Source of the DNA: Escherichia phage ES19
Sequence record: MN508616.2
Strand: one strand, 5' to 3'
Length of the DNA: 64,000 nucleotides
Positions within the stretch are counted from its first letter, which is position 1, and each line of letters opens with the position of its first letter. Positions 1 to 64,000 of this stretch are shown one piece after another. The notes beneath the pieces are model-generated. The model ran no database searches. It had not been told where the DNA came from and saw only the letters and a program-made list of their open reading frames with translations. Position numbers and translations under genes: made by a program.

Positions 1-110
1 GGTGAACTAATTTTTGAAATTCTACCTGAAATTTTAGTTGAAGGTTTTCTGGTAAATCGAAAAGTGTTTCTGTTGCAGAAAGATTATATTTTTCTTTAAG
101 AGACGCCATG
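1..110 (-). CDS. 5'-partial ORF of unknown product, runs off the window start
   Basis: ATG at 110..108, 27 nt after the regA stop; frame open to position 1 (MASLKEKYNLSATETLFDLPENLQ...). Sits where T4 has gene 43, but the N-terminus does not resemble T4 gp43 as I recall it. Weak RBS. Confidence 0.3.
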
Positions 111-137
111 TATTCTTGCGGAGTTATAGCAGTCATA

Positions 138-506
138 TTAATTACCAATCGTATATTTAGGAACGAGTTTCCATTCATGTTTTTGTTTAAAAGAAATAAC
201 TCGGAAGTTATTAGTTAAATCTTTCATAAAAGTTCTTTGACCAGGAACGATTTCAATCAGTCCCCAATCTTCTAATAGCCATGCAATCGAATCACGACGA
301 ACTTCATCTTCTTCTGTCATTTCAACTTGGCGACCATCCATACGAAGCATTTCTTTAAAATGAACGATATAGTATAGTCCTTTTTTCTGAAGAATATGAC
401 AGGACTGATACAGAACTTTATCTTTATTATTAGCAATTCCCATACGAGTCAAAGTTTCTTTTACTTTCAGAAAATCTTCAGGTTTTTTAAGAGTAATTTC
501 AATCAT
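138..506 (-). CDS. regA: RegA translational repressor
   Basis: 122 aa, same length as T4 RegA; conserved position downstream of genes 44/62. Confidence 0.85.
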   Translation of the reverse strand: MIEITLKKPEDFLKVKETLTRMGIANNKDKVLYQSCHILQKKGLYYIVHFKEMLRMDGRQVEMTEEDEVRRDSIAWLLEDWGLIEIVPGQRTFMKDLTNNFRVISFKQKHEWKLVPKYTIGN

Positions 507-507
507 T

Positions 508-1071
508 TTACCATTCCAATGCTAGTTTTTTGAGTTGTTTCTGTTCTTTTACGTTCTTAGTCACTTCTTTCAAAAAATCATCCGTGACTAAACCTTTTAG
601 TTCTTTTAATACTAAAGGAAGTTTTCCATTTTTAGTAAGAATTGATTTATAGTTAATTGCATCATTTGTATTAACTTGATACCGCTTAGCAAGTAACTTA
701 ATAATCAATACTTCAGTAGAATCTTCGACCAGTTTTGCCCATTTACCATATCTTTTACCCCGAGGAACAGCAGCCATCAGATAATTAAAATGGGCTTCAT
801 CGCTTAAACCTGATCCAATTAAATTCATCGCATATACAGCTGGCATGCATTCAGGAAATTGTGATAATGCATTCTCAACCATGTATTTTGAATAATCTTT
901 TTGAGCAATAGAGCATTTAGTTTTATTATTAATAGCTCCAATTATTTCAAAAAACTCATTTTCAGCTTTTTCTTTAAAAGAATCAGCAGCGGATTGGACA
1001 GCTGTCCAATCTTTAGAATACCAAGCAACTTGATGCTCGTTTAATTGAATATCATCTTCAAATAAGCTCAT
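508..1071 (-). CDS. 62: clamp loader small subunit gp62
   Basis: 187 aa from first ATG (MSLFEDD...); the track start at 1092 is an upstream extension; start abuts the gene 44 stop. Confidence 0.85.
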
Positions 1072-1072
1072 A

Positions 1073-2032
1073 TCACTTCCACTGCATTTCACATGCTAAT
1101 TGAATGAAAAGATATGCTAAATGTAATTCCGTATTAGCCGCAATTCCGTGATACTGGTTATTTTCACCAACAATTTCATACATACGAATAATACTTTGTG
1201 GAGTTACGCGTGTATAGATTTCTTCGGCAAGTTTACCTACGAACCACGAATAATCAGCTGCATATTTTGGTGCTAAAGCTCTGAGCTGTTTAACATCTTT
1301 ATTTTTGAGAGATTCAAGAACATCATCAATAGCACCACGATCGTTAGTAACCAGTGATAAAATACCAGCATCCAAAACACCTTTAGACGAATAACTATCG
1401 AGCTCGCCAATAGTTTTACGAAAATCAGGAAAATTCTTTTTAACCAAAGCTGCTACAACTTTCATATCAGCTATAGCAATTCCTTCATGCTTACAGATTT
1501 CAGTCAATCGACGAATCATCTGCTTCATCATTTCAATTTTATCTTCATCGGTCGGTTGACCGAATGTAATAACTCGGCAGCGTGACTGAAGCGGTTTAAT
1601 AATACCATCAATATTGTTAGCAGTAATAATAATACTACAGTTTGAACTATAAGCTTCCATAAATGAACGAAGATGTCGCTGAGACTCTGCTAGCCCTGAA
1701 CGGTCAAATTCATCAATAACGATTACTTTTTGACGACCATCAAATGAAGCTGCACTGGCAAAATTAGTCAAAGGACCGCGAACGAAATCAATTTTACAGT
1801 CTGATCCATTTACAAACATCATATCAGCATTTACATCATGACACAATGCTTTTGCTACAGTTGTTTTACCTGTTCCTGGAGAAGGAGAATGAAGAATAAT
1901 ATGTGGAATCTTACCTTTACTTGTAATAGATTTAAAGGTTTCTTTATCAAAGGCGGGAAGAATACATTCATCGATAGTAGATGGACGATATTTCTGTTCA
2001 AGAATGTGTTCTTTTTCATTTACGGTAATCAT
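1073..2032 (-). CDS. 44: clamp loader ATPase subunit gp44
   Basis: 319 aa from ATG at 2032 ([17 protein letters not shown]...); Walker A GTGKTT, Walker B-like VIVIDEFD; RBS GAGGAAA; the track start 2047 is a TTG extension. Confidence 0.9.
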
Positions 2033-2064
2033 AATTTCCTCATTCAAGTTTTAGTGTAAATTAT

Positions 2065-2082
2065 AAAGGGCCGAAGCCCTTT
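2065..2082 (-). terminator. intercistronic stem-loop (7-bp stem, UUCG loop on the transcript) between genes 45 and 44
   Basis: aaagggc-cgaa-gcccttt read directly; the same element recurs at 6775..6792; may be a terminator/attenuator or RNA stability element. Confidence 0.4.
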
Positions 2083-2083
2083 A

Positions 2084-2770
2084 TTAAAAATCGTGGGTAG
2101 AATCAGCTTCAAGAGCTACCACATAATTCGCGTGTTCACCTTCAAATTTAGCAGCACCTTGTTTACCTTTTGCCCAGAGCAGAAGTTTATAATTTCCTGG
2201 TTGCATTTTCATATTTGCCATATTGATAATGAAATTAAATGTATTTTCACCATCATAATCACCAAGAGTCAAAGAATATTTAACACGGGTCAGAGCAGAA
2301 TCTTCTACTTTATTAAAACCGTTAATTACGATTTTACCTTCTTTTACCGTGATAGCAATTGTATCAATTTGCAGACCACGAGATACACGCAACAGTTGTT
2401 GAAGGTCTTCAGCTTTAATTTCAGTAACAACAGATGCTACCGGGAATGGAATTGGTTTATTAGGAGCAACTACTGTACTCGGATCGGCTGCTGGCCAAAA
2501 AATTGTTGAACGAGCATCAGCAATTTTAATATTTCCATCTTCTGACTGGGAAATTTCTGCGTCATCATTAACTAGAGACAGAATACCGAGAAAACCGTTC
2601 AAATCGTAAATTGCTACATCAAAATCAATAACGTCAGAAATATTTGCTTCCGCATAAGTTGTACCATTAACTGCGCGAGTCATAATAAATTGACCGGATT
2701 TAAGCATAATACCGGAGTTAATAGTAGCGAAATTTTTAAGCAGAGCAGTAGTATCTTTAGACAGTTTCAT
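2084..2770 (-). CDS. 45: sliding clamp gp45
   Basis: 228 aa, same length as T4 gp45; position upstream of 44/62. Confidence 0.9.
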   Translation of the reverse strand: MKLSKDTTALLKNFATINSGIMLKSGQFIMTRAVNGTTYAEANISDVIDFDVAIYDLNGFLGILSLVNDDAEISQSEDGNIKIADARSTIFWPAADPSTVVAPNKPIPFPVASVVTEIKAEDLQQLLRVSRGLQIDTIAITVKEGKIVINGFNKVEDSALTRVKYSLTLGDYDGENTFNFIINMANMKMQPGNYKLLLWAKGKQGAAKFEGEHANYVVALEADSTHDF

Positions 2771-2825
2771 GTAATTTCCTTCAATTCAAATGAGATTTAA
2801 TTTTATAACTAATTAAATAAAGCAA

Positions 2826-3215
2826 TTAACGATTAAAATCAGCTGCGATTGTTTCGGCAACAATTTGAGCAGCAACAATTAGACGTTCATCTGCATTACC
2901 GCAATATTCATCTTCAAGGCGTTCACCGCATGAAGTCATAATAAATTTAGCACCGGCGTTTAGGGATTCTGTAGTATGTTTGCGCATTAGTTCAATCCAT
3001 TTATTACTTACTTCACGATCGATAGCTTCATAATACGCATGACGAGCAGGTGCAGATTTAATTTTGTTCTGAATAACTTCCATTGCGTTATCAGAAAGAG
3101 ACAAAACCCATGCTCGACGAATTTTATTTTGGTTTTGTGAATTTGATTCAGAACGCACGTGTTTTGGCTGAATATCTTTTACATCAACAGTATAATTCAC
3201 AGTAATTTTAGTCAT
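2826..3215 (-). CDS. rpbA: RNA polymerase-binding protein RpbA
   Basis: 129 aa, T4 RpbA length; position between 46 and 45. Confidence 0.7.
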
Positions 3216-3224
3216 AATACACCT

Positions 3225-3413
3225 TTAGTCATAATAATCAGTAACAGTCCAAGCTTCATTTCTATTGGACATTATTTTTGTATATTCTGCTTTAAATGCA
3301 TTCCTAAGCATAGATTCAGTAACTATATGCTCTTCATTAGAAAAATTATTTCTCAGAATATATCGTTTTATTTCAGGAATAGTTAATAGATGCTGTCCAG
3401 TTGAATATTCCAT
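3225..3413 (-). CDS. hypothetical protein (T4 45.2 position)
   Basis: 62-aa ORF on the coding strand between 46 and rpbA. Confidence 0.5.
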   Translation of the reverse strand: MEYSTGQHLLTIPEIKRYILRNNFSNEEHIVTESMLRNAFKAEYTKIMSNRNEAWTVTDYYD

Positions 3414-3468
3414 GTTTTTCCTCCATAGAGATTATACTCTAATAAATTAAAGCATAATCTCTTATAAA

Positions 3469-5151
3469 TTAAACCATTACAGTAAATCGACCGACTTTCT
3501 TCATTTGAAGATGCTGACCATATTCTTGCGGGTCATGGTCTTTATGCGAAATTATAAAAACATTAGTGTTTTTCATTGAATTTATAATATTAGCTACACC
3601 TTTAATACCTTCGGCATCAAATGACCCATCAAACACTTCATCGAGTATTAACGTACTAATACTAACACCAGATACAATAGAAGCAATATCACGCCAAGTA
3701 AATAAAAGAGCAATATCAATTCGTGCTTTTTCACCTTCACTAAATGAAGCATAACTAAAATCTTCACGACCACGGGATTTAATTATCTCATTAAATTCTT
3801 CATCTAATGTAAACACATAATCCGCTTCCATTATTTTAAGATAATGGTTAATCTGCTTATTAAATAATGGAATGTACTTTTTAATAATAGCACCTTTAAT
3901 ACCAGAATCTTTGAGCATATCAGTCAAAATTCCTCGGTGGTATTTTTCCATTACTAAATTAGTTTTTGTCTTAACAATTTTATCAAGTTCTTCTTGAAGC
4001 AGTGCTATTTCATCAGCATGGTCAATAAACTCAGAAGATGCTTTTTCTATAGCTGCTTTAACTTTTTTAGCTTTATCTACCGTCGTGATTAGAGATTGCT
4101 TTTTATTGCGAATATCATTTGCCAACGACTGCTGAGTTTTAATATTATCTCGGTATTCATCAACAAGAACTTTTAAATTATCACGGTGTGTTGAAAGCTG
4201 TTCAAACGAATGCGTACATTCAGAAACTTTATCTTTAATTTTAGAAACAACTTTATCACCGGAACTTAATTGTGACAAGCAGGTTGGACATAATCCACCT
4301 TCGTGATACATATTAATGACTTTATTATACGAGTCAATTTTTGATTTAATTAAAACTGCTTCTTGACCGATTTTATTAAATGCATCAGTCGGGTCTTCAT
4401 CCAAAACAATATTAACTAATCTTTCGTTAGCTTCTTCTATTTCCGATTTTAGCATTCTAGCTTCTTTTGCCAAATCATCATACATATTTTGTAGACGTGT
4501 AAGGTTGTCACCCGTTAATTTTTTCTGGCGTTCAACGTTATCATTATATATTTTAATTTGTTGGATAATACTATCTTTTTTAACATCAAGCACTTGGTTT
4601 TGTGAATTTAATTCACGTATTAGTGCTTTATTAAGCTTATCCATTTCAGCTAATGTTCCTACCTCAAGCAGGTCTTCCACAAGCTTTCTTCGCGCAGGGG
4701 TCGACAAACCCATGAAAGGGGTATACCCTGCTGTACCAAGGACAACAATCTGCTTGAAACTGGCATATGACATTCCGATAAGCTGTTCAAATTCTGCTTG
4801 GAAATCTTTACTGCTGGCAGATTCATTAAGACGTGTACCGTTAACGGTGATTTCGAAAACGTTTGGTTTTTGTCCTCTTTTGATATAGTACTTTTTCTCA
4901 TCATATTCCATCCACAGTTCAACTAAAAGTTCTTTCTTATTTGTGCTGTTTATTAATTGGCCTTTCTTTACATCACGAAATGGCTTGCCAAAAAGCCCAA
5001 ATGTGATGGCTTCTAACATAGTAGACTTACCACCGCCATTTCGTCCAGTAATAAGAGTTTTTTGAACCTTATCTAATTGAATGTCAATAGGATTTCCACC
5101 TACTGACATTATATTTTGATACCTAACTCGGTTTAGTTTAAAATTCTTCAC
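3469..5151 (-). CDS. 46: recombination endonuclease subunit gp46 (Rad50/SbcC-like ATPase)
   Basis: 560 aa; Walker A GRNGGGKST near N-terminus, Cys pair CPTC in the coiled-coil region, C-terminal ABC signature region; T4 gp46 length. Confidence 0.9.
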   Translation of the reverse strand: MKNFKLNRVRYQNIMSVGGNPIDIQLDKVQKTLITGRNGGGKSTMLEAITFGLFGKPFRDVKKGQLINSTNKKELLVELWMEYDEKKYYIKRGQKPNVFEITVNGTRLNESASSKDFQAEFEQLIGMSYASFKQIVVLGTAGYTPFMGLSTPARRKLVEDLLEVGTLAEMDKLNKALIRELNSQNQVLDVKKDSIIQQIKIYNDNVERQKKLTGDNLTRLQNMYDDLAKEARMLKSEIEEANERLVNIVLDEDPTDAFNKIGQEAVLIKSKIDSYNKVINMYHEGGLCPTCLSQLSSGDKVVSKIKDKVSECTHSFEQLSTHRDNLKVLVDEYRDNIKTQQSLANDIRNKKQSLITTVDKAKKVKAAIEKASSEFIDHADEIALLQEELDKIVKTKTNLVMEKYHRGILTDMLKDSGIKGAIIKKYIPLFNKQINHYLKIMEADYVFTLDEEFNEIIKSRGREDFSYASFSEGEKARIDIALLFTWRDIASIVSGVSISTLILDEVFDGSFDAEGIKGVANIINSMKNTNVFIISHKDHDPQEYGQHLQMKKVGRFTVMV

Positions 5152-5411
5152 AAAAGATTCCTTTTAATGTATCTTTTAGACCATTCTATCATATCATCAT
5201 AATCTAAAAAGTATTCATCAAATTCAGCCATGCAAACAACGCCTTGTGCTGTTTTTGATGTAATATAAATTATTCCAACATATCTAGAATCTTCTTCGGT
5301 ATAATCAATGTTTGCTATGAATTCATCATTAATGTCAAATGTCGAAAACTTCACAGTATGCATCCTTAATACAAGATACGGCCATATCTCGCAATGATTT
5401 AGGTGTGTCAT
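5148..5411 (-). CDS. hypothetical protein (T4 46.1 position)
   Basis: ORF on the coding strand between 47 and 46; true start probably internal. Confidence 0.4.
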   Translation of the reverse strand: MTHLNHCEIWPYLVLRMHTVKFSTFDINDEFIANIDYTEEDSRYVGIIYITSKTAQGVVCMAEFDEYFLDYDDMIEWSKRYIKRNLL

Positions 5412-5598
5412 TATCTAAAATGTTGAAGTTAAAAGATACAGCCCAGTCAGTGCAGACCGTGACCTTTTTAATACAATTATCTTCAACCTCTAGCGGTTCA
5501 AACCAATATTCAATAATTTCTTTATGCCCAATATCATCTTTTACTTCGCATTCAAAATGCTGACTCATCATAACATTTTTAAATTCATCAAAAGTCAT
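5335..5598 (-). CDS. hypothetical protein (T4 46.2 position)
   Basis: ORF on the coding strand, overlaps the neighbouring ORF in another frame; start uncertain. Confidence 0.4.
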   Translation of the reverse strand: MTFDEFKNVMMSQHFECEVKDDIGHKEIIEYWFEPLEVEDNCIKKVTVCTDWAVSFNFNILDNDTPKSLRDMAVSCIKDAYCEVFDI

Positions 5599-6614
5599 TG
5601 TGTTGCCTCTACATATAACTGATTTGCATATTGAATAAGTGCTTCACGGTCAGAATCAGTGATGTCTGGAATTGCATTAATGTATTCTTCCATCAACGTC
5701 TGAAGAGATTGAACTTCAACTTCTTCACTGTCATCTGACTCGACAGAGTTATCAATCTTTGACACAACTCGTAATGAATGCACAACTTTTTCTAGTTCAG
5801 ATTCGAACTTCGTTAGATTTTTGTCTACTTCAGTTACTATAACACGTACTGATAGATTTGTAAAATCTTTATAGTCAATTTTTCCTTTAAATGGATAATG
5901 AATTCTACGATGCCAGGTAGTGTTGTTTGGAATAAATTCCATTCGTTCTGTTTCTGTATCAAACATCCAGAACCCACGAGGGTCATTCTCGTCACCTGCA
6001 GTTAGTGTCCATGGTGTCCCAATATATCTGACGTTAGCAGCCTCAGAGATAGTATGGAAGTGACCAGACCACACCTCTTTATAAGTCTTAAGGAAATCAG
6101 GTTCAAGACCGTGAGATTTCATTCCTTTATAAAAATAAAATCCATTCAGTTCCCAGTGACCAACACAAAAAGAAGCAGATGAAGTTTTAATATGTTCAAG
6201 AATTTCACCAGTATTTTCTTCGCACATCCAAGGAATTAAATCAATCAAACATCCGTCAAAATCTACTGTAGTAGGCTTATCATATACTTTAACATTAGGA
6301 TATTTAGCCAAAAGCTCAGTAGAAGCATTTGGATGCATTACATTTTTGTAGTGAAGATCGTGATTTCCTACAATAGTATGTAATGTGATTCCAGCACCAT
6401 CAAGTATTTGAACTATTTCACGGGCAAACTCCATAGTTTTATGCGTGATCGCTTTTCGCACATCAAAAATATCACCGTATTGAATCCATACCGTAATTCC
6501 ATTTTTCTTAGAATATTCTATCGCTTGCTTAATTCCATCAATTTGAATACCGCGAATCCACTCATCATCAGCTTTAACGCCTAAATGCCAATCACCTAAA
6601 TTTAAAATTTTCAT
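5595..6614 (-). CDS. 47: recombination endonuclease subunit gp47 (Mre11/SbcD-like)
   Basis: 339 aa; phosphoesterase motifs GDWHLG, GDIFD, GNHD, GHWE. Confidence 0.9.
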   Translation of the reverse strand: MKILNLGDWHLGVKADDEWIRGIQIDGIKQAIEYSKKNGITVWIQYGDIFDVRKAITHKTMEFAREIVQILDGAGITLHTIVGNHDLHYKNVMHPNASTELLAKYPNVKVYDKPTTVDFDGCLIDLIPWMCEENTGEILEHIKTSSASFCVGHWELNGFYFYKGMKSHGLEPDFLKTYKEVWSGHFHTISEAANVRYIGTPWTLTAGDENDPRGFWMFDTETERMEFIPNNTTWHRRIHYPFKGKIDYKDFTNLSVRVIVTEVDKNLTKFESELEKVVHSLRVVSKIDNSVESDDSEEVEVQSLQTLMEEYINAIPDITDSDREALIQYANQLYVEATQ

Positions 6615-6774
6615 ATATCAAGAACCGTCATTGAAATGCAAAATAAAATTATTGAAATAAACCCATCTGGTGTGCTAAAGAAACCAATCCAGCATGCTCT
6701 AGTGAATAGATAAAATGCAAGAAAAAGTATCACATATCCAAGAAATATCATTATATCAAACTCCGTATAAAGCT

Positions 6775-6792
6775 AAAGGGCCGAAGCCCTTT
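6775..6792 (-). terminator. stem-loop immediately after the a-gt stop
   Basis: aaagggc-cgaa-gcccttt, identical to the 2065..2082 element. Confidence 0.4.
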
Positions 6793-7993
6793 ATTTTGTA
6801 ATAATGTCAAACTGTTCTTTAAAGCAGAAGCTTGAATCTTGATGCTGATACAAAAATTCATATGCTTTTTCTCGCTCACGGTCATAAAGAGCTCGGTCAG
6901 ATGACAGTTCTTTAATACGTTCAAACGTTGATTCCATATCATTTTCATCAAACCAAATGATACCGCTATCATGCGAGGTCAAAGGAGTATTATCAACACG
7001 GAATTTTAAATTTTCGCCAGTAGATTTCCAAAATACCGGAATTGTTCCACATGCACCAAGCTCGAGATGAGTATATTCTAAAGAACGTTGTAGATATTTT
7101 TTGTCCAACTTACTCAGCTGATAACCAAAACCGGATTTACTCATGCGTTCAAGCATTTCGCTATTTACATAACGGTCAAGAATTTGCGTTGGCAAATTAG
7201 GAGCAATTTTAATTTGGTCTACTTGATGAAGACGATAATACTCGTATGGAATTCCCTTTTCTTTAATAGGAATGAACGCTGGAGAACGTTCCAGACCTTC
7301 CATAATAGTACTTAGTCCTGCAGGTTTAAGATGTTTTTCATGAAAATCAAACATCTGGTAAAAACCTTTCCATGTAGTAGTACGACCAATCCAACGGTTG
7401 ATATTCATGTTAATTTCAGAAACATCTTTCCAGTAGGTTGATCGAACCTTCGCAATATCCATAGGAGGCTGAAAGTTATATACGGTCGGTGCTTCTTCAA
7501 TATCATCAAACAGAGAAACGGTTTCTGGATACCATTCTTTCATCAGAACTTTATTAAAATCACCATTATCAGAATGGCTAAAAATAACATCAGCTCGACG
7601 AACAGTTTCTTCTAATCCCAAATTTCGGCGCAAAGAAAGAGAAGAATGGTCATGTTGATAAACTACAACACGAACAGAAGGTTTAATGTTATCAATAATT
7701 TTTTTATAGTTATTAATAGTGTCTTCTTCAACCGAAGTAGCAGGAACTGAATTGATAATTAGAATATCACAATCATTTACCAGCTTAAGTGTTTTATCAT
7801 ATTCTTTTGCCAATAAAACCGGAATTGAAAATGATTTATAATCATGCGCGCAATTACGAGTAAATGATTTATCTTTAGCATAAACCAAAGTTACTTCATG
7901 ACCATTCTTAATAAACCAATCACGTTGCTCAAGAGAAAATTTAGTTACACCACAACCTTCAAGACCTCGAGCCATAAAAATACATACTTTCAT
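6791..7993 (-). CDS. agt: DNA alpha-glucosyltransferase (HMC-DNA glucosylation)
   Basis: 400 aa; N-terminus MKVCIFMARGLEGCGVTKFSLEQRDWFIKNGHEVT and overall sequence match T4 alpha-gt as recalled; position between 47 and 55. Confidence 0.85.
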   Translation of the reverse strand: MKVCIFMARGLEGCGVTKFSLEQRDWFIKNGHEVTLVYAKDKSFTRNCAHDYKSFSIPVLLAKEYDKTLKLVNDCDILIINSVPATSVEEDTINNYKKIIDNIKPSVRVVVYQHDHSSLSLRRNLGLEETVRRADVIFSHSDNGDFNKVLMKEWYPETVSLFDDIEEAPTVYNFQPPMDIAKVRSTYWKDVSEINMNINRWIGRTTTWKGFYQMFDFHEKHLKPAGLSTIMEGLERSPAFIPIKEKGIPYEYYRLHQVDQIKIAPNLPTQILDRYVNSEMLERMSKSGFGYQLSKLDKKYLQRSLEYTHLELGACGTIPVFWKSTGENLKFRVDNTPLTSHDSGIIWFDENDMESTFERIKELSSDRALYDREREKAYEFLYQHQDSSFCFKEQFDIITK

Positions 7994-8045
7994 TTAATAT
8001 CCTCTTTATTTTGGTTTATTTTACCAAAAAATTTATAAAGCAATA

Positions 8046-8063
8046 TAGGAGCCGAAGCTCCTA
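8046..8063 (-). terminator. stem-loop taggagc-cgaa-gctccta
   Basis: 7-bp stem with CGAA loop read directly in the intergenic region upstream of a-gt. Confidence 0.35.
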
Positions 8064-8237
8064 TCCACATAATACGCCATACAGAGGCTCGTTAGAACTT
8101 TTAAATTTTATGCGCTTATATTTTATAGTTCCTTCTGCTTTAGCTTTATCATGAGACGCTTTAAAGAGTCTCATCATTTCCTCTTTAGAGGAACGAATTT
8201 TATTATAATCTATTTCAGAAGTCTGGGTGTTCATCTT

Positions 8238-8444
8238 TCATAACTGCCACCATTTTTTGACTTGATAAGAATCAACCCACACTTTCATATTAGGGTCTGC
8301 TCTTACAATAGGAGGATTAACTTCTTTAATTGAACTATCATGGTATTCTTTTTCAGAAATTTTCACACAAAGATGACCATTCAGAGATTCAGTAAATCCT
8401 GCATTAATTTTAAGACGCTTGAATTTTACGTGTGTAAGCATCAA
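8238..8444 (-). CDS. hypothetical protein
   Basis: 68-aa ORF on the coding strand between 55 and a-gt. Confidence 0.4.
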   Translation of the reverse strand: MMLTHVKFKRLKINAGFTESLNGHLCVKISEKEYHDSSIKEVNPPIVRADPNMKVWVDSYQVKKWWQL

Positions 8445-8727
8445 TCATATCCTCAATCTGCGATCTAGTAGTCTTCCAAAGAATACTAATGAGTTCATCG
8501 TTATATGGCTGTTTTAGAATATCCCGACTTTTCTTGATAGCATATTCGTATTGAGCAAAATTATTATTTTCAGCTGCGATCTGAGCGTGCTTATAAAGAC
8601 GATTCAGTTCGCGTTTGTTTTTAGACAATAACTTATTTGCTTTTCTTTCTGCTTCAAGACGGTTCTTTTCTTCAATAGAAGAAATAAGCTTTTCCACTTC
8701 ATCATTAATTTCGGGTTTATCAGTCAT
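8410..8727 (-). CDS. hypothetical protein
   Basis: 105-aa ORF on the coding strand; charged, coiled-coil-like. Confidence 0.45.
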   Translation of the reverse strand: MTDKPEINDEVEKLISSIEEKNRLEAERKANKLLSKNKRELNRLYKHAQIAAENNNFAQYEYAIKKSRDILKQPYNDELISILWKTTRSQIEDMIDAYTRKIQAS

Positions 8728-8728
8728 A

Positions 8729-8947
8729 TTATTTCTCTAATATAAAATAAAAATCATCATCTGTTAAATGATACCGATAGTTTAATTCTACACCATTAGA
8801 TTTAAAAGCGGTATCATACGGATTTTCTGGGTCAATATCAATGTCAAGAGCTAAAACTTCCCTGAGATACATTTTAAGTAAATAGGGAATAGCTTCAACT
8901 TCAGGTATTTCTTCCAAGAATCCGGAGAGGTTAATCGTTAGCCTCAT
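8729..8947 (-). CDS. hypothetical protein
   Basis: 72-aa ORF tightly packed downstream of gene 55. Confidence 0.45.
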
Positions 8948-9488
8948 ATAAAAAATCCAAACTAGGAGAATCGTCTACAACACTTTTCTTTTCAGCCCCC
9001 GGTGTTCTATAGGTTGATTCTTCGTAATGCGTCATTTTATCGTAGATGTCTTGAATAAAAGTTTCATCTACTAACGCAACCATATCGTCGTCACGACTGT
9101 CATAGACATTGTGAACGAAGTAACTATATTTCTTTGCAACTTCCTTACGTTCTTTTTTAATACGTTGGACGAATGCATTAAAACAAGCTTGAGTTATATA
9201 TGCATGTGGGTTTTTATATTTCGTTTCATCAAAATTATGAAGCCCCTTAATAGAAGCTTCTATACCATCTGCAATCATTTCTTGTTTCCAAGACTGGGTG
9301 TATCCTGAAAAGTTGAAACGTTTAGATAAGCCTTCTGCAATAAGCATAATGGCTAATCCGATAGTATCATTCTGACGAACTACTTTATTTGGGTCTTTAT
9401 TATTTGCTAATTCTGTTTTCCAATCAATAATAGCTTGTAAAAGCTCTTTATTGTTTACGTAATTATATTTAGGCTTAGTTTCTGACAT
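8931..9488 (-). CDS. 55: late-transcription sigma factor gp55
   Basis: 185 aa from ATG at 9488 ([24 protein letters not shown]...), matches T4 gp55 as recalled. Confidence 0.9.
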
Positions 9489-9566
9489 TTTCACCTCTTA
9501 GCTCAATTCATAGATCTATTATATCATAATATTTGAAGATCTATCTTAAAGCATAGAGGATATCAG

Positions 9567-9836
9567 TTATCTAAGTAAACAATATGCTTGGAATACTTTC
9601 TCCATCATCTTTTTAAATTCATGAATATCTATATAATGACTAGTTAAATCAGCATGATATAAAAAGTCTAAAAACTTTTCATGTGTGCTAACGTATTCAC
9701 TTTCATTTAATTCAGAAACATGACTTTCCCAATATCCAACACCAGTCTTATTTGGGAAAAATGAAATTTTCATGTATTGGTCAACATAGAAAATGCCATA
9801 ATTTTCAATAGTAATAGAAATATTAATAAATTTCAT
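9567..9836 (-). CDS. hypothetical protein (55.x position)
   Basis: 89-aa ORF on the coding strand. Confidence 0.45.
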   Translation of the reverse strand: MKFINISITIENYGIFYVDQYMKISFFPNKTGVGYWESHVSELNESEYVSTHEKFLDFLYHADLTSHYIDIHEFKKMMEKVFQAYCLLR

Positions 9837-10048
9837 ACATTCATCAACTTAGCAGCTTCAAGAGCTGCATCTAGTGAATCAAATTGGTCAACATATTCAA
9901 TCAATTCGCCGTAATTGGCATATAACCACCATTGGCTAAATTCATACTCAAGGATGAATCCGTTTCCTTCAATTTGAGTTAAACCAATGCCATTTGTATT
10001 TACTTCATATCCAGCAAGACGCAAATCGTTAATAAGAGCTTCGTTCAT
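9833..10048 (-). CDS. hypothetical protein (55.x position)
   Basis: 71-aa ORF, stop/start coupled with neighbours. Confidence 0.45.
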   Translation of the reverse strand: MNEALINDLRLAGYEVNTNGIGLTQIEGNGFILEYEFSQWWLYANYGELIEYVDQFDSLDAALEAAKLMNV

Positions 10049-10050
10049 AA

Positions 10051-10320
10051 TTATACCTTAGTAATTTTCAGGTCTGCAAATTTTTTCTTGCGTTGATTTT
10101 TCATGCGACGAATAGTTTTATCGGAAATTTCATGCTTTTGATAAGCTTTAGATTCTACACCAAAAGCTTTAACATCAAATTCTGACAAGATATATTGAAC
10201 CAACAATTCACGGACAGTATTGCGTCCAATCTTCTGATCATTCTGTTTCATCATCTGATGAAGCTCTTTTTCCCATTTATCCAAAATTTGAGGAGTTACA
10301 ATATCGCCTTTTTCTAGCAA
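10051..10320 (-). CDS. hypothetical protein (55.x position)
   Basis: 89-aa basic ORF. Confidence 0.45.
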   Translation of the reverse strand: MLEKGDIVTPQILDKWEKELHQMMKQNDQKIGRNTVRELLVQYILSEFDVKAFGVESKAYQKHEISDKTIRRMKNQRKKKFADLKITKV

Positions 10321-10416
10321 AGAAACTACTTTATCATATGCGTAAGAATTAATGACGTTTTTAATCTAAATAGTCATACATTATCCTCAATTACGTTAAA
10401 ATTTTATTATCCAAAA

Positions 10417-10432
10417 AAGGGCCGAAGCCCTT
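10417..10432 (-). terminator. stem-loop aagggc-cgaa-gccctt preceded by an A-tract (U-tract on the transcript)
   Basis: Read directly; overlaps the stop codon of ORF 10431..10631. Confidence 0.4.
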
Positions 10433-10631
10433 AGCTAAACTTTTTGGCACCCTTCCAGCCTTCGTACATCATTGCGACTGACAATGACAAAGCTCCTTCA
10501 CATGCTGCATACTTATTATTCCAGAACCAATTTAGAAAAACTTCATCCTCAATACCATTGTGTTTCATGTTCTGGAAAAATTTGGCGCGTTCTTCAGCAA
10601 TTCGCTGCGATAATTTAGATTCAGGATTCAT
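10431..10631 (-). CDS. hypothetical protein
   Basis: 66-aa ORF. Confidence 0.4.
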   Translation of the reverse strand: MNPESKLSQRIAEERAKFFQNMKHNGIEDEVFLNWFWNNKYAACEGALSLSVAMMYEGWKGAKKFS

Positions 10632-10847
10632 TTAAATTTCCCAATTACCATTTTCATCAATAAATTTAATCCAGTCATTTACTGACCACTTAGTTGTATC
10701 GCCTTTTGGAGTAGCATTTAAAGTATATAGCCCTTGCTTAAAAAGCATTCGTTTGATATTCATATTTTCCTCAGCTGTAACGATAACACTCGTTTGATTT
10801 GCGTTTAGCAACTCGTTGAGAAGTATTATAATCAAAATCATCGTCAA
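10632..10847 (-). CDS. hypothetical protein
   Basis: 71-aa ORF. Confidence 0.4.
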   Translation of the reverse strand: MTMILIIILLNELLNANQTSVIVTAEENMNIKRMLFKQGLYTLNATPKGDTTKWSVNDWIKFIDENGNWEI

Positions 10848-11103
10848 TGTAAACTGATTTTTTCAACTTTCTTACTTCACCACGTAATTGACGATTCAAT
10901 TCATTCTTAACCTCTGAATCAACACCTCGCATACGTCGCCATTTATCTGAGCGAAAAATGTTTTCAACCATATCTTTATGACTTACACCATCAGGAGCTT
11001 TACGCTTTCCGAAATAGTCATAATCACGCACTTTTAAGTCTTTACGACGATACGTTTTACCCATGGAGTTTAATTTCCTTAGCAACTGAACTAAATGCAG
11101 CAC
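10771..11103 (-). CDS. hypothetical basic protein
   Basis: 110-aa ORF; overlaps the downstream ORF, start probably internal. Confidence 0.4.
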   Translation of the reverse strand: MLHLVQLLRKLNSMGKTYRRKDLKVRDYDYFGKRKAPDGVSHKDMVENIFRSDKWRRMRGVDSEVKNELNRQLRGEVRKLKKSVYIDDDFDYNTSQRVAKRKSNECYRYS

Positions 11104-11239
11104 GATCGCAAATCATGCGTTTATGTAACTTGAGTATAATATAGCAAACTTCAAAACTATTTACATGAGTAACACGAACAGCATTACCATTAATGAGATA
11201 ATACTGTCCCTTTTTAATTTCTTTATCAACCATAACCAT
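11057..11239 (-). CDS. hypothetical protein
   Basis: 60-aa ORF directly downstream of an early-type promoter. Confidence 0.35.
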   Translation of the reverse strand: MVMVDKEIKKGQYYLINGNAVRVTHVNSFEVCYIILKLHKRMICDRAAFSSVAKEIKLHG

Positions 11240-11269
11240 ATCAATTCCTCAAAGGTAATTCATATGTTA

Positions 11270-11298
11270 ATAATACCACGGTTTGAACTTGTTGTAAA
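11270..11298 (-). promoter_or_regulatory. sigma70-type early promoter (TTTACA-17-TATTAT with extended TGG, A/T-rich UP region)
   Basis: Minus-strand reading of tgtaaa ... ataata; upstream ttttcacaaagttg matches the recurring T4 early-promoter upstream region. Confidence 0.45.
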
Positions 11299-11380
11299 CA
11301 ACTTTGTGAAAAATATTTTAGGGAATGATAAGAAAGGAACGATAGCTTAGAATGGTAATATACAGAATGTAAGAAAGAAA

Positions 11381-11393
11381 GGCCCAGAGGGCC
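11381..11393 (-). terminator. short GC stem-loop after the nrdH stop
   Basis: ggccc-aga-gggcc preceded on plus by an A-rich run. Confidence 0.3.
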
Positions 11394-11397
11394 CGTC

Positions 11398-11706
11398 TTA
11401 GTCTTCTATGATATCTCTATCATATCCAAGTGAAATGAGAGTTTCTTTGAAGTGTTTAATGTTCTTTTGTCTAGAATCATTAATGAAAATGACTGGATAA
11501 CGAATGTTAAGAGATGTGAATCCAGCGCGTTTAGCAAGAGATACAATCAGTGGACGATCATACTCAATCTTACCATTATTTGTAAGAACTTTATAGAAAG
11601 TAAAAGGAGCATTGAGCTCCTTTAGAAGTTTTGTAACTGATTGACATCCAGGACAACGACCAACTTCATCTGGAATTCCATAGACTTCAATCTTATTTTG
11701 TTTCAC
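11398..11706 (-). CDS. nrdH: glutaredoxin-like NrdH
   Basis: 102 aa; CPGC redox motif (GRCPGCQ); position next to nrdG/nrdD. Confidence 0.8.
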   Translation of the reverse strand: MKQNKIEVYGIPDEVGRCPGCQSVTKLLKELNAPFTFYKVLTNNGKIEYDRPLIVSLAKRAGFTSLNIRYPVIFINDSRQKNIKHFKETLISLGYDRDIIED

Positions 11707-11708
11707 AA

Positions 11709-11921
11709 CTATTCCTTACTAAGAGCAGCATTCAACTTATTAGTAATTTTATCCAAACGCTCATTAAACTCACTAGAAGATAAGCCCTTTTCTGGAGAAA
11801 TCAAACTAATTACGAAAAATATAACAATAAAAGGAATAAGGAAAATAGCTCCAACTGCCATAAACAGAAAGAATGTTACAGTTGTAAGAAAATCAGCTAA
11901 ACCTTTACGAAATTTATACAT
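11709..11921 (-). CDS. small membrane protein
   Basis: 70 aa with a long hydrophobic stretch (FLFMAVGAIFLIPFIVIFFVISLI). Confidence 0.4.
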   Translation of the reverse strand: MYKFRKGLADFLTTVTFFLFMAVGAIFLIPFIVIFFVISLISPEKGLSSSEFNERLDKITNKLNAALSKE

Positions 11922-11930
11922 ATTTTACCC

Positions 11931-12044
11931 TTAATTAATTAACCAAGCATTGATAAGCACTAAACTATATTGGGAATAAAATTCTGGACCAAAATGAAAA
12001 ATCATATCATTTATAGTATCCATAATATAATTCAATTTAATCAT
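11931..12044 (-). CDS. possible small ORF (37 aa) coupled to the nrdG stop
   Basis: ATG at 12044 overlaps the nrdG stop region; the track ORF 11931..12155 is an extension into nrdG. Confidence 0.25.
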   Translation of the reverse strand: MIKLNYIMDTINDMIFHFGPEFYSQYSLVLINAWLIN

Positions 12045-12507
12045 GTTTCCACACCCCATCGGTATTTGACCAAAGCCGCTGATTATCTGATCCTCGCCAC
12101 AGCTTTTTAGTCGGAAGATTTTTCTCATACTTCCCATCAATAATAACATCAACATATTTAAGCATTTCTAGTTGTTTAATATCTTCAAATTTATATCCTG
12201 TCCACAACCAAATGCTTTTATTGGGATAAAGATTTTTTACTGTTTGAACAATGCAATGAATAACATCTCGATTATCAGGATAGAGAGGGTCACCTCCGGT
12301 TATAGTCAATCCTTCTATATAATCATTATTCAAACATTCAATTAATTGCTCTAGTGTTTCACCAGTGAATGGAATACCATTTCTAGCATTCCATGTTGAT
12401 TTATTATAACACCCTTCACATTTATGCAAACAACCTGTAACGAAAAGAACGACCCTACAACCAGGGCCATTCACAAAATCGCAAGGATAAAATCTATCAT
12501 AATTCAT
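12037..12507 (-). CDS. nrdG: anaerobic ribonucleotide reductase activating protein (radical SAM)
   Basis: 156 aa; CxxxCxxC motif (CLHKCEGC). Confidence 0.85.
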   Translation of the reverse strand: MNYDRFYPCDFVNGPGCRVVLFVTGCLHKCEGCYNKSTWNARNGIPFTGETLEQLIECLNNDYIEGLTITGGDPLYPDNRDVIHCIVQTVKNLYPNKSIWLWTGYKFEDIKQLEMLKYVDVIIDGKYEKNLPTKKLWRGSDNQRLWSNTDGVWKHD

Positions 12508-14321
12508 TGATGCTTAACCCTATGCATGATTTCTTTATTTTTACCGAGATTAAATCCGCGTTCGTTCGGATTTCCCAAATAACCACATGTTCTTCTTATT
12601 GTGTTCATCTTTTTAGGATCAGTTTCTCCACAAATAGAACAAACAAATCCGTTTTCAGTAGGAGTCATTTCATGGGTGCTTCCGCATGTAAAACACTTAT
12701 CTACTGGCATATTAACACCAAAATAATCTAAATGCTGTGCAGCATAATCCCACACGGCCTCAAGACCTTTTAAGTTATTTTTCATATCAGGAAGTTCAAC
12801 ATAAGAAATGTGACCACCTGTCGCAATGAAATGATATGGCGCTTCACGAGAAATCTTTTCAAACGGAGTAATATTTTCTTCTACTGAAACATGGAAACTG
12901 TTAGTATACCAGCCTTTATCAGTAACATCCTTTACACTTCCATATTTTTCGGTATCAAGTTTACAGAAGCGATAACATAAGTTTTCAGCAGGAGTAGAAT
13001 ACAAACTAAAAGCAAATCCGGTTCTTTCAGTCCATTGTTTAAGATGAGTATTCATTTTAGTTAAAATTTCTTGTCCAATATCACGACCGACAAGAATATT
13101 CAATTCGTGAATACCAATGTATCCTAGAGACACTGAACTTCTACCGTTTTTAAATAACTCAATTATGTCGTCATCAGGTTTAAGACGAACCCCGAATGCA
13201 CCTTCTTGGTAAAGAATAGGAGCAACAGTCGCTTTAACTCCTTTTAAGGAACTAATTCTACACATCAAAGCTTCAAAACATAAATCCATTCGCTCATTGA
13301 ACAATTCAGTAAATTTCTGTTCATTGAACTGTGTTCCAATATAAGAATCTAATGCGATACGAGGAAGATTCAGTGTTACAACACCAAGATTATTACGTCC
13401 ATCAAGAATTTCATTGCCAGTCGAATCTTTCCATACGCTCAAGAAACTACGGCAACCCATCGGAGAAACAGGAACAGATGAACCAGTGATAGCTTTATTG
13501 TTCTTAGCTGAAATAATATCAGGATACATCCTTTTGCTTGCGCACTCTAGAGCAAGCTGTTTAATATCATAGTTCGGATCATCTTTATAAAGATTAACAC
13601 CTTCTTCAACAAACATAACAAGCTTAGGGAAAATAGGAGTTATCCCATCACGACCAAGACCTTTAATACGATTTTTCAGAATTGCTTTCTGAATCATTCG
13701 TTCAGTCCAGTCAGTTCCCGTACCAAATGTAATTGTTACAAAAGGCGTTTGTCCGTTTGAACTAAAGAGAGTGTTTACTTCATATTCATAAGCTTGAAAT
13801 GCATCGTATACGTCTTTTTCTGTTTTAGATTGAGCATAATTCAACGCATCAGCGATTTGCCATTTTTCTGCATCCTCAATATGTTTTGCATAGGTGCGTT
13901 TAACATAAGGAGAAAGTACTTTATCTACATTCGCAAAAGTCGTTCCGCCGTATTGATGGGAAGCAACTTGCGCAGTAATTTGCGCCATAATTGCAGTAGC
14001 AACGCCAATTGATTTAGGAGTTTCAATCTGTGCATTACCAAGCTTAAATCCGTTTTCAAGCATTCCTTTTAAATCTACTAAACAACAATTAGTAAATGGA
14101 AGAGCAGGGGAATAATCAATATCATGGAAATGAATAATTCCGCTTTCATGCGCTTTCATAATAAAAGACGGGACCATATTTTTGGCAATGTGTTTAGACA
14201 CAATACCAGCCATAAGGTCCCGTTGAGTTGGAAAAACACGAGAATCTTTATTAGCATTCTCGTTTAAAAGGTCTTTATTAGTTTTATGAATCAATCCTTC
14301 AATTTCTTTTTCAATTGTCAT
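12504..14321 (-). CDS. nrdD: anaerobic ribonucleoside-triphosphate reductase, intronless
   Basis: 605 aa continuous ORF; C-terminal glycyl-radical motif RRTCGYLG and Zn-ribbon Cys cluster (CFTCGS ... CSICG); T4 carries a group I intron here, absent in this sequence. Confidence 0.9.
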   Translation of the reverse strand: MTIEKEIEGLIHKTNKDLLNENANKDSRVFPTQRDLMAGIVSKHIAKNMVPSFIMKAHESGIIHFHDIDYSPALPFTNCCLVDLKGMLENGFKLGNAQIETPKSIGVATAIMAQITAQVASHQYGGTTFANVDKVLSPYVKRTYAKHIEDAEKWQIADALNYAQSKTEKDVYDAFQAYEYEVNTLFSSNGQTPFVTITFGTGTDWTERMIQKAILKNRIKGLGRDGITPIFPKLVMFVEEGVNLYKDDPNYDIKQLALECASKRMYPDIISAKNNKAITGSSVPVSPMGCRSFLSVWKDSTGNEILDGRNNLGVVTLNLPRIALDSYIGTQFNEQKFTELFNERMDLCFEALMCRISSLKGVKATVAPILYQEGAFGVRLKPDDDIIELFKNGRSSVSLGYIGIHELNILVGRDIGQEILTKMNTHLKQWTERTGFAFSLYSTPAENLCYRFCKLDTEKYGSVKDVTDKGWYTNSFHVSVEENITPFEKISREAPYHFIATGGHISYVELPDMKNNLKGLEAVWDYAAQHLDYFGVNMPVDKCFTCGSTHEMTPTENGFVCSICGETDPKKMNTIRRTCGYLGNPNERGFNLGKNKEIMHRVKHQ

Positions 14322-14791
14322 TTTAAACTCTTTCTAAGCTGCTTCTTAAATGAAGCTATTAATTGTGTTTTAGTGTCAGATTCATTATATTCAAATCCTC
14401 TTTGAAGCATCTCGGCCATCATTTCCTCTTTTCCTAAACGAGAAAATTCCTTTGATTTATCTCCAACAAAGTTAGGGTGAATATTATTTTGGGTGTAATC
14501 GGATTTTAAATAAGTAAGTAAATTTTCTAACCATTCAAGATAATCAACACCTTGCCCCTTTAATCCAGAACGATTAAATTTATGCTTCATTTGACCTTCT
14601 GCGGCATTGCAGAGATTACAAAGCAATCCACGTACCTTTCCTGCTTTTGGTCCATTTAATTCATGGTCATGATCAAGATGATTAGCTTGAACATCAGGAT
14701 TTAGTTCTCGTTGGCAAATTAAACATTTACCGTTTTGTGCATCATAAAATTTCTGTTTTTCTTCTTTATATAATTTGCCAGTCAATAACAT
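14318..14791 (-). CDS. 49: endonuclease VII (Holliday junction resolvase)
   Basis: 157 aa; CxxC pairs and His-rich HLDHDHE motif; matches T4 gp49 length and position after nrdD. Confidence 0.85.
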   Translation of the reverse strand: MLLTGKLYKEEKQKFYDAQNGKCLICQRELNPDVQANHLDHDHELNGPKAGKVRGLLCNLCNAAEGQMKHKFNRSGLKGQGVDYLEWLENLLTYLKSDYTQNNIHPNFVGDKSKEFSRLGKEEMMAEMLQRGFEYNESDTKTQLIASFKKQLRKSLK

Positions 14792-14832
14792 AATAAACCC
14801 TTACCTTAAATAGATAAGGGTATTTATTATTT

Positions 14833-15318
14833 TCAAGTATTGTAAAACATTTGATGCAATCGCTTATATTGCCGAATCTTTTGGTCAGAAAAAGAAATTT
14901 GAGTTTCAAGCCATTCAATATATTCTGCCGCAGCTTGCATCAAATTTCCTTCATAGCCATCGTTATTTTCTTGTGCAGCTAATTTAGCTAATGCATATGA
15001 AATACGTTCACCTTGAAAACCGGCTTTAGGCTTCTGAACAACTTGATTAGTTCGCTCTACAACTTCTTCAATTTCGCCATTTTCTACTGATTCAGTATTC
15101 CACAAGCACCAATACGTAATTGGCTTATCGTAGATGTTAATAATCTTTCCATCAGAAAGTTCAATTTCAATAATTCCAGTATCAGGCTCTATATCATCTT
15201 CACATTCTTTTGCAAGTTCACGAACTTTAAAGACAGTACCTGCACTAAGTTCCGGCCAGTAATTACACAGCCCTGTATCAGCACGATTAATTCTAAACCA
15301 CTTATCTACTGTAATCAT
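14833..15318 (-). CDS. hypothetical protein at the T4 pin (protease inhibitor) position
   Basis: 161 aa from the first ATG (MITVDKW...); assignment is by position and size only. Confidence 0.45.
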   Translation of the reverse strand: MITVDKWFRINRADTGLCNYWPELSAGTVFKVRELAKECEDDIEPDTGIIEIELSDGKIINIYDKPITYWCLWNTESVENGEIEEVVERTNQVVQKPKAGFQGERISYALAKLAAQENNDGYEGNLMQAAAEYIEWLETQISFSDQKIRQYKRLHQMFYNT

Positions 15319-15441
15319 GTCCCATCTCCATATCAATTAAGTCATTTATCGTTGGTTCATTATATATTGTTTCTTCATCAGTGTAAACCGGTTCTTCCGG
15401 CTCTGGCTCTACAGTTTCCCATCTAGCCGCCCACCAAGGTT

Positions 15442-15762
15442 TTATAGCGTAATCCATTCTCGTACTGTCTGAGTTACTACACGTTCATGGGGCTCGACTA
15501 GTTCAACAGTCGGAACTGCATAATACCAGTCAGAATGATAAGAACCTGACCGAGATTCATTTACAGCCACATGTACATTATGTTTTGGACTAAAGTAAAC
15601 ACACTGACGATATTGACATTTACCATCTTGCACCCAGTCTTCCATTTCGACAGGTTTAAGATAATCGGAAAAATCGAAATCATAGTTTTCCGAAAATGCA
15701 TCATGGTCTTCAATGATTTCGCTCAGAACTGCATCAACATCTAATTTATTTTCAATAGTCAT
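15442..15762 (-). CDS. hypothetical protein (49.x position)
   Basis: 106-aa acidic ORF. Confidence 0.45.
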   Translation of the reverse strand: MTIENKLDVDAVLSEIIEDHDAFSENYDFDFSDYLKPVEMEDWVQDGKCQYRQCVYFSPKHNVHVAVNESRSGSYHSDWYYAVPTVELVEPHERVVTQTVREWITL

Positions 15763-15772
15763 TTTTCACCAA

Positions 15773-15943
15773 TTAATTTCGCAATTTATTAAGTTCTTCA
15801 TAATCAATCCAGGATTCTAATCCTGATGGCAAATCAGATTCAATTTCCCAAAGAAGCTCTTCAATTTTCTGAAGACGATCTAGTTCTTCGGCTGGAATAG
15901 TAACCATTGACGGAGCTCGTGATACATTAATATCGTAAATCAT
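15773..15943 (-). CDS. small ORF (56 aa) below the track threshold
   Basis: ATG at 15943, translated by hand (MIYDINVSRAPSMVTIPAEELDRLQKIEELLWEIESDLPSGLESWIDYEELNKLRN); fills the gap between flanking genes. Confidence 0.35.
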   Translation of the reverse strand: MIYDINVSRAPSMVTIPAEELDRLQKIEELLWEIESDLPSGLESWIDYEELNKLRN

Positions 15944-15945
15944 AT

Positions 15946-16161
15946 TTACCCCAATTTAACCATACAATCGCCGTATTTCCACTTAGAAATAGACTTTTCA
16001 CCATTAGAATAATAAACTTCGAGTTTAGCACGATTATTTTTAATTTGAATAACCTTGGCTGTCATCAAAGTTCCATACCCATAATAAACTGCAACTTCAT
16101 CACCTACATATACCGCGCTTCCGCGGTAATCATGAATATAGTCAGTTCCTTCGAGCATCAT
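15946..16161 (-). CDS. hypothetical protein (49.x position)
   Basis: 71-aa ORF coupled to nrdC. Confidence 0.45.
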   Translation of the reverse strand: MMLEGTDYIHDYRGSAVYVGDEVAVYYGYGTLMTAKVIQIKNNRAKLEVYYSNGEKSISKWKYGDCMVKLG

Positions 16162-16421
16162 TTAAAATATTCTCGCAGTTGGTCAAATCCACCAATATGA
16201 CTTCCATCAGGAGCAAATACCTGAGGCATTGTCAAGCCGATTTGAGTATCACGACCTAGTTTAGTCAGAAGCTCAGCGATTTTCTCATCATCAAAAACAC
16301 CTTTTTCCGGCATAATGTTGATAAATTCAAACGGCTGTTTCTTCACAGTCAAAAGACGTTTTGCATTATCGCAATACACGCATTTATGAATGTTGCTATC
16401 ATAACCATATACTTTAAACAT
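16158..16421 (-). CDS. nrdC: thioredoxin/glutaredoxin NrdC
   Basis: 87 aa; CVYC active site; T4 NrdC length. Confidence 0.85.
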   Translation of the reverse strand: MFKVYGYDSNIHKCVYCDNAKRLLTVKKQPFEFINIMPEKGVFDDEKIAELLTKLGRDTQIGLTMPQVFAPDGSHIGGFDQLREYFK

Positions 16422-16422
16422 A

Positions 16423-16665
16423 TTATTCCTTAATTCCTAGTACTTGTTTAAAAGTCTCGTCGTAATCAAGACTTTGGCCCGTTTGTTCTTTATGTTTGTA
16501 TATAATATCACTTACTTCTGATAGCATATTTTTATATGAACGAGTTAAAGCAGATTTAAGCACGCTGTATCTATCAGGAAATTTACCGTGTTCATTATAA
16601 TAAGCTATTGCTAATTCACGGACTGCCTTTTCAGCAGCCTCCATATATTCTTTACGATTGGTCAT
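16423..16665 (-). CDS. hypothetical protein (nrdC.1 position)
   Basis: 80-aa ORF. Confidence 0.5.
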
Positions 16666-16667
16666 TT

Positions 16668-17057
16668 TTAATCCAAAATATTATTAGGCATTGGTTGAAC
16701 ACTCACAAGTTCTTTAAAGAACTCAGTAGAGTCAGGCAATTTAACCATTTCCGGAGCATGCTTACTGAATTTATGTTTACATTGACGGCATTTATATTCA
16801 AGCTCTGGTTTACGCCAGTTAATCAACTGAACTTGTTCAGTACCGCATTCAGGGCAATTAGGAACGTTTTTAGAAGCTCTTTCACGTCGTTCAACCATAG
16901 CCATAATAGCATCCCATGCTGGAGGTTTAAAATCTAAATCGTCGCAGCCGTGAATCTTTCCACGCATTTCCATATCATCTTCCTCACCAGCCATAATAAT
17001 TTTAATTAAACTGGAATTACTTGAAGCTGCAATGTCTTCTAATAAACGCTTTTTCAT
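16668..17057 (-). CDS. hypothetical Zn-ribbon protein (nrdC.2 position)
   Basis: 129 aa; CPECG ... CRQC four-Cys motif. Confidence 0.5.
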
Positions 17058-17983
17058 TTCAATACCTCAATAGCATTACGTAAACCATTTGCTTTTGCAT
17101 TAAGAGCTTTTAACAATTTGGTGTGTTCTGCAATTTGGGCTTCAACTTCAATCAAACGGGCATTGAGATATTCACGTTCTTCACTCAGATTATCAACCTT
17201 TTCTACTTTAGGCTCTTTTACAACTGTCTTATATGTATTAGGGTTCTTCAGTTTAATTAGAATGCGTGAACTGTATAACATTGAACCATTATCTTCGGTT
17301 TCGTCATACATTTCCACTACGTCCATAATTTTTAACATCATGCGGAGTTTATAAGACAACGAACGAATAGTTTTGTTGTGCTTATTAATTTCTTTAGCTG
17401 TCATGGTGCCAAGATTACGTGAGTAATAATAAGGAACCTGGATATTAATTAATACTGATGAACCACCTGGCTTGTGTGTTACTTCATCAGCAATAACCCA
17501 GTCCTTAACATGAACTGTATTTGTACGGTTATCGCCCGCGGTAAATAGTTTGCGAGCATGCTTAAAAAGCATATTCACTTGGTCATTGAATTGACAAGCA
17601 AATTTATCAGCAAATTTAGTTTCAGGAATGGTAGAAAACCAATCAGCCAAATGAGTCTTTTTAACATCATTAACAATAGTAAATTCAACCAAATCGGTTA
17701 TAGATGTCTCAGATTTAATGAAGCTCGGCTTCATAAAGTTTTTAATGTTCTCATGAGCTACAGTAGAAGATAACATACGAGAACGTTTAAACCATTCAAG
17801 CAAATTGCCTAACGAATGAGAATAAGCGTTTTGAGTATCTTTACAGATATGATTTTCCTGACCAACATATTGAAGGAAATCACGAAGAATATTATTGATT
17901 ACTGCTCTGTGTCCTATCTGATAATTACGATGTTTAGTAATAAGACTGTCAAAATAATCAATATAATGTTTACGAGTTTTCAT
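17054..17983 (-). CDS. hypothetical protein with C-terminal coiled coil (nrdC.3 position)
   Basis: 309 aa; heptad-like C-terminus. Confidence 0.5.
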   Translation of the reverse strand: MKTRKHYIDYFDSLITKHRNYQIGHRAVINNILRDFLQYVGQENHICKDTQNAYSHSLGNLLEWFKRSRMLSSTVAHENIKNFMKPSFIKSETSITDLVEFTIVNDVKKTHLADWFSTIPETKFADKFACQFNDQVNMLFKHARKLFTAGDNRTNTVHVKDWVIADEVTHKPGGSSVLINIQVPYYYSRNLGTMTAKEINKHNKTIRSLSYKLRMMLKIMDVVEMYDETEDNGSMLYSSRILIKLKNPNTYKTVVKEPKVEKVDNLSEEREYLNARLIEVEAQIAEHTKLLKALNAKANGLRNAIEVLK

Positions 17984-18035
17984 GTTCTTCTCACTTGGTT
18001 AATGGTTTATACTCCAAGCCATCCTTGGCTTTAAA

Positions 18036-19037
18036 TTACTTAATTAACTGTAAAGCTTGTTCAAGACGATCAAGACGATTAACGGATTCTTCCCAAATCT
18101 TTTTAGCCTGCTCATATTCTTTCTGCGCTTTATTAGAAATTTCTAGAACTTCTTTATAAGCTTTTTCTAGTGCAATAACTTCTGGACGAATTTCTACTGG
18201 TTCAGGCGAATCGTCAAGACATTCCATTAGTTCCTCAAGGGTAGTTTCTTCTTTAGGAGTATTCACAATTTCATCACATTTTTGTTGGTAAATTTCTTTA
18301 TCAGTCGGTGAGTACGCACACTTTACTTCACGGAGACTAACTACAATTTTATATCCTTCCCAACCGCATATATTCTTAAAAGGATAAGTATGAATATTTT
18401 CTACTGTTTCCATACAAAGTAATGCGGTCTCTAACTGACGAGTTATATCGCTAGCAATTGAGAAAAATTTATTAATGTTCTTTTGATTAGCTTCTGGTGT
18501 AAAAAATTCATAATTCACAAAAATAGCTGCTTTATTTTTATCAAGCTCATATTCTTTTATGATAATCATATCAGAAGCCCAAGGATGGATTTGACGATAA
18601 TCACCATAGCATAATTTAGAAGCTGATTTTAGAATTTGCTTCTTGAAAAGTCTAAAATTACTAATCCAACGACGAGTAAAAATATTCTCAGGGTCTTCTT
18701 TATTATTAAGATGATAAGAATTAACATCACCGAACCAACTGTATCCTACTACATCTTTAGTTCGTTTAATTTCTTTCCCAAATTTACCAAGAATATCTTG
18801 ATTAACTAAATATGAAAGAAGACGAGAACCTTTAAAAGTTTCCTTAATATCATCTTTATATTCGCGACTAGAAATTTTATGAACTTCATGAATAAATTTG
18901 CTTGAAGAAACAATACTTGCATCAATATTATTGAGCCATTGATTGATAATGGAAATAACACTATTCTGACTAAACACAGGTTTAACTTTATCATCAATAA
19001 CGCTATTGAATGATTTGATATATTCGTTACGAGTCAT
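18036..19037 (-). CDS. hypothetical protein with C-terminal coiled coil (nrdC.4 position)
   Basis: 333 aa from ATG at 19037 (MTRNEY...) with RBS GAGGAGA; the track start 19088 lies inside the upstream promoter. Confidence 0.5.
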   Translation of the reverse strand: MTRNEYIKSFNSVIDDKVKPVFSQNSVISIINQWLNNIDASIVSSSKFIHEVHKISSREYKDDIKETFKGSRLLSYLVNQDILGKFGKEIKRTKDVVGYSWFGDVNSYHLNNKEDPENIFTRRWISNFRLFKKQILKSASKLCYGDYRQIHPWASDMIIIKEYELDKNKAAIFVNYEFFTPEANQKNINKFFSIASDITRQLETALLCMETVENIHTYPFKNICGWEGYKIVVSLREVKCAYSPTDKEIYQQKCDEIVNTPKEETTLEELMECLDDSPEPVEIRPEVIALEKAYKEVLEISNKAQKEYEQAKKIWEESVNRLDRLEQALQLIK

Positions 19038-19065
19038 ATTAATCTCCTCAGTAGAAAGTAAGAAC

Positions 19066-19094
19066 ATTATACCACATCCTTGTGGCAAAGTAAA
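19066..19094 (-). promoter_or_regulatory. sigma70-type early promoter (TTTACT-17-TATAAT, extended TGG)
   Basis: Minus-strand reading of agtaaa ... attata between the two paralogous genes. Confidence 0.45.
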
Positions 19095-20117
19095 CTAGTT
19101 TAGTGCATTTAGTGCGTTGTTCAGTTTAGAACGTTGCTTCGTAAGATTTTTGACTTTTTCTTGAGCTTTTTCTAGCATCTTTTCAGCTTCTAACACTTCA
19201 TTAGTTGCTTTAACGAGTTCATCATCTACTGCCTTGATAGACTTCTCAATCGCATCCGCGTGCCATTTTTCAACAGGTTTAAGACTCGGATTTTCAACAG
19301 GAAGAAAATTCACTTTATTGAATTTCCATGTATCTTTATTACCTGAACTATACATCCAAAATTTAGGATCGTTTGATGAGTAATTGGATAAATTTAAGAT
19401 ATCTTGCACTTCCTGCTTTTTCTCTTGCGGGACTTCGTCCTTTCTCAAAAAATCGTATTTAAATGAAACGATCATATCAAGTTCATACGTTGTTGTATGT
19501 TCCCAATTTCGCTCAAAATGAGGTAAAATCTTAGACTGAACCGCGGCAACTACATCCATATACTTAAATGCTTCTGTCAACTGTGATTTAAGGCATTCAC
19601 AAATTGAAAGAGAATTTTTTGTATTAGGTTTAAAGCTAATTCGTGCAGTTCTGTTATTTTCTTTTAATGGTCTTACTTCCATCTGAAGAGTATAACCATC
19701 AAATTTCAGATTCTTTAAGTTAATATCAGAACCTTTTAATCGACTAGCAGTAGACAAAATTTGCTTTAATTGTTTACGGAATAGAGCAATAAATCTCCAT
19801 TCAATACGATAATGATTTGGATTGAAAAATCCAGATGATAAATCGACCTTACTCTGACCAACACCTTGAACAAATAGAGGATTTTTATAATCAATAGTTT
19901 TACAGAAATCGGTGAGCTGTTCACGAGCAGTCATTTGAGTAATATACCCAGCTTCATTAAAATTACGCACCCATTCACTGCTGTTCAGATGTTTAAAGGC
20001 GTGAATGGAACAATTAACTTTACCAAGGTCTAAATTATTTTCACACAAAAATGTCATAGCATCACGAGTATAGCTGGCATTACGAACCATATCTTCAATT
20101 TGAGAACGAGTTTTCAT
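19095..20117 (-). CDS. hypothetical protein, paralog of the preceding gene (nrdC.5 position)
   Basis: 340 aa; shares a motif (RIEWRFIALFRKQLKQILSTASRL vs TRRWISNFRLFKKQILKSASKL) and a C-terminal coiled coil with 18036..19037. Confidence 0.5.
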   Translation of the reverse strand: MKTRSQIEDMVRNASYTRDAMTFLCENNLDLGKVNCSIHAFKHLNSSEWVRNFNEAGYITQMTAREQLTDFCKTIDYKNPLFVQGVGQSKVDLSSGFFNPNHYRIEWRFIALFRKQLKQILSTASRLKGSDINLKNLKFDGYTLQMEVRPLKENNRTARISFKPNTKNSLSICECLKSQLTEAFKYMDVVAAVQSKILPHFERNWEHTTTYELDMIVSFKYDFLRKDEVPQEKKQEVQDILNLSNYSSNDPKFWMYSSGNKDTWKFNKVNFLPVENPSLKPVEKWHADAIEKSIKAVDDELVKATNEVLEAEKMLEKAQEKVKNLTKQRSKLNNALNALN

Positions 20118-20125
20118 AGTGTTCC

Positions 20126-21028
20126 TTAAGATTTAAGTAAATCAACAATTTTAATTAATTTTTCACGCTCAGATTTAGCTTTACTACTCAATCCAGATAG
20201 TCTGAAAATTTCATCGTCATATTGTTGAATAGAAATATTCAGCTCTTCAATTTGCTTATTAAAATAATCAATTTGTTCAGAATGTTTTTCGTTACTACGA
20301 ACTGGTACAGGTTTTGTAGGCAATTTAGTTGAACTGGATTCATCCGGGCGATAAATTAAAATACAACTTGAACCAATCGGACATTTAGCACCAGATGAAT
20401 ATTCTAATGTTCCGGCTTCTTTTAAAACTTCAAAAGCTAAACAGAGATGATGCCCCATATTAACATAATCTGTAGAGTGAGCTCTGATATAATAATCATC
20501 GCCACGAATACTAAATTTAAAGCATTTAAGGTCTTCTGTATTATTAGTTTTAAAAATCATCTGTTTATCTAAACCTTTAGCTAATCGAGCGCCTAATGCT
20601 AATAATCGTCGTTGATTTTCCCACAAATCTGCGATCATTTGGTCAAATGATAATTTCGGCATTAGTCGACCATAAAGGTCATATCCTTTATTATAATTGC
20701 GAAGGATTTCACTCGCATTAATACGAGACAACGCTCCAATTTTATTAAGGGCTTTCATGATGCGATTAGATAAACCCATTCCAGACCCATTTGTTCGTTG
20801 TAAATGTTTTTCTAATCCAAATCCAATATCAACTTTAAATTTATCTAAAATTTCAGCATGAACATCTCTGTCAATAACATTCAAATCCAAAGTTGGGTTA
20901 AATCTATGAAAAAATTTATCTGGCTCTCCACGACGAAGTACAGTCCATTCATTTAATTTTTTATTAACTAAAGATTTAATTACTGCATTGACATTATTAA
21001 TTACTACTGACATATTTTTCTCACTCAA
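20126..21028 (-). CDS. hypothetical protein with C-terminal coiled coil (nrdC.6 position)
   Basis: 300-aa ORF. Confidence 0.5.
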   Translation of the reverse strand: MSEKNMSVVINNVNAVIKSLVNKKLNEWTVLRRGEPDKFFHRFNPTLDLNVIDRDVHAEILDKFKVDIGFGLEKHLQRTNGSGMGLSNRIMKALNKIGALSRINASEILRNYNKGYDLYGRLMPKLSFDQMIADLWENQRRLLALGARLAKGLDKQMIFKTNNTEDLKCFKFSIRGDDYYIRAHSTDYVNMGHHLCLAFEVLKEAGTLEYSSGAKCPIGSSCILIYRPDESSSTKLPTKPVPVRSNEKHSEQIDYFNKQIEELNISIQQYDDEIFRLSGLSSKAKSEREKLIKIVDLLKS

Positions 21029-21429
21029 TTTTCAATTTTACTAAATACACAGAATATGATGGAAAAGACTATATAAGCACCGCATACAGATTGAACTAAT
21101 ACCATTCCAAAGAACCAAACAATATTATCAAACAATGTCTGTTTTACGTCGAAAGGACGTAAACTTACAGTAATATTATCGCCTTTTTCTATTGATGAAT
21201 ACATCTCTGGTGAAATATATTCACTAAATCTATAACCGTCTTTGAGTTCATATACGGCAATAAACGATAAACTAGACCCCTTTCCTTGAGTTCCTGTAAG
21301 GGTATTAACTACAGTAACATCATAATCTTTATAATGCATATAATCATTAATTGCATAATAACCATATGCAACTACTACACATAAACAACATATCAATAAA
21401 TTCAATCTTTTAATTATCAACTGTTTCAT
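21025..21429 (-). CDS. membrane protein (nrdC.7 position)
   Basis: 134 aa with N- and C-terminal hydrophobic segments. Confidence 0.5.
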   Translation of the reverse strand: MKQLIIKRLNLLICCLCVVVAYGYYAINDYMHYKDYDVTVVNTLTGTQGKGSSLSFIAVYELKDGYRFSEYISPEMYSSIEKGDNITVSLRPFDVKQTLFDNIVWFFGMVLVQSVCGAYIVFSIIFCVFSKIEN

Positions 21430-21484
21430 AATAATCTCAATTAAAAGGGCTTAGAACCATTATACCATCCTTGGTATAAAGCGG

Positions 21485-22012
21485 TTATGCGAGTACCGTC
21501 TTTAACCGTTCTTCAAATTTCCGAAGAGTGTTCTGGCGTTCAGCTCTTTGCTTTTTATAAGTTTCAATACGCTCTGAAATGAGAGTGTATCGTTCATTTA
21601 CTGATTCTTTCATAAAATCAGGAATTTCACGAGAAGCTTTAATCTCGTCAAATTTATCAATAACTGCTTGCTCTTCAGCAATTAAGTTATCATACATCAA
21701 AATATCTTTCTTGATGAACTCAATATCTTCTTGAGTTACACGAGATAATTTAGATGCTTTATCCTTTTTGTACTGTTCGTTAGTATCACGAGACCAGTGT
21801 AATGTACGATTTTTATTCGTATTCTTGTAAATTTCTACAATACCAATCTCATCGATAATAACGATCCAATTCCAACGAGATTTGTAAATTTGTCCTCCGT
21901 CAACCGTGATTTCACCTCCGATTGAGATGTCATTAAAGAACTTGCTTTGTGCTTCAGATTTAAATTTACCATCATTGTAGTTTACCAAGTTGAAAATATC
22001 TTTAGCATTCAT
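21485..22012 (-). CDS. hypothetical protein (nrdC.8 position)
   Basis: 175 aa from ATG at 22012 with strong RBS GGAGGAACAAAA; the track start is an extension into the promoter. Confidence 0.5.
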   Translation of the reverse strand: MNAKDIFNLVNYNDGKFKSEAQSKFFNDISIGGEITVDGGQIYKSRWNWIVIIDEIGIVEIYKNTNKNRTLHWSRDTNEQYKKDKASKLSRVTQEDIEFIKKDILMYDNLIAEEQAVIDKFDEIKASREIPDFMKESVNERYTLISERIETYKKQRAERQNTLRKFEERLKTVLA

Positions 22013-22039
22013 TTTTGTTCCTCCGTAGTTGATAGTTGT

Positions 22040-22068
22040 ATAGTACCACAGAGGAATGGTCTTGTAAA
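22040..22068 (-). promoter_or_regulatory. sigma70-type early promoter (TTTACA-17-TACTAT, extended TGG)
   Basis: Minus strand GGTTTACAAGACCATTCCTCTGTGGTACTATACAACTATCAACT; near-identical modules at 23479..23507 and 37574..37602. Confidence 0.5.
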
Positions 22069-22071
22069 CCA

Positions 22072-22386
22072 CTAAAAGAAACTTCTTTCACAATTTTTTC
22101 CACTGAACCAAGCGCTCACTGCTTTCTTAGTCTCAGGAGCAGTGTTATCCATAAACCATTCAAAAGCAGCCTTTTTATGATTCTGGAGGGCTTCTCGGGC
22201 TTTAATCTGCTCACGGTCTATTAACACTAACATATGAGCCTTTCTTGTCACCAAGGGCTTCTTATGATTCTTGGAGTATTCCCAGTCATTTGTCCAACGC
22301 ATTGTCGTTGCGAACTGATGAACCGCGTCTTTAATTTTAGTTTCGTAAATTTCACGAGCCTTTGAGTATAACATCACTACCTCCAT
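22072..22386 (-). CDS. hypothetical protein (nrdC.9 position)
   Basis: 104-aa ORF. Confidence 0.45.
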   Translation of the reverse strand: MEVVMLYSKAREIYETKIKDAVHQFATTMRWTNDWEYSKNHKKPLVTRKAHMLVLIDREQIKAREALQNHKKAAFEWFMDNTAPETKKAVSAWFSGKNCERSFF

Positions 22387-22475
22387 TTACCAGTTTAATT
22401 CTAATCATCTTTTTGATGGCAGTCCATATAATCTATTTCTGAACTGCCTTTTTGTCATAGAAGGCCTCTTATGAA

Positions 22476-23456
22476 TTATTTCAGAAGAGTAACCTCAGCG
22501 ATTTCTTCCCAACCGTTTTTGTCGGTCATAATAAAGTCAGCAAGATAAAGTGCAGTACGCAGTGAAACATTGCGTAAACGATTAACATTGACTTTCATCC
22601 ATGATAATGCTTTATAAGTTTCTTCATCAGAAAGACCGCGTTTTTGCATCATGTCAGTTGAAAGAATAACATCTTCAACCCTGACCATAATTTCTTCATT
22701 AGTGTGAACACCCAAATCTAAATAAACCGAGCGGGAAACTAATGCTTGTAAATGTGGAGCAAGTTTAGTACCACGGTCTAATTCGCGGTCAATGTCAACG
22801 TTTGTGATAAAAACAATCGTTCCTTTAAATTCAAACTCACGCTCAATGCCTTTTTCTTCTAAGTAAGAAGATGCAGTGCTCCAGCAGACTTTGCGGGTCT
22901 CTCCGGTGTCCAGAGCAGCTTTCAGAAGATTAAGAATGTCCATATCAGAGAAAACATCCACATCATCAATCAAAAGTACAGAATTCTCTTCACGATTATT
23001 CCAAAGCTGCTCATAAAGACCAATACCAGAGATTTTACCATTAATGCTTTTATATTCAATGTATCCAATATCATTTGCTTTATTTAAAGCTTTATCTAAA
23101 GAATACGTTTTACCAATACCCGCCGCACCAGAGATAATTAATGAACGAATGTTTCCGTTAATAATACCATTCGTCATCATTCCCATAACATTAAATCTTT
23201 TATTAATGCGGGTTTTCATATCTTCATACGATTCTTTAACTTCTTCAACTTTTACACCATCATATGAAATGTCTGATTTGTAAACCCAAACACCGCGACG
23301 CTTACCGTCAATTTCAACAAAAACTTTACCATCTCCTTGTGCATCTACCGGAGCATTATCTGGGAACCATTCACCTAAGAGCTCAAAAGTTCCAGAGATT
23401 TCTTTACCGAAGTAGATACCCTTATTGATAGTTACAGTTTTCATTTTATTCTCCAA
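22476..23456 (-). CDS. P-loop ATPase of unknown function (nrdC.10 position)
   Basis: 326 aa; Walker A GAAGIGKT and Walker B VLLIDDVD read directly. Confidence 0.55.
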   Translation of the reverse strand: MENKMKTVTINKGIYFGKEISGTFELLGEWFPDNAPVDAQGDGKVFVEIDGKRRGVWVYKSDISYDGVKVEEVKESYEDMKTRINKRFNVMGMMTNGIINGNIRSLIISGAAGIGKTYSLDKALNKANDIGYIEYKSINGKISGIGLYEQLWNNREENSVLLIDDVDVFSDMDILNLLKAALDTGETRKVCWSTASSYLEEKGIEREFEFKGTIVFITNVDIDRELDRGTKLAPHLQALVSRSVYLDLGVHTNEEIMVRVEDVILSTDMMQKRGLSDEETYKALSWMKVNVNRLRNVSLRTALYLADFIMTDKNGWEEIAEVTLLK

Positions 23457-23478
23457 ATCCGTATCAGTTGATAGTTGT

Positions 23479-23507
23479 ATAGTACCATAAAGCTTTATGT
23501 TTGTAAA
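23479..23507 (-). promoter_or_regulatory. sigma70-type early promoter
   Basis: tgtaaa ... atagta on plus = TTTACA-17-TACTAT on minus, with upstream A/T-rich region. Confidence 0.5.
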
Positions 23508-23540
23508 CCGTTTTGTGAAAAATTTTTGAAATAAAAAAAA

Positions 23541-23560
23541 AGGGAGCCCGAAGGCTCCCT
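23541..23560 (-). terminator. rho-independent terminator (8-bp GC stem, UUCG loop, U-tract)
   Basis: agggagcc-cgaa-ggctccct preceded on plus by A9; immediately after the stop of 23562..24575. Confidence 0.6.
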
Positions 23561-23561
23561 A

Positions 23562-24575
23562 TCATTTATAATAACTTCGGTGGTTTTCAAGATAGACCTT
23601 CTCAAGGAAGTCATCCCAGAAACCCATGTCTACTTTTTGCTGCATACCGTTCTTAGAAGCTTCAGTAGATGCTGCTTCTACTTGATCGACCACATCTTCC
23701 AAAAACTCTTGAACAGTTTTAAATGGATGTTTACCCAACTTCACGTCGAGAATAAATGGAGCGTCTTGAAGTGGATAGACTAAGTCACCAGTTTTGTAAA
23801 TTTCCAATAGTTGGAGTCCACCACGGCAAGCATGACTCAGAGCTTTCCAGTCAATGCCCTCATTCGCTTCAGCCTTACGAGCACGTTCGCCGTATTCAGC
23901 ATCAAGTTTATTCAAAGATTGCTTAAGCTCAATAAGAGAAAGTGTTGTTTGATATTTACGACCCAACACAGTGTAGAACGTTTGTGGGCCTGTTTTCTCA
24001 TGATTATGGAATACCCATTCACAGAATTCGTTCTCTGGAAGACGATGCTTAATATCTTCAACTTTAGTTCGACGCTGCTTAATGGAACCGTCTTCTTGGT
24101 AATCAACCCATTGCTCAGGGATTTGATTAACTACTTTCAATACATCACGTAATGCGGCCAAACGAGAACCCTTAACACCGTATTTAGAAGCTTGCTTGCG
24201 AACATATCCTAAATAGGATTTCATGTTAGTCGTATAAAAACGAGAACGATTATCTTGGATAAACTTCCATACATCAGGCAAATCAGATTTAACCACTAGT
24301 TCAGGCGGAGTGTGAAGCATATCCAATGCTACAGTTTCACCATCTGCCGCTAATTTAAAGAAATACTTAAGACTGTATAGTTCATGGTCAATATCATCTT
24401 TAGTGTTTTTAGATGATGTGTTGTTAGTGTTTTTGCTCATATGCTCTTTAACATTTCCGATAAGAATATCGCGAGCAGGAGGAACAAAAATTTCTTTAAA
24501 ATCTACATCAGATTCTGGAGTAGAAGTTCCATAAAGATGACTACCAAAATAGCTTTTCATTACTGTTTTCATCAT
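23562..24575 (-). CDS. predicted nucleotidyltransferase-fold protein (nrdC.11 position)
   Basis: 337 aa; N-terminal FGSHLYGTSTPESDVDF fits the Pol-beta-type NTase motif GS-x(10)-DxD. Confidence 0.5.
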   Translation of the reverse strand: MMKTVMKSYFGSHLYGTSTPESDVDFKEIFVPPARDILIGNVKEHMSKNTNNTSSKNTKDDIDHELYSLKYFFKLAADGETVALDMLHTPPELVVKSDLPDVWKFIQDNRSRFYTTNMKSYLGYVRKQASKYGVKGSRLAALRDVLKVVNQIPEQWVDYQEDGSIKQRRTKVEDIKHRLPENEFCEWVFHNHEKTGPQTFYTVLGRKYQTTLSLIELKQSLNKLDAEYGERARKAEANEGIDWKALSHACRGGLQLLEIYKTGDLVYPLQDAPFILDVKLGKHPFKTVQEFLEDVVDQVEAASTEASKNGMQQKVDMGFWDDFLEKVYLENHRSYYK

Positions 24576-25033
24576 TCAGCCTTATATTCAATAACAGGAC
24601 ATACTTTAGCTTTACGCGCTTTTAAAAATTCGACGATAATAGATTTCTTGGGTTGAATAGGAGGTAAACCTTTATACGCCCTATCAATATTTTCTACATG
24701 TAAAGCATAATCCTTTTTCCATTTATAATCTTTATATTTTTCATGCAGTTGTGCAGGAATAACAAATGAACCAATAATAAGTAAAATAAGCAAAATGGCA
24801 AGTATAAATGCTGATGGAATAAGAGTCCATAAACTACCAAAAATAAGCCATTTCTGTATGATTTCTGCGCAGATAATAGTTAGACCTGCGAGTATAGTAC
24901 ATCCGAAAAAAGAAACGAAAAATGTAGGGATAACAATAGACCAAAAGTATGCACACAGTGTCTTAGGTCGTTTCCATTCGTCGTTAAACAGTTTGAATAA
25001 TTTATAGTGCCAAGAGTTTTCATTAATAATCAT
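24572..25033 (-). CDS. membrane protein
   Basis: 153 aa with two long hydrophobic segments. Confidence 0.45.
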   Translation of the reverse strand: MIINENSWHYKLFKLFNDEWKRPKTLCAYFWSIVIPTFFVSFFGCTILAGLTIICAEIIQKWLIFGSLWTLIPSAFILAILLILLIIGSFVIPAQLHEKYKDYKWKKDYALHVENIDRAYKGLPPIQPKKSIIVEFLKARKAKVCPVIEYKAE

Positions 25034-25035
25034 AA

Positions 25036-25557
25036 TTATCCTTTCATTGAAGGTGTAACAGTTGTTAAATACTTAATCATAGCTTCAGCTTCTGATTTTG
25101 ATAATGAAATTTCTCCATTGTTTTGACGAATAGAAATAAAATCCGGATGACGGTCACCACCAGCTTTTAAAACACACATATAAGTATCAGTTTCATCTTC
25201 AATATCTGAAATGATTGAAGCAGTTCCACATGAATGTGGTTTTTGATAAATCAATACAGCTTTTCTTCCACCGTTTGACTGTTCATAAACTTTTAACACA
25301 TCAAACAAATCGCTTCTTTTATCAATAGCTAAGATGTTGTTTTCATCTTCAATATTAAATCCTTCGGATACTTCATAAAGTGTCACCCATAAATCACCAA
25401 TATCAATAACAGCGTTCACTTTTCCATGACTTTCAAGAGCATTACAAATTTTCTTAATTTCATCATAACTCATTTTAATAATATCATCTCCTTGAATAAG
25501 GAAGATGTCATTTTTAAATTCAACACGAATTAAACCACTTCCACTTGAAATAAACAT
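25036..25557 (-). CDS. hypothetical protein, tandem paralog A
   Basis: 173 aa; C-terminus (SEAEAMIKYLTTVTPSMKG) resembles that of the adjacent ORF. Confidence 0.45.
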   Translation of the reverse strand: MFISSGSGLIRVEFKNDIFLIQGDDIIKMSYDEIKKICNALESHGKVNAVIDIGDLWVTLYEVSEGFNIEDENNILAIDKRSDLFDVLKVYEQSNGGRKAVLIYQKPHSCGTASIISDIEDETDTYMCVLKAGGDRHPDFISIRQNNGEISLSKSEAEAMIKYLTTVTPSMKG

Positions 25558-25563
25558 ATTTCC

Positions 25564-26121
25564 TCACTTTGAAATCATAGTTGGAATGACAGAATCGAGA
25601 TAAGTCTTTAGCGCAATAGCTTCGTCTTTGGTAAATGTGACAATATACGATCGAAAATCATCAATTTGACGAATAGTTAAGACATCACCATCTTCATAGC
25701 ATTTTGATACGTTTAAAACAGTTTCATCATTCTGATTGCAAGCGTTAGTAATAATAGCATTGCAATTTTTGAGCCATTTTAAACTATGTTTTCTTTCATT
25801 AGAATAATAAAAATATTTAATCTTATCTATAAAACTATCCCAATGGATAACTGATAAACACATTGACTCACTTTTAATATTAAATCCTGGGCATGAAGAA
25901 TAAAAATGAATTTTGTGCTCATCATTGATGCTTACTATTTTATCAGTATAAGGATATTCAATTTGGGTTAAATGAATGATTTCACTAGGCGTAAAATATA
26001 GCATATCGTCTTCTTGTGTCAAACGATACATATTATTTACTTTTTCTATAGCTAATTCACCAAAAAGCGGACTAACTTCTAATACTAATCGTTTCATATT
26101 GATTCTCTTCGACTCACCCAC
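25564..26121 (-). CDS. hypothetical protein, tandem paralog B
   Basis: 185 aa; C-terminus KDEAIALKTYLDSVIPTMISK; start codon may be GTG. Confidence 0.45.
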   Translation of the reverse strand: MGESKRINMKRLVLEVSPLFGELAIEKVNNMYRLTQEDDMLYFTPSEIIHLTQIEYPYTDKIVSINDEHKIHFYSSCPGFNIKSESMCLSVIHWDSFIDKIKYFYYSNERKHSLKWLKNCNAIITNACNQNDETVLNVSKCYEDGDVLTIRQIDDFRSYIVTFTKDEAIALKTYLDSVIPTMISK

Positions 26122-26123
26122 AA

Positions 26124-26228
26124 TTACATACTCCTTTGAATAATATCAATAATGTTGTTCACCAGATTATAAGTAAACATTGGATAATTATATTGAATCA
26201 TCACATACACAACAAACAAAACTTTCAT
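26124..26228 (-). CDS. possible small hydrophobic peptide (34 aa)
   Basis: ATG at 26228 with RBS AAGGAGAAGAGA just downstream of the promoter at 26257..26285. Confidence 0.3.
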   Translation of the reverse strand: MKVLFVVYVMIQYNYPMFTYNLVNNIIDIIQRSM

Positions 26229-26256
26229 TCTCTTCTCCTTGGCAGTTGACAAGATT

Positions 26257-26285
26257 ACTATATCATAACCTTGCCAACTTGTAAA
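26257..26285 (-). promoter_or_regulatory. sigma70-type early promoter (TTTACA-17-TATAGT, extended TGA)
   Basis: Read on the minus strand. Confidence 0.4.
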
Positions 26286-26288
26286 CCA

Positions 26289-26462
26289 TTAAATGACGTT
26301 TTCAATAAAATTCTGAAGCTTTGTGTGAGCATCAACCATGATTTTCATTTCTTCCTTTGCGAAAGCTGTACCTCTTTCCCTAGCAGAATACTCATAGTCA
26401 GAAACTGCATTAGCATATTCTTCAATTAGCTTCATTAAAAACATCTGCTTTTCAGTTTTCAT
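26289..26462 (-). CDS. small ORF (57 aa) below the track threshold
   Basis: ATG at 26462 with RBS AGGTGG; hand translation MKTEKQMFLMKLIEEYANAVSDYEYSARERG... Confidence 0.35.
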   Translation of the reverse strand: MKTEKQMFLMKLIEEYANAVSDYEYSARERGTAFAKEEMKIMVDAHTKLQNFIENVI

Positions 26463-26646
26463 TATTCCACCTAATCATTTCAAGATATTGAACTAACTTA
26501 GCTTTGGATTTATCCAAATCCTTTTTAGCTGCTTCTATACCATCGTATGAGTATCCTTCACAATGCTCAACTGCTAATTGATATGAATCTATTTCAACAT
26601 CACGTGCTAATTTAATAATTTTTTCAAACTGTTCACGTGTTAGCAT
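26452..26646 (-). CDS. hypothetical protein
   Basis: 64-aa ORF. Confidence 0.4.
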   Translation of the reverse strand: MLTREQFEKIIKLARDVEIDSYQLAVEHCEGYSYDGIEAAKKDLDKSKAKLVQYLEMIRWNNEN

Positions 26647-26648
26647 AC

Positions 26649-26888
26649 TTAAACTCTCGTATTATGATCGATAATTTCATCAAGAAACATATCTAAAGCT
26701 TCTACAGCATTATCAACTTTAGCTTCAAATTTTTCAATACCTTTATTTGCAATGCCTGCCGAAAACCAAGCAAAGTCACTAAGTTCCTCATCTGCTTTGC
26801 GAATTAAAGCTACCAATTCTTTAATTTTATCTGCTTGTTCAATTCTAGTCATTATTCCACCACATATGAAAGAGAGAATATTGCACAC
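26649..26888 (-). CDS. hypothetical protein
   Basis: 79-aa ORF. Confidence 0.45.
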
Positions 26889-27040
26889 GCCATATGAGTT
26901 GCAGCTTCATCACACATATCATAACGTTTCTTAAGAAGTTCTACAAGTTCTTCACTAGTAACTTCATCCATGTCGACGAAAAAATCACCATTAATGATGA
27001 CGTAGATATTTCCTTCTTGATTGAGTGCTTCAATTTTCAT
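26852..27040 (-). CDS. hypothetical protein
   Basis: 62 aa from ATG at 27040 with RBS AGAGGAGAA; the track start lies within the promoter. Confidence 0.4.
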
Positions 27041-27068
27041 GATGTTCTCCTCTTTATCCGATGGTTGT

Positions 27069-27097
27069 ATAGTATCACAGCTCAAATTGAAAGTAAA
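27069..27097 (-). promoter_or_regulatory. sigma70-type early promoter (TTTACT-17-TACTAT)
   Basis: Read on the minus strand. Confidence 0.4.
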
Positions 27098-27114
27098 CTG
27101 GTAAAATGAAAAAA

Positions 27115-27130
27115 GTCTCCCGAAGGAGAC
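27115..27130 (-). terminator. stem-loop gtctcc-cgaa-ggagac with U-tract after the rI.-1 stop
   Basis: Preceded on plus by aaaaa. Confidence 0.5.
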
Positions 27131-27135
27131 TAATG

Positions 27136-27522
27136 TTATTCGAGGGAAAGAAGATATTTGCTCTGGTAAAACATCCCAGTAATATCATCTATCGTGCTTT
27201 GAATGGCTGGAGGCATTTCTTTATAAATGCTGTTAGATTGGTCTAGTATGTGATCAATCATTCTAATTGTGTCGGTAGGAAGTTTACTGGCATCTGGAAT
27301 AGAAGGCGTGTATTTTCTACCAGAATACCCCAAATATTGCTCACCAAATTTATCAATCAAATCTGGCAACTCAGAGAAAATAAAATCGTATGCTTTGTGT
27401 CTAGCATAACTTTTAGTTTCAAAATGCGCAGAATGAAAATAAGCTTGTGCAGCCATTAATAAACCTAAGTATTCATCTGCCTTTGAAGGTTTTCCACTTT
27501 GTGAAAAGTCGCTGAATTTCAT
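27136..27522 (-). CDS. hypothetical protein (rI.-1 position)
   Basis: 128-aa ORF immediately downstream of rI. Confidence 0.5.
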
Positions 27523-27812
27523 TCAGTCTCCAATTTAATGTTCATAATTCTAGCGTATGATTGTGCCATCTCCGCGCCTCGCTCTATACATTCAAAATCG
27601 GAAGAGCACGGGTCATTTTTATAAGTCGTTCGCATAAAACTATAGAACTGTTCAGATGATTCTACGCTTTTGTTTTCAAAAAGCATATAAACGTGTCTAA
27701 TACCAGATTCCATAAATTTATCAAAATGAGGATCGACATTCGCTTCAATTGGTGGAGATAAAGCAAACGCTAATCCTAGCATGGCAAATAGTGCCGTTGC
27801 TTTTAAGGCCAT
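27519..27812 (-). CDS. rI: lysis inhibition regulator RI
   Basis: 97 aa with N-terminal hydrophobic signal-anchor (MALKATALFAMLGLAFALS); T4 RI length and position upstream of tk. Confidence 0.8.
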   Translation of the reverse strand: MALKATALFAMLGLAFALSPPIEANVDPHFDKFMESGIRHVYMLFENKSVESSEQFYSFMRTTYKNDPCSSDFECIERGAEMAQSYARIMNIKLETE

Positions 27813-27824
27813 AAAGGCCTCCTA

Positions 27825-28037
27825 TCATTTTTGTCCTGTATTTACTTTATGCCGATGCACGGCCTTAACTTTATCAAGGTATTTTTCAAAATTTCGCAAT
27901 CTAGTATAGTCTGCCGGAGATTGGTTGAGTGATACTTCTCGACGCAAAGCTGAAATGATATTTCCAACTTCCCTACGAATTTCATCTAATTGAAGAACAG
28001 TAAGATTGCGAAGTTGCTTTTCAGTTAATTGTAGCAT
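27825..28037 (-). CDS. hypothetical protein (rI.1 position)
   Basis: 70-aa ORF. Confidence 0.45.
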
Positions 28038-28079
28038 ATATACCCCTTTAGTTAGATAAACCTATTTATAACTTTTGCA

Positions 28080-28661
28080 CTAACCGAGCTTTTTAGTTAA
28101 TTCATTCCAATGTTTTCTACACAAAGAAACATAAATTTCATCACCAATACAGATTTGATTACCTTCTTTAACTGGTGTTCCATCTTCCATTAATCGAGCT
28201 GTCATAATAGCTTTTTTACCACAATGACAAACTGCCTTTAGTTCAATAAGTTTATCTGCAATCGCCAAAAGTTCTTTAGAACCTTCAAATAATTTTCCAG
28301 CGAAATCAGTCCTTAGCCCATAAGCCATAACAGGAACATTATATGTATCAACAATTCGACTTAATTGATGCACCTGTTCAGTTTTTAAAAACTGAGCTTC
28401 ATCTACAAATACACAATGAATATCTTTTTGTGCTTCAGCCCATTTATAGAACTCAAAAATATCCATATCATCCGTAATAATATTCGCTTCCTGCTTAATT
28501 CCAATGCGAGAAACGACTTCACAGACAGAATCGCGAGTATCAATAGCAGGCTTAAGAACTAATACACCCATTCCGCGTTCTTTATAATTATGTGCAGCAG
28601 TCAAAAGAGAAGCAGATTTTCCAGCATTCATTGCTGCGTAAGTAAAAATTAAACTCGCCAT
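28080..28661 (-). CDS. tk: thymidine kinase
   Basis: 193 aa; P-loop NAGKSASLL; C-terminal Cys pairs (CHCGKK ... C..C) typical of type II TK. Confidence 0.9.
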   Translation of the reverse strand: MASLIFTYAAMNAGKSASLLTAAHNYKERGMGVLVLKPAIDTRDSVCEVVSRIGIKQEANIITDDMDIFEFYKWAEAQKDIHCVFVDEAQFLKTEQVHQLSRIVDTYNVPVMAYGLRTDFAGKLFEGSKELLAIADKLIELKAVCHCGKKAIMTARLMEDGTPVKEGNQICIGDEIYVSLCRKHWNELTKKLG

Positions 28662-28670
28662 ATCACCTTC

Positions 28671-28856
28671 TTAAAGCATATTCACATAAGCTATTAATTC
28701 GTTTTCTTTCTTATCAAACCGATCAGCAAATTCTTCTTGCTGTTCGGGAGATAGCGGGCCGTATTCATCATAAAAGGTGTTTGCTTCTGTATGCTCATCT
28801 AGAAGTTCATGGATAAGCTCAAACAATTTATCTTTTTGTTCTTTACTCAGACTCAT
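28671..28856 (-). CDS. hypothetical acidic protein (tk.1 position)
   Basis: 61-aa ORF; ATGA overlap with the upstream small ORF. Confidence 0.45.
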   Translation of the reverse strand: MSLSKEQKDKLFELIHELLDEHTEANTFYDEYGPLSPEQQEEFADRFDKKENELIAYVNML

Positions 28857-29026
28857 ATATTAATTTCCAGGAGTTTTAAAATAATTCGCTTTTGCTTAAA
28901 TATTTCCATAGTTAAATGACCAGTATCTTTTTGACCGATTCCAATGGCAAAACCTTTATTGACAGCGAGTTCAATTAAATTATCAAGCTCACGTAACACT
29001 TCATACTGTAACTCAAAACTATTCAT
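28853..29026 (-). CDS. small ORF (57 aa) below the track threshold
   Basis: ATG at 29026 forms ATGA overlap with the stop of 29023..29235, and its stop overlaps the tk.1 ATG; hand translation MNSFELQYEVLRELDNLIELAVNKGFAIGIGQKD... Confidence 0.4.
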   Translation of the reverse strand: MNSFELQYEVLRELDNLIELAVNKGFAIGIGQKDTGHLTMEIFKQKRIILKLLEINI

Positions 29027-29235
29027 TTCGGTTTACCTTCTTTAACGAAATCTGGATAAGGATAAAATCCCGAATAAAATCCTTCACCTTTATGATTGAT
29101 GCATCCTTTATTAGAACAATAGCACCAATAATCGAAATCACAAGCCATTTCATCGTTGCATAAAGCAAAAACAACTGGCCATTTACACTTTTCACAATGG
29201 GCATTTTTAAGAATACTAGTTTGGCTCATAACCAT
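29023..29235 (-). CDS. Cys-rich small protein (putative Zn-binding)
   Basis: 70 aa; HCEKC ... CNDEMAC ... CYCSNKGC; preferred over the overlapping frame 29019..29204 because of stop/start coupling with the downstream ORF. Confidence 0.4.
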   Translation of the reverse strand: MVMSQTSILKNAHCEKCKWPVVFALCNDEMACDFDYWCYCSNKGCINHKGEGFYSGFYPYPDFVKEGKPK

Positions 29236-29453
29236 GTAACCTTTAAGCAGTATTCTTCTACATGCTGTTTACGACCTTTCTTATCAATAAAGGTATATTC
29301 AACGAATGTTCCAATGTAGTCTTTATCTACATCATGCGGACTATTAATTGGACATTTAGTACGGCAAATGCGTTCCCATTGACGAATAATTACTGCCTTA
29401 TTCTTTGGGTCATATGGATGTGGATAATGTATATTCATAATAACGGTTCCCAA
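29226..29453 (-). CDS. hypothetical protein
   Basis: 75-aa ORF. Confidence 0.45.
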   Translation of the reverse strand: MGTVIMNIHYPHPYDPKNKAVIIRQWERICRTKCPINSPHDVDKDYIGTFVEYTFIDKKGRKQHVEEYCLKVTWL

Positions 29454-29902
29454 TCAACAATCACAATTTCTAATTTAGAGGAATATGTATCTAAAATCCC
29501 CTCAATAATATCCCAGTTCCCTTTACCTATGCCTGCACCAATCCTAGGCATATAGATTGTAGGTTTAATCAGTTTATTTTCACCAAACTCATTTAATTCT
29601 AACATACAATTCATTAAAGCGGAATACTCAAAATTTGGCCCTGGTTGAAATTGAGTATAAAGGTTGAAGCAATACGCTTTATGAGTCCTAAAGTATTTTT
29701 CATAGACTGAGTAAGAACCGAGTTTAGTTACATCACCCCATTCAGTCTGTAATTTATCAGCTTCCAAAATTTTAGGGAAAGCTTTGGTTAATTGACCCGC
29801 TACGCCTGAACCCATAGTATGAAAACAATTGCATCCATGCGCAATATTTTTACCTTCAGCGAAAAGGGTGACAATATCGCCCTTGATATATTTTACAATC
29901 AT
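29435..29902 (-). CDS. macrodomain-like protein (putative ADP-ribose binding/processing)
   Basis: 155 aa; motifs in macrodomain order: GDIVT, NIAHGCN, GSGVAGQL, IGAGIGKG; call rests on motif pattern only. Confidence 0.45.
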   Translation of the reverse strand: MIVKYIKGDIVTLFAEGKNIAHGCNCFHTMGSGVAGQLTKAFPKILEADKLQTEWGDVTKLGSYSVYEKYFRTHKAYCFNLYTQFQPGPNFEYSALMNCMLELNEFGENKLIKPTIYMPRIGAGIGKGNWDIIEGILDTYSSKLEIVIVDWEPLL

Positions 29903-30240
29903 CTAGTACTCAATCCTCGATTATAAGAATCTACCAAACGGTCAACCATTGAATGACAAGCGGCTTTATCTTTCTCCTCCGCAACTGAACATTCTAAGGT
30001 ATTCCACTTTTTAGCATATCGTTTTAATAATGTATCGTTTTTGTATCTGCTTGATTTATCTCTTTCTCCGTCTTTATATGCATATATTAATTTCTGCGCA
30101 AATTCAGCTTGGCATGCTTTATTTTTCCCACAATAATCCGCGGCAGTACGGTTTACATACTCTCTAATTTCAGTATATGATGTATCTGCTAACGCAGAAA
30201 ATGAAATTAATCCTATACATAAAACCAAAATTTTAGTCAT
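29899..30240 (-). CDS. secreted/periplasmic small protein
   Basis: 113 aa; N-terminal signal-peptide-like MTKILVLCIGLISFSALA; four Cys. Confidence 0.5.
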   Translation of the reverse strand: MTKILVLCIGLISFSALADTSYTEIREYVNRTAADYCGKNKACQAEFAQKLIYAYKDGERDKSSRYKNDTLLKRYAKKWNTLECSVAEEKDKAACHSMVDRLVDSYNRGLSTR

Positions 30241-30778
30241 TTACTATTTCCAAAAGTTTATTATTTTTAAGGTAATTAGCCTTTTCTAGGACTTCAGAAG
30301 CATATTTAGAACCAGCTTTAACATTCCATCCCGAATTATAAGAGGATATTGCTTTTCTTATATCGCCCTTATGTATATTTAACCAATAAGAAAGTTCAAT
30401 GTACGCCCAGGAAGCTGAATTGGATCGTTTATTCAACATTCTTTTTATTTCAGCATCGGTCATATTATAACCAAGTTCCTTAACTCTTGCTCGCATAGTA
30501 GGCAAATAATTTTGGAACATTCCATAAGCGTGATGCTTTGGTTTAGATTTTAAATTAACTCCGCCAGAGCTTTCTTGCCATAAAATGGCTGCCATTATAT
30601 GGCCTAATCCGCTCTTGTGGATGTTTTTGTGTGTTTTATATTTTCCATCCTTAGAAAATTGTTCCCCGAATTGATACGCGTAACGCATGTTATCGAGTTG
30701 GACATTACTGAAAGTATGCTCGGAGCTATGTGCCATCATTGAAATGGCCAATAGACCAGCGAGTAGTGCTTTTCTCAT
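30233..30778 (-). CDS. exported lytic transglycosylase-like protein (SLT domain)
   Basis: 181 aa; signal peptide MRKALLAGLLAISMMAHS; ILWQESSGG catalytic-Glu motif and YGMFQ motif. Confidence 0.55.
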   Translation of the reverse strand: MRKALLAGLLAISMMAHSSEHTFSNVQLDNMRYAYQFGEQFSKDGKYKTHKNIHKSGLGHIMAAILWQESSGGVNLKSKPKHHAYGMFQNYLPTMRARVKELGYNMTDAEIKRMLNKRSNSASWAYIELSYWLNIHKGDIRKAISSYNSGWNVKAGSKYASEVLEKANYLKNNKLLEIVND

Positions 30779-30785
30779 GCTTACC

Positions 30786-31247
30786 TCATTGAGTTTTAAT
30801 TACTGCTTTAGAAGCCTTTCCTGGTAAACGACGACTGTTGATAATTGCCATCCTGCATTGAAGTGACGGGTTTTTGAACTTCTCATTAGGCTTACAAACC
30901 GTAAATCCAAGCCAAAGATTTCCATCTGTGATTTCTAAACGTCCAGGACGATATTCAACCCCATCAATAAAATCCTCGTCAATGTCAGGACGCGGAGGCA
31001 TACTCAGGAATTCATTAACTTCTAAAACATGGTCTTTTATTTTATGGAATAATTCAAAAACATATGTCTCATCAATCTCCCGTTGAATTGCACGATCAAG
31101 AAGATGTTGAGAATATTTTAGATGAAACGATGAGACTCCTGCTGCTTTTGATGCCTCACGAATCTCATTGTTAATTTGACGAAACTCCGACTCAAAATGA
31201 CGACGAAGCTTATTTCGACGGATAAAAACTTCTGTATTGATAGTCAT
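30786..31247 (-). CDS. regB: site-specific endoribonuclease RegB
   Basis: 153 aa, T4 RegB length; downstream of an early promoter with RBS GAGGAGAA. Confidence 0.65.
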   Translation of the reverse strand: MTINTEVFIRRNKLRRHFESEFRQINNEIREASKAAGVSSFHLKYSQHLLDRAIQREIDETYVFELFHKIKDHVLEVNEFLSMPPRPDIDEDFIDGVEYRPGRLEITDGNLWLGFTVCKPNEKFKNPSLQCRMAIINSRRLPGKASKAVIKTQ

Positions 31248-31274
31248 GTTGTTCTCCTCTTAACTGATAGAAAA

Positions 31275-31303
31275 ATTATACCACAGTCAAGAGGAAAAGT
31301 AAA
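31275..31303 (-). promoter_or_regulatory. sigma70-type early promoter (TTTACT-17-TATAAT, extended TGG)
   Basis: Read on the minus strand upstream of regB. Confidence 0.5.
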
Positions 31304-31306
31304 CAG

Positions 31307-31627
31307 TTATTCTTTAAATCTAATCAATTTATTCATAGACTTTGAAACTTCTGCACGAACCTCATGTAGATTTTTGAGCTGTTCAAGACGCTGCGTATAG
31401 TAAGCAATTTCATCTTCTTCGAGACAGTCCTGTGAATCTTCTTTAAGATACCGTGCATAGTCCTGGAAAGCGTTACGGACTACTTCCTGGAAGTCATCAA
31501 GACTTTGAATTTTCTTAGGAGCAGCAGACACACGACGAGGGGCAGTATAATACTCATAACCAAACCCTGCGCTTAATTGAGCCATTAGTATTTTTCCTCT
31601 GGTTGGAACACAGCACGACAAGCCCAC
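31307..31627 (-). CDS. hypothetical protein (vs.x cluster)
   Basis: 106-aa ORF. Confidence 0.45.
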
Positions 31628-31887
31628 ATACTGGCTTCTTTGAGTTTCGTTTTAGCAATAGCTAACTGATCGAGGCTTTCAGCATAATTCTTCGCGAGTT
31701 CAAAGTCTTCGCAATTATCTAGTGCTTCCCAGAATTCATCATATAAAGCATCAAAGATAAGTCCTAAACGAACTTCAGCGTCTTTAATAGCATTTACTTT
31801 ACCGATTTTTTCGTCGGTATGTGGCTTATAACCTTTAATATCTTCAATCATATTTGACTTCCTCACCAGTACATAAATCGTATTCAA
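31585..31887 (-). CDS. hypothetical protein (vs.x cluster)
   Basis: 100-aa ORF; start may be the internal Met (MIEDIKG...). Confidence 0.45.
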
Positions 31888-32065
31888 CTAAACGAATAGG
31901 TTCATGAATGCCATATCCCTGAACAGAAATTTCTGTCGTAGGATAAATTCCACTAATATCACCCATATTCCACGCTTCATTAAATTGCTGTTCGCCTGAA
32001 TTACTAAACCATTCTGCGAAAGCATTTAACACATCTTTAGAACCTTCAATAATTATCTTTGCCAT
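31844..32065 (-). CDS. hypothetical protein (vs.x cluster)
   Basis: 73-aa ORF. Confidence 0.45.
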   Translation of the reverse strand: MAKIIIEGSKDVLNAFAEWFSNSGEQQFNEAWNMGDISGIYPTTEISVQGYGIHEPIRLVEYDLCTGEEVKYD

Positions 32066-32074
32066 TACAAGCTC

Positions 32075-32269
32075 TCAGTAAAGGTACGAGATTTTAACTG
32101 TAGGCTGTGGCTCAATTTCAATTTCACGGGCATGCAAACCGTAGAAAATTTCTGGGTCTACAAAAGAGTCCACTTTAAAGGTTTTAGAGACAATAATTCG
32201 TGCTTGAATACCATCTTCAAAATAAATAGTACCTTTATGTGTGCCTTCAAGAATTTGATATGCTTTCAT
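32075..32269 (-). CDS. hypothetical protein (vs.x cluster)
   Basis: 64-aa ORF. Confidence 0.45.
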
Positions 32270-32275
32270 ATAACC

Positions 32276-32656
32276 TCAATTAGAAAATAATTTTATCCAA
32301 GATTGTTCTTTAATTAAAAATGGCTCAGAATCATATGCCATTAAACTTTGAGTAATTAATCCTTTAAATGGTCCATCAATAAATTCCATGGTAAAATATG
32401 GAATTTTATTCATTAATCTTGCATTAGGAGCAGTGCACAAAACTCTGCATCCTTTGAATACACCTTTTTGTAATTTGTATTGCTTGGGATAAAATTCGCT
32501 CAAGACGTTGTTATTTGCCAAAATTTCAAAATGATTCACCAATTTATTTTTAATAGTTTTTGGCGAAAAATAAAGATATTCGAAAAGTTGCGTATCTGTC
32601 ATCATTGCATTCCAATTACGAAAAACTGCGGACGAGTAATACCGCCAATGCAGCAT
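32276..32656 (-). CDS. hypothetical protein (vs.x cluster)
   Basis: 126-aa ORF. Confidence 0.45.
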   Translation of the reverse strand: MLHWRYYSSAVFRNWNAMMTDTQLFEYLYFSPKTIKNKLVNHFEILANNNVLSEFYPKQYKLQKGVFKGCRVLCTAPNARLMNKIPYFTMEFIDGPFKGLITQSLMAYDSEPFLIKEQSWIKLFSN

Positions 32657-33189
32657 TTACTATTGCAGCAGTGTTGCACAGTTTCAATATGAATATCGTA
32701 AATCTTATCCATATCAGGAGATTTGACAGGCTCATCAATTATATACAAAATTCGCGAAAGCGATAAACCTCTGAACTTGCTTCCTTTATTACCAATAAAA
32801 CTGCGTACAGAATCAGTAAATAAACGAAAACGTATATCATCATTAGAATAACGTGAAAATTCCTTTTTAATGTTATTTGCAGAAATTTTAGCGTAAGCTG
32901 AAGTATTAGAAAGAACAATAACTGTTCCGCCATCATACAACCAATTAGCAGCAAAGTTAGTCACAGCAATTGATTTACCAGATTGACGTCCACCGTCTAG
33001 TCGAAGTGTGCAATACTGTTTAAGCAAGTCTTCAAATGGCAGGATATATTCGTTTTTACAAATTTCTTCTACTCTAGCATCAGAATGGTGTGTAAAAGCA
33101 TTCATCAGGGATAGATAAGGACCAGTTAAAAATGTTCTCATTTTATTCTCTCTAAATTTGGGCCATTCCATGGCGCATGAATTGTCCAT
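32602..33189 (-). CDS. hypothetical protein with P-loop-like motif
   Basis: 195 aa; GGRQSGKS resembles Walker A; start uncertain. Confidence 0.4.
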   Translation of the reverse strand: MDNSCAMEWPKFRENKMRTFLTGPYLSLMNAFTHHSDARVEEICKNEYILPFEDLLKQYCTLRLDGGRQSGKSIAVTNFAANWLYDGGTVIVLSNTSAYAKISANNIKKEFSRYSNDDIRFRLFTDSVRSFIGNKGSKFRGLSLSRILYIIDEPVKSPDMDKIYDIHIETVQHCCNSKCCIGGITRPQFFVIGMQ

Positions 33190-33286
33190 TTCTGTATTTA
33201 CCCATTACCGCACTTGGGCTCGACCTTATTACAGGTTGGTGGGAATCCCTCACAGAATCATGAGGTCCAGGTTATTCCCATGTTAT

Positions 33287-33703
33287 TTAAATGTAAATAT
33301 TTTTGCCGTAATACTTATACCAGTGTGGCTTCATTAAAATTTTTTCATCGAGTCGTTGTTGACTCAACTTAATAGCTGATTTGCATGGATTATAATCATT
33401 TTTCCATTCTACTGGAATATCGCTGATGTCAGGAACTTCAGTATCTTTTATACTGAACCCGCGTTTTAAGCATTCCGTTATAATGTCCGATTGACGCTTT
33501 CGCAAAAATTCTAACTTATCGTAAAAGAAAGTAACATGACCAGAACCTAAAATAAATTTAGAAGATATTTTAAAATCTTTAACGCGCTTACCGTTTGCCA
33601 CATGCTTACGAACTATACCAAAAACACGCGGCAATTCACGGTATTCTGCGATTAAATGTTGATCAGCAAGTTCAGATACTAAAGTCAAATTAATACGAGT
33701 CAT
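33287..33703 (-). CDS. denV: endonuclease V (pyrimidine-dimer DNA glycosylase)
   Basis: 138 aa; [17 protein letters not shown] ... [10 protein letters not shown] matches T4 DenV as recalled. Confidence 0.9.
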
Positions 33704-33728
33704 TTTATCCCTCCAAGTAACTGTGAAT

Positions 33729-33757
33729 ATACTATCACAATTCTAGGAGAAAGTAAA
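33729..33757 (-). promoter_or_regulatory. sigma70-type early promoter for denV (TTTACT-17-TAGTAT)
   Basis: Lies in the 59-bp gap between the e stop and denV start. Confidence 0.45.
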
Positions 33758-33762
33758 TAGCT

Positions 33763-34293
<531 letters not shown>

Positions 34294-34749
34294 TTAAAAG
34301 AGGCTGTTCATTATTCGGTAAAGTGAAGGACCCATCACATATTGCCACTGAGTACGAGGAATAAGAGCAAAAGCATCCATCTCTGGAATCATAACGCCAT
34401 CTTTATTTTCAAAATAAGACTCGCAATGGCAATTTCTAAACATCTCATGCTCTACTGGAATCGTATAATAAAATAACTGTAAGTCTTTATTACTAGAATA
34501 TTTAAATACACCTAAGTCTTCTAGAAGGTCTGGATTATAATCGATAAAACCAGTCTCTTCTGAGCATTCTCTTTTTGCAGCTTCCAGTGCATTCAAATCA
34601 GAACTTTCTACACGCCCCTTTGGAATATCCCAGCGATGTGCAATCATTCCAGGTTTACGAGAACCGGTAACTCGTCCCATAAATAAATCTTTATCTTCTG
34701 TCATAAAGATAATACCAGCTGATAATGTTTTCATTTTAATTTCCTGCAT
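34294..34749 (-). CDS. nudE: Nudix hydrolase
   Basis: 151 aa; Nudix box GRVESSDLNALEAAKRECSEETG. Confidence 0.8.
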   Translation of the reverse strand: MQEIKMKTLSAGIIFMTEDKDLFMGRVTGSRKPGMIAHRWDIPKGRVESSDLNALEAAKRECSEETGFIDYNPDLLEDLGVFKYSSNKDLQLFYYTIPVEHEMFRNCHCESYFENKDGVMIPEMDAFALIPRTQWQYVMGPSLYRIMNSLF

Positions 34750-35219
34750 TCAGTGATAAAATTATTTAATTTTTGAGCATATTTCTTTTCATCAAAAATC
34801 TTTTGTTGTCTGCGTAAACGCCATGGCATTTCAATGAACATACGCCATATTCCTGATAATACTGCTGCTGTAAAAATATTAACAAGTATAGTTAAAAGAA
34901 CCCAATCTCCTATTCTGTCCATTGGATTTTTTATAAAAAAGTAAAATACGAACGATGATATAGGAAGACTAATGATATACCACAGAAGAACCTTCTTATC
35001 TGTGAACCAATCAGCATTCGTTAACTTAGCGCGACCGTTTTGAATACATACGAACTTATCATCTGTTACAGTAAATGGCTTAGCTGCTTGATATCCCATT
35101 CTAAACTCCCTAATCAACAAATTTTTCATATCTTCGGAACAACCATTCCAGTCAACTCTATCAACTGAAATGCCATCATCCCCATCATCTAAATCATACC
35201 AGCGAGTTTTTAAAATCAT
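34731..35219 (-). CDS. membrane protein (e.x cluster)
   Basis: 162 aa with hydrophobic segments. Confidence 0.45.
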   Translation of the reverse strand: MILKTRWYDLDDGDDGISVDRVDWNGCSEDMKNLLIREFRMGYQAAKPFTVTDDKFVCIQNGRAKLTNADWFTDKKVLLWYIISLPISSFVFYFFIKNPMDRIGDWVLLTILVNIFTAAVLSGIWRMFIEMPWRLRRQQKIFDEKKYAQKLNNFITECRKLK

Positions 35220-35578
35220 TTAATTTTCCTACAATCACTCACAAACTCTTTCATTGACTCATTTTCAATATAAGACATGTAGCTATTATATTCTTTTAAT
35301 TGTATTTTGTAATCTTTTTTTCTTTGCCAATTTATTTTAAAATTATCATAATGAAAATATAAAATGATACCAAAGAATGAAAACAATGAAATAATTTTAG
35401 TATAACAAAGCTCACTCCAAACTTCTGTTATATTTACTGTGCCGTCGATGTTTAAAATAAGACAGTCAATTAACAATCCAAAAAGACTACCTGCAAGAGC
35501 TGCAGCCAACGCCACAGCAAAAATTAAAAATGACTCAGAAAACGAATATTTGACTTTATTTAGTTTTGGCTTTTGCAT
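35216..35578 (-). CDS. membrane protein (e.x cluster)
   Basis: 120 aa, two predicted transmembrane segments. Confidence 0.45.
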   Translation of the reverse strand: MQKPKLNKVKYSFSESFLIFAVALAAALAGSLFGLLIDCLILNIDGTVNITEVWSELCYTKIISLFSFFGIILYFHYDNFKINWQRKKDYKIQLKEYNSYMSYIENESMKEFVSDCRKIK

Positions 35579-35973
35579 CGTGATTCCTTAACAAATTTCA
35601 TAATTTCATCAAATTCATACGCAGCAAGTTTAAGCTGATGTTCCTTTTTAATCTTTTTACACTGTGCTTTCCAATCACGTACGCGTTTACGATAATGCCT
35701 TCCTTGATACCAGTATCCTACCCAATTTACGGGTACTAATAAAAGTGGAACTATTAATGGAAGAATTAGCATTAACACAAGTATTTCGCCAGAATCAATA
35801 TCAGTCATAACATCTAAAACACCTCCAATAATCAATAGAATTACAAATGATATGAGTATAACAGGACCTATTAACACATCAGTAGAAATTATCTGACGCT
35901 TTAATTCATACTTCAACGGTTTACTTGGAAGGTATAGTGATGGCTTTGACATATTCTCTACATTCCTTAACAA
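35560..35973 (-). CDS. membrane protein (e.x cluster)
   Basis: 137 aa, two predicted transmembrane segments. Confidence 0.45.
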   Translation of the reverse strand: MLRNVENMSKPSLYLPSKPLKYELKRQIISTDVLIGPVILISFVILLIIGGVLDVMTDIDSGEILVLMLILPLIVPLLLVPVNWVGYWYQGRHYRKRVRDWKAQCKKIKKEHQLKLAAYEFDEIMKFVKESRCKSQN

Positions 35974-36529
35974 ATTTTTCTAGTAATAAATCACTTTCAA
36001 AATTGGGATTTTCTACAAATTTATCAAAAAGATCATCAACAATAGTTAAGATATTCTTTTTACTAAGAATACGTTTATTTTCATGCTTCGTTTCAGAATC
36101 AACTATAAGAGTAAAGAAATATTTCTTGCCCTGAAATTTTACAGTAGTATCAATATAAAATAAATTTGACTTTTGTAAATTACGTTTAAACCATGCGTCA
36201 CTTAAACTATAAACACCGAGATAATCAAAATCGTCGTTTAAATAACAAACCGTCCATTCAGGAGAAATGAAATCAGTAAATTCAACATCAAAATCACACG
36301 TCAATGAATGAATTGATTCAATACTGTTAATGAGTATTCCAGGACGTATTAAAGACTTTTTACCTCTAGAAAATCTTCCGGAAAGGCTTTCATCAGTTTC
36401 ATATGAAGACCCCCAATAGTAATTACGTCCTTCTGCCATGCGTTTAAGAGCATTTAGTAATTGGTCTGGAACATCAACCTGTCTTTGAAACTCTTCAAAC
36501 ATTGAATTGAAATCACTTTGCATTTTCAT
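35921..36529 (-). CDS. hypothetical protein (e.x cluster)
   Basis: 202-aa ORF; start uncertain. Confidence 0.45.
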   Translation of the reverse strand: MKMQSDFNSMFEEFQRQVDVPDQLLNALKRMAEGRNYYWGSSYETDESLSGRFSRGKKSLIRPGILINSIESIHSLTCDFDVEFTDFISPEWTVCYLNDDFDYLGVYSLSDAWFKRNLQKSNLFYIDTTVKFQGKKYFFTLIVDSETKHENKRILSKKNILTIVDDLFDKFVENPNFESDLLLEKFVKECREYVKAITIPSK

Positions 36530-36549
36530 TCCTATTTACTCCAAGTAAT

Positions 36550-36566
36550 AGGGGCCCGAAGCCCCT
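36550..36566 (-). terminator. GC stem-loop aggggc-ccgaa-gcccct
   Basis: Read directly in the intergenic region; no clear U-tract. Confidence 0.3.
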
Positions 36567-36571
36567 TATCA

Positions 36572-37165
36572 TTATTTCAGAGAATTAATATATTCCTGAA
36601 CATCGGCAGAGGTAGTTTCAACCCCAGAAATATTACCATTAAAGGTTTCAACTCGAGCAAGAGTATCTTCAATATCAACCTTAGTCAGTGCTGCAATTTC
36701 AACTACATCATCAGCAGTACTAATTCCAAGGGCATTCGCTGCACGAGTTTCACGGATATATTCCAATTTAACCGCAAGTTCTTGACGAGCATCATCTAAC
36801 TCAACTACTTTCTTGGCGATTTCAATTCGCATTTCAGCATAACCGTCAGCCTTAGTAGTCAACTGCTCAGCTGTTCGACGATATAGTAAACCGAGTTTAG
36901 CATGCATTGTTACATCTTGGCCTTCGGAAAGAAGTTTACGAATTTCACGCTCTTTTGATTCGGCCTGTCGATTCTTTTCGATAACAAGTTCACGAATACG
37001 TTTTTCTTCGTTAATAGATTTAACAGAAGCAGTTTTTAGATCTTTAATTTTATCAAGTAGTTTTGCTGCTGCAGCAGTATACTGTTCTTCGACAGATAGA
37101 TTTTTAGCCATAGCAGAACCAAGTTTAGTGCGAATAAACTCAACAATTTTCTTCAGTGTGTTCAT
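36572..37165 (-). CDS. coiled-coil protein (e.x cluster)
   Basis: 197 aa, largely helical/charged. Confidence 0.45.
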
Positions 37166-37266
37166 AGTATTTCCTTAGGTTAATTGAGATTTAAAATCCG
37201 TAGGAGTATAATACTCTATCGTCAAATTATAGGCTCATAATATCTCAATCATGAGCCTGCGTAAAC

Positions 37267-37530
37267 TTATTTCATATTATTGAAATATTCTTCTGCGATT
37301 TCGTCGTTATCATGGTAAACTTTAGAAGACAGTTTAACATAACCTTCTGCTGTGAACATATTAATCACAACTTTTACAGTATACCACTGACCGTCTTCAT
37401 TACCCATTACTGCGTAAGTTTCAAACATCGGATGATCAGGACCGATAACTTTAATATCATTCACTGTACGACCGAAATCTTCTGAAACGCATTTCATAAA
37501 GAAGTTGAACAGTTCGCCGTAATTATCCAT
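37267..37530 (-). CDS. hypothetical protein
   Basis: 87 aa from ATG at 37530 with RBS GGAGAATGAA; the track start 37650 lies upstream of the promoter. Confidence 0.45.
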   Translation of the reverse strand: MDNYGELFNFFMKCVSEDFGRTVNDIKVIGPDHPMFETYAVMGNEDGQWYTVKVVINMFTAEGYVKLSSKVYHDNDEIAEEYFNNMK

Positions 37531-37573
37531 TTCATTCTCCAAGTTGTTTTCTGTATCAGTAGTTGATAGTTGT

Positions 37574-37602
37574 ATAGTACCATGGAAGAACAGAGATGTA
37601 AA
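37574..37602 (-). promoter_or_regulatory. sigma70-type early promoter (TTTACA-17-TACTAT)
   Basis: Same conserved module as 22040..22068 and 23479..23507. Confidence 0.5.
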
Positions 37603-37732
37603 CAGTTTTGTGAAAAAATTTTTAGGGAATTCTAGGGCAGGGATGGGCAATTAAAGGATAGGATAATATATTATAAAGGGTATAAACTAAATGATGCCTA
37701 GAGAGGTCCAGAAAGGCCTAGATACCAAAAAG

Positions 37733-37751
37733 CCCTATCATTTAGATAGGG
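37733..37751 (-). terminator. stem-loop ccctatc-attta-gataggg with U-tract
   Basis: Preceded on plus by aaaaag; directly after the stop of 37760..38323. Confidence 0.5.
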
Positions 37752-37759
37752 ATTTAAAA

Positions 37760-38323
37760 TTATTTACCTAGTTTACTTATTATAGCTTCTGCAGCAGCTT
37801 TTAGCTTAGATGCAGTGTTAATACGATTTTTAATTTCAGTATACGCATCGCCAAGAACATCAAGGCTATCAGAATAAACACTTACACTATTGCGTTCGCT
37901 ATTTGAAATAGAACCTTTAGTTTTGCGGTCAAAATCGGTGTACACGTCTTGAAGATCGCGGGCTGCCTTCTTTGCATCATCCAATGCATCAAGAGCTTTA
38001 TTCAAAGCATTAACGTATTTTTTAGTGTCGAACATATTCTTAGAAATTTTAACAGGTGCGCGTTCAGGAGTAGCTAACACAGATTTAGGAACCTGAGCGC
38101 CAGATGCCAATTTCTTAGAAATTTTGAAAAATGCTTTATTGAATTTATTTTCTTGACTCATTGTAAAAGAACTATTATCGATGTTGTACATTTCAATAGC
38201 TTTAGCTTTCCACTTAAGAAAATCGCCGCGGTCTTTTGGGTCCAATTGGAAGAATACTTTAGTAAGATCTGCTTCAGATGGTAATTTTGCTGCTTCGGTT
38301 AAAAATTCGGCATAGGTTTTCAT
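37760..38323 (-). CDS. internal-protein-like protein with capsid-targeting-sequence-like N-terminus
   Basis: 187 aa; N-terminus MKTYAEFLTE-A resembles the T4 IP leader MKTYQEFIAE with a gp21-protease-type L-x-E site; possible late-promoter-like AATAAATA upstream. Confidence 0.45.
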   Translation of the reverse strand: MKTYAEFLTEAAKLPSEADLTKVFFQLDPKDRGDFLKWKAKAIEMYNIDNSSFTMSQENKFNKAFFKISKKLASGAQVPKSVLATPERAPVKISKNMFDTKKYVNALNKALDALDDAKKAARDLQDVYTDFDRKTKGSISNSERNSVSVYSDSLDVLGDAYTEIKNRINTASKLKAAAEAIISKLGK

Positions 38324-38417
38324 TTAAAATCCTTGAAATAATTTATCGGTTGGTTATTAATTATTTATTACTTTGTTACTATCCGTAACAGCGTTATCCG
38401 AGTGATTCAAACTAAAA

Positions 38418-38441
38418 AGCCCCAACCTTTCGGTCGGGGCT
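38418..38441 (-). terminator. rho-independent terminator (10-bp stem, GAAA loop, U-tract); copy A of a 31-bp direct repeat
   Basis: aaaaagccccaacctttcggtcggggctaag at 38414..38444, identical to 38971..39001. Confidence 0.6.
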
Positions 38442-38448
38442 AAGAATG

Positions 38449-38922
38449 TCATTTGATTTGTTTAGCAGACCAAATGCGGTCTTTAATAATTTTTTGGATG
38501 TCTTCAACATACTCAAGAGAGTGAACATGTGGATTATCTTTGAAACTATAAGCACGGGCTAACTTTTGGCCTTCGGTTTTGATTACTAAAAGCTCTTTAA
38601 GGATAGCTTCATATTTAGCGATAATTCCTTTAACGATATTTTTTTCTTGTGCCGCTTTAGGATCTGCTTTAGGAGCAGGTTTACCCGAAGCCTTTGCAAA
38701 AGCAGCGCCAGTAGCAACTAAACTTTTCCAGGCCATACTAACTGCATTTCCCGTAAATCCTTCCGCTTTCATGTCGCGTGCAAACTGGAATCGTGATTCA
38801 TCAGAAGCATCTTTATAGGAATATTTACCCGCGGCAATGGCAGCTTTTGCAACAGCTTGAATTTCGGTGCTAGATGCTTCATTTAACACCGCTTCATTTA
38901 AAAATTGAGTATATGATTTCAT
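38449..38922 (-). CDS. internal-protein-like protein with capsid-targeting-sequence-like N-terminus
   Basis: 157 aa from ATG at 38922 (MKSYTQFLNE-A...) with RBS AGGAAATAAG; the track ORF extends upstream through the promoter and terminator. Confidence 0.5.
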   Translation of the reverse strand: MKSYTQFLNEAVLNEASSTEIQAVAKAAIAAGKYSYKDASDESRFQFARDMKAEGFTGNAVSMAWKSLVATGAAFAKASGKPAPKADPKAAQEKNIVKGIIAKYEAILKELLVIKTEGQKLARAYSFKDNPHVHSLEYVEDIQKIIKDRIWSAKQIK

Positions 38923-38960
38923 CTTATTTCCTGTTTTAATTTGTAGATTTAATATACTAA

Positions 38961-38968
38961 TATTTATA
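38961..38968 (-). promoter_or_regulatory. T4 late promoter motif TATAAATA (minus strand)
   Basis: tatttata on plus, about 39 nt upstream of the ATG at 38922. Confidence 0.5.
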
Positions 38969-38974
38969 CCAAAA

Positions 38975-38998
38975 AGCCCCAACCTTTCGGTCGGGGCT
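38975..38998 (-). terminator. rho-independent terminator; copy B of the 31-bp direct repeat
   Basis: Identical to 38418..38441; lies downstream of the non-coding RNA-like region. Confidence 0.6.
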
Positions 38999-39000
38999 AA

Positions 39001-39300
39001 GCCTTGCGGCAACCTTGTCGGGGTTCCACCTGCTAAGGCAAGTGTTTGTACGAAACGCCGGGATTCGAACCCGGTTATTAAGTAGTTGACGCTACTCAAT
39101 ATTTTTAAAAGGCCATATCTCGACCATATCCGAACGTTCCGTCAAAAACGCTACTCGGCTTACGGCAAAGATATTTCCTCGAATCGATAATTCGGTGCGC
39201 CGTTTCTGCTGTGATAGTAAAGAGCCAGAACACAGTAAAACTGTGGGAGGAAACTATACTCCAGGGAACATCAGTCCGACGACTTACCGGTAGCGACCCG
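39001..39300 (-). ncRNA. candidate small stable RNA(s) with tRNA-like 3' domain
   Basis: About 300 nt without a credible ORF between ORF 39306..39656 and the terminator; GC-richer than surroundings; canonical T-arm CCGGG-TTCGAAT-CCCGG on minus (plus 39058..39074) with possible acceptor pairing CGGAACG/CGTTTCG but no full cloverleaf. T4 encodes two stable RNAs next to its tRNA cluster. Confidence 0.3.
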
Positions 39301-39305
39301 GTTTC

Positions 39306-39656
39306 TTAATATTCTTTTAAAGAATCAATATATTCACGGCGTTTACGCCACAAATCAATTGCTTCATACGCGGATTCAGCATTTCGAATTAGCCGGCATT
39401 TATGTAAAGACTTATGATTTTGATATTGTGTAGATAACGGAATTGTATCTAAAAGGTCTTTACGATCAAAATATTCGTAACCATCTAAACCAAATGAACG
39501 ATTTTTGAGAAATTGCCAATGACCATATTCGTTTTCGACATAAACATAATCTGCATGCTGATAAAGCAAATTAATTACACGTTCAGAAATAACAGTATCA
39601 TTATGATTAAAATAGAATGTTAAATCATGAACTACTAAATAAACATTACCTTTCAT
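39306..39656 (-). CDS. hypothetical protein co-transcribed with the tRNA cluster
   Basis: 116 aa; ATG at 39656 is 18 nt downstream of the tRNA-Arg 3' end with RBS GTGAGGAAA; no recognisable motif. Confidence 0.5.
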   Translation of the reverse strand: MKGNVYLVVHDLTFYFNHNDTVISERVINLLYQHADYVYVENEYGHWQFLKNRSFGLDGYEYFDRKDLLDTIPLSTQYQNHKSLHKCRLIRNAESAYEAIDLWRKRREYIDSLKEY

Positions 39657-39674
39657 ATTTTCCTCACTTATAAT

Positions 39675-39750
39675 TGGTCGAGGCAGTAGGGATCGAACCT
39701 ACGACCTAGGACTTAGAAGGTCCTTGCTCTTCCTTCTGAGCTATGCCCCG
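39675..39750 (-). tRNA. tRNA-Arg (anticodon UCU)
   Basis: Cloverleaf folded by hand: acceptor CGGGGCA/TGCCTCG, anticodon loop CTTCTAA, T-loop TTCGATC, encoded CCA. Confidence 0.8.
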
Positions 39751-39754
39751 TAAT

Positions 39755-39830
39755 TGGGGTGACCGATGGGAGTCGAACCCATGACTACGAGAATCACAAT
39801 CTCGAGTTCTACCAACTGAACTACGGCCAC
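39755..39830 (-). tRNA. tRNA-His (anticodon GUG)
   Basis: Acceptor GTGGCCG/CGGTCAC, anticodon loop TTGTGAT, T-loop TTCGACT, encoded CCA. Confidence 0.75.
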
Positions 39831-39924
39831 ATTAATACCTACTCCAACAATCAAGATGTCTTCACACGAAATTAAGAGAAGAGTGATCAGTTCAACCCCT
39901 ATAATCGCGTCAAGTAGATATTAA

Positions 39925-39940
39925 TGTGACAGTTGTCACA
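39925..39940 (-). repeat. perfect hairpin tgtgac-agtt-gtcaca in the spacer between tRNA-Asn and tRNA-His
   Basis: 6-bp inverted repeat read directly; candidate processing site. Confidence 0.4.
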
Positions 39941-39944
39941 AATT

Positions 39945-40019
39945 TGGCGGACGTGATAGGATTCGAACCTATAACCAATCGCTTAACAGGCGATCGCTCT
40001 GCCATTGAGCTACACATCC
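39945..40019 (-). tRNA. tRNA-Asn (anticodon GUU)
   Basis: Acceptor GGATGTG/CACGTCC, anticodon loop CTGTTAA, T-loop TTCGAAT, encoded CCA. Confidence 0.8.
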
Positions 40020-40023
40020 AAAT

Positions 40024-40110
40024 TGGTGGGGAGTGGTGGAGTCGAACCACCCGAGTCGCAATGACAATGGATTTACAGTCCACACCGCTACCTCTACGGG
40101 ATAACTCCCC
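40024..40110 (-). tRNA. tRNA-Tyr (anticodon GUA), long variable arm
   Basis: Acceptor GGGGAGT/ACTCCCC, anticodon loop CTGTAAA, T-loop TTCGACT, encoded CCA; 87 nt. Confidence 0.75.
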
Positions 40111-40119
40111 AAATTAATT

Positions 40120-40194
40120 TGGTGGCCCTGGGTGGAATTGAACCACCATCTGGCGATTATGAGTCGCTTGCTTGAACCTTCCAGCTACAGGGCC
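40120..40194 (-). tRNA. tRNA with CAU anticodon (Met, or Ile if C34 is modified)
   Basis: Acceptor GGCCCTG/CAGGGCC, anticodon loop CTCATAA, T-loop TTCAATT, encoded CCA. Confidence 0.7.
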
Positions 40195-40195
40195 T

Positions 40196-40271
40196 TGGTG
40201 CTGATTGACGGAATCGAACCGCCGACCTTCTCATTACAAGTGAGTTGCTCTACCTACTGAGCTAAATCAGC
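40196..40271 (-). tRNA. tRNA-Thr (anticodon UGU)
   Basis: Acceptor GCTGATT/AATCAGC, anticodon loop CTTGTAA, T-loop TTCGATT, encoded CCA. Confidence 0.8.
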
Positions 40272-40276
40272 AAAAC

Positions 40277-40366
40277 TGGCGGAGGCGATAGGATTTGAAC
40301 CTATGAGTCGCCGGAGCGACTGCCGGTTTTCAAGACCGGTGCATTAAACCACTCTGCCACGCCTCC
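40277..40366 (-). tRNA. tRNA-Ser (anticodon UGA), long variable arm
   Basis: Acceptor GGAGGCG/CGCCTCC, anticodon loop CTTGAAA, T-loop TTCAAAT, encoded CCA; 90 nt. Confidence 0.8.
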
Positions 40367-40368
40367 AG

Positions 40369-40442
40369 TCTCCGTGGCAGGATTTGAACCTACGACATTC
40401 TGCTCCCAAAGCAGACGCTCTACCAAACTGAGCTACACGGAG
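40369..40442 (-). tRNA. tRNA-Pro (anticodon UGG), CCA not encoded
   Basis: Acceptor CTCCGTG/CACGGAG, anticodon loop TTTGGGA, T-loop TTCAAAT; only 2 nt separate it from tRNA-Ser (dimeric precursor arrangement as in T4). Confidence 0.8.
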
Positions 40443-40452
40443 TAAATTAAAT

Positions 40453-40526
<74 letters not shown>

Positions 40527-40531
40527 AAATT

Positions 40532-40618
40532 TGGTGCGAGAAGTGGGACTCGAACCCACAAGGAAATCATTCCGCAGCATTTTAAGTGCTGTGCCTTTAC
40601 CAATTTGGCCATTCTCGC
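40532..40618 (-). tRNA. tRNA-Leu (anticodon UAA), long variable arm
   Basis: Acceptor GCGAGAA/TTCTCGC, anticodon loop CTTAAAA, T-loop TTCGAGT, encoded CCA. Confidence 0.8.
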
Positions 40619-40619
40619 G

Positions 40620-40692
40620 CTGGGAATAAAGGACTCGAACCTTTGCATCCTGGAATCAAAATCCAGTGCCTTACCAACTTGGCTAATTCCCA
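40620..40692 (-). tRNA. tRNA-Gln (anticodon UUG), CCA not encoded
   Basis: Acceptor TGGGAAT/ATTCCCA (U1-A72), anticodon loop TTTTGAT, T-loop TTCGAGT; 1 nt from tRNA-Leu (Gln-Leu dimeric precursor as in T4). Confidence 0.8.
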
Positions 40693-40693
40693 A

Positions 40694-40717
40694 TTATTAA
40701 CAAAGGCTCTTAAGCAA
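40694..40717 (-). promoter_or_regulatory. possible MotA-dependent middle promoter for the tRNA operon
   Basis: Minus strand TTGCTTAA (near MotA box) followed about 12 nt later by TAATAAT ending just upstream of the tRNA-Gln 5' end; weak motif match. Confidence 0.3.
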
Positions 40718-40789
40718 GAACCCTTGATGATAGAGGGTATTAATCAGTGCGATATGAGTTAATAATAACAAATAATTCTTAAAGCATAT

Positions 40790-41077
40790 TTACCATTTAT
40801 AATAATACATATTTACGATGCATTCAAGACCCAAAGGATTCTTGAAAATATCATATTCAAGAGGACCTTTTTCTGTTTCAATAAAGAAATCAAAATTTAC
40901 TGTATTAAATTTACGTTCTTCCTTCACTAATTTAACTTGAGAAGATGAACGGTCAATGTAAACCTTTTCAACTTCAAAACATGTTAAAATGCCATAATCA
41001 TCAATCAAAGCTTTAGCCGCGTCTTGATCATATTTATATCCATTTTCAATGGATGATACTTTCGCATAAAGAATCAT
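40790..41077 (-). CDS. hypothetical protein
   Basis: 95-aa ORF upstream of the tRNA cluster. Confidence 0.45.
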   Translation of the reverse strand: MILYAKVSSIENGYKYDQDAAKALIDDYGILTCFEVEKVYIDRSSSQVKLVKEERKFNTVNFDFFIETEKGPLEYDIFKNPLGLECIVNMYYYKW

Positions 41078-41079
41078 TA

Positions 41080-41478
41080 TCAGCCTTCATCAACAATAGT
41101 GTGAGTATTAGCATTTACGATTTGCCACCAATCAAAGCGATTAGAATCCATCGGTTTGTTTTCATTTTCTTTGATAATGTCACGGAGTTCATCTTCAGAG
41201 AATGCTTTAGCAATTAAATCGGTATACCCACCACGGGGATAATAATTATCACCTGCAAACAAAAGGAAATTTACCTTCCCGGAAGCAACATATGCTTCCT
41301 TAGGATACTTGTTTCCTGCGTGGTCAACCACTTCAATATAACGGTAAGGAATATCGGTTCTTTCAGCCCATTGCCATGCCGCCGCAGGGGAATCGAAAGC
41401 ATCTACACCTAAACGATTATCTTCATCTTTAGACGGATTATTTTCGTAATCCGCATATACATAATATTCAACGTTCAT
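41080..41478 (-). CDS. hypothetical protein
   Basis: 132-aa acidic ORF. Confidence 0.45.
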   Translation of the reverse strand: MNVEYYVYADYENNPSKDEDNRLGVDAFDSPAAAWQWAERTDIPYRYIEVVDHAGNKYPKEAYVASGKVNFLLFAGDNYYPRGGYTDLIAKAFSEDELRDIIKENENKPMDSNRFDWWQIVNANTHTIVDEG

Positions 41479-41663
41479 TATTCACCTTTAGAAATTTTAT
41501 CCATAACAATAGCAATTAAACCAATTAAAAATGCTACTACAAGTGAAAACACATTTTCTGCTGTAGTCAATAATCCACATATAAATCCAACAAACATTGA
41601 AAAACTAAAAGCGGAAGCAGAAATTGCAATAGCAACATTTCGAATTAATTCACAACGTTTCAT
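41478..41663 (-). CDS. small membrane protein
   Basis: 61 aa, mostly hydrophobic; RBS GAGGAGAA; downstream of the promoter at 41692..41720. Confidence 0.45.
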   Translation of the reverse strand: MKRCELIRNVAIAISASAFSFSMFVGFICGLLTTAENVFSLVVAFLIGLIAIVMDKISKGE

Positions 41664-41691
41664 TTTATTCTCCTCAGTAGTAGATAGGGTA

Positions 41692-41720
41692 ATAGTATCA
41701 CTACCCTATCTAAAAGTAAA
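41692..41720 (-). promoter_or_regulatory. sigma70-type early promoter with -10 flanked by a perfect 9-bp inverted repeat
   Basis: TTTACT-17-TACTAT on minus; gatagggta (41683..41691) and taccctatc (41702..41710) bracket the -10. Confidence 0.45.
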
Positions 41721-41721
41721 C

Positions 41722-41955
41722 TTATTTTTTACGAAAAATTGATTTATTTTCTGCTGCCCATTTTTCAATAACTGCAGCAGGACCAGTAACAACAATTTTA
41801 TCACCGTAATCTTCTGCGGCGAGTTGACCGAAATTATCTAATGCATCACGAAGAACTCCATGAGGCATTTCACCCATTTTATCTTTCTTGCCAGTGTAAA
41901 TAAACTCAACTTTTACATCAGCAGTTTCAGCAATAAATTCTTGGTAAGTTTTCAT
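41722..41955 (-). CDS. internal-protein-like protein with canonical capsid targeting sequence
   Basis: 77 aa from ATG at 41955: MKTYQEFIAE-TADVK, identical to the T4 IP leader as recalled; the track ORF adds four upstream codons; rest of the protein does not look like T4 IPI as recalled. Confidence 0.55.
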   Translation of the reverse strand: MKTYQEFIAETADVKVEFIYTGKKDKMGEMPHGVLRDALDNFGQLAAEDYGDKIVVTGPAAVIEKWAAENKSIFRKK

Positions 41956-41989
41956 TTTGATTTCCATTTGGTTTTGTTTTGATAGGGTA

Positions 41990-42018
41990 ATAGTATCACA
42001 ACTAAAACCCTATGTAAA
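41990..42018 (-). promoter_or_regulatory. sigma70-type early promoter (TTTACA-17-TACTAT), degenerate copy of the inverted-repeat module
   Basis: gatagggta at 41981..41989 with only a partial right arm. Confidence 0.4.
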
Positions 42019-42031
42019 CAACTTTGTGAAA

Positions 42032-42289
42032 TTATTTTAAATCTTCTAATCGTTTCTTCATCTTAGAACCATTTTTAGCAATTTCTCCTGCATCGGAGCA
42101 TAATGCTAAAAGTGCTTTAACTTTAGTTTGGTCTCCTTTAAAAGATGAAGGATCGACCGCAGCAGCAAGTTCTTTAATACGAGAGAAAAGACGCTCAGCT
42201 TCAGCTAAAGCCATTCCAAGCTTTACTTCCATACCGTGGGAAGATTCAGTGATAGTAGTTTTTGTAGCAAACTCTTTGAAAGTTTTCAT
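42032..42289 (-). CDS. internal-protein-like protein with capsid-targeting-sequence-like N-terminus
   Basis: 85 aa; MKTFKEFATKTTITE-SS; RBS AGGAAAA; preceded by an inverted-repeat promoter. Confidence 0.45.
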   Translation of the reverse strand: MKTFKEFATKTTITESSHGMEVKLGMALAEAERLFSRIKELAAAVDPSSFKGDQTKVKALLALCSDAGEIAKNGSKMKKRLEDLK

Positions 42290-42320
42290 TTTTATTTTCC
42301 TAATTAATTTTGATGAGGTA

Positions 42321-42349
42321 ATAGTATCACTACCTCATCAGTATGTAAA
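42321..42349 (-). promoter_or_regulatory. sigma70-type early promoter with -10 flanked by a perfect 9-bp inverted repeat
   Basis: gatgaggta (42312..42320) - atagtatcac - tacctcatc (42331..42339); -35 tgtaaa at 42344..42349. Confidence 0.45.
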
Positions 42350-42362
42350 CAACTTTGTGAAA

Positions 42363-43047
<685 letters not shown>

Positions 43048-43048
<1 letters not shown>

Positions 43049-43773
43049 TATAGTACCTTTAGTGTATTTTTAATTTTAGAAAAAAGTTCTTCAAGAGAAC
43101 CATCGTTTGTAATTACTAAATCGCCATCACGAATTGGCAATCCAGCTTCTGTAATATGTGTATCATTGGATTTTTGACCAGGACGAACTACATGAATTAC
43201 TGTAGCACCCATCGCCCTAGCCGCATCCATTTCATGATCTTGACGGGTATCAGGAACGATATAATAATCATAACCTGAGTTAAATTTATCAAGATAATCT
43301 AAAGCAAATAATTTTACCCAGTACATGCGGTCGAAGTTATTAACAATCAAATCCGTACCTAGGGCTTGCATCAGACGACGGACTGACCATTGATCTTCAA
43401 TATTATTTATAACGTCAGTAATTTTGTTAAATGCTACGAAATTAACTGATTCTTTTCCTTCGTCATCAAAAACAAACACACCTTTAATTGGGCTTTTACC
43501 ATTAAGATAGCAAAATGCTTGTTCCATAATCATAATTACTTCTAATTTAGTCAAATTCAAATTAGTCTCACGATCATAGTCAATTCCTTCAAACTCTCTA
43601 CGAGTTAAGCAAGGATAGTCAGTGTTTGCTGCAAATACACCCCATGCATAAGCCAATGCATCTTTAATAGGACCAGCAAGTTGATATTTAACTGCAGAAT
43701 AATTATTCATGATAAAATCTGCAGTAGTATCTTTTCCACTACGCTTTACACCACTTAAAAAGATTAGTTTCAT
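43048..43773 (-). CDS. 1: deoxynucleoside monophosphate kinase gp1
   Basis: 241 aa; P-loop GVKRSGKDT; T4 gp1 length. Confidence 0.9.
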
Positions 43774-43822
43774 GTGTTTCTCCTCAAATTTAGTTAAGAT
43801 TATAACACATGAAACTGAAGCA

Positions 43823-44353
43823 TTAAACTTCTGCTATAATTTTGCCATCTTTTTCTACTTGAAAATACGTATAAGGAATCGTTGCTGTGCATACTAAAGC
43901 TGGGTCTGAATCTTCCGTGTAGCTAAATTCTACTTCAGACAGGTCAGAAACCCAAGGCTTATAAAAATTTATTGACATCACGATTTCAGTTTTACTATTA
44001 TCTAAAATGTAAAGCGTAATGTATTCAGGACCTGTTTTTTGGGCAGTATTTTCGCCTGTAAGATAGTTACTAGTTCCTAGCATCCATTCATACATTCCTA
44101 TCCACGACTTAAGCTCTTCGTCAACTATAAATCTCACGATGAGTGGATCGTATTCAAATGTAACTCCTGGACGTTGTGCTCTGCCTAGTCCAAACGGCCC
44201 AGTCACGGTATCAGTAACAGGTATCCTAATTCCTGGAATAGGAACTGACTGAGCATTTAAAGTAAAAGCAGATGTAGTATTACTATGTGGTATTGATACT
44301 ACAAAGTTAGTTGTATTTGCTTGGTTAAAAATTTGTTGCAGAGCTTGCGACAT
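43823..44353 (-). CDS. 3: tail completion / sheath stabiliser gp3
   Basis: 176 aa from ATG at 44353 (MSQALQQIFNQ...) with RBS GAGGAA; the track start 44434 is an extension. Confidence 0.8.
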   Translation of the reverse strand: MSQALQQIFNQANTTNFVVSIPHSNTTSAFTLNAQSVPIPGIRIPVTDTVTGPFGLGRAQRPGVTFEYDPLIVRFIVDEELKSWIGMYEWMLGTSNYLTGENTAQKTGPEYITLYILDNSKTEIVMSINFYKPWVSDLSEVEFSYTEDSDPALVCTATIPYTYFQVEKDGKIIAEV

Positions 44354-44459
44354 ATATTCCTCATAATGCTTTATAACTGTTGGTGGTATAATGGGTCTAA
44401 GTCCCTTCCATTCAATTCCATTTAGAACAAACAACAGAAAAGAATGGAAGATAATAGAA

Positions 44460-45284
44460 TTAAATATTTGACCAGACTTTGTTTGCAGAGAAACGTTTTC
44501 CTTTTGAAACGAACTGCTGAAGTGGCATCAATACAACGTTCGCCCAGTCTTTCGGGGCGATTTCAACAAGGCTACCCATAATATTACCAGGTATATATGC
44601 CTTAATCATTTGGTCTGCACCCCTAAATCCTTTCACTTGACTCCAATCAATTTTTAATTTCGTTTTATTAGTAATAGTAGGTGTATTTGAATATTGCTTT
44701 AAAAGCTCTTCTAGGAATTGCTGGCGAGCTTTAGGTGGAATATAGTGCAAGTTCAATCCGTACATTAAATTATGCTTACCTAAACCAAGGTAAATTATCA
44801 AAGGAAATTTATCCCAGTAAGGAAGAGTTTCCTTGTGTTTAGCATCATAAGCAAAAGCATATATTCGTCCCGGCTGCGGGCGAACAACTTTATGTCCTTT
44901 TACTTGCTTAATAGTTTCAGCAAACCACTTTCTGGTTTTATTATTAATTGCTGCGCCTTCATTACGAATTTTATCACGCAATGTTTGCCTGAATGAATTT
45001 ATCATAAGCAGTTGTCTTTCTTGCTTATTGAGTTTATTCATTGGTTTTGATTCAAGCTTTTGAATCTTTTCAGCTGTTTTAATTCCTGAAGCATATTTTG
45101 ACATTGCCGAAGTAAACGTAGAGTATTTGATTCCTCTTTCTTCAGCAAATTGCTTTCCTGTCATTCCTTTTGCTTTGGCCTTTTTATATTCAAGACCTAT
45201 CTGAATCCATTTCTTTTCGTTTAATGATTGCTTAACCTTTGGAACTTGGGGAGTGCTTTCATTAATTATTTGAAAAATAGCCAT
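44460..45284 (-). CDS. 2: DNA end-protector gp2
   Basis: 274 aa; T4 gp2 length and position. Confidence 0.85.
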
Positions 45285-45736
45285 TATGCCCCCTTAAAGC
45301 CAAGAGCTCGTAATCCATCTTCTGTCAGAATTCTAAATTTTATTCCACGCTTTTCAGCTAAAGCTTGAGCTGCTTTCCATTTGTCGGTATTAACAGAATA
45401 TGTATAAATTTCATTCATAAATCTTTTCTTCGCTGCGGTTGTTAGATGTGCTGGTTTAACTGGTGGTTGTGTTTCTTTTTTAGGTTTTATTTCAATAAAA
45501 AATTCTTGTCCAGAAGAATCTTTCATCCAAATATCCATGAAGTATCTACGTTTTTTCCCTTCTGCATTACAAAAATAAGGAATTACTGCTGTTTCACTAC
45601 CCCATGCAATAATTTCTGGATTTTTATCTAACCATTCAAAAAAGAATTTTTCCCAATTTGATCTATACGTAATTTTTTTAGGGTCACCTCTATACTTTGA
45701 TATATTTTTAGGAACCCATTTTCCAGAATATGCCAT
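45284..45736 (-). CDS. 4: head completion protein gp4
   Basis: 150 aa; T4 gp4 length; divergent from gene 53. Confidence 0.85.
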
Positions 45737-45747
45737 TGGATTCTCCT

Positions 45748-45755
45748 TATAAATA
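45748..45755 (+). promoter_or_regulatory. T4 late promoter TATAAATA for gene 53
   Basis: tataaata on plus, 29 nt upstream of the gene 53 ATG; RBS AGGAGGG. Confidence 0.6.
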
Positions 45756-45762
45756 GATAATA

Positions 45763-45770
45763 TATTTATA
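45763..45770 (-). promoter_or_regulatory. T4 late promoter TATAAATA for gene 4
   Basis: tatttata on plus, in the 47-bp divergent region between genes 4 and 53. Confidence 0.55.
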
Positions 45771-45783
45771 AACAGGAGGGCCC

Positions 45784-46374
45784 ATGCTCTTTACATTTTT
45801 TGATCCGATTGAATATGCGGCCAAAACGGTGAATAAAAACGCGCCGACTATTCCTATGACAGATATTTTTAGAAACTATAAAGACTATTTTAAACGCGCT
45901 CTTGCGGGATACCGATTACGTACTTATTATATCAAAGGTTCACCACGCCCGGAAGAATTAGCAAATACTATATATGGAAATCCACAGTTGTATTGGGTTT
46001 TATTGATGTGTAATGATAATTATGACCCATATTATGGATGGATTACTTCACAAGAAGCAGCTTATCAAGCATCTATACAAAAATACAAAAATGTAGGTGG
46101 AGACCAAATAGTATATCATGTGAATGAGAACGGTGAAAAATTTTATAATTTAATATCATACGATGATAATCCATATGTTTGGTATGATAAAGGTGATAAA
46201 GCTAGAAAATATCCTCAATATGAAGGAGCACTTGCTGCTGTTAATACGTATGAAGATGCTGTTCTTGAAAATGAAAAACTTCGTCAAATAAAAATAATAG
46301 CAAAATCAGACATTAATTCATTTATGAACGACCTTATACGTATAATGGAGAAATCTTATGGAAATGATAAGTAA
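45784..46374 (+). CDS. 53: baseplate wedge protein gp53
   Basis: 196 aa; T4 gp53 length and position. Confidence 0.85.
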   Translation: MLFTFFDPIEYAAKTVNKNAPTIPMTDIFRNYKDYFKRALAGYRLRTYYIKGSPRPEELANTIYGNPQLYWVLLMCNDNYDPYYGWITSQEAAYQASIQKYKNVGGDQIVYHVNENGEKFYNLISYDDNPYVWYDKGDKARKYPQYEGALAAVNTYEDAVLENEKLRQIKIIAKSDINSFMNDLIRIMEKSYGNDK

Positions 46375-48085
46375 TAACCTTAATTGGTTTGTTGGTGTTG
46401 TTGAAGATAGAATGGACCCATTAAAATTAGGTCGTGTTCGTGTTCGTGTGGTTGGTCTGCATCCACCTCAAAGAGCACAAGGCGATGTAATGGGTATTCC
46501 AACTGAAAAATTACCATGGATGTCAGTTATTCAACCTATAACTTCTGCAGCAATGTCTGGAATTGGAGGTTCTGTTACTGGACCGGTAGAAGGAACTAGA
46601 GTTTATGGTCATTTTTTAGACAAATGGAAAACTAACGGAATTGTCCTTGGCACGTATGGTGGAATAGTTCGCGAAAAACCGAATAGACTTGAAGGATTTT
46701 CTGACCCAACTGGGCAATATCCTAGACGTTTAGGAAATGATACTAATGTATTAAACCAAGGCGGAGAAGTAGGATATGATTCGTCTTCTAACATTATCCA
46801 AGATAGTAACTTAGACACTGCAATAAATCCCGATGATAGACCACTATCAGAGATTCCAACCGATGATAATCCAAATATGTCAATGGCTGAAATGCTTCGC
46901 CGTGATGAAGGATTAAGATTAAAAGTTTATTGGGATACCGAAGGATATCCGACAATTGGTATTGGTCATCTTATCATGAAGCAGCCAGTTCGTGATATGG
47001 CTCAAATTAATAAAGTTTTATCAAAACAAGTTGGTCGTGAAATTACTGGAAACCCAGGTTCTATTACGATGGAAGAGGCGACGACTTTATTTGAACGTGA
47101 TTTGGCTGATATGCAACGGGACATTAAATCACATTCTAAAGTAGGACCAGTCTGGCAAGCTGTCAACCGTTCTCGTCAAATGGCGTTAGAAAATATGGCA
47201 TTTCAGATGGGTGTTGGTGGTGTAGCTAAATTTAACACAATGTTAACTGCTATGTTAGCAGGAGATTGGGAAAAAGCGTATAAAGCTGGTCGTGATTCAT
47301 TATGGTATCAACAAACAAAAGGCCGTGCATCCCGTGTTACCATGATTATTCTTACGGGAAATTTAGAATCATATGGCGTTGAAGTGAAAACCCCAGCTAG
47401 GTCTCTATCAGCAATGGCTGCTACTGTAGCTAAATCTTCTGACCCTGCTGACCCTCCTATTCCAAATGACTCGAGAATTTTATTCAAAGAACCAGTTTCT
47501 TCATATAAAGGTGAATATCCTTATGTGCATACAATGGAAACTGAAAGTGGACATATTCAGGAATTTGATGATACCCCTGGGCAAGAACGATACAGATTAG
47601 TTCATCCAACTGGAACTTATGAAGAAGTATCACCGTCAGGAAGAAGAACAAGAAAAACTGTTGATAATTTGTATGATATAACCAACGCTGATGGTAATTT
47701 TTTGGTAGCCGGTGATAAAAAGACTAACGTCGGTGGATCAGAAATTTATTACAACATGGATAATCGTCTTCACCAGATAGATGGAAGCAATACAATATTT
47801 GTACGTGGCGACGAAACGAAAACTGTTGAAGGCAATGGAACTATCCTAGTTAAAGGTAATGTTACTATTGTAGTTGAAGGTAATGCTGACATTACAGTTA
47901 AAGGAGATGCTACCACTTTAGTTGAAGGAAATCAAACTAACACAGTAAATGGAAATCTTTCTTGGAAAGTTGCTGGGACAGTTGATTGGGACGTTGGTGG
48001 TGATTGGACAGAAAAAATGGCATCTATGAGTTCTATTTCATCTGGTCAATACACAATTGATGGATCGAGGATTGACATTGGCTAA
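46358..48085 (+). CDS. 5: baseplate central spike with lysozyme domain gp5
   Basis: 575 aa; internal T4-lysozyme-like domain MLRRDEGLRLKVYWDTEGYPTIGIGHL; C-terminal VxGxxxxx beta-helix repeats. Confidence 0.95.
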   Translation: MEMISNNLNWFVGVVEDRMDPLKLGRVRVRVVGLHPPQRAQGDVMGIPTEKLPWMSVIQPITSAAMSGIGGSVTGPVEGTRVYGHFLDKWKTNGIVLGTYGGIVREKPNRLEGFSDPTGQYPRRLGNDTNVLNQGGEVGYDSSSNIIQDSNLDTAINPDDRPLSEIPTDDNPNMSMAEMLRRDEGLRLKVYWDTEGYPTIGIGHLIMKQPVRDMAQINKVLSKQVGREITGNPGSITMEEATTLFERDLADMQRDIKSHSKVGPVWQAVNRSRQMALENMAFQMGVGGVAKFNTMLTAMLAGDWEKAYKAGRDSLWYQQTKGRASRVTMIILTGNLESYGVEVKTPARSLSAMAATVAKSSDPADPPIPNDSRILFKEPVSSYKGEYPYVHTMETESGHIQEFDDTPGQERYRLVHPTGTYEEVSPSGRRTRKTVDNLYDITNADGNFLVAGDKKTNVGGSEIYYNMDNRLHQIDGSNTIFVRGDETKTVEGNGTILVKGNVTIVVEGNADITVKGDATTLVEGNQTNTVNGNLSWKVAGTVDWDVGGDWTEKMASMSSISSGQYTIDGSRIDIG

Positions 48086-48095
48086 TATACTTCCA

Positions 48096-48614
48096 ATGAG
48101 CGCTGATTTAGGAGAATCCATGGAAGGTTCTTCTATCGACGTCACCTTTACCGCTCAATTAGAAACAGGTGAAACGTTAGTATCTATAAATATAACTAGT
48201 TACGAAGAAACTCCTGGGGTTTTAGTAGAAGAAAATCGCTTATACGGAACATATGAATCTGTGTTTGGATTTGGAAATGACGCGTTGAAATATCGTTTAG
48301 GCGATGAATTTAAAACTGCTGCTTCATGGGAAGAACTTCCTACTGATTCTGATACTCAGTTGTATTTATGGAAAGCTCCTCAAAACCTCCAGAAGACATT
48401 CACTTACGAAGTAACATTAATATATGACTACCAAGAACAAAGTGAATCTGGAGGTTCTGGCAGTAATTCTAGGTCATCTTCTGATACTACTGAACCGACA
48501 GATCCTCCTGCTCCAGTAAGAAAAACTCTCGTTAAAAATTATACTAAAACTATAGTTGGAAATTGGAGTCGTTGGGCTAATAAATTAAGAAGCTATGTGT
48601 ATGAGAGGTCATAG
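48096..48614 (+). CDS. hypothetical protein (5.1 position)
   Basis: ORF between genes 5 and 5.4; start uncertain (ATG at 48096 after the gp5 stop, or ATG at 48060 overlapping gp5). Confidence 0.4.
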
Positions 48615-48908
48615 ATGTCAGGATTAAGTTATGATAAGTGTGTTACTGCCGGCCATGAAGCATGGCCTCCAACAGTTGTGAATGCTACACAAAGTAAAGT
48701 ATTCACTGGAGGAATTGCTGTTCTCGTAGCAGGTGATCCAATTACAGAACATACAGAAATTAAAAAGCCATATGAAACACATGGCGGAGTGACACAACCT
48801 AGAACTTCTAAGGTATATGTCACTGGAAAGAAAGCGGTTCAAATGGCTGATCCAATATCATGCGGTGATACTGTGGCTCAGGCATCATCTAAAGTATTCA
48901 TTAAATAG
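48615..48908 (+). CDS. 5.4: PAAR-repeat spike tip protein gp5.4
   Basis: 97 aa, Cys/His-containing small beta-rich protein at the T4 5.4 position. Confidence 0.7.
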
Positions 48909-48916
48909 GATTTAAA

Positions 48917-50899
48917 ATGGCAAATACCCCTGTAAATTATCAATTAACAAGAACAGCAAATGCTATTCCCGAGATATTCGTCGGGGGTACATTTGCTGAA
49001 ATAAAACAAAACCTCATTGAATGGCTTAATGGCCAAAATGAATTTTTGGATTATGATTTTGAAGGCTCAAGATTAAACGTTCTGTGCGACCTTTTGGCTT
49101 ATAATACGCTGTACATTCAACAGTTTGGTAATGCTGCTGTGTATGAAAGCTTTATGCGTACTGCTAACTTACGAAGTTCAGTTGTTCAAGCTGCACAAGA
49201 TAACGGATATTTACCTACTTCAAAATCCGCTGCGCAGACCGAAATTATGTTAACATGCACCGACGCATTGAATAGGAATTACATTACTATTCCTCGCGGA
49301 ACTCGCTTTTTAGCATATGCAAAAGATACTTCTGTTAATCCATATAACTTCGTTTCTACCGAAGACGTTATTGCTATTCGTGATAAAAATAACCAATATT
49401 TTCCGCGTTTAAAATTGGCCCAGGGACGTATAGTAAGAACTGAAATCATTTATGATAAATTAACACCTATTATCATTTATGATAAAAATATTGATAGAAA
49501 CCAGGTTAAATTATACGTTGATGGAGCAGAATGGATTAACTGGACAAGAAAGTCAATGGTTCATGCTGGTTCTACATCGACAATTTACTACATGCGTGAA
49601 ACTATTGATGGAAATACTGAATTCTATTTTGGTGAAGGTGAAATTTCTGTTAATGCTTCTGAAGGAGCTTTGACCGCTAATTATATCGGAGGTCTTAAAC
49701 CTACTCAGAACTCTACGATTGTTATTGAGTACATCAGTACTAATGGCGCTGACGCGAACGGAGCAGTCGGATTTTCATACGCAGATACATTAACAAATAT
49801 AACTGTCATCAATATTAATGAAAATCCAAACGATGACCCAGATTTTGTTGGGGCAGATGGCGGCGGTGATCCAGAAGATATTGAGCGTATCCGCGAATTG
49901 GGTACTATTAAACGCGAAACCCAGCAACGCTGCGTAACTGCGACTGACTATGATACATTCGTTTCAGAGAGATTTGGTTCTATTATTCAAGCAGTTCAGA
50001 CTTTCACTGATTCTACTAAACCTGGTTATGCATTTATTGCTGCTAAACCTAAATCAGGTCTGTATTTAACTACTGTACAGCGTGAAGATATTAAAAATTA
50101 TCTCAAAGACTATAATTTAGCTCCTATTACGCCATCAATTATTTCTCCTAATTATCTTTTTATTAAGACTAATTTAAAAGTCACATATGCTTTAAATAAG
50201 CTGCAAGAATCCGAACAGTGGCTCGAAGGTCAAATAATTGATAAAATTGATCGTTATTATACCGAAGACGTAGAAATTTTTAATTCATCTTTCGCTAAAT
50301 CTAAGATGTTGACATATGTAGATGATGCAGATCATTCTATCATTGGCTCATCAGCGACAATTCAAATTGTTCGTGAAGTACAAAACTTCTATAAAACGCC
50401 TGAAGCAGGTATTAAATACAATAATCAAATAAAAGATCGTTCTATGGAATCTAATACGTTTTCATTTAATTCTGGACGAAAGGTTGTAAATCCTGATACT
50501 GGTTTAGAAGAAGATGTATTATATGACGTTCGCATAGTATCAACAGACCGAGATTCTAAAGGAATTGGTAAAGTTATTATTGGTCCATTTGCTTCTGGCG
50601 ATGTTACAGAAAATGAAAACATTCAGCCATATACAGGCAACGATTTTAACAAATTAGCAAATTCTGATGGACGCGACAAATACTATGTTATCGGTGAAAT
50701 AAATTATCCAGCTGATGTGATTTATTGGAATATCGCTAAAATTAATTTAACATCTGAAAAATTTGAAGTTCAGACCATCGAATTATATTCTGACCCAACC
50801 GATGATGTTATCTTTACTCGCGACGGTTCACTGATTGTATTTGAAAATGACTTACGTCCACAATACTTAACTATCGATTTGGAGCCTATATCACAATGA
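48917..50899 (+). CDS. 6: baseplate wedge protein gp6
   Basis: 660 aa; T4 gp6 length and position. Confidence 0.9.
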   Translation: MANTPVNYQLTRTANAIPEIFVGGTFAEIKQNLIEWLNGQNEFLDYDFEGSRLNVLCDLLAYNTLYIQQFGNAAVYESFMRTANLRSSVVQAAQDNGYLPTSKSAAQTEIMLTCTDALNRNYITIPRGTRFLAYAKDTSVNPYNFVSTEDVIAIRDKNNQYFPRLKLAQGRIVRTEIIYDKLTPIIIYDKNIDRNQVKLYVDGAEWINWTRKSMVHAGSTSTIYYMRETIDGNTEFYFGEGEISVNASEGALTANYIGGLKPTQNSTIVIEYISTNGADANGAVGFSYADTLTNITVININENPNDDPDFVGADGGGDPEDIERIRELGTIKRETQQRCVTATDYDTFVSERFGSIIQAVQTFTDSTKPGYAFIAAKPKSGLYLTTVQREDIKNYLKDYNLAPITPSIISPNYLFIKTNLKVTYALNKLQESEQWLEGQIIDKIDRYYTEDVEIFNSSFAKSKMLTYVDDADHSIIGSSATIQIVREVQNFYKTPEAGIKYNNQIKDRSMESNTFSFNSGRKVVNPDTGLEEDVLYDVRIVSTDRDSKGIGKVIIGPFASGDVTENENIQPYTGNDFNKLANSDGRDKYYVIGEINYPADVIYWNIAKINLTSEKFEVQTIELYSDPTDDVIFTRDGSLIVFENDLRPQYLTIDLEPISQ

Positions 50900-53800
50900 C
50901 AGTAAAAGCACCTTCAGTCACTAGTCTCAGAATTTCCAAGTTATCCGCAAATCAGGTGCAAGTACGCTGGGATGACGTTGGTGCTAATTTCTACTATTTT
51001 GTAGAAATCGCTGAGACAAAAACGAACTCGGGGGAAAATCTCCCGAGTAATCAATACAGATGGATTAACTTAGGATATACTGCAAATAACAGCTTCTTTT
51101 TTGATGATGCTGACCCATTGACATCATACATTATCAGAGTAGCTACAGCTGCGCAAGATTTTGAGCAGTCTGATTGGATTTATACCGAAGAGTTTGAAAC
51201 TTTTGCTACAAATGCTTATACATTTCAAAACATGATTGAAATGCAATTAGCCAATAAATTCATTCAGGAAAAATTTACTCTTAATAATTCTGATTATGTT
51301 AATTTTAACAATGACACTATAATGGCTGCATTGATGAATGAATCATTTCAATTCAGCCCATCGTATGTTGATGTTTCATCAATAAGTAATTTTATTATTG
51401 GTGAAAATGAGTATCATGAAATACAAGGTTCTATTCAGCAAGTATGTAAGGATATTAACCGAGTTTATTTGATGGAATCAGAAGGAATTCTATATCTTTT
51501 TGAGCGCTATCAACCTGTAGTTAAAGTATCCAATGATAAAGGACAAACCTGGAAAGCCGTAAAGCTCTTCAATGACCGTGTAGGATATCCTTTATCTAAG
51601 ACAGTATATTACCAATCTGCGAACACAACATACGTTCTAGGATACGACAAGATTTTCTATGGCCGTAAATCGACTGACGTTAGATGGTCAGCAGATGATG
51701 TCAGATTCAGTTCGCAGGATATAACATTTGCTAAACTTGGCGACCAGTTACATTTAGGATTTGATGTAGAAATCTTTGGTACTTATGCGACTTTACCAGC
51801 GAATGTATATCGTATAGCTGAAGCCATTACTTGTACGGATGATTATATCTATGTTGTTGCCAGAGATAAAGTTAGATATATAAAAACGAGCAATGCACCT
51901 ATAGATTCTGATCCATTATTTCCAACATATTCGGAAAGGCTATTTGAACCTGATACAATGACTATAACTGGAAATCCTAAAGCAGTATGCTATAAAATGG
52001 ATTCTATTGGTGATAAAGTTTTTGCTCTTATTATCGGTGAAGTTGAAACATTAAATGCTAATCCTAGAACGTCAAAAATAATTGATTCTACTGATAAAGG
52101 AATATATGTTTTAAATCATGACACAAAAACGTGGAAAAGAGTTTTTGGCAACACTGAAGAAGAAAGAAGACGTATTCAACCTGGGTATGCGAATATGTCA
52201 ACTGATGGTAAATTAGTTTCTCTATCTTCGAGTAATTTTAAATTTTTAAATGATAACGTTGTTAATGACCCTGAAACTGTAGCAAAATATCAGTTAATCG
52301 GTGCCGTTAAATATGAATTTCCTCGTGAATGGTTAGCTGATAAGCATTATCATATGATGGCATTTATAGCAGATGAAAAGTCTGATTGGGAAACTTTTAC
52401 GCCTCAGCCAATGAAATACTATGCAGAACCATTCTTTAACTGGTCTAAAAAGTCTAATACACGGTGCTGGATAAACAACTCTAATAGAGCTGTAGTAGTT
52501 TATGCTGATTTAAAATACACTAAAGTTATAGAAAATATTCCGGAAACATCACCAGATAGATTAGTTCATGAATACTGGGATGATGGTGATTGTACGATAG
52601 TAATGCCAAATGTTAAATTCACGGGATTTAAAAAATATGCGTCTGGGATGCTTTTTTATAAATCTTCTGGTGAAATAATTTCTTATTATGATTTTAACTA
52701 TCGTGTGAGAGATACAGTAGAAATTATTTGGAAGCCGACTGGAGTATTTTTAAAAGCATTTTTACAAAACCAAGAGCATGAGACTCCTTGGTCGCCAGAA
52801 GAAGAGCATGGATTAGCTGACCCTGATTTAAGACCATTAATTGGCACAATGATGCCTGATTCTTATTTGTTGCAGGATTCGAATTTTGAGGCATTTTGTG
52901 AAGCATATATTCAATATCTTTCTGACGGATACGGAACTCAGTATAATAATTTACGAAATTTAATTCGTAATCAGTATCCACGAGAAGAGCATGCGTGGGA
53001 ATATTTGTGGTCAGAGATATATAAAAGAAACATTTATTTAAATGCTGACAAACGTGATGCTGTTGCAAGATTTTTTGAATCACGTAGTTATGATTTTTAT
53101 TCTACTAAAGGAATTGAAGCATCATACAAATTTCTTTTTAAAGTTCTTTATAATGAAGAAGTTGAAATTGAAATTGAATCTGGGGCTGGTACTGAATATG
53201 ACATAATCGTTCAATCTGATTCTTTGACTGAAGATTTAGTAGGACAAACGATTTATACAGCCACAGGAAGATGTAATGTTACTTATATAGAAAGAAGTTA
53301 TTCTAATGGTAAATTGCAATGGACCGTAACTATTCATAATCTTTTGGGAAGATTAATTGCTGGTCAAGAAGTTAAAGCAGAAAGACTCCCTAGTTTTGAA
53401 GGCGAAATTATTCGTGGAGTTAAAGGAAAGGATTTGCTTCAAAACAATATAGACTATATTAATAGAAGTAGATCATACTATGTAATGAAAATTAAATCCA
53501 ATTTACCTTCTTCCCGCTGGAAATCTGACGTTATTCGTTTTGTTCATCCAGTAGGATTTGGATTTATAGCAATTACCCTTTTAACGATGTTTATTAATGT
53601 TGGTTTAACTCTTAAACATACAGAGACTATAATTAATAAATACAAAAACTATAAATGGGATTCTGGATTGCCTACTGAATATGCTGATAGAGTAGCTAAA
53701 TTAACTCCAACCGGTGAAATTGAGTATGATTCAGTAACAGGCGAAGCAATTTATGAGCCTGGCCCAATGGCTGGTGTAGAATATCCTCTTCCTGATGACT

Positions 53801-53994
53801 ATAATGCTGAAAATAATAATTCAATATTTCAAGGTCAATTGCCGTCTGAACGACGTAAATTAATGAGTCCCCTATTTGATGCTTCTGGAACAACATTTGC
53901 GCAATTTAGGGATTTAGTTAATAAACGTCTAAAAGATAATATAGGAAATCCAAGAGACCCTGAAAATCCAACACAGGTTAAAATAGATGAATGA
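50896..53994 (+). CDS. 7: baseplate wedge protein gp7
   Basis: 1032 aa; T4 gp7 length and position. Confidence 0.9.
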   Translation: MTVKAPSVTSLRISKLSANQVQVRWDDVGANFYYFVEIAETKTNSGENLPSNQYRWINLGYTANNSFFFDDADPLTSYIIRVATAAQDFEQSDWIYTEEFETFATNAYTFQNMIEMQLANKFIQEKFTLNNSDYVNFNNDTIMAALMNESFQFSPSYVDVSSISNFIIGENEYHEIQGSIQQVCKDINRVYLMESEGILYLFERYQPVVKVSNDKGQTWKAVKLFNDRVGYPLSKTVYYQSANTTYVLGYDKIFYGRKSTDVRWSADDVRFSSQDITFAKLGDQLHLGFDVEIFGTYATLPANVYRIAEAITCTDDYIYVVARDKVRYIKTSNAPIDSDPLFPTYSERLFEPDTMTITGNPKAVCYKMDSIGDKVFALIIGEVETLNANPRTSKIIDSTDKGIYVLNHDTKTWKRVFGNTEEERRRIQPGYANMSTDGKLVSLSSSNFKFLNDNVVNDPETVAKYQLIGAVKYEFPREWLADKHYHMMAFIADEKSDWETFTPQPMKYYAEPFFNWSKKSNTRCWINNSNRAVVVYADLKYTKVIENIPETSPDRLVHEYWDDGDCTIVMPNVKFTGFKKYASGMLFYKSSGEIISYYDFNYRVRDTVEIIWKPTGVFLKAFLQNQEHETPWSPEEEHGLADPDLRPLIGTMMPDSYLLQDSNFEAFCEAYIQYLSDGYGTQYNNLRNLIRNQYPREEHAWEYLWSEIYKRNIYLNADKRDAVARFFESRSYDFYSTKGIEASYKFLFKVLYNEEVEIEIESGAGTEYDIIVQSDSLTEDLVGQTIYTATGRCNVTYIERSYSNGKLQWTVTIHNLLGRLIAGQEVKAERLPSFEGEIIRGVKGKDLLQNNIDYINRSRSYYVMKIKSNLPSSRWKSDVIRFVHPVGFGFIAITLLTMFINVGLTLKHTETIINKYKNYKWDSGLPTEYADRVAKLTPTGEIEYDSVTGEAIYEPGPMAGVEYPLPDDYNAENNNSIFQGQLPSERRKLMSPLFDASGTTFAQFRDLVNKRLKDNIGNPRDPENPTQVKIDE

Positions 53995-54991
53995 TTCAAG
54001 TGTTATCTATCGTGCGATAGTTACTTCAAAATTTAGAACAGAAAAAATGCTGAATTTTTATAATTCAATTGGAAGTGGTCCGGATAAAAACACTATCTTT
54101 ATCACATTTGGAAGATCAGAACCGTGGTCATCAAATGAAAATGAGGTGGGCTTTGCCCCACCTTATCCAACCGATTCTGTATTAGGCGTAACTGACATGT
54201 GGACGCATATGATGGGAACAGTAAAAGTTCTTCCATCAATGCTTGATGCTGTTATTCCTCGCAGAGATTGGGGAGATACTAGATATCCGGATCCATACAC
54301 ATTTAGAATTAACGATATTGTAGTGTGTAACTCAGCTCCTTACAACGCTACTGAATCAGGCGCAGGCTGGTTAGTATATCGTTGTTTAGATGTTCCTGAT
54401 ACCGGAATGTGTTCAATAGCATCTTTAACTAATAAGGATGAATGCCTCAAATTAGGCGGAAAATGGACTCCTTCTGTTAGGTCAATGACTCCTCCTGAAG
54501 GTCGAGGAGATGCGGAAGGAACAATCGAACCTGGAGACGGATATGTTTGGGAATATCTTTTTGAGATTCCGCCCGATGTATCTATAAATAGATGCACAAA
54601 TGAATATATCGTAGTTCCTTGGCCTGAGGAATTAAAAGAAGACCCAACTAGATGGGGGTATGAAGATAATCTCACTTGGCAACAAGATGATTTTGGATTA
54701 ATTTACCGGGTTAAGGCAAATACTATCCGTTTTAAAGCATATTTAGATTCAGTTTACTTTCCTGATGCTGCATTGCCAGGAAATAAAGGATTTAGACAAA
54801 TATCAATAATCACAAATCCTCTTGAAGCTAAAGCTCATCCAAATGACCCAAATGTTAAAGCTGAAAAGGATTATTATGATCCAGAAGATTTAATGAGGCA
54901 TTCGGGCGAAATGATTTATATGGAAAATAGGCCACCTATTATCATGGCAATGGATCAGACAGAAGAAATCAATATTCTGTTTACATTTTAA
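53987..54991 (+). CDS. 8: baseplate wedge protein gp8
   Basis: 334 aa; T4 gp8 length and position. Confidence 0.9.
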   Translation: MNDSSVIYRAIVTSKFRTEKMLNFYNSIGSGPDKNTIFITFGRSEPWSSNENEVGFAPPYPTDSVLGVTDMWTHMMGTVKVLPSMLDAVIPRRDWGDTRYPDPYTFRINDIVVCNSAPYNATESGAGWLVYRCLDVPDTGMCSIASLTNKDECLKLGGKWTPSVRSMTPPEGRGDAEGTIEPGDGYVWEYLFEIPPDVSINRCTNEYIVVPWPEELKEDPTRWGYEDNLTWQQDDFGLIYRVKANTIRFKAYLDSVYFPDAALPGNKGFRQISIITNPLEAKAHPNDPNVKAEKDYYDPEDLMRHSGEMIYMENRPPIIMAMDQTEEINILFTF

Positions 54992-54996
54992 ATTAA

Positions 54997-55019
54997 GGGA
55001 GCCCATGGGCTCCCTTTTT
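54997..55019 (+). terminator. rho-independent terminator after gene 8
   Basis: gggagcc-catg-ggctccc followed by ttttt. Confidence 0.6.
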
Positions 55020-55022
55020 CTT

Positions 55023-55030
55023 TATAAATA
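55023..55030 (+). promoter_or_regulatory. T4 late promoter TATAAATA for gene 9
   Basis: tataaata on plus, 25 nt upstream of the gene 9 ATG. Confidence 0.6.
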
Positions 55031-55054
55031 CTATAAACTCATAAGGAAACCGCT

Positions 55055-55921
55055 ATGTTCATTCAAGAACCAAAGAAATTGATTGATACCGGCGAAATTG
55101 GTAACGCTTCTACTGGTGATATCTTATTCGACGGTGGTAATAAAATTAATAGTGATTTTAACGCAATTTATAATGCGTTTGGCGATCAGCGTAAAATGGC
55201 AGTAGCAAATGGCACTGGAGCAGATGGTCAAATTATCCATGCTACTGGATATTATCAAAAGCACTCTATCGCGGAGTACGCAACTCCAGTGAAAGTTGGC
55301 ACTAGACATGATATTGATACCTCTACTGTAGGTGTTAAAGTTATTATTGAAAGAGGAGAACTTGGCGATTGTGTTGAATTCATTAACTCTAATGGATCAA
55401 TATCAGTTACTAATCCTTTAACGATTCAGGCTATTGATTCAATTAAAGGTGTTTCGGGTAATTTGGTAGTAACTAGCCCATATAGTAAAGTTACTTTACG
55501 TTGTATTTCATCTGATAATTCTACGTCAGTTTGGAATTATTCTATTGAAAGTATGTTTGGCCAAAAGGAATCACCGGCCGAAGGTACATGGAATATTTCT
55601 ACATCTGGGTCAGTTGACATTCCATTGTTTCATCGTACTGAATATAACATGGCTAAATTGTTAGTTACATGCCAATCAGTAGATGGAAGAAAAATTAAAA
55701 CGGCAGAAATAAATATTCTTGTAGATACTGTTAATTCAGCGGTCATTTCTTCTGAATATGCTGTCATGCGGGTTGGAAATGAAACAGAAGAAGACGAAAT
55801 CGCTAATATTGCATTTAGTATTAAAGAAAATTATGTAACGGCAACTATAAGTTCTTCAACTGTCGGTATGAGAGCAGCAGTTAAAGTTATCGCTACGCAG
55901 AAAATCGGGGTGGCTCAATAA
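55055..55921 (+). CDS. 9: baseplate wedge / long tail fiber socket gp9
   Basis: 288 aa; T4 gp9 length and position. Confidence 0.9.
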   Translation: MFIQEPKKLIDTGEIGNASTGDILFDGGNKINSDFNAIYNAFGDQRKMAVANGTGADGQIIHATGYYQKHSIAEYATPVKVGTRHDIDTSTVGVKVIIERGELGDCVEFINSNGSISVTNPLTIQAIDSIKGVSGNLVVTSPYSKVTLRCISSDNSTSVWNYSIESMFGQKESPAEGTWNISTSGSVDIPLFHRTEYNMAKLLVTCQSVDGRKIKTAEINILVDTVNSAVISSEYAVMRVGNETEEDEIANIAFSIKENYVTATISSSTVGMRAAVKVIATQKIGVAQ

Positions 55922-57726
55922 TGAAACAAAATATTAATATCGGTAATGTTGTTGATGATGGTACCGGTGACTACCTGCGTAAAGGTGGTATAAAAATAAA
56001 TGAAAACTTTGATGAACTTTATTATGAACTTGGCGATGGAGATGTTCCATATTCAGCCGGTGCCTGGAAAACTTATAATGCTTCATCCGGTCAAACATTA
56101 AAAGCTAAGTGGGGAAAATCATACGCTATTAATACCTCTTCTGGAAGAGTAACTTTACAACTTCCTAAAGGAACTGTTAATGATTATAATAAAGTAATTA
56201 GAGCTAGGGATGTATTTGCAACATGGAACATTAATCCAGTTACTTTAGTAGCTGCTTCTGGGGATACAATTAAAGGGTCGTCATCGTCAGTTGAAATTAA
56301 TATTCAATTTAGTGATTTAGAGCTCGTTTATTGTGCTCCAGGACGTTGGGAATATGTCAAAAACAAACAAATTGACAAAATTATTAGTTCAGATATTAGT
56401 AATGTAGCACGTAAAGAATTTTTAGTCGAAGTTCAAGGACAAACAGACTTTTTAGATGTTTTCCGCGGAACTAGCTATAATGTTAATAACATCCGAGTAA
56501 AACACCGCGGTAACGAATTATATTACGGCGATGTATTTAGTGAAAACAGTGACTTTGGCTCTCCTGGGGAAAATGAAGGAGAATTAATTCCTCTTGATGG
56601 ATTTAATATTAGGTTAAGACAGCCTTGTAATATTGGCGACACTGTTCAAATTGAAACGTTTATGGATGGTGTATCACAATGGAGAAGTTCATATACAAGA
56701 CGCCAAATAAAAGTGTTAGATTCAAAACTAACATCAAAGACTTCTTTAGAAGGAAGCATTTATGTTACTGATTTATCGGCGATGAAATCAATTCCATTTT
56801 CAGCTTTTGGATTAATTCCTGGCGAACCCATTAATCCTAATTCTCTTGAGGTTCGTTTTAATGGAATTTTACAGCAACAGGCTGGAACAGCTGGGTATCC
56901 TCTGTTTTTGTGCGAAGGCGCTAATTCAGATACGCAAGAAGGATGTATATCTCTTGGTGGCGAATGGAAAGAATCAAATACAGATTATTCTATAGAATAT
57001 GAAGATGGAAAACCTACCAGTCTTTTATTTGATAGAAAATTTGAATCAGGCGATATAATCGTTATAACGTGGTTCAATAATGATTTAGGAACTCTTTTAG
57101 AAAAAGATGACATCATTGAATTGACTGATGACCGTTATGTTAGCAAAGGATCGTCTACCGAAGTTACTGGCGATGTAGCCTTAACAGATTTTGATAAAAT
57201 TGGCTGGCCAAATGTTGAAAAAGTTGATTCTTATACTAGAACGTATAATTCAATATCATCTATTTTCGATAGCATTTATCCTGTAGGTTCAATTTATGAA
57301 AATGCTATAAACCCAAATAATCCGGTGACTTATATGGGGTTTGGTTCGTGGAAATTATTTGGTAAAGGACAAGTTTTAGTAGGATGGAATGATGATGTTA
57401 CAGATCCAAACTTTGCATTAAACAATAATGATTTAGATTCTAGCGGAAATCCTTCACACACTGCCGGTGGAACAGTTGGAACAACGTCAGTAACGCTTGA
57501 AAATGCAAATCTTCCTGCGACTAAAACTGACGAAAGAGTTTTAATTGAAGATGAAAATGGATCAGTTATTATTGGAGGTTGTCAATATGACCCAGATGAA
57601 ACTGGTCCTATATATACAAAATATCGTGAAGACTATGCAACAACAAACTCTTCACATACTCCTCCTACTAATATTAGTAATATTCAACCGTCTATTACTG
57701 TATACCGTTGGATAAGGATTGCATAA
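55921..57726 (+). CDS. 10: baseplate wedge protein gp10
   Basis: 601 aa; T4 gp10 length and position. Confidence 0.9.
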
Positions 57727-58385
57727 TGAGTTTACTTAATAATAAAGCGGGAGTTATTTCCCGCTTAGCGGATTTTCTTGGTTTTAGAACTAAGAAAAAT
57801 GATATTTCGATTATGAATAATCAGCCAGTAGGCGCTGTAACAATTTCACAAATATCAAAAGGTTTTTATGATTCAAATGTAGAATCTGCTATCAATGACG
57901 TTAGAAATATGGCAGAGCAACCGGTTGGAGCTGTATTAGTTAATATAAGCGGCGTATCTCCTACTGGCGTGCAACAAACCGACTATTGGTCATTTGAAGG
58001 AACTGTTACTGATACTTCAGTCAAATCAGGTGACCCAGTTATTGTTAACATGTTTGGTATTCCAGTTAAAGCTACTAATGGAATGACTTCAATTGAATTT
58101 ACTAGTGCCGTTAGAATAGCTCTACAGGAAATGGTTGTAAAATTTATTGCAATTGATTCATTTGAAGACCATCCTACCATAGGAAATAAAATACAAGTTA
58201 AGTATTTAGATAACCAAGAACATATCTTAGAACAATACTCTGATAAAGGAATTACTTTCAAACAGGAAATAATTTCTCCTTCTAAACCTGGGTATGGAAC
58301 TTGGCAATTATTAGGTGCGCAAACTGTTACGCTAGATAGTCACACACAACCTACAGTATTTTATTATTTTGAGAGAGTAGCATGA
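57726..58385 (+). CDS. 11: baseplate wedge / short tail fiber connector gp11
   Basis: 219 aa from ATG at 57726 ([21 protein letters not shown]...), overlapping the gp10 stop (TAATG); the track start 57708 is an extension. Confidence 0.85.
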
Positions 58386-59932
58386 GTAACAATACATATC
58401 AGCACGTATCAAATGAATCAAAATATGTTAAATTCGATCCAGTAGGATCGAATTTTCCTGGCACTGTTACGACAGTACAGTCTGCATTATCAAAAATAAG
58501 TAATATCGGCGTAAATGGTATTCCTGATGCAACTATGGAAGTTAAAGGAATAGCAATGATTGCGTCAGAACAAGAGGTTTTAGATGGAACTAATAACTCT
58601 AAAATCGTTACACCAGCTACATTAGCAACAAGATTATTGTATCCAAATGCTACTGAAACTAAATATGGTTTAACGCGTTATTCAACAAATGAAGAAACAT
58701 TAAAAGGCTCAGATAATAATTCATCAATAACACCACAAAAACTGAAATACCACACTGACGATGTGTTCAAAAATAGATATTCGTCTGAGTCATCAAACGG
58801 GGTTATTAAAATATCATCTACACCTGCAGCTTTGGCTGGAGTTGATGATACTACTGCGATGACTCCGCTAAAAACCCAAAAACTTGCAATAAAATTAATT
58901 TCGCAAATAGCTCCTTCAGAAGACACTGCAACAGAATCGGTGAGAGGAGTAGTTCAATTATCTACTGTTGCACAAATTCGTCAAGGAACTCTCCGCGAAG
59001 GATATGCAATTTCCCCGTATACCTTTATGAATTCTGTTGCAACACATGAATATAAGGGTGTTATACGCCTAGGAACGCAGACTGAAATTAATAATAATTT
59101 GGGTGGTGTTGCAGTAACAGGTGAAACACTAAATGGTCGAGGAGCTACCGGTTCTATGCGTGGAGTAGTTAAATTAACGACGCAAGCCGGTATTGCCCCT
59201 GAAGGTGATAGCTCTGGAGCATTAGCATGGAACGCAGATGTAATTAATACTCGTGGTGGACAAACTATTAATGGTTCTTTAAATTTAGACCATCTTACAG
59301 CAAATGGAATTTGGTCACGCGGTGGAATGTGGAAAAATGGCGATCAACCTGTTGCCACTGAAAGATATGCGTCCGAACGAGTTCCGGTTGGAACTATTAT
59401 GATGTTTGCGGGTGATTCAGCACCTCCAGGTTGGATTATGTGTCATGGTGGAACCGTGTCAGGTGACCAATTTCCTGATTATAGAAATGTAGTTGGAACA
59501 AGATTTGGTGGCGATTGGAATAATCCTGGCGTTCCTGATATGCGGGGTCTTTTCGTCAGAGGAGCCGGCACAGGCGGTCATATTTTAAATCAACGTGGAC
59601 AAGATGGCTATGGAAAGGATAGACTGGGCGTAGGATGTGACGGAATGCATGTTGGTGGTGTTCAGGCACAACAAATGTCATACCATAAACATGCTGGTGG
59701 TTGGGGTGAATATTACAGAAGTGAAGGCCCATTTGGCGCGTCAGTTTATCAAGGATATCTTGGAACTAGAAAATATTCCGACTGGGATAATGCTTCATAC
59801 TTCACTAATGATGGATTTGAATTAGGTGGACCGAGAGATGCTCATGGTACACTTAATCGTGAAGGATTAATTGGTTATGAAACTAGACCATGGAATATAT
59901 CATTAAACTATATTATTAAAGTTCATTACTAA
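58382..59932 (+). CDS. 12: short tail fiber gp12
   Basis: 516 aa; position and size near T4 gp12; Gly-rich C-terminal region. Confidence 0.85.
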
Positions 59933-59941
59933 GGATTACAA

Positions 59942-61399
59942 ATGATTGAATTAAAAGAGTTACCTTTTGTTGATAGCGTTCCTGACGAAGGTCAGGAACG
60001 TATTTCATGGATTAAAAATGGTGAAGAAATATTAGGAGCTAGTACTAAGTATGGAAATGATGGATCAATGAATAGACCAATTGTTTCCGTGTTTAAAAAC
60101 GTCGAAGTTCTTGATGAAAATGTGGGAATTCTTAAAACTGCCATTGAAACATCACAGAAAGATATTAAAACAATTCAAGGAGTTTTAGATGTATCAGGAG
60201 ATATAGAAGCACTATCGCAGATCAGTGTTAATAAAAATGACATATCGAATTTAAAGACACTTACCAGTGAACACACTGATATATTAACTGGAACTAATAA
60301 TACAGTTGACAAAATTATTGCTGATATAGGTCCATTTAATGATGAAGAAAACTCTGTTTATAGAACAATTAGAAATGATTTATTGTGGATTAAACAGGAA
60401 TTAGGACAATATTCTGGCCAAGACATTAACGGTCTTCCTGTTGTTGGTAATGCTAGCACAGGAATGAAACACAGAATAATAACAAATAGTACATTATTAT
60501 CTTCACAGGGCATTCGTTTAAGCGAATTAGAAAATAAATTTACTGAATCTGACGTAGGATCATTAACTGTTGAAGTTGGTAAATTACGTGATGAACTTGG
60601 TAATAAACCAGTAGATTTTGGGCCAAATATTTATAATAGATTAAACACTATAGATGATAAACAAACTTTAATAAATTCTGATATAGCAGAAATTAAATCT
60701 TCTATTGGATACCCAGAAAATGTTTCTATAATAACAGAAATTAATAATAACAAAAGTAGCATTGAATCTATTAATAATGAATTAAATCAGAGTGAAGGTG
60801 TTAAACAGCGCTTAACGGCTATTGAAACTTCTATAGGTTCAGATGATATTCCTTCTAGTATTAAAGGAAAAATTAAAAATCACACAACTTCTATTGAGTC
60901 TTTAAACGGAATTGTTGGTGAAAACACTTCGTCTGGTTTAAGAGCGAATGTTTCGTGGTTAAATCAAATTGTTGGAACTGACTCCAGCGGAGGACAACCG
61001 TCTCCTTCTGGATCTCTATTAAATAAAGTTTCAGTGCTTGAAGGAGAAGTTTCAGTTTTAAACAATAATGTTCAAAATATACAAGTTGAAATAGGAAATA
61101 ATAGAACAGGAATTAAAGGTCAAGTTATTGAACTTACTTCACTTATAAATGGAAATAATCCTGACGGATCAACTGTTGAAGAACGAGGATTAACTAATTC
61201 TATAAAAACGAATGAAACTAACATTGCGGTAGTCACGCATGAAGTAAATACAGCTAAAGACAATATATCCTCTTTACAGAGCAGCGTTCAAGCTCTACAA
61301 GAAGCAGGTTATATTCCTGAAGCTCCAAAAGATGGCCAAGCTTACGTTCGTAAAGACGGCGAATGGGTACTACTTTCTACCTTTTTATCACCAGCATAA
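59942..61399 (+). CDS. wac: fibritin (whisker protein)
   Basis: 485 aa coiled-coil; C-terminal foldon [27 protein letters not shown]. Confidence 0.95.
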
Positions 61400-61402
61400 C
61401 AT

Positions 61403-61418
61403 GGGGCCGCAGGGCCCC
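61403..61418 (+). terminator. GC stem-loop after wac
   Basis: ggggcc-gcag-ggcccc; no clear U-tract. Confidence 0.3.
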
Positions 61419-61430
61419 AAAGGATTTTAA

Positions 61431-63132
<1,702 letters not shown>

Positions 63133-63173
63133 TAAATATTATAAACTAATTAAAGCCCAGATTAGGAGAAATC

Positions 63174-63992
63174 ATGTTTGGTTATTTTTATAATTCGTCT
63201 TTTAGACGATATGCTACCTTGATGGGCGATTTGTTTTCAAATATCCAAATCAAACGTCAGTTAGAATCTGGTGATAAGTTTATACGTGTTCCTATTACGT
63301 ATGCATCAAAGGAACACTTTATGATGAAATTGAATAAATGGACATCGATAAATTCACAAGAAGATGTGGCCAAGGTTGAAACTATTCTACCTCGTATAAA
63401 TTTGCATTTAGTTGATTTTAGCTATAATGCTCCATTTAAAACAAACATTTTAAATCAGAATTTACTGCAAAAAGGCGCAACTTCTGTAGTATCACAGTAT
63501 AATCCATCTCCTATTAAAATGATTTATGAATTGAGTATCTTTACTCGTTACGAAGACGATATGTTTCAAATAGTTGAACAGATTCTTCCATATTTTCAAC
63601 CTCATTTTAATACAACTATGTACGAACAGTTTGGAAATGATATTCCATTTAAAAGGGATATTAAAATTGTACTGATGTCTGCTGCTATAGATGAAGCTAT
63701 AGATGGAGATAATTTATCTCGTCGTAGAATCGAATGGTCACTAACATTTGAAGTAAACGGATGGATGTATCCTCCAGTAGATGATGCAGAAGGATTAATT
63801 CGTACTACTTATACAGATTTTCACGCCAATACAAGAGATTTGCCTGATGGCGAAGGTGTTTTTGAATCTGTTGATAGCGAAGTTGTTCCTCGAGATATTA
63901 ACCCAGAGGACTGGGATGGAACAGTAAAACAAACTTTCACTAGCAATGTAAATAGACCAACACCGCCAGAACCTCCTGGCCCAAGAACATAG
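63174..63992 (+). CDS. 15: tail sheath stabiliser / tail terminator gp15
   Basis: 272 aa; T4 gp15 length and position. Confidence 0.9.
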   Translation: MFGYFYNSSFRRYATLMGDLFSNIQIKRQLESGDKFIRVPITYASKEHFMMKLNKWTSINSQEDVAKVETILPRINLHLVDFSYNAPFKTNILNQNLLQKGATSVVSQYNPSPIKMIYELSIFTRYEDDMFQIVEQILPYFQPHFNTTMYEQFGNDIPFKRDIKIVLMSAAIDEAIDGDNLSRRRIEWSLTFEVNGWMYPPVDDAEGLIRTTYTDFHANTRDLPDGEGVFESVDSEVVPRDINPEDWDGTVKQTFTSNVNRPTPPEPPGPRT

Positions 63993-64000
63993 AGGTTATT

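Follow-up and report, generated by a model that had tools for sequence, protein, structure and literature searches.

Inverted repeats around early promoters at the internal-protein locus of a T4-like phage are probably PeSL-like cassettes with a read-through hairpin

Background

The closest described relatives of the elements discussed here are the promoter-early stem-loops (PeSLs). They were defined in RB49 and phi1 in Arbiol 2010 (PMC2839356), with five positional subclasses, one of which has a stem-loop overlapping the -10 element. The same work demonstrated promoter activity for PeSLs, found one RB49 stem-loop to be terminator-like (PeSL211/210 only), and proposed that modules are shuffled through PeSL-mediated mini-circles. 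According to the account of Repoila 1994 given in Arbiol 2010 (PMC2839356), PeSL-like elements had been seen at the two T-even internal-protein (IP) loci; Arbiol 2010 regards these as analogues, not homologues, of the RB49 PeSLs. Their promoters are of the T4 type, and their stems are weaker, rich in AT and free of polyG/polyC. Comeau 2014 (PMC4122927) extended PeSLs to PST/T4 and nt-1/KVP40, gave the consensus TTTACW-N17-TAYWAT and repeated the link with the IP locus. Both papers (PMC2839356, PMC4122927) proposed that the elements act as terminators and recombination sites, without a covariation test.

A second group that must be kept in mind is formed by the leader hairpins of T4 genes e, soc, 49 and I-TevI, which contain an internal promoter and fold only in read-through RNA (PMC3014915).

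We have studied three intergenic regions of Escherichia phage ES19 within a stretch of 64,000 nucleotides of sequence record MN508616.2 (the whole of this stretch is called the window below). The original prediction was that promoters in this region have their -10 element bracketed by a perfect inverted repeat that is selected for its structure, for example as an operator for a dimeric regulator, or as a cruciform or hairpin affecting initiation. Our analysis confirms that the inverted repeats around the -10 elements are real, non-random and under selection, but it does not support the mechanisms proposed for them. Judging from the sequence, we think it probable that these hairpins are PeSL-like cassettes flanking T-even IP genes, that is, elements of a kind already described and not new ones.

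The locus and its promoter hairpins

The genome type of the window is Tequatrovirus (T4/PST-like). The approximately 1.6 kb surrounding the hairpins is 100% identical to the corresponding region of Escherichia phage D5505, Yersinia phage PYps35T and other Tequatrovirus genomes, and has matches in 778 phage records. On the minus strand the gene order is 57A, 57B/Acb1, an ipV-type gene, an ipVI-type gene (annotated start 41955, MKTYQEF), a trna.4 homologue, trna.3, trna.2 and a cluster of 11 tRNAs (Table 1). Yersinia phage PST has the same 57B-ipV-ipVI-tRNA.4 layout, and its two small genes are named ipV and ipVI; T4 has only one gene, ipI, at the same place. Among relatives the locus holds one to three ip genes, every one of which begins MK(T/S)(Y/F)(Q/K/N)EF. 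Matches of 79.6% to cassette A in Klebsiella phages (Jiaodavirus) were set aside, since they correspond to the motB-cef promoter, share the general early consensus only and are not orthologues.

Table 1. Features of the 57B-trna.4 region, in positions of the window
Feature	Positions	Strand	Remarks
Gene 57A	42818-43048	-	
Gene 57B (Acb1)	42363..42821	-	upstream gene; its transcripts would read into cassette B
Early promoter B	42321..42349	-	-35 TTTACA 42349-42344, 17-nt spacer, TGn, -10 TACTAT 42326-42321
Hairpin B, upstream of ipV	42311..42340	-	10-bp perfect arms TGATGAGGTA/TACCTCATCA around GTGATACTAT
Cassette repeat copy 3	42308..42378	-	57B last codons and stop, AT-rich region, promoter, hairpin; 86% to copy 2
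ipV-type internal head protein gene	42032..42289	-	85 aa, N-terminal MKTFKEF; phrog_3499, E = 1e-49
Cassette repeat copy 2	41977..42047	-	end of ipV
Early promoter C	41990..42018	-	TTTACA-N17-TACTAT
Hairpin C, upstream of ipVI	41974..42021	-	imperfect, longer; -35 in 5' arm, -10 in 3' arm
ipVI-type internal virion protein gene	41722..41967	-	77/81 aa; phrog_8111, E = 1e-52
Cassette repeat copy 1	41679..41749	-	end of ipVI; 61%
Early promoter A	41692..41720	-	-35 TTTACT 41720-41715, 17-nt spacer, TGn, -10 TACTAT 41697-41692
Hairpin A, upstream of trna.4	41681..41712	-	11-bp perfect arms TAGATAGGGTA/TACCCTATCTA around GTGATACTAT
trna.4 homologue	41478..41663	-	61 aa; heads the gene block leading to the tRNA cluster
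331-bp unit, ipV and one cassette	42044..42374	.	absent exactly from L153
298-bp unit, ipVI and one cassette	41682..41979	.	absent exactly from T4 and L163

Three minus-strand early promoters of the form TTTACW-N17-TACTAT, all downstream of gene 57B, stand upstream of ipV, ipVI and trna.4. Two of them carry the perfect repeats of the original prediction, whose sequences are exact at 41683-41710 (GATAGGGTA-N10-TACCCTATC) and 42312-42339 (GATGAGGTA-N10-TACCTCATC) and whose arms are slightly longer than first reported (Table 1). In both, the minus-strand 10-nt spacer is the extended -10 element (TGn followed by TACTAT), TTTACT or TTTACA lies 17 nt upstream of the -10 hexamer, and the spacer segment immediately 5' of TGn/-10 is complementary to the 9-11 nt immediately 3' of the -10. 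As sense RNA, hairpin A is a 14-bp stem with an AUAC loop (-18.5 kcal/mol, z = -5.2) and hairpin B a 13-bp stem, also with an AUAC loop (-17.4 kcal/mol, z = -6.05). Hairpin B is identical in T4, where it stands upstream of ipI and the ipI promoter is 100% identical to copy B.

The third copy had been described as a degenerate version at 41981-42013. A hairpin does exist there, but it is a different structure, imperfect and of another topology: 48 nt at 41974-42021 with 21-nt arms, 81% complementary, and a 6-nt loop (-18.1 kcal/mol, z = -4.4). All three cassettes are laid out alike: the stop codon of the preceding gene comes first, followed by an AT-rich region (AAAATAATTTCACAAAGTTG or AAAAAATAAG), the -35, the spacer, the TGn/-10, a Shine-Dalgarno sequence and finally ATG.

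Comparison with described elements

Every feature of PeSLs that can be read from sequence is found at this locus. PeSLs are intergenic, lie among the small ORFs of the hyperplastic region and stand next to small non-essential genes, as here between 57B, ipV, ipVI and trna.4. Their promoter consensus, with AT-rich sequence upstream, is matched exactly by all three copies. A stable stem-loop in or beside the promoter is present (-17.4 to -18.5 kcal/mol, z = -4.4 to -6.1), and the cassette is bounded on its 5' side by the stop codon of the preceding gene and on its 3' side by a Shine-Dalgarno sequence with a start codon. PeSLs are repeats conserved over about 70-100 nt, and here there are three copies of 71 nt. 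Finally, indels and replacements in PeSL regions have their end points in the cassettes, which is also true here of units of 331 bp and 298 bp and of the hybrids at loci L137 and L146 described below. One published observation counts against the identification: Comeau 2014 (PMC4122927) placed the PST stem-loops "just upstream" of the promoter. There is also a difference from RB49, where terminator activity was measured for one GC-rich stem-loop, whereas the hairpins here are without a U-tract.

The likeness to the leaders of e, soc, 49 and I-TevI is that the promoter lies inside the hairpin, so that RNA made from the internal promoter is without the 5' arm. However, in those T4 genes the internal promoter is late and the 3' arm covers the Shine-Dalgarno sequence or AUG, whereas here the promoter is early and the 3' arm stops 17-21 nt before AUG. 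Early-promoter versions of the Shine-Dalgarno-sequestering type do occur elsewhere in the window, at regB (31253-31298) and at 22017-22062.

With intrinsic terminators the hairpins share a stable intergenic RNA structure at the end of a gene, but they have no U-rich tail, the stems being followed by CUACUGAGG, AAAAUUAAU and AAACCAAAU, and we reject this reading. Indeed, a terminator scan of 40700-43200 returned 0 terminator-like sites, and the lack of a U-tract after any of the three hairpins makes efficient intrinsic termination unlikely. Sequestration of the Shine-Dalgarno sequence by hairpins A, B and C is rejected on geometry: the perfect stems end 17 and 21 nt before AUG and leave the Shine-Dalgarno sequence free, and in copy A weak outer U.G pairs alone reach GAGG. 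A coupling to RegB sites is not general either, GGAG being found downstream in copy A only. No Rfam family besides the 11 tRNAs reached its gathering score anywhere in the window, and our literature searches for T4 5'- or 3'-end maps of the 57B-trna.4 locus found nothing usable.

Repeated cassettes and gene shuffling

The three intergenic regions form a family of direct repeats (D1; 71 nt, three copies, 61-86% identical) whose copies begin within the last codons of the upstream gene. Whole units of gene plus cassette are missing from relatives, and both are exactly one repeat period long (331 bp and 298 bp). The IMG/VR locus L153, which is without the ipV unit, otherwise matches the window at 100% identity across 626 + 644 nt; the junction of the ipVI unit, missing from T4, lies within the shared GTGATACTATTACCCTATC. 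Left and right cassette halves have also been exchanged, the hybrids being joined inside the shared -10 region. Matching phage records number 492 for the ipI-type cassette, which is 100% identical in T4, and 729 for the trna.4-type cassette, many of the latter matching only rightward from the -10. The repeated cassettes of about 70 nt thus supply the homology for insertion, deletion and swapping of whole ip genes.

The products of these exchanges are informative about the promoter. In the L137 and L146 hybrids, AATAGGGTA is combined with TACCTCATC, or AGGGCT with TACCTCATC, and one hybrid has a duplicated GATACTATTACCTCATCAA; at the T4 trna.4 promoter, the 5' half of the third-copy type is joined to a TACCCTATC 3' half, leaving a 6-bp stem only. 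None of these promoters has lost any of its elements. Intact promoters with mismatched arms argue against a role of the arms in initiation, and the proposal of a cruciform or hairpin affecting initiation is not supported. The original prediction had itself named loss of symmetry from conserved promoters in close relatives as the observation that would speak against it, and promoters intact with broken arms are what these relatives have. The persistence of broken-stem hybrids, together with the 6-bp stem of T4, further indicates that the phages can do without the hairpin at some positions at least.

Selection on structure

Perfect inverted repeats of at least 9 bp are not in excess in the window (11, against 7.6 +/- 2.3 in dinucleotide shuffles). 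Two repeats in the same register on the 12 consensus promoters would nevertheless be expected only about 1e-4 times, and the degenerate arm pattern has 3 matches in the window against 0.22 expected, the arm motif being found nowhere else in it. Significant sense-RNA hairpins (z <= -3.3) occur at 5 of the 12 strict early promoters (A, B, C, 22045 and regB); the remaining 7 lie outside such hairpins (z >= -1.1). The statement that other early promoters of the window lack the symmetry holds for 23479 and 37574 and is only partly true of 22040, which has no short repeat but lies within a 12-bp longer-range hairpin pairing the spacer with the Shine-Dalgarno sequence (z = -4.9). Further near-consensus cases are seen at 26243-26288 and 37229-37274; P45.2, a known middle promoter, lies at 3425-3470.

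The comparative material consisted of regions downstream of 57B from 36 IMG/VR loci, 15 metagenome loci (all that the 57B-based metagenome scan contributed), T4 and PST. Every early promoter of strict consensus was extracted from them, giving 82 distinct sequences in an ungapped alignment anchored on the promoter. Of the 120 loci that matched the pattern TTTACW-N13-GTGATACTAT in IMG/VR, most were chance hits on unrelated contigs, and only the T4-like ones were used.

That the perfect copies differ in their arms and keep the symmetry, as had been noticed at the outset, is correct: two positions have changed, and both changes are compensated (AG/CT against GA/TC). Over the 82 promoters, covariation of columns 9-19 with columns 30-40 is 0.251, against 0.149 +/- 0.012 in shuffles (0/500 as high), figures which are inflated by the mutual relatedness of the promoter sequences and are not to be read as probabilities. 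When the partners are slid by 1-3 columns, covariation falls to 0.098-0.149. Paired cells make up 51% in the true register and 33-43% in the controls, and the mean duplex energy of the true 5'/3' partners is -8.4 kcal/mol, against -5.8 +/- 0.3 for permuted partners. At least eight unrelated arms occupy the one register (GATAGGGTA, GATGAGGTA, AGGGCT, AGGGTT, GAGGAC, GAGAGC, GTGTAGGAGC and GGTGGAGTT), some of them at promoters that stand before unrelated genes. Given the slid controls and the many different arms, neither chance nor common descent is likely to be the whole explanation, and the claim of selection on structure over sequence is supported by the compensatory pairs, the same-register covariation and the unrelated arms taken together.

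Could the symmetry nevertheless have no function? The palindromes might be by-products of cassette duplication, kept by templated quasi-palindrome or strand-switch mutation or by gene conversion. The cassettes are indeed recombining paralogous repeats, quasi-palindrome correction is a known mutational pathway of T4, and the 3' arm overlaps the conserved downstream consensus of early promoters, (C)TATCAAC, so that the 5' arm alone must "copy". We nevertheless think this unlikely, because the same geometry is built from unrelated arms before unrelated genes (GAGGAC/GTCCTC, GAGAGC/GCTCTC, GTGTAGGAGC/GCTCCTACAC), because G.U intermediates are present instead of an all-or-none conversion, and because the three intergenic regions are similarly stable through different topologies.

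RNA or DNA

Several observations bear on the molecule in which the structure is selected. The antisense strand folds more weakly (-14.7 kcal/mol for A and -13.7 for B, against -18.5 and -17.4 for the sense strand); the advantage of the sense RNA comes from three further pairs (G.U, U-A and G.U), which close part of the "loop" and leave an AUAC tetraloop. Hairpin C reaches nearly the same energy (-18.1 kcal/mol) by its own topology. The single-substitution variants of the perfect stems, both PST copies included, are all G:T on the sense strand (GATGGGGTA/TACCCTATC, GATGAGGTA/TATCTCATC, GATAGGGTG/TACCCTATC and GGTGGAGTT/AACTCTACC), and in the trna.4 cassette of PST GATGGGGTA pairs with TATCTCATC through two G.U pairs. 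A:C mismatches are confined to evident recombinants; among permuted partners A:C is commoner than G:T (98 against 72). For a duplex operator or a cruciform it would make no difference whether a mismatch is G:T or A:C. The asymmetry, which counts some 4-5 independent events and is suggestive only, joins the folding energies in favouring a structure formed by the sense strand when single-stranded; a hairpin in DNA of that polarity would fit the asymmetry as well as one in RNA. As far as sequences can tell, the evidence points to a sense-strand RNA hairpin, formed only in read-through transcripts, as the structure under selection.

The reading at the DNA level holds that a cruciform or a hairpin of the non-template strand modulates promoter opening, or is a hot spot for recombination or endonuclease VII that drives cassette exchange. 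G:T is the least destabilising DNA mismatch, so that the asymmetry would suit single-stranded DNA of sense polarity. However, a 10-nt spacer with AT-rich arms of 9-11 bp is a poor substrate for cruciform extrusion. The crossovers do fall within the shared -10 and 3'-arm sequence, and one RB49 mini-circle crossover was mapped to the loop of a stem-loop (Arbiol 2010, PMC2839356), but the 331-bp indel has its junction outside the hairpin, in the AT-rich/-35 homology upstream of it, so that plain short-homology recombination is enough. We consider a DNA-level structure quite improbable.

An operator for a dimeric DNA-binding regulator of initiation, which the perfect dyad centred on the -10 in one register at two promoters might suggest, is hardly credible, since the arms are unconserved and share no half-site, the motif is absent from the rest of the window, the mismatches are strand-asymmetric, the promoter survives loss of the dyad in the hybrids and at T4 trna.4, and the sites face T4 immediate-early promoters, which are active before any phage protein exists (PMC2988021).

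A possible mechanism

The explanation that we prefer, PeSL-like cassettes with a read-through hairpin, is one in which we have fairly good confidence as a whole. Each cassette carries a strong sigma-70 early promoter, whose own transcripts should start about 7 nt after the -10, within the 3' arm, and could not form the hairpin; for promoter A, this usual distance of 7 nt would put the start at about 41685. Transcripts that read through from upstream would hold both arms, and these would pair to give a hairpin of -17 to -18.5 kcal/mol that stops 17-21 nt short of the following start codon. Their sources would be the upstream cassettes and, in T4, the middle promoter P57A, which has been mapped upstream (PMC2988021). 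The hairpin may then mark a transcript boundary, as a weak attenuator without a U-tract or a pause site, and may act as a barrier to 3' exonucleases. With such a boundary, each ip gene would be expressed mainly from its own promoter. Within this identification, we find the case for a measurable boundary effect at the RNA level about evenly balanced against weak selection or a by-product.

A broader proposal is a "transcript-origin switch", which T-even early promoters would have in general and for which the arms would be under selection in the RNA. With the 5' arm lying between -35 and -10, read-through RNA and RNA from the promoter itself would differ in 5' structure; the outcome would be a boundary or stability effect in the IP-locus type, and sequestration of the Shine-Dalgarno sequence in the regB and 22045 type. 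We regard this generalisation as rather doubtful.

Conclusions

The compensatory and G.U pattern reported here is a modest refinement of what is known of PeSL-like elements, and not a discovery. If the transcript-origin switch were true, it would have its first comparative evidence in the path that leads from one perfect arm type to the other with G.U pairing preserved. Internal proteins, such as IPI* with its action against GmrSD, are anti-restriction effectors that the phage injects, and the cassettes that flank the ip genes are the means by which T4-like phages exchange these effectors, a role already present in the literature. This is of relevance to the evolution of phage host range and to the engineering of therapeutic phages.

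Early promoters within hairpins

The arrangement in which an early promoter lies inside a stem-loop is not confined to the cassettes that flank the internal-protein (IP) genes, and elsewhere in the window it is found at regB, the identity of the gene behind this hairpin being confirmed by a match to PF10715. The hairpin (-22.9 kcal/mol, z = -4.45 for the RNA fold) has as its 3' arm the Shine-Dalgarno sequence of regB itself (AAGAGGAG). This sequence would be masked in read-through RNA, which should contain both arms, and free in the RNA made from the promoter's own start.

The original prediction described the early promoter at 22045 as devoid of symmetry. This is correct insofar as a short inverted repeat is absent, but a longer-range stem does bracket the promoter, formed between the promoter's spacer and the Shine-Dalgarno sequence that belongs to a 175-aa ORF (phrog_2274); its energy is -19 kcal/mol and its z = -4.9. 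The hairpin at 26243-26288 (-21.6 kcal/mol, z = -4.8), with a 34-aa ORF (phrog_3515) immediately downstream, is one more promoter of this kind outside the IP locus. At 37229-37274, upstream of a 197-aa ORF (phrog_1203), the arms occur in relatives as compensated variants (GGGCTC/GAGCCC and CAGGCTC/GAGCCTG). For a further early promoter, which has a palindrome in its spacer, RNA folding gives no significant structure (z = +1.0).

Hairpins and related features in the window
Feature	Position	Strand	Details
Middle promoter hairpin (gene 45.2)	3425-3470	minus	MotA box (TGCTTTA) and TATAAT within 16-bp hairpin
Stem around early promoter 22045	22017-22062	minus	12 bp, arms UUCCUCUGUGGU/ACUACGGAGGAA
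Palindrome CATAAAGCTTTATG	23460-23478	minus	perfect, 14-nt, between -35 and -10 of early promoter (-10 at 23484)
Promoter in hairpin	26243-26288	minus	TTTACA-N17-TATAGT within 15-bp hairpin
regB early promoter hairpin	31253-31298	minus	TTTACT-N17-TATAAT, -10 at 31280, inside hairpin
Hairpin upstream of denV	33707-33752	minus	-18.1 kcal/mol
Gene e (lysozyme) leader hairpin	34251-34296	minus	late promoters TATAAATA within
Promoter in hairpin	37229-37274	minus	GTTTACG...TATTAT within 11-bp hairpin, arms AGGCUCAUGAU/AUUAUGAGCCU
GC-rich terminator hairpin, two copies	38395-38440, 38973-39018	minus	GCCCCGACCGAAAGGTTGGGGC and T-run
tRNA cluster	39678-40692		11 tRNA genes

Other hairpins and duplications

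The hairpin upstream of denV, whose 3' arm covers GGAGG and whose loop contains a -10-like TAGTAT, resembles the one preceding gene e, which is the textbook leader hairpin of the lysozyme gene. Close downstream of the tRNA cluster, the two terminator copies, separated by about 580 bp, enclose a single ORF, which gives the appearance of a terminator duplicated on either side of a gene. The cluster itself is larger than that of T4, which has 8 tRNA genes; in the close relative 232Ecol030PP it is not interrupted by segB.

A duplication of another kind is seen in L137, a related IMG/VR locus with hybrid cassettes (IMGVR_UViG_2706796299_000001, 7177-7260), where GATACTATTACCTCATCAA, comprising the -10 and the 3' arm, is repeated in tandem within one cassette, in what looks like a product of slipped recombination.

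A middle promoter within a hairpin

The promoter upstream of gene 45.2, the counterpart of the mapped T4 middle promoter P45.2, also lies within a hairpin (-20.8 kcal/mol, z = -5.6). Comeau 2014 (PMC4122927) gives the PmSL type for nt-1 alone, and the arrangement at gene 45.2 is PmSL-like.

Follow-up and report, generated by a model that had tools for sequence, protein, structure and literature searches.

The genes between 57B and trna.4

On the minus strand of the window, i.e. the complete 64-kb stretch of Escherichia phage ES19 DNA under study (record MN508616.2), the genes follow each other in the order gene 1 (dNMP kinase), 57A, 57B, an 85-aa ORF, a 77-aa ORF, trna.4, trna.3, trna.2 and 11 tRNA genes (Table 1). 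In the T4 annotation, ipI is the sole gene between 57B and trna.4. An earlier note on this DNA had delimited the two ORFs and assigned their products, two small proteins with capsid-targeting (CTS) leaders, to the ipI slot of T4. Both assignments are correct: the ORFs of 77 and 85 aa have the borders given there and lie on the minus strand, and the slot is framed on either side by genes whose products are fully identical to those of T4.

Table 1. Features of the ip5-ip6 region of ES19, listed in the direction of transcription of the ip genes (positions in the window)
Feature	Position	Strand	Description
T4 late-promoter motif TATAAATA	43404..43411	(-)	Inside gene 1; nearest upstream candidate for late read-through into 57A-57B-ip5-ip6
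57B, left border gene	42363..42821	(-)	Product 100% aa identity to T4 57B; Acb1, anti-CBASS phosphodiesterase family (Pfam PF23474, E 3e-60)
E1, 57B-ip5	42290..42362	(-)	Early-promoter-like TTTACA(42349)-17-TACTAT(42321)
E1 hairpin	~42311-42340		13-bp stem, overlaps promoter; -17.4 kcal/mol, z -5.1
ip5 CDS	42032..42289	(-)	85-aa precursor; predicted mature Ip5 = residues 16-85, 70 aa, 7.5 kDa, pI 9.2
Ip5 propeptide MKTFKEFATKTTITE	42245..42289	(-)	Predicted gp21 cleavage after E15
Swapped cassette content	41702..42254	(-)	Mature ip5, E2, ip6; no co-linear T4 homology
E2, ip5-ip6	41956..42031	(-)	TTTACA(42018)-17-TACTAT(41990); hairpin ~41974-42021, -18.1 kcal/mol, z -4.7
ip6 CDS	41722..41955	(-)	77-aa precursor; predicted mature Ip6 = residues 11-77, 67 aa, 7.4 kDa, pI 6.5
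Ip6 propeptide MKTYQEFIAE	41926..41955	(-)	Predicted gp21 cleavage after E10
E3, ip6-trna.4	41664..41721	(-)	Weaker TTTACT-17-TACTAT; hairpin ~41681-41712, -18.5 kcal/mol, z -4.0
trna.4, right border gene	41478..41663	(-)	61-aa hydrophobic protein; 100% aa identity to T4 trna.4

The window stems from a T-even phage of the genus Tequatrovirus. Its stretch 41400-42900 has a 100% match in many genomes, including Yersinia phage PYPS2T and Escherichia phages G9062, D5505 and a15; it is 99.9% identical to the corresponding region of HP3, and an identity of at least 99% was recorded for 91 phage records. With regard to an RNA explanation, an Rfam search of the same stretch gave no match. Plus-strand ORFs in this region, none longer than 40 aa and all antisense to the ip genes, were rejected as unsupported.

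The surroundings of the two genes deserve a brief description. Upstream, the product of 57B is Acb1 (Pfam PF23474), labelled '57B' or 'RNA ligase' in many records. A known counter-defence gene thereby directly adjoins the internal protein (IP) cassettes, and 57B and ip5 have a repeated 3'-end/promoter element in common. Downstream, trna.3 (41080-41478, minus strand) encodes a protein that is only 64% identical to its T4 counterpart, compared with 100% for trna.4 and 94% for trna.2, and thus marks a sharp local mosaic boundary just past the IP cassettes. The tRNA cluster (39675-40692, minus strand) comprises 11 genes, among them those for tRNA-His(gtg), Asn, Tyr and Met, which are not listed in the T4 annotation of the region, and it lacks the segB homing endonuclease that splits the T4 cluster. 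In G9062 and JK08, both close matches, no tRNA-His is annotated at the corresponding position.

Assignment of the two genes

The 85-aa protein encoded directly after 57B is 100% identical to Ip5 of RB15 (CAA84462), 98.8% identical to Ip5 of T2 and 92% identical to Ip5 of RB70 (P0014). Its exact sequence carries the name Ip5 in UniRef, where the representative is labelled BPT6, i.e. T6. The 77-aa protein corresponds to a gene annotated as ip6 or ipVI in JK08, fFiEco06, PST, GiZh and VR7, with full-length identities of 100% (fFiEco06, JK08), 94.8% (PST, GiZh) and 77.9% (VR7). In T-even phages with an annotated Ip6/ipVI, this gene is likewise located directly before trna.4 and encodes the same leader. 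Both proteins are common. The exact sequences occur in about 200 contigs for Ip5 and in 158 for Ip6, and homologues are found in approximately 270 and 230 GenBank phage records, respectively. PHROGs lists Ip5 as 'internal head protein' and Ip6 as 'internal virion protein' (PHROG 8111, E 1e-52). Pfam and NCBIfam gave no family match for Ip5 or Ip6, and searching PDB sequences with the two proteins returned nothing meaningful.

It is practically certain that the two genes are the known ip5 and ip6 cassettes. Both designations are said to appear in the work of Repoila (1994) as 'internal protein' gene names of T4-like phages. The reading of the locus was therefore already established; our analysis confirms the observation and adds nothing new on the locus itself.

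One detail concerns the start of ip6. Begun at an in-frame ATG at 41967, the protein would have 81 aa (MEIK-MKTY...), and some records call this form. From the sequences, we prefer the start of the 77-aa form, as it is common to homologues that do not have the upstream ATG. A Shine-Dalgarno-like GGA or AGGA precedes both ORFs at a distance of 8-9 nt.

Leader peptides of Ip5 and Ip6

Both proteins begin with a leader of the CTS type MKT(Y/F)xEF, in which positions 4 and 7 are aromatic. The earlier note had pointed to an exact leader MKTYQEFIAE in one protein and an MKTFKEF...ITE leader in the other, and the comparison with the T4 propeptides supports it on both counts. The Ip6 leader matches the propeptide common to T4 IPII and IPIII in all of its 10 residues. 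The Ip5 leader MKTFKEFATKTTITE resembles the 19-residue IPI propeptide MKTFKEFTSTTTPVSTITE, with which it shares the first seven residues (MKTFKEF) and the terminal ITE. An exact 10-residue leader at the N-terminus of an ORF that is preceded by a ribosome site is far beyond chance. When all six frames of the window were scanned for the motif, only four CTS-type ORFs were found, all of them on the minus strand.

IP propeptides comprise 10-19 residues, and in the case of IPIII residues 1-10 are enough for entry into the head; positions 4 and 7 of the CTS are important for targeting, processing involves positions 8 and 10, and the prohead protease gp21 cuts after L/I-x-E (PMC9026906). This motif ends both leaders, as IAE10 before T in Ip6 and as ITE15 before S in Ip5, and it is invariant in the alignments of the homologues. 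In the case of Ip5, the stretch I13-T14-E15-S16 is retained even where, as in one variant, the leader has lost 5 residues. Likewise, leader and cleavage site of the Ip6 family are kept while the mature part diverges to 31-36% identity.

Ip5 harbors two further L/I-x-E motifs, LAE30 (residues 28-30) and IKE40 (residues 38-40), both located in the first predicted helix, and it might be cut further at these sites. If gp21 can reach them, Ip5 would be turned into short peptides instead of a 70-aa protein.

Mature parts and predicted folds

According to the earlier note, the slot holds two different CTS proteins, neither of them obviously IPI, and an alignment to T4 IPI, IPII and IPIII was named as a check. 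This alignment agrees with the claim, as similarity ends at the leader and no full-length identity to IPI is seen. Smith-Waterman scores of mature Ip5 and Ip6 against mature IPI, IPII and IPIII, and against each other, equal the mean of shuffled sequences. Against mature IPI (76 residues) the scores are 23-24, the shuffle mean being 23.5-24.8. When the Ip6-family alignment was compared with the IPI alignment by hhalign, only 16 leader columns could be aligned, and a phmmer search of PDB sequences gave no match to mature IPI at E values up to 10. Identity to IPI is thus absent, yet both proteins are known under other names. We also considered Ip6 as a distant homologue of IPI, since a permissive BLAST search aligned the two with 26% identity over 80 aa (E 0.004). 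This candidate was discarded, because the weak full-length match is due to the similarity of the leaders: with these removed, the signal is gone in both the Smith-Waterman and the hhalign comparison.

The AlphaFold2 models give a similar picture. Ip6 is predicted to adopt a beta-alpha-beta-beta-alpha-beta arrangement (pLDDT 79.5), and Ip5 is modelled as two long antiparallel helices forming a two-helix hairpin (pLDDT 71). Mature IPI is described as two beta-sheets placed between N-terminal and C-terminal helices (PMC3012670), a fold that neither predicted structure matches. Structure searches with the two models gave generic matches only, and no structure of mature IPI was among the matches listed. 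Both mature proteins have a mass of about 7.5 kDa. The pI of mature Ip5, a lysine-rich protein with 13 K+R in 70 aa, is similar to that of mature IPI (9.0), and mature Ip6 is not basic (Table 1).

An exhaustive HMMER search with mature Ip6 against 1.84 billion representatives revealed only two true relatives. A third match (P0018, 491 aa) proved to be spurious: it is an NHL-type repeat protein whose score derives from five weak repeated matches. By direct search of related loci, we found distant Ip6-like proteins in more divergent T4-like phages (L007, L012, L016, L018, L028 and L031, at approximately 4456-4692). They are 31-36% identical to Ip6, have the same leader and are encoded directly after 57B. 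The family features the motif G-P-x-x-x-I-(E/D)-x-W, in which G58, P59 and I63 are invariant; W66 and N70 are mostly conserved. In the model, this patch lies at the turn into the second predicted helix. Its retention across such wide divergence suggests that it may be a functional surface.

Intergenic elements and cassette junctions

A 71-nt element (repeat family D1) is present in three copies, upstream of ip5 (E1), ip6 (E2) and trna.4 (E3). E1 matches the element in front of T4 ipI exactly. For E2, the stretch 42037 to 41979 shows 96.6% identity to the element that separates ipI from trna.4 in T4. E3, the third D1 copy, is 61% identical; its hexamers agree with the consensus at 8 of 12 positions and stay below the scanner threshold. 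An extended TG precedes TTTACA-17-TACTAT in E1 and E2. In all three copies, a predicted hairpin overlaps the spacer and the -10 hexamer (z values in Table 1 are relative to shuffles). Matches to the sigma-70 consensus in this region are by themselves at chance level (9 found, 8.9 expected). The proposal that each gene has its own promoter nonetheless holds as a statement about the sequence, as TTTACA-17-TACTAT is located upstream of both genes and is embedded in a repeated element. It should be noted that the repeat reaches into the 3' end of the preceding gene; 57B and Ip5 end in ...DDLK and ...EDLK, respectively, before the stop codon.

Intrinsic terminators were not found between 40700 and 43100, and the hairpins have no T-run. 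A motif search for the T4 late promoter in the intergenic regions was negative, and the nearest TATAAATA is found in gene 1. Late expression of ip5 and ip6 may therefore occur by read-through. Over the whole window, the frequency of TATAAATA is at chance level (12 found, 11.1 expected).

In a blastn comparison with T4, homology is unbroken from 57A through 57B to about 35 nt into the ip5 leader. It ends at 42255 and resumes at 41701 in E3, leaving the swapped cassette content in between (Table 1).

Variation of the locus among related phages

The IP locus hotspot is a textbook case of the shuffling of phage accessory genes. The same hyperplastic pattern, with analogous IP-locus elements, was reportedly described by Repoila in 1994, and the hyperplastic IP locus is likewise treated by Arbiol (2010). 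To gauge the extent of this variation, we collected 36 IMG/VR loci with a gene for a 57B relative and counted the 33 in which both borders are present. The slot contains no CTS gene in 2 loci, one in 14, two in 11 and three in 6. All but two of the resulting 54 CTS ORFs have L/I-x-E at the end of the leader (52/54). Their mature parts, however, fall into 14 families without detectable mutual similarity. The earlier idea of a hypervariable locus is thereby substantiated. Among the arrangements are ip5-ip6, ip6 alone, ip7 alone, ip8-ip9, ip9-ip7 and ip9-ip5-ip6, and in two loci (L010 and L011) the slot is empty. In KMB42 the order is 57B-ipI-ip6-trna.4, so ip6 pairs with either ipI or ip5. The IP pattern, with 'more than 30 known variants' of IPs, has been discussed in terms of PeSL-like shuffling of promoters and stem-loops (PMC2839356, PMC4122927).

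Members of the Ip5 family are not confined to this slot. In Escherichia phage slur03 (L043 1501-1782) and many other Tequatrovirus genomes, the second IP locus, flanked by e and denV, encodes an Ip5 paralogue with 47.6% identity; it was recorded for 228 GenBank phage records. The same cargo family therefore occurs at both IP loci.

In ES19, denV (33293-33703) is separated from the lysozyme gene e (33766-34257) by about 62 bp, which means that the classical ipII-ipIII locus is empty. A tblastn search of the whole window gave no homologue of IPII or IPIII. Apart from the two classical IP loci, a third position, between e.8 and the tRNA cluster, contains two paralogous minus-strand ORFs of 187 aa (37760-38323) and 157 aa (38449-38922), both assigned to PHROG 2280 ('unknown function'). 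Their products start with CTS-like leaders that end in L-x-E, MKTYAEFLTE and MKSYTQFLNE, each followed by A. The 187-aa protein is found in 164 GenBank phage records and is called 'hypothetical protein' in every record listed. Similar CTS ORFs are found at the same relative position in four IMG/VR loci (L009, L013, L014, L037). On the basis of their leaders, the two paralogues are candidates for unannotated internal proteins. With no ipII or ipIII and two unannotated CTS-bearing paralogues, the IP repertoire of ES19 is quite unlike that of T4.

Possible function of Ip5 and Ip6

[quoted passage not shown] Silas et al. (2025) suggest GmrSD variants as the targets of the accessory proteins encoded at the two Ip loci (PMC12373910). 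In line with this model, we consider ip5 and ip6 to be interchangeable cassettes in the hyperplastic ipI locus whose products are probably injected and may be GmrSD-directed inhibitors, an overall explanation to which we assign a probability of about 0.7. Its parts differ in strength. By analogy with the T4 proteins, Ip5 and Ip6 are very probably packaged, processed and injected. A role as GmrSD-directed defence inhibitors is also argued from analogy, and here we see an even chance.

In the proposed course of events, modelled on T4 IPI-III, the precursor would attach by its leader to the prohead scaffolding core, and gp21 would remove the leader after E15 (Ip5) or E10 (Ip6). The mature proteins of about 7.5 kDa would remain in the head beside the DNA in many copies and would be ejected into the cell before any phage gene is expressed. 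The subsequent steps are more speculative. Each protein may bind to and disable a single, specific host defence directed at glucosyl-hmC DNA on its entry, most likely a GmrSD-family type IV restriction enzyme of a particular subtype. The repeats of leader, promoter and hairpin could provide the homology for cassette swaps between co-infecting phages, and such swaps might let a lineage fit its set of inhibitors to its hosts. The near-neutral pI of mature Ip6 counts against this explanation, as the T4 IPs are basic.

In the literature searched, from which the 1994 description is excluded, we found no experiment that shows virion incorporation, cleavage or injection of Ip5 or Ip6. The only functional test that we found is a negative one: when ip4-10 (by name) were assayed against further GmrSD variants, apparent interactions were not repeatable and no reproducible inhibition resulted (PMC12373910, Supplementary Fig. 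9). However, only a few of the very diverse GmrSD subtypes were active against T-even phages and hence testable (PMC12373910), so this negative result is weak. A more specific constraint comes from T2 and T6, which are restricted by GmrSD-ECOR21 and GmrSD-ECOR17 (PMC12373910). Both phages carry Ip5 and yet are restricted; Ip5 therefore does not block these two enzymes at its natural dose.

These findings bear on the possibility that Ip5 and Ip6 are injected inhibitors with a different defence target, such as another nuclease, an entry-stage abortive-infection sensor or a system for the exclusion of competitor phages. Besides the lack of reproducible inhibition of additional GmrSD variants by ip4-10 and the restriction of T2 and T6, the adjoining 57B would fit such a role: it encodes the anti-CBASS protein Acb1, so the neighbourhood is not purely anti-restriction. 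On the other hand, GmrSD enzymes are the targets of all three Ips for which targets are known, and the small number of GmrSD subtypes testable on T-even phages limits what the negative screen can say. In our judgement, a target outside the GmrSD family is rather unlikely.

A mainly structural or physical role as head contents (charge neutralisation, DNA spacing, or core assembly as proposed for IPIII), with no specific host target, appears improbable. In T4, there are about 300 copies of each IP, IP lysines are in contact with the phosphates of the DNA, and heads assemble more slowly when IPIII is lost (PMC3012670, PMC9026906). These properties, together with the basic, lysine-rich character of mature Ip5, would be compatible with such a role, and ES19 has neither ipII nor ipIII, so another protein may take it over. 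Mature Ip6, however, is near neutral, the slot is empty in the related phages L010 and L011, and a generic physical role leaves unexplained why 14 unrelated families replace each other. The notion that the leaders are evolutionary leftovers of early, purely cytoplasmic and unpackaged proteins could draw on the early sigma-70-type look of the only promoters directly before the genes and on the lack of a late-promoter motif in the intergenic regions, but it is highly improbable given that otherwise unrelated proteins have nothing conserved but leader and cleavage site, which indicates selection on targeting and processing, that Ip6 begins with exactly the IPIII leader whose sufficiency for packaging was shown by experiment (PMC9026906), and that the T4 IPs are packaged themselves. 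Mainly structural and purely cytoplasmic roles are thus possible but less likely, because the targeting and processing signal is the only conserved part and the slot can be empty.

Returning to the preferred reading of Ip5 and Ip6 as injected inhibitors, we tentatively raise the possibility that one or both inhibit a target that would be new for internal proteins, be it a GmrSD subtype outside those tested or an unrelated entry-stage defence. If true, the Ip6 family would represent a new small inhibitor scaffold, with a predicted ferredoxin-like fold and the motif G-P-x-x-x-I-(E/D)-x-W, ranging from Tequatrovirus to distant T4-like phages. Since ipII and ipIII are absent, the set injected by ES19 would then consist of Ip5, Ip6 and the two CTS-bearing paralogues of the third locus, an anti-defence repertoire unlike that of T4. 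Ip5 and Ip6 are among the most widespread internal proteins of T-even phages, and their carriers include therapeutic candidates such as HP3. Once found, their targets would extend the map of Ip-GmrSD inhibitor-enzyme pairs and aid the prediction of host ranges for therapeutic T-even phages.

Comparison with known systems

The closest counterparts of the two ES19 proteins are Ip5 and Ip6/ipVI of other T-even phages. In the case of Ip5, it is the same protein at the same place and we see no difference; for Ip6, there is no substantive difference. T4 IPI, the inhibitor of the CT596 GmrS-GmrD enzyme, resembles the ES19 system in that it occupies the same slot behind an identical upstream promoter/hairpin element, has a leader like that of Ip5, is similar in size and is likewise predicted to be cleaved by gp21 after ITE. 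It differs in its mature part, which has no detectable similarity to Ip5 or Ip6, and in the fold, compared with those predicted here. T4 IPII and IPIII, which inhibit GmrSD-ECOR21 and GmrSD-ECOR17, respectively, share with Ip6 the identical 10-residue CTS and, presumably, the route of packaging and injection, whereas their mature parts are unrelated and their genes are located at the other locus, between denV and e.

With regard to its architecture, the locus is reminiscent of PeSL-type cassettes (Arbiol 2010; Comeau 2014), in which an early promoter overlapping a stem-loop is also repeated between small accessory genes and recombination junctions are found in the repeats. According to Arbiol (2010), the elements associated with the IPs of T-even phages are analogues, not homologues, of the PeSLs of RB49 and phi1 and are built on T4 early promoters. 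The ES19 locus departs from the PeSL type in one respect, namely that the leader-coding sequence is also part of the shared homology.
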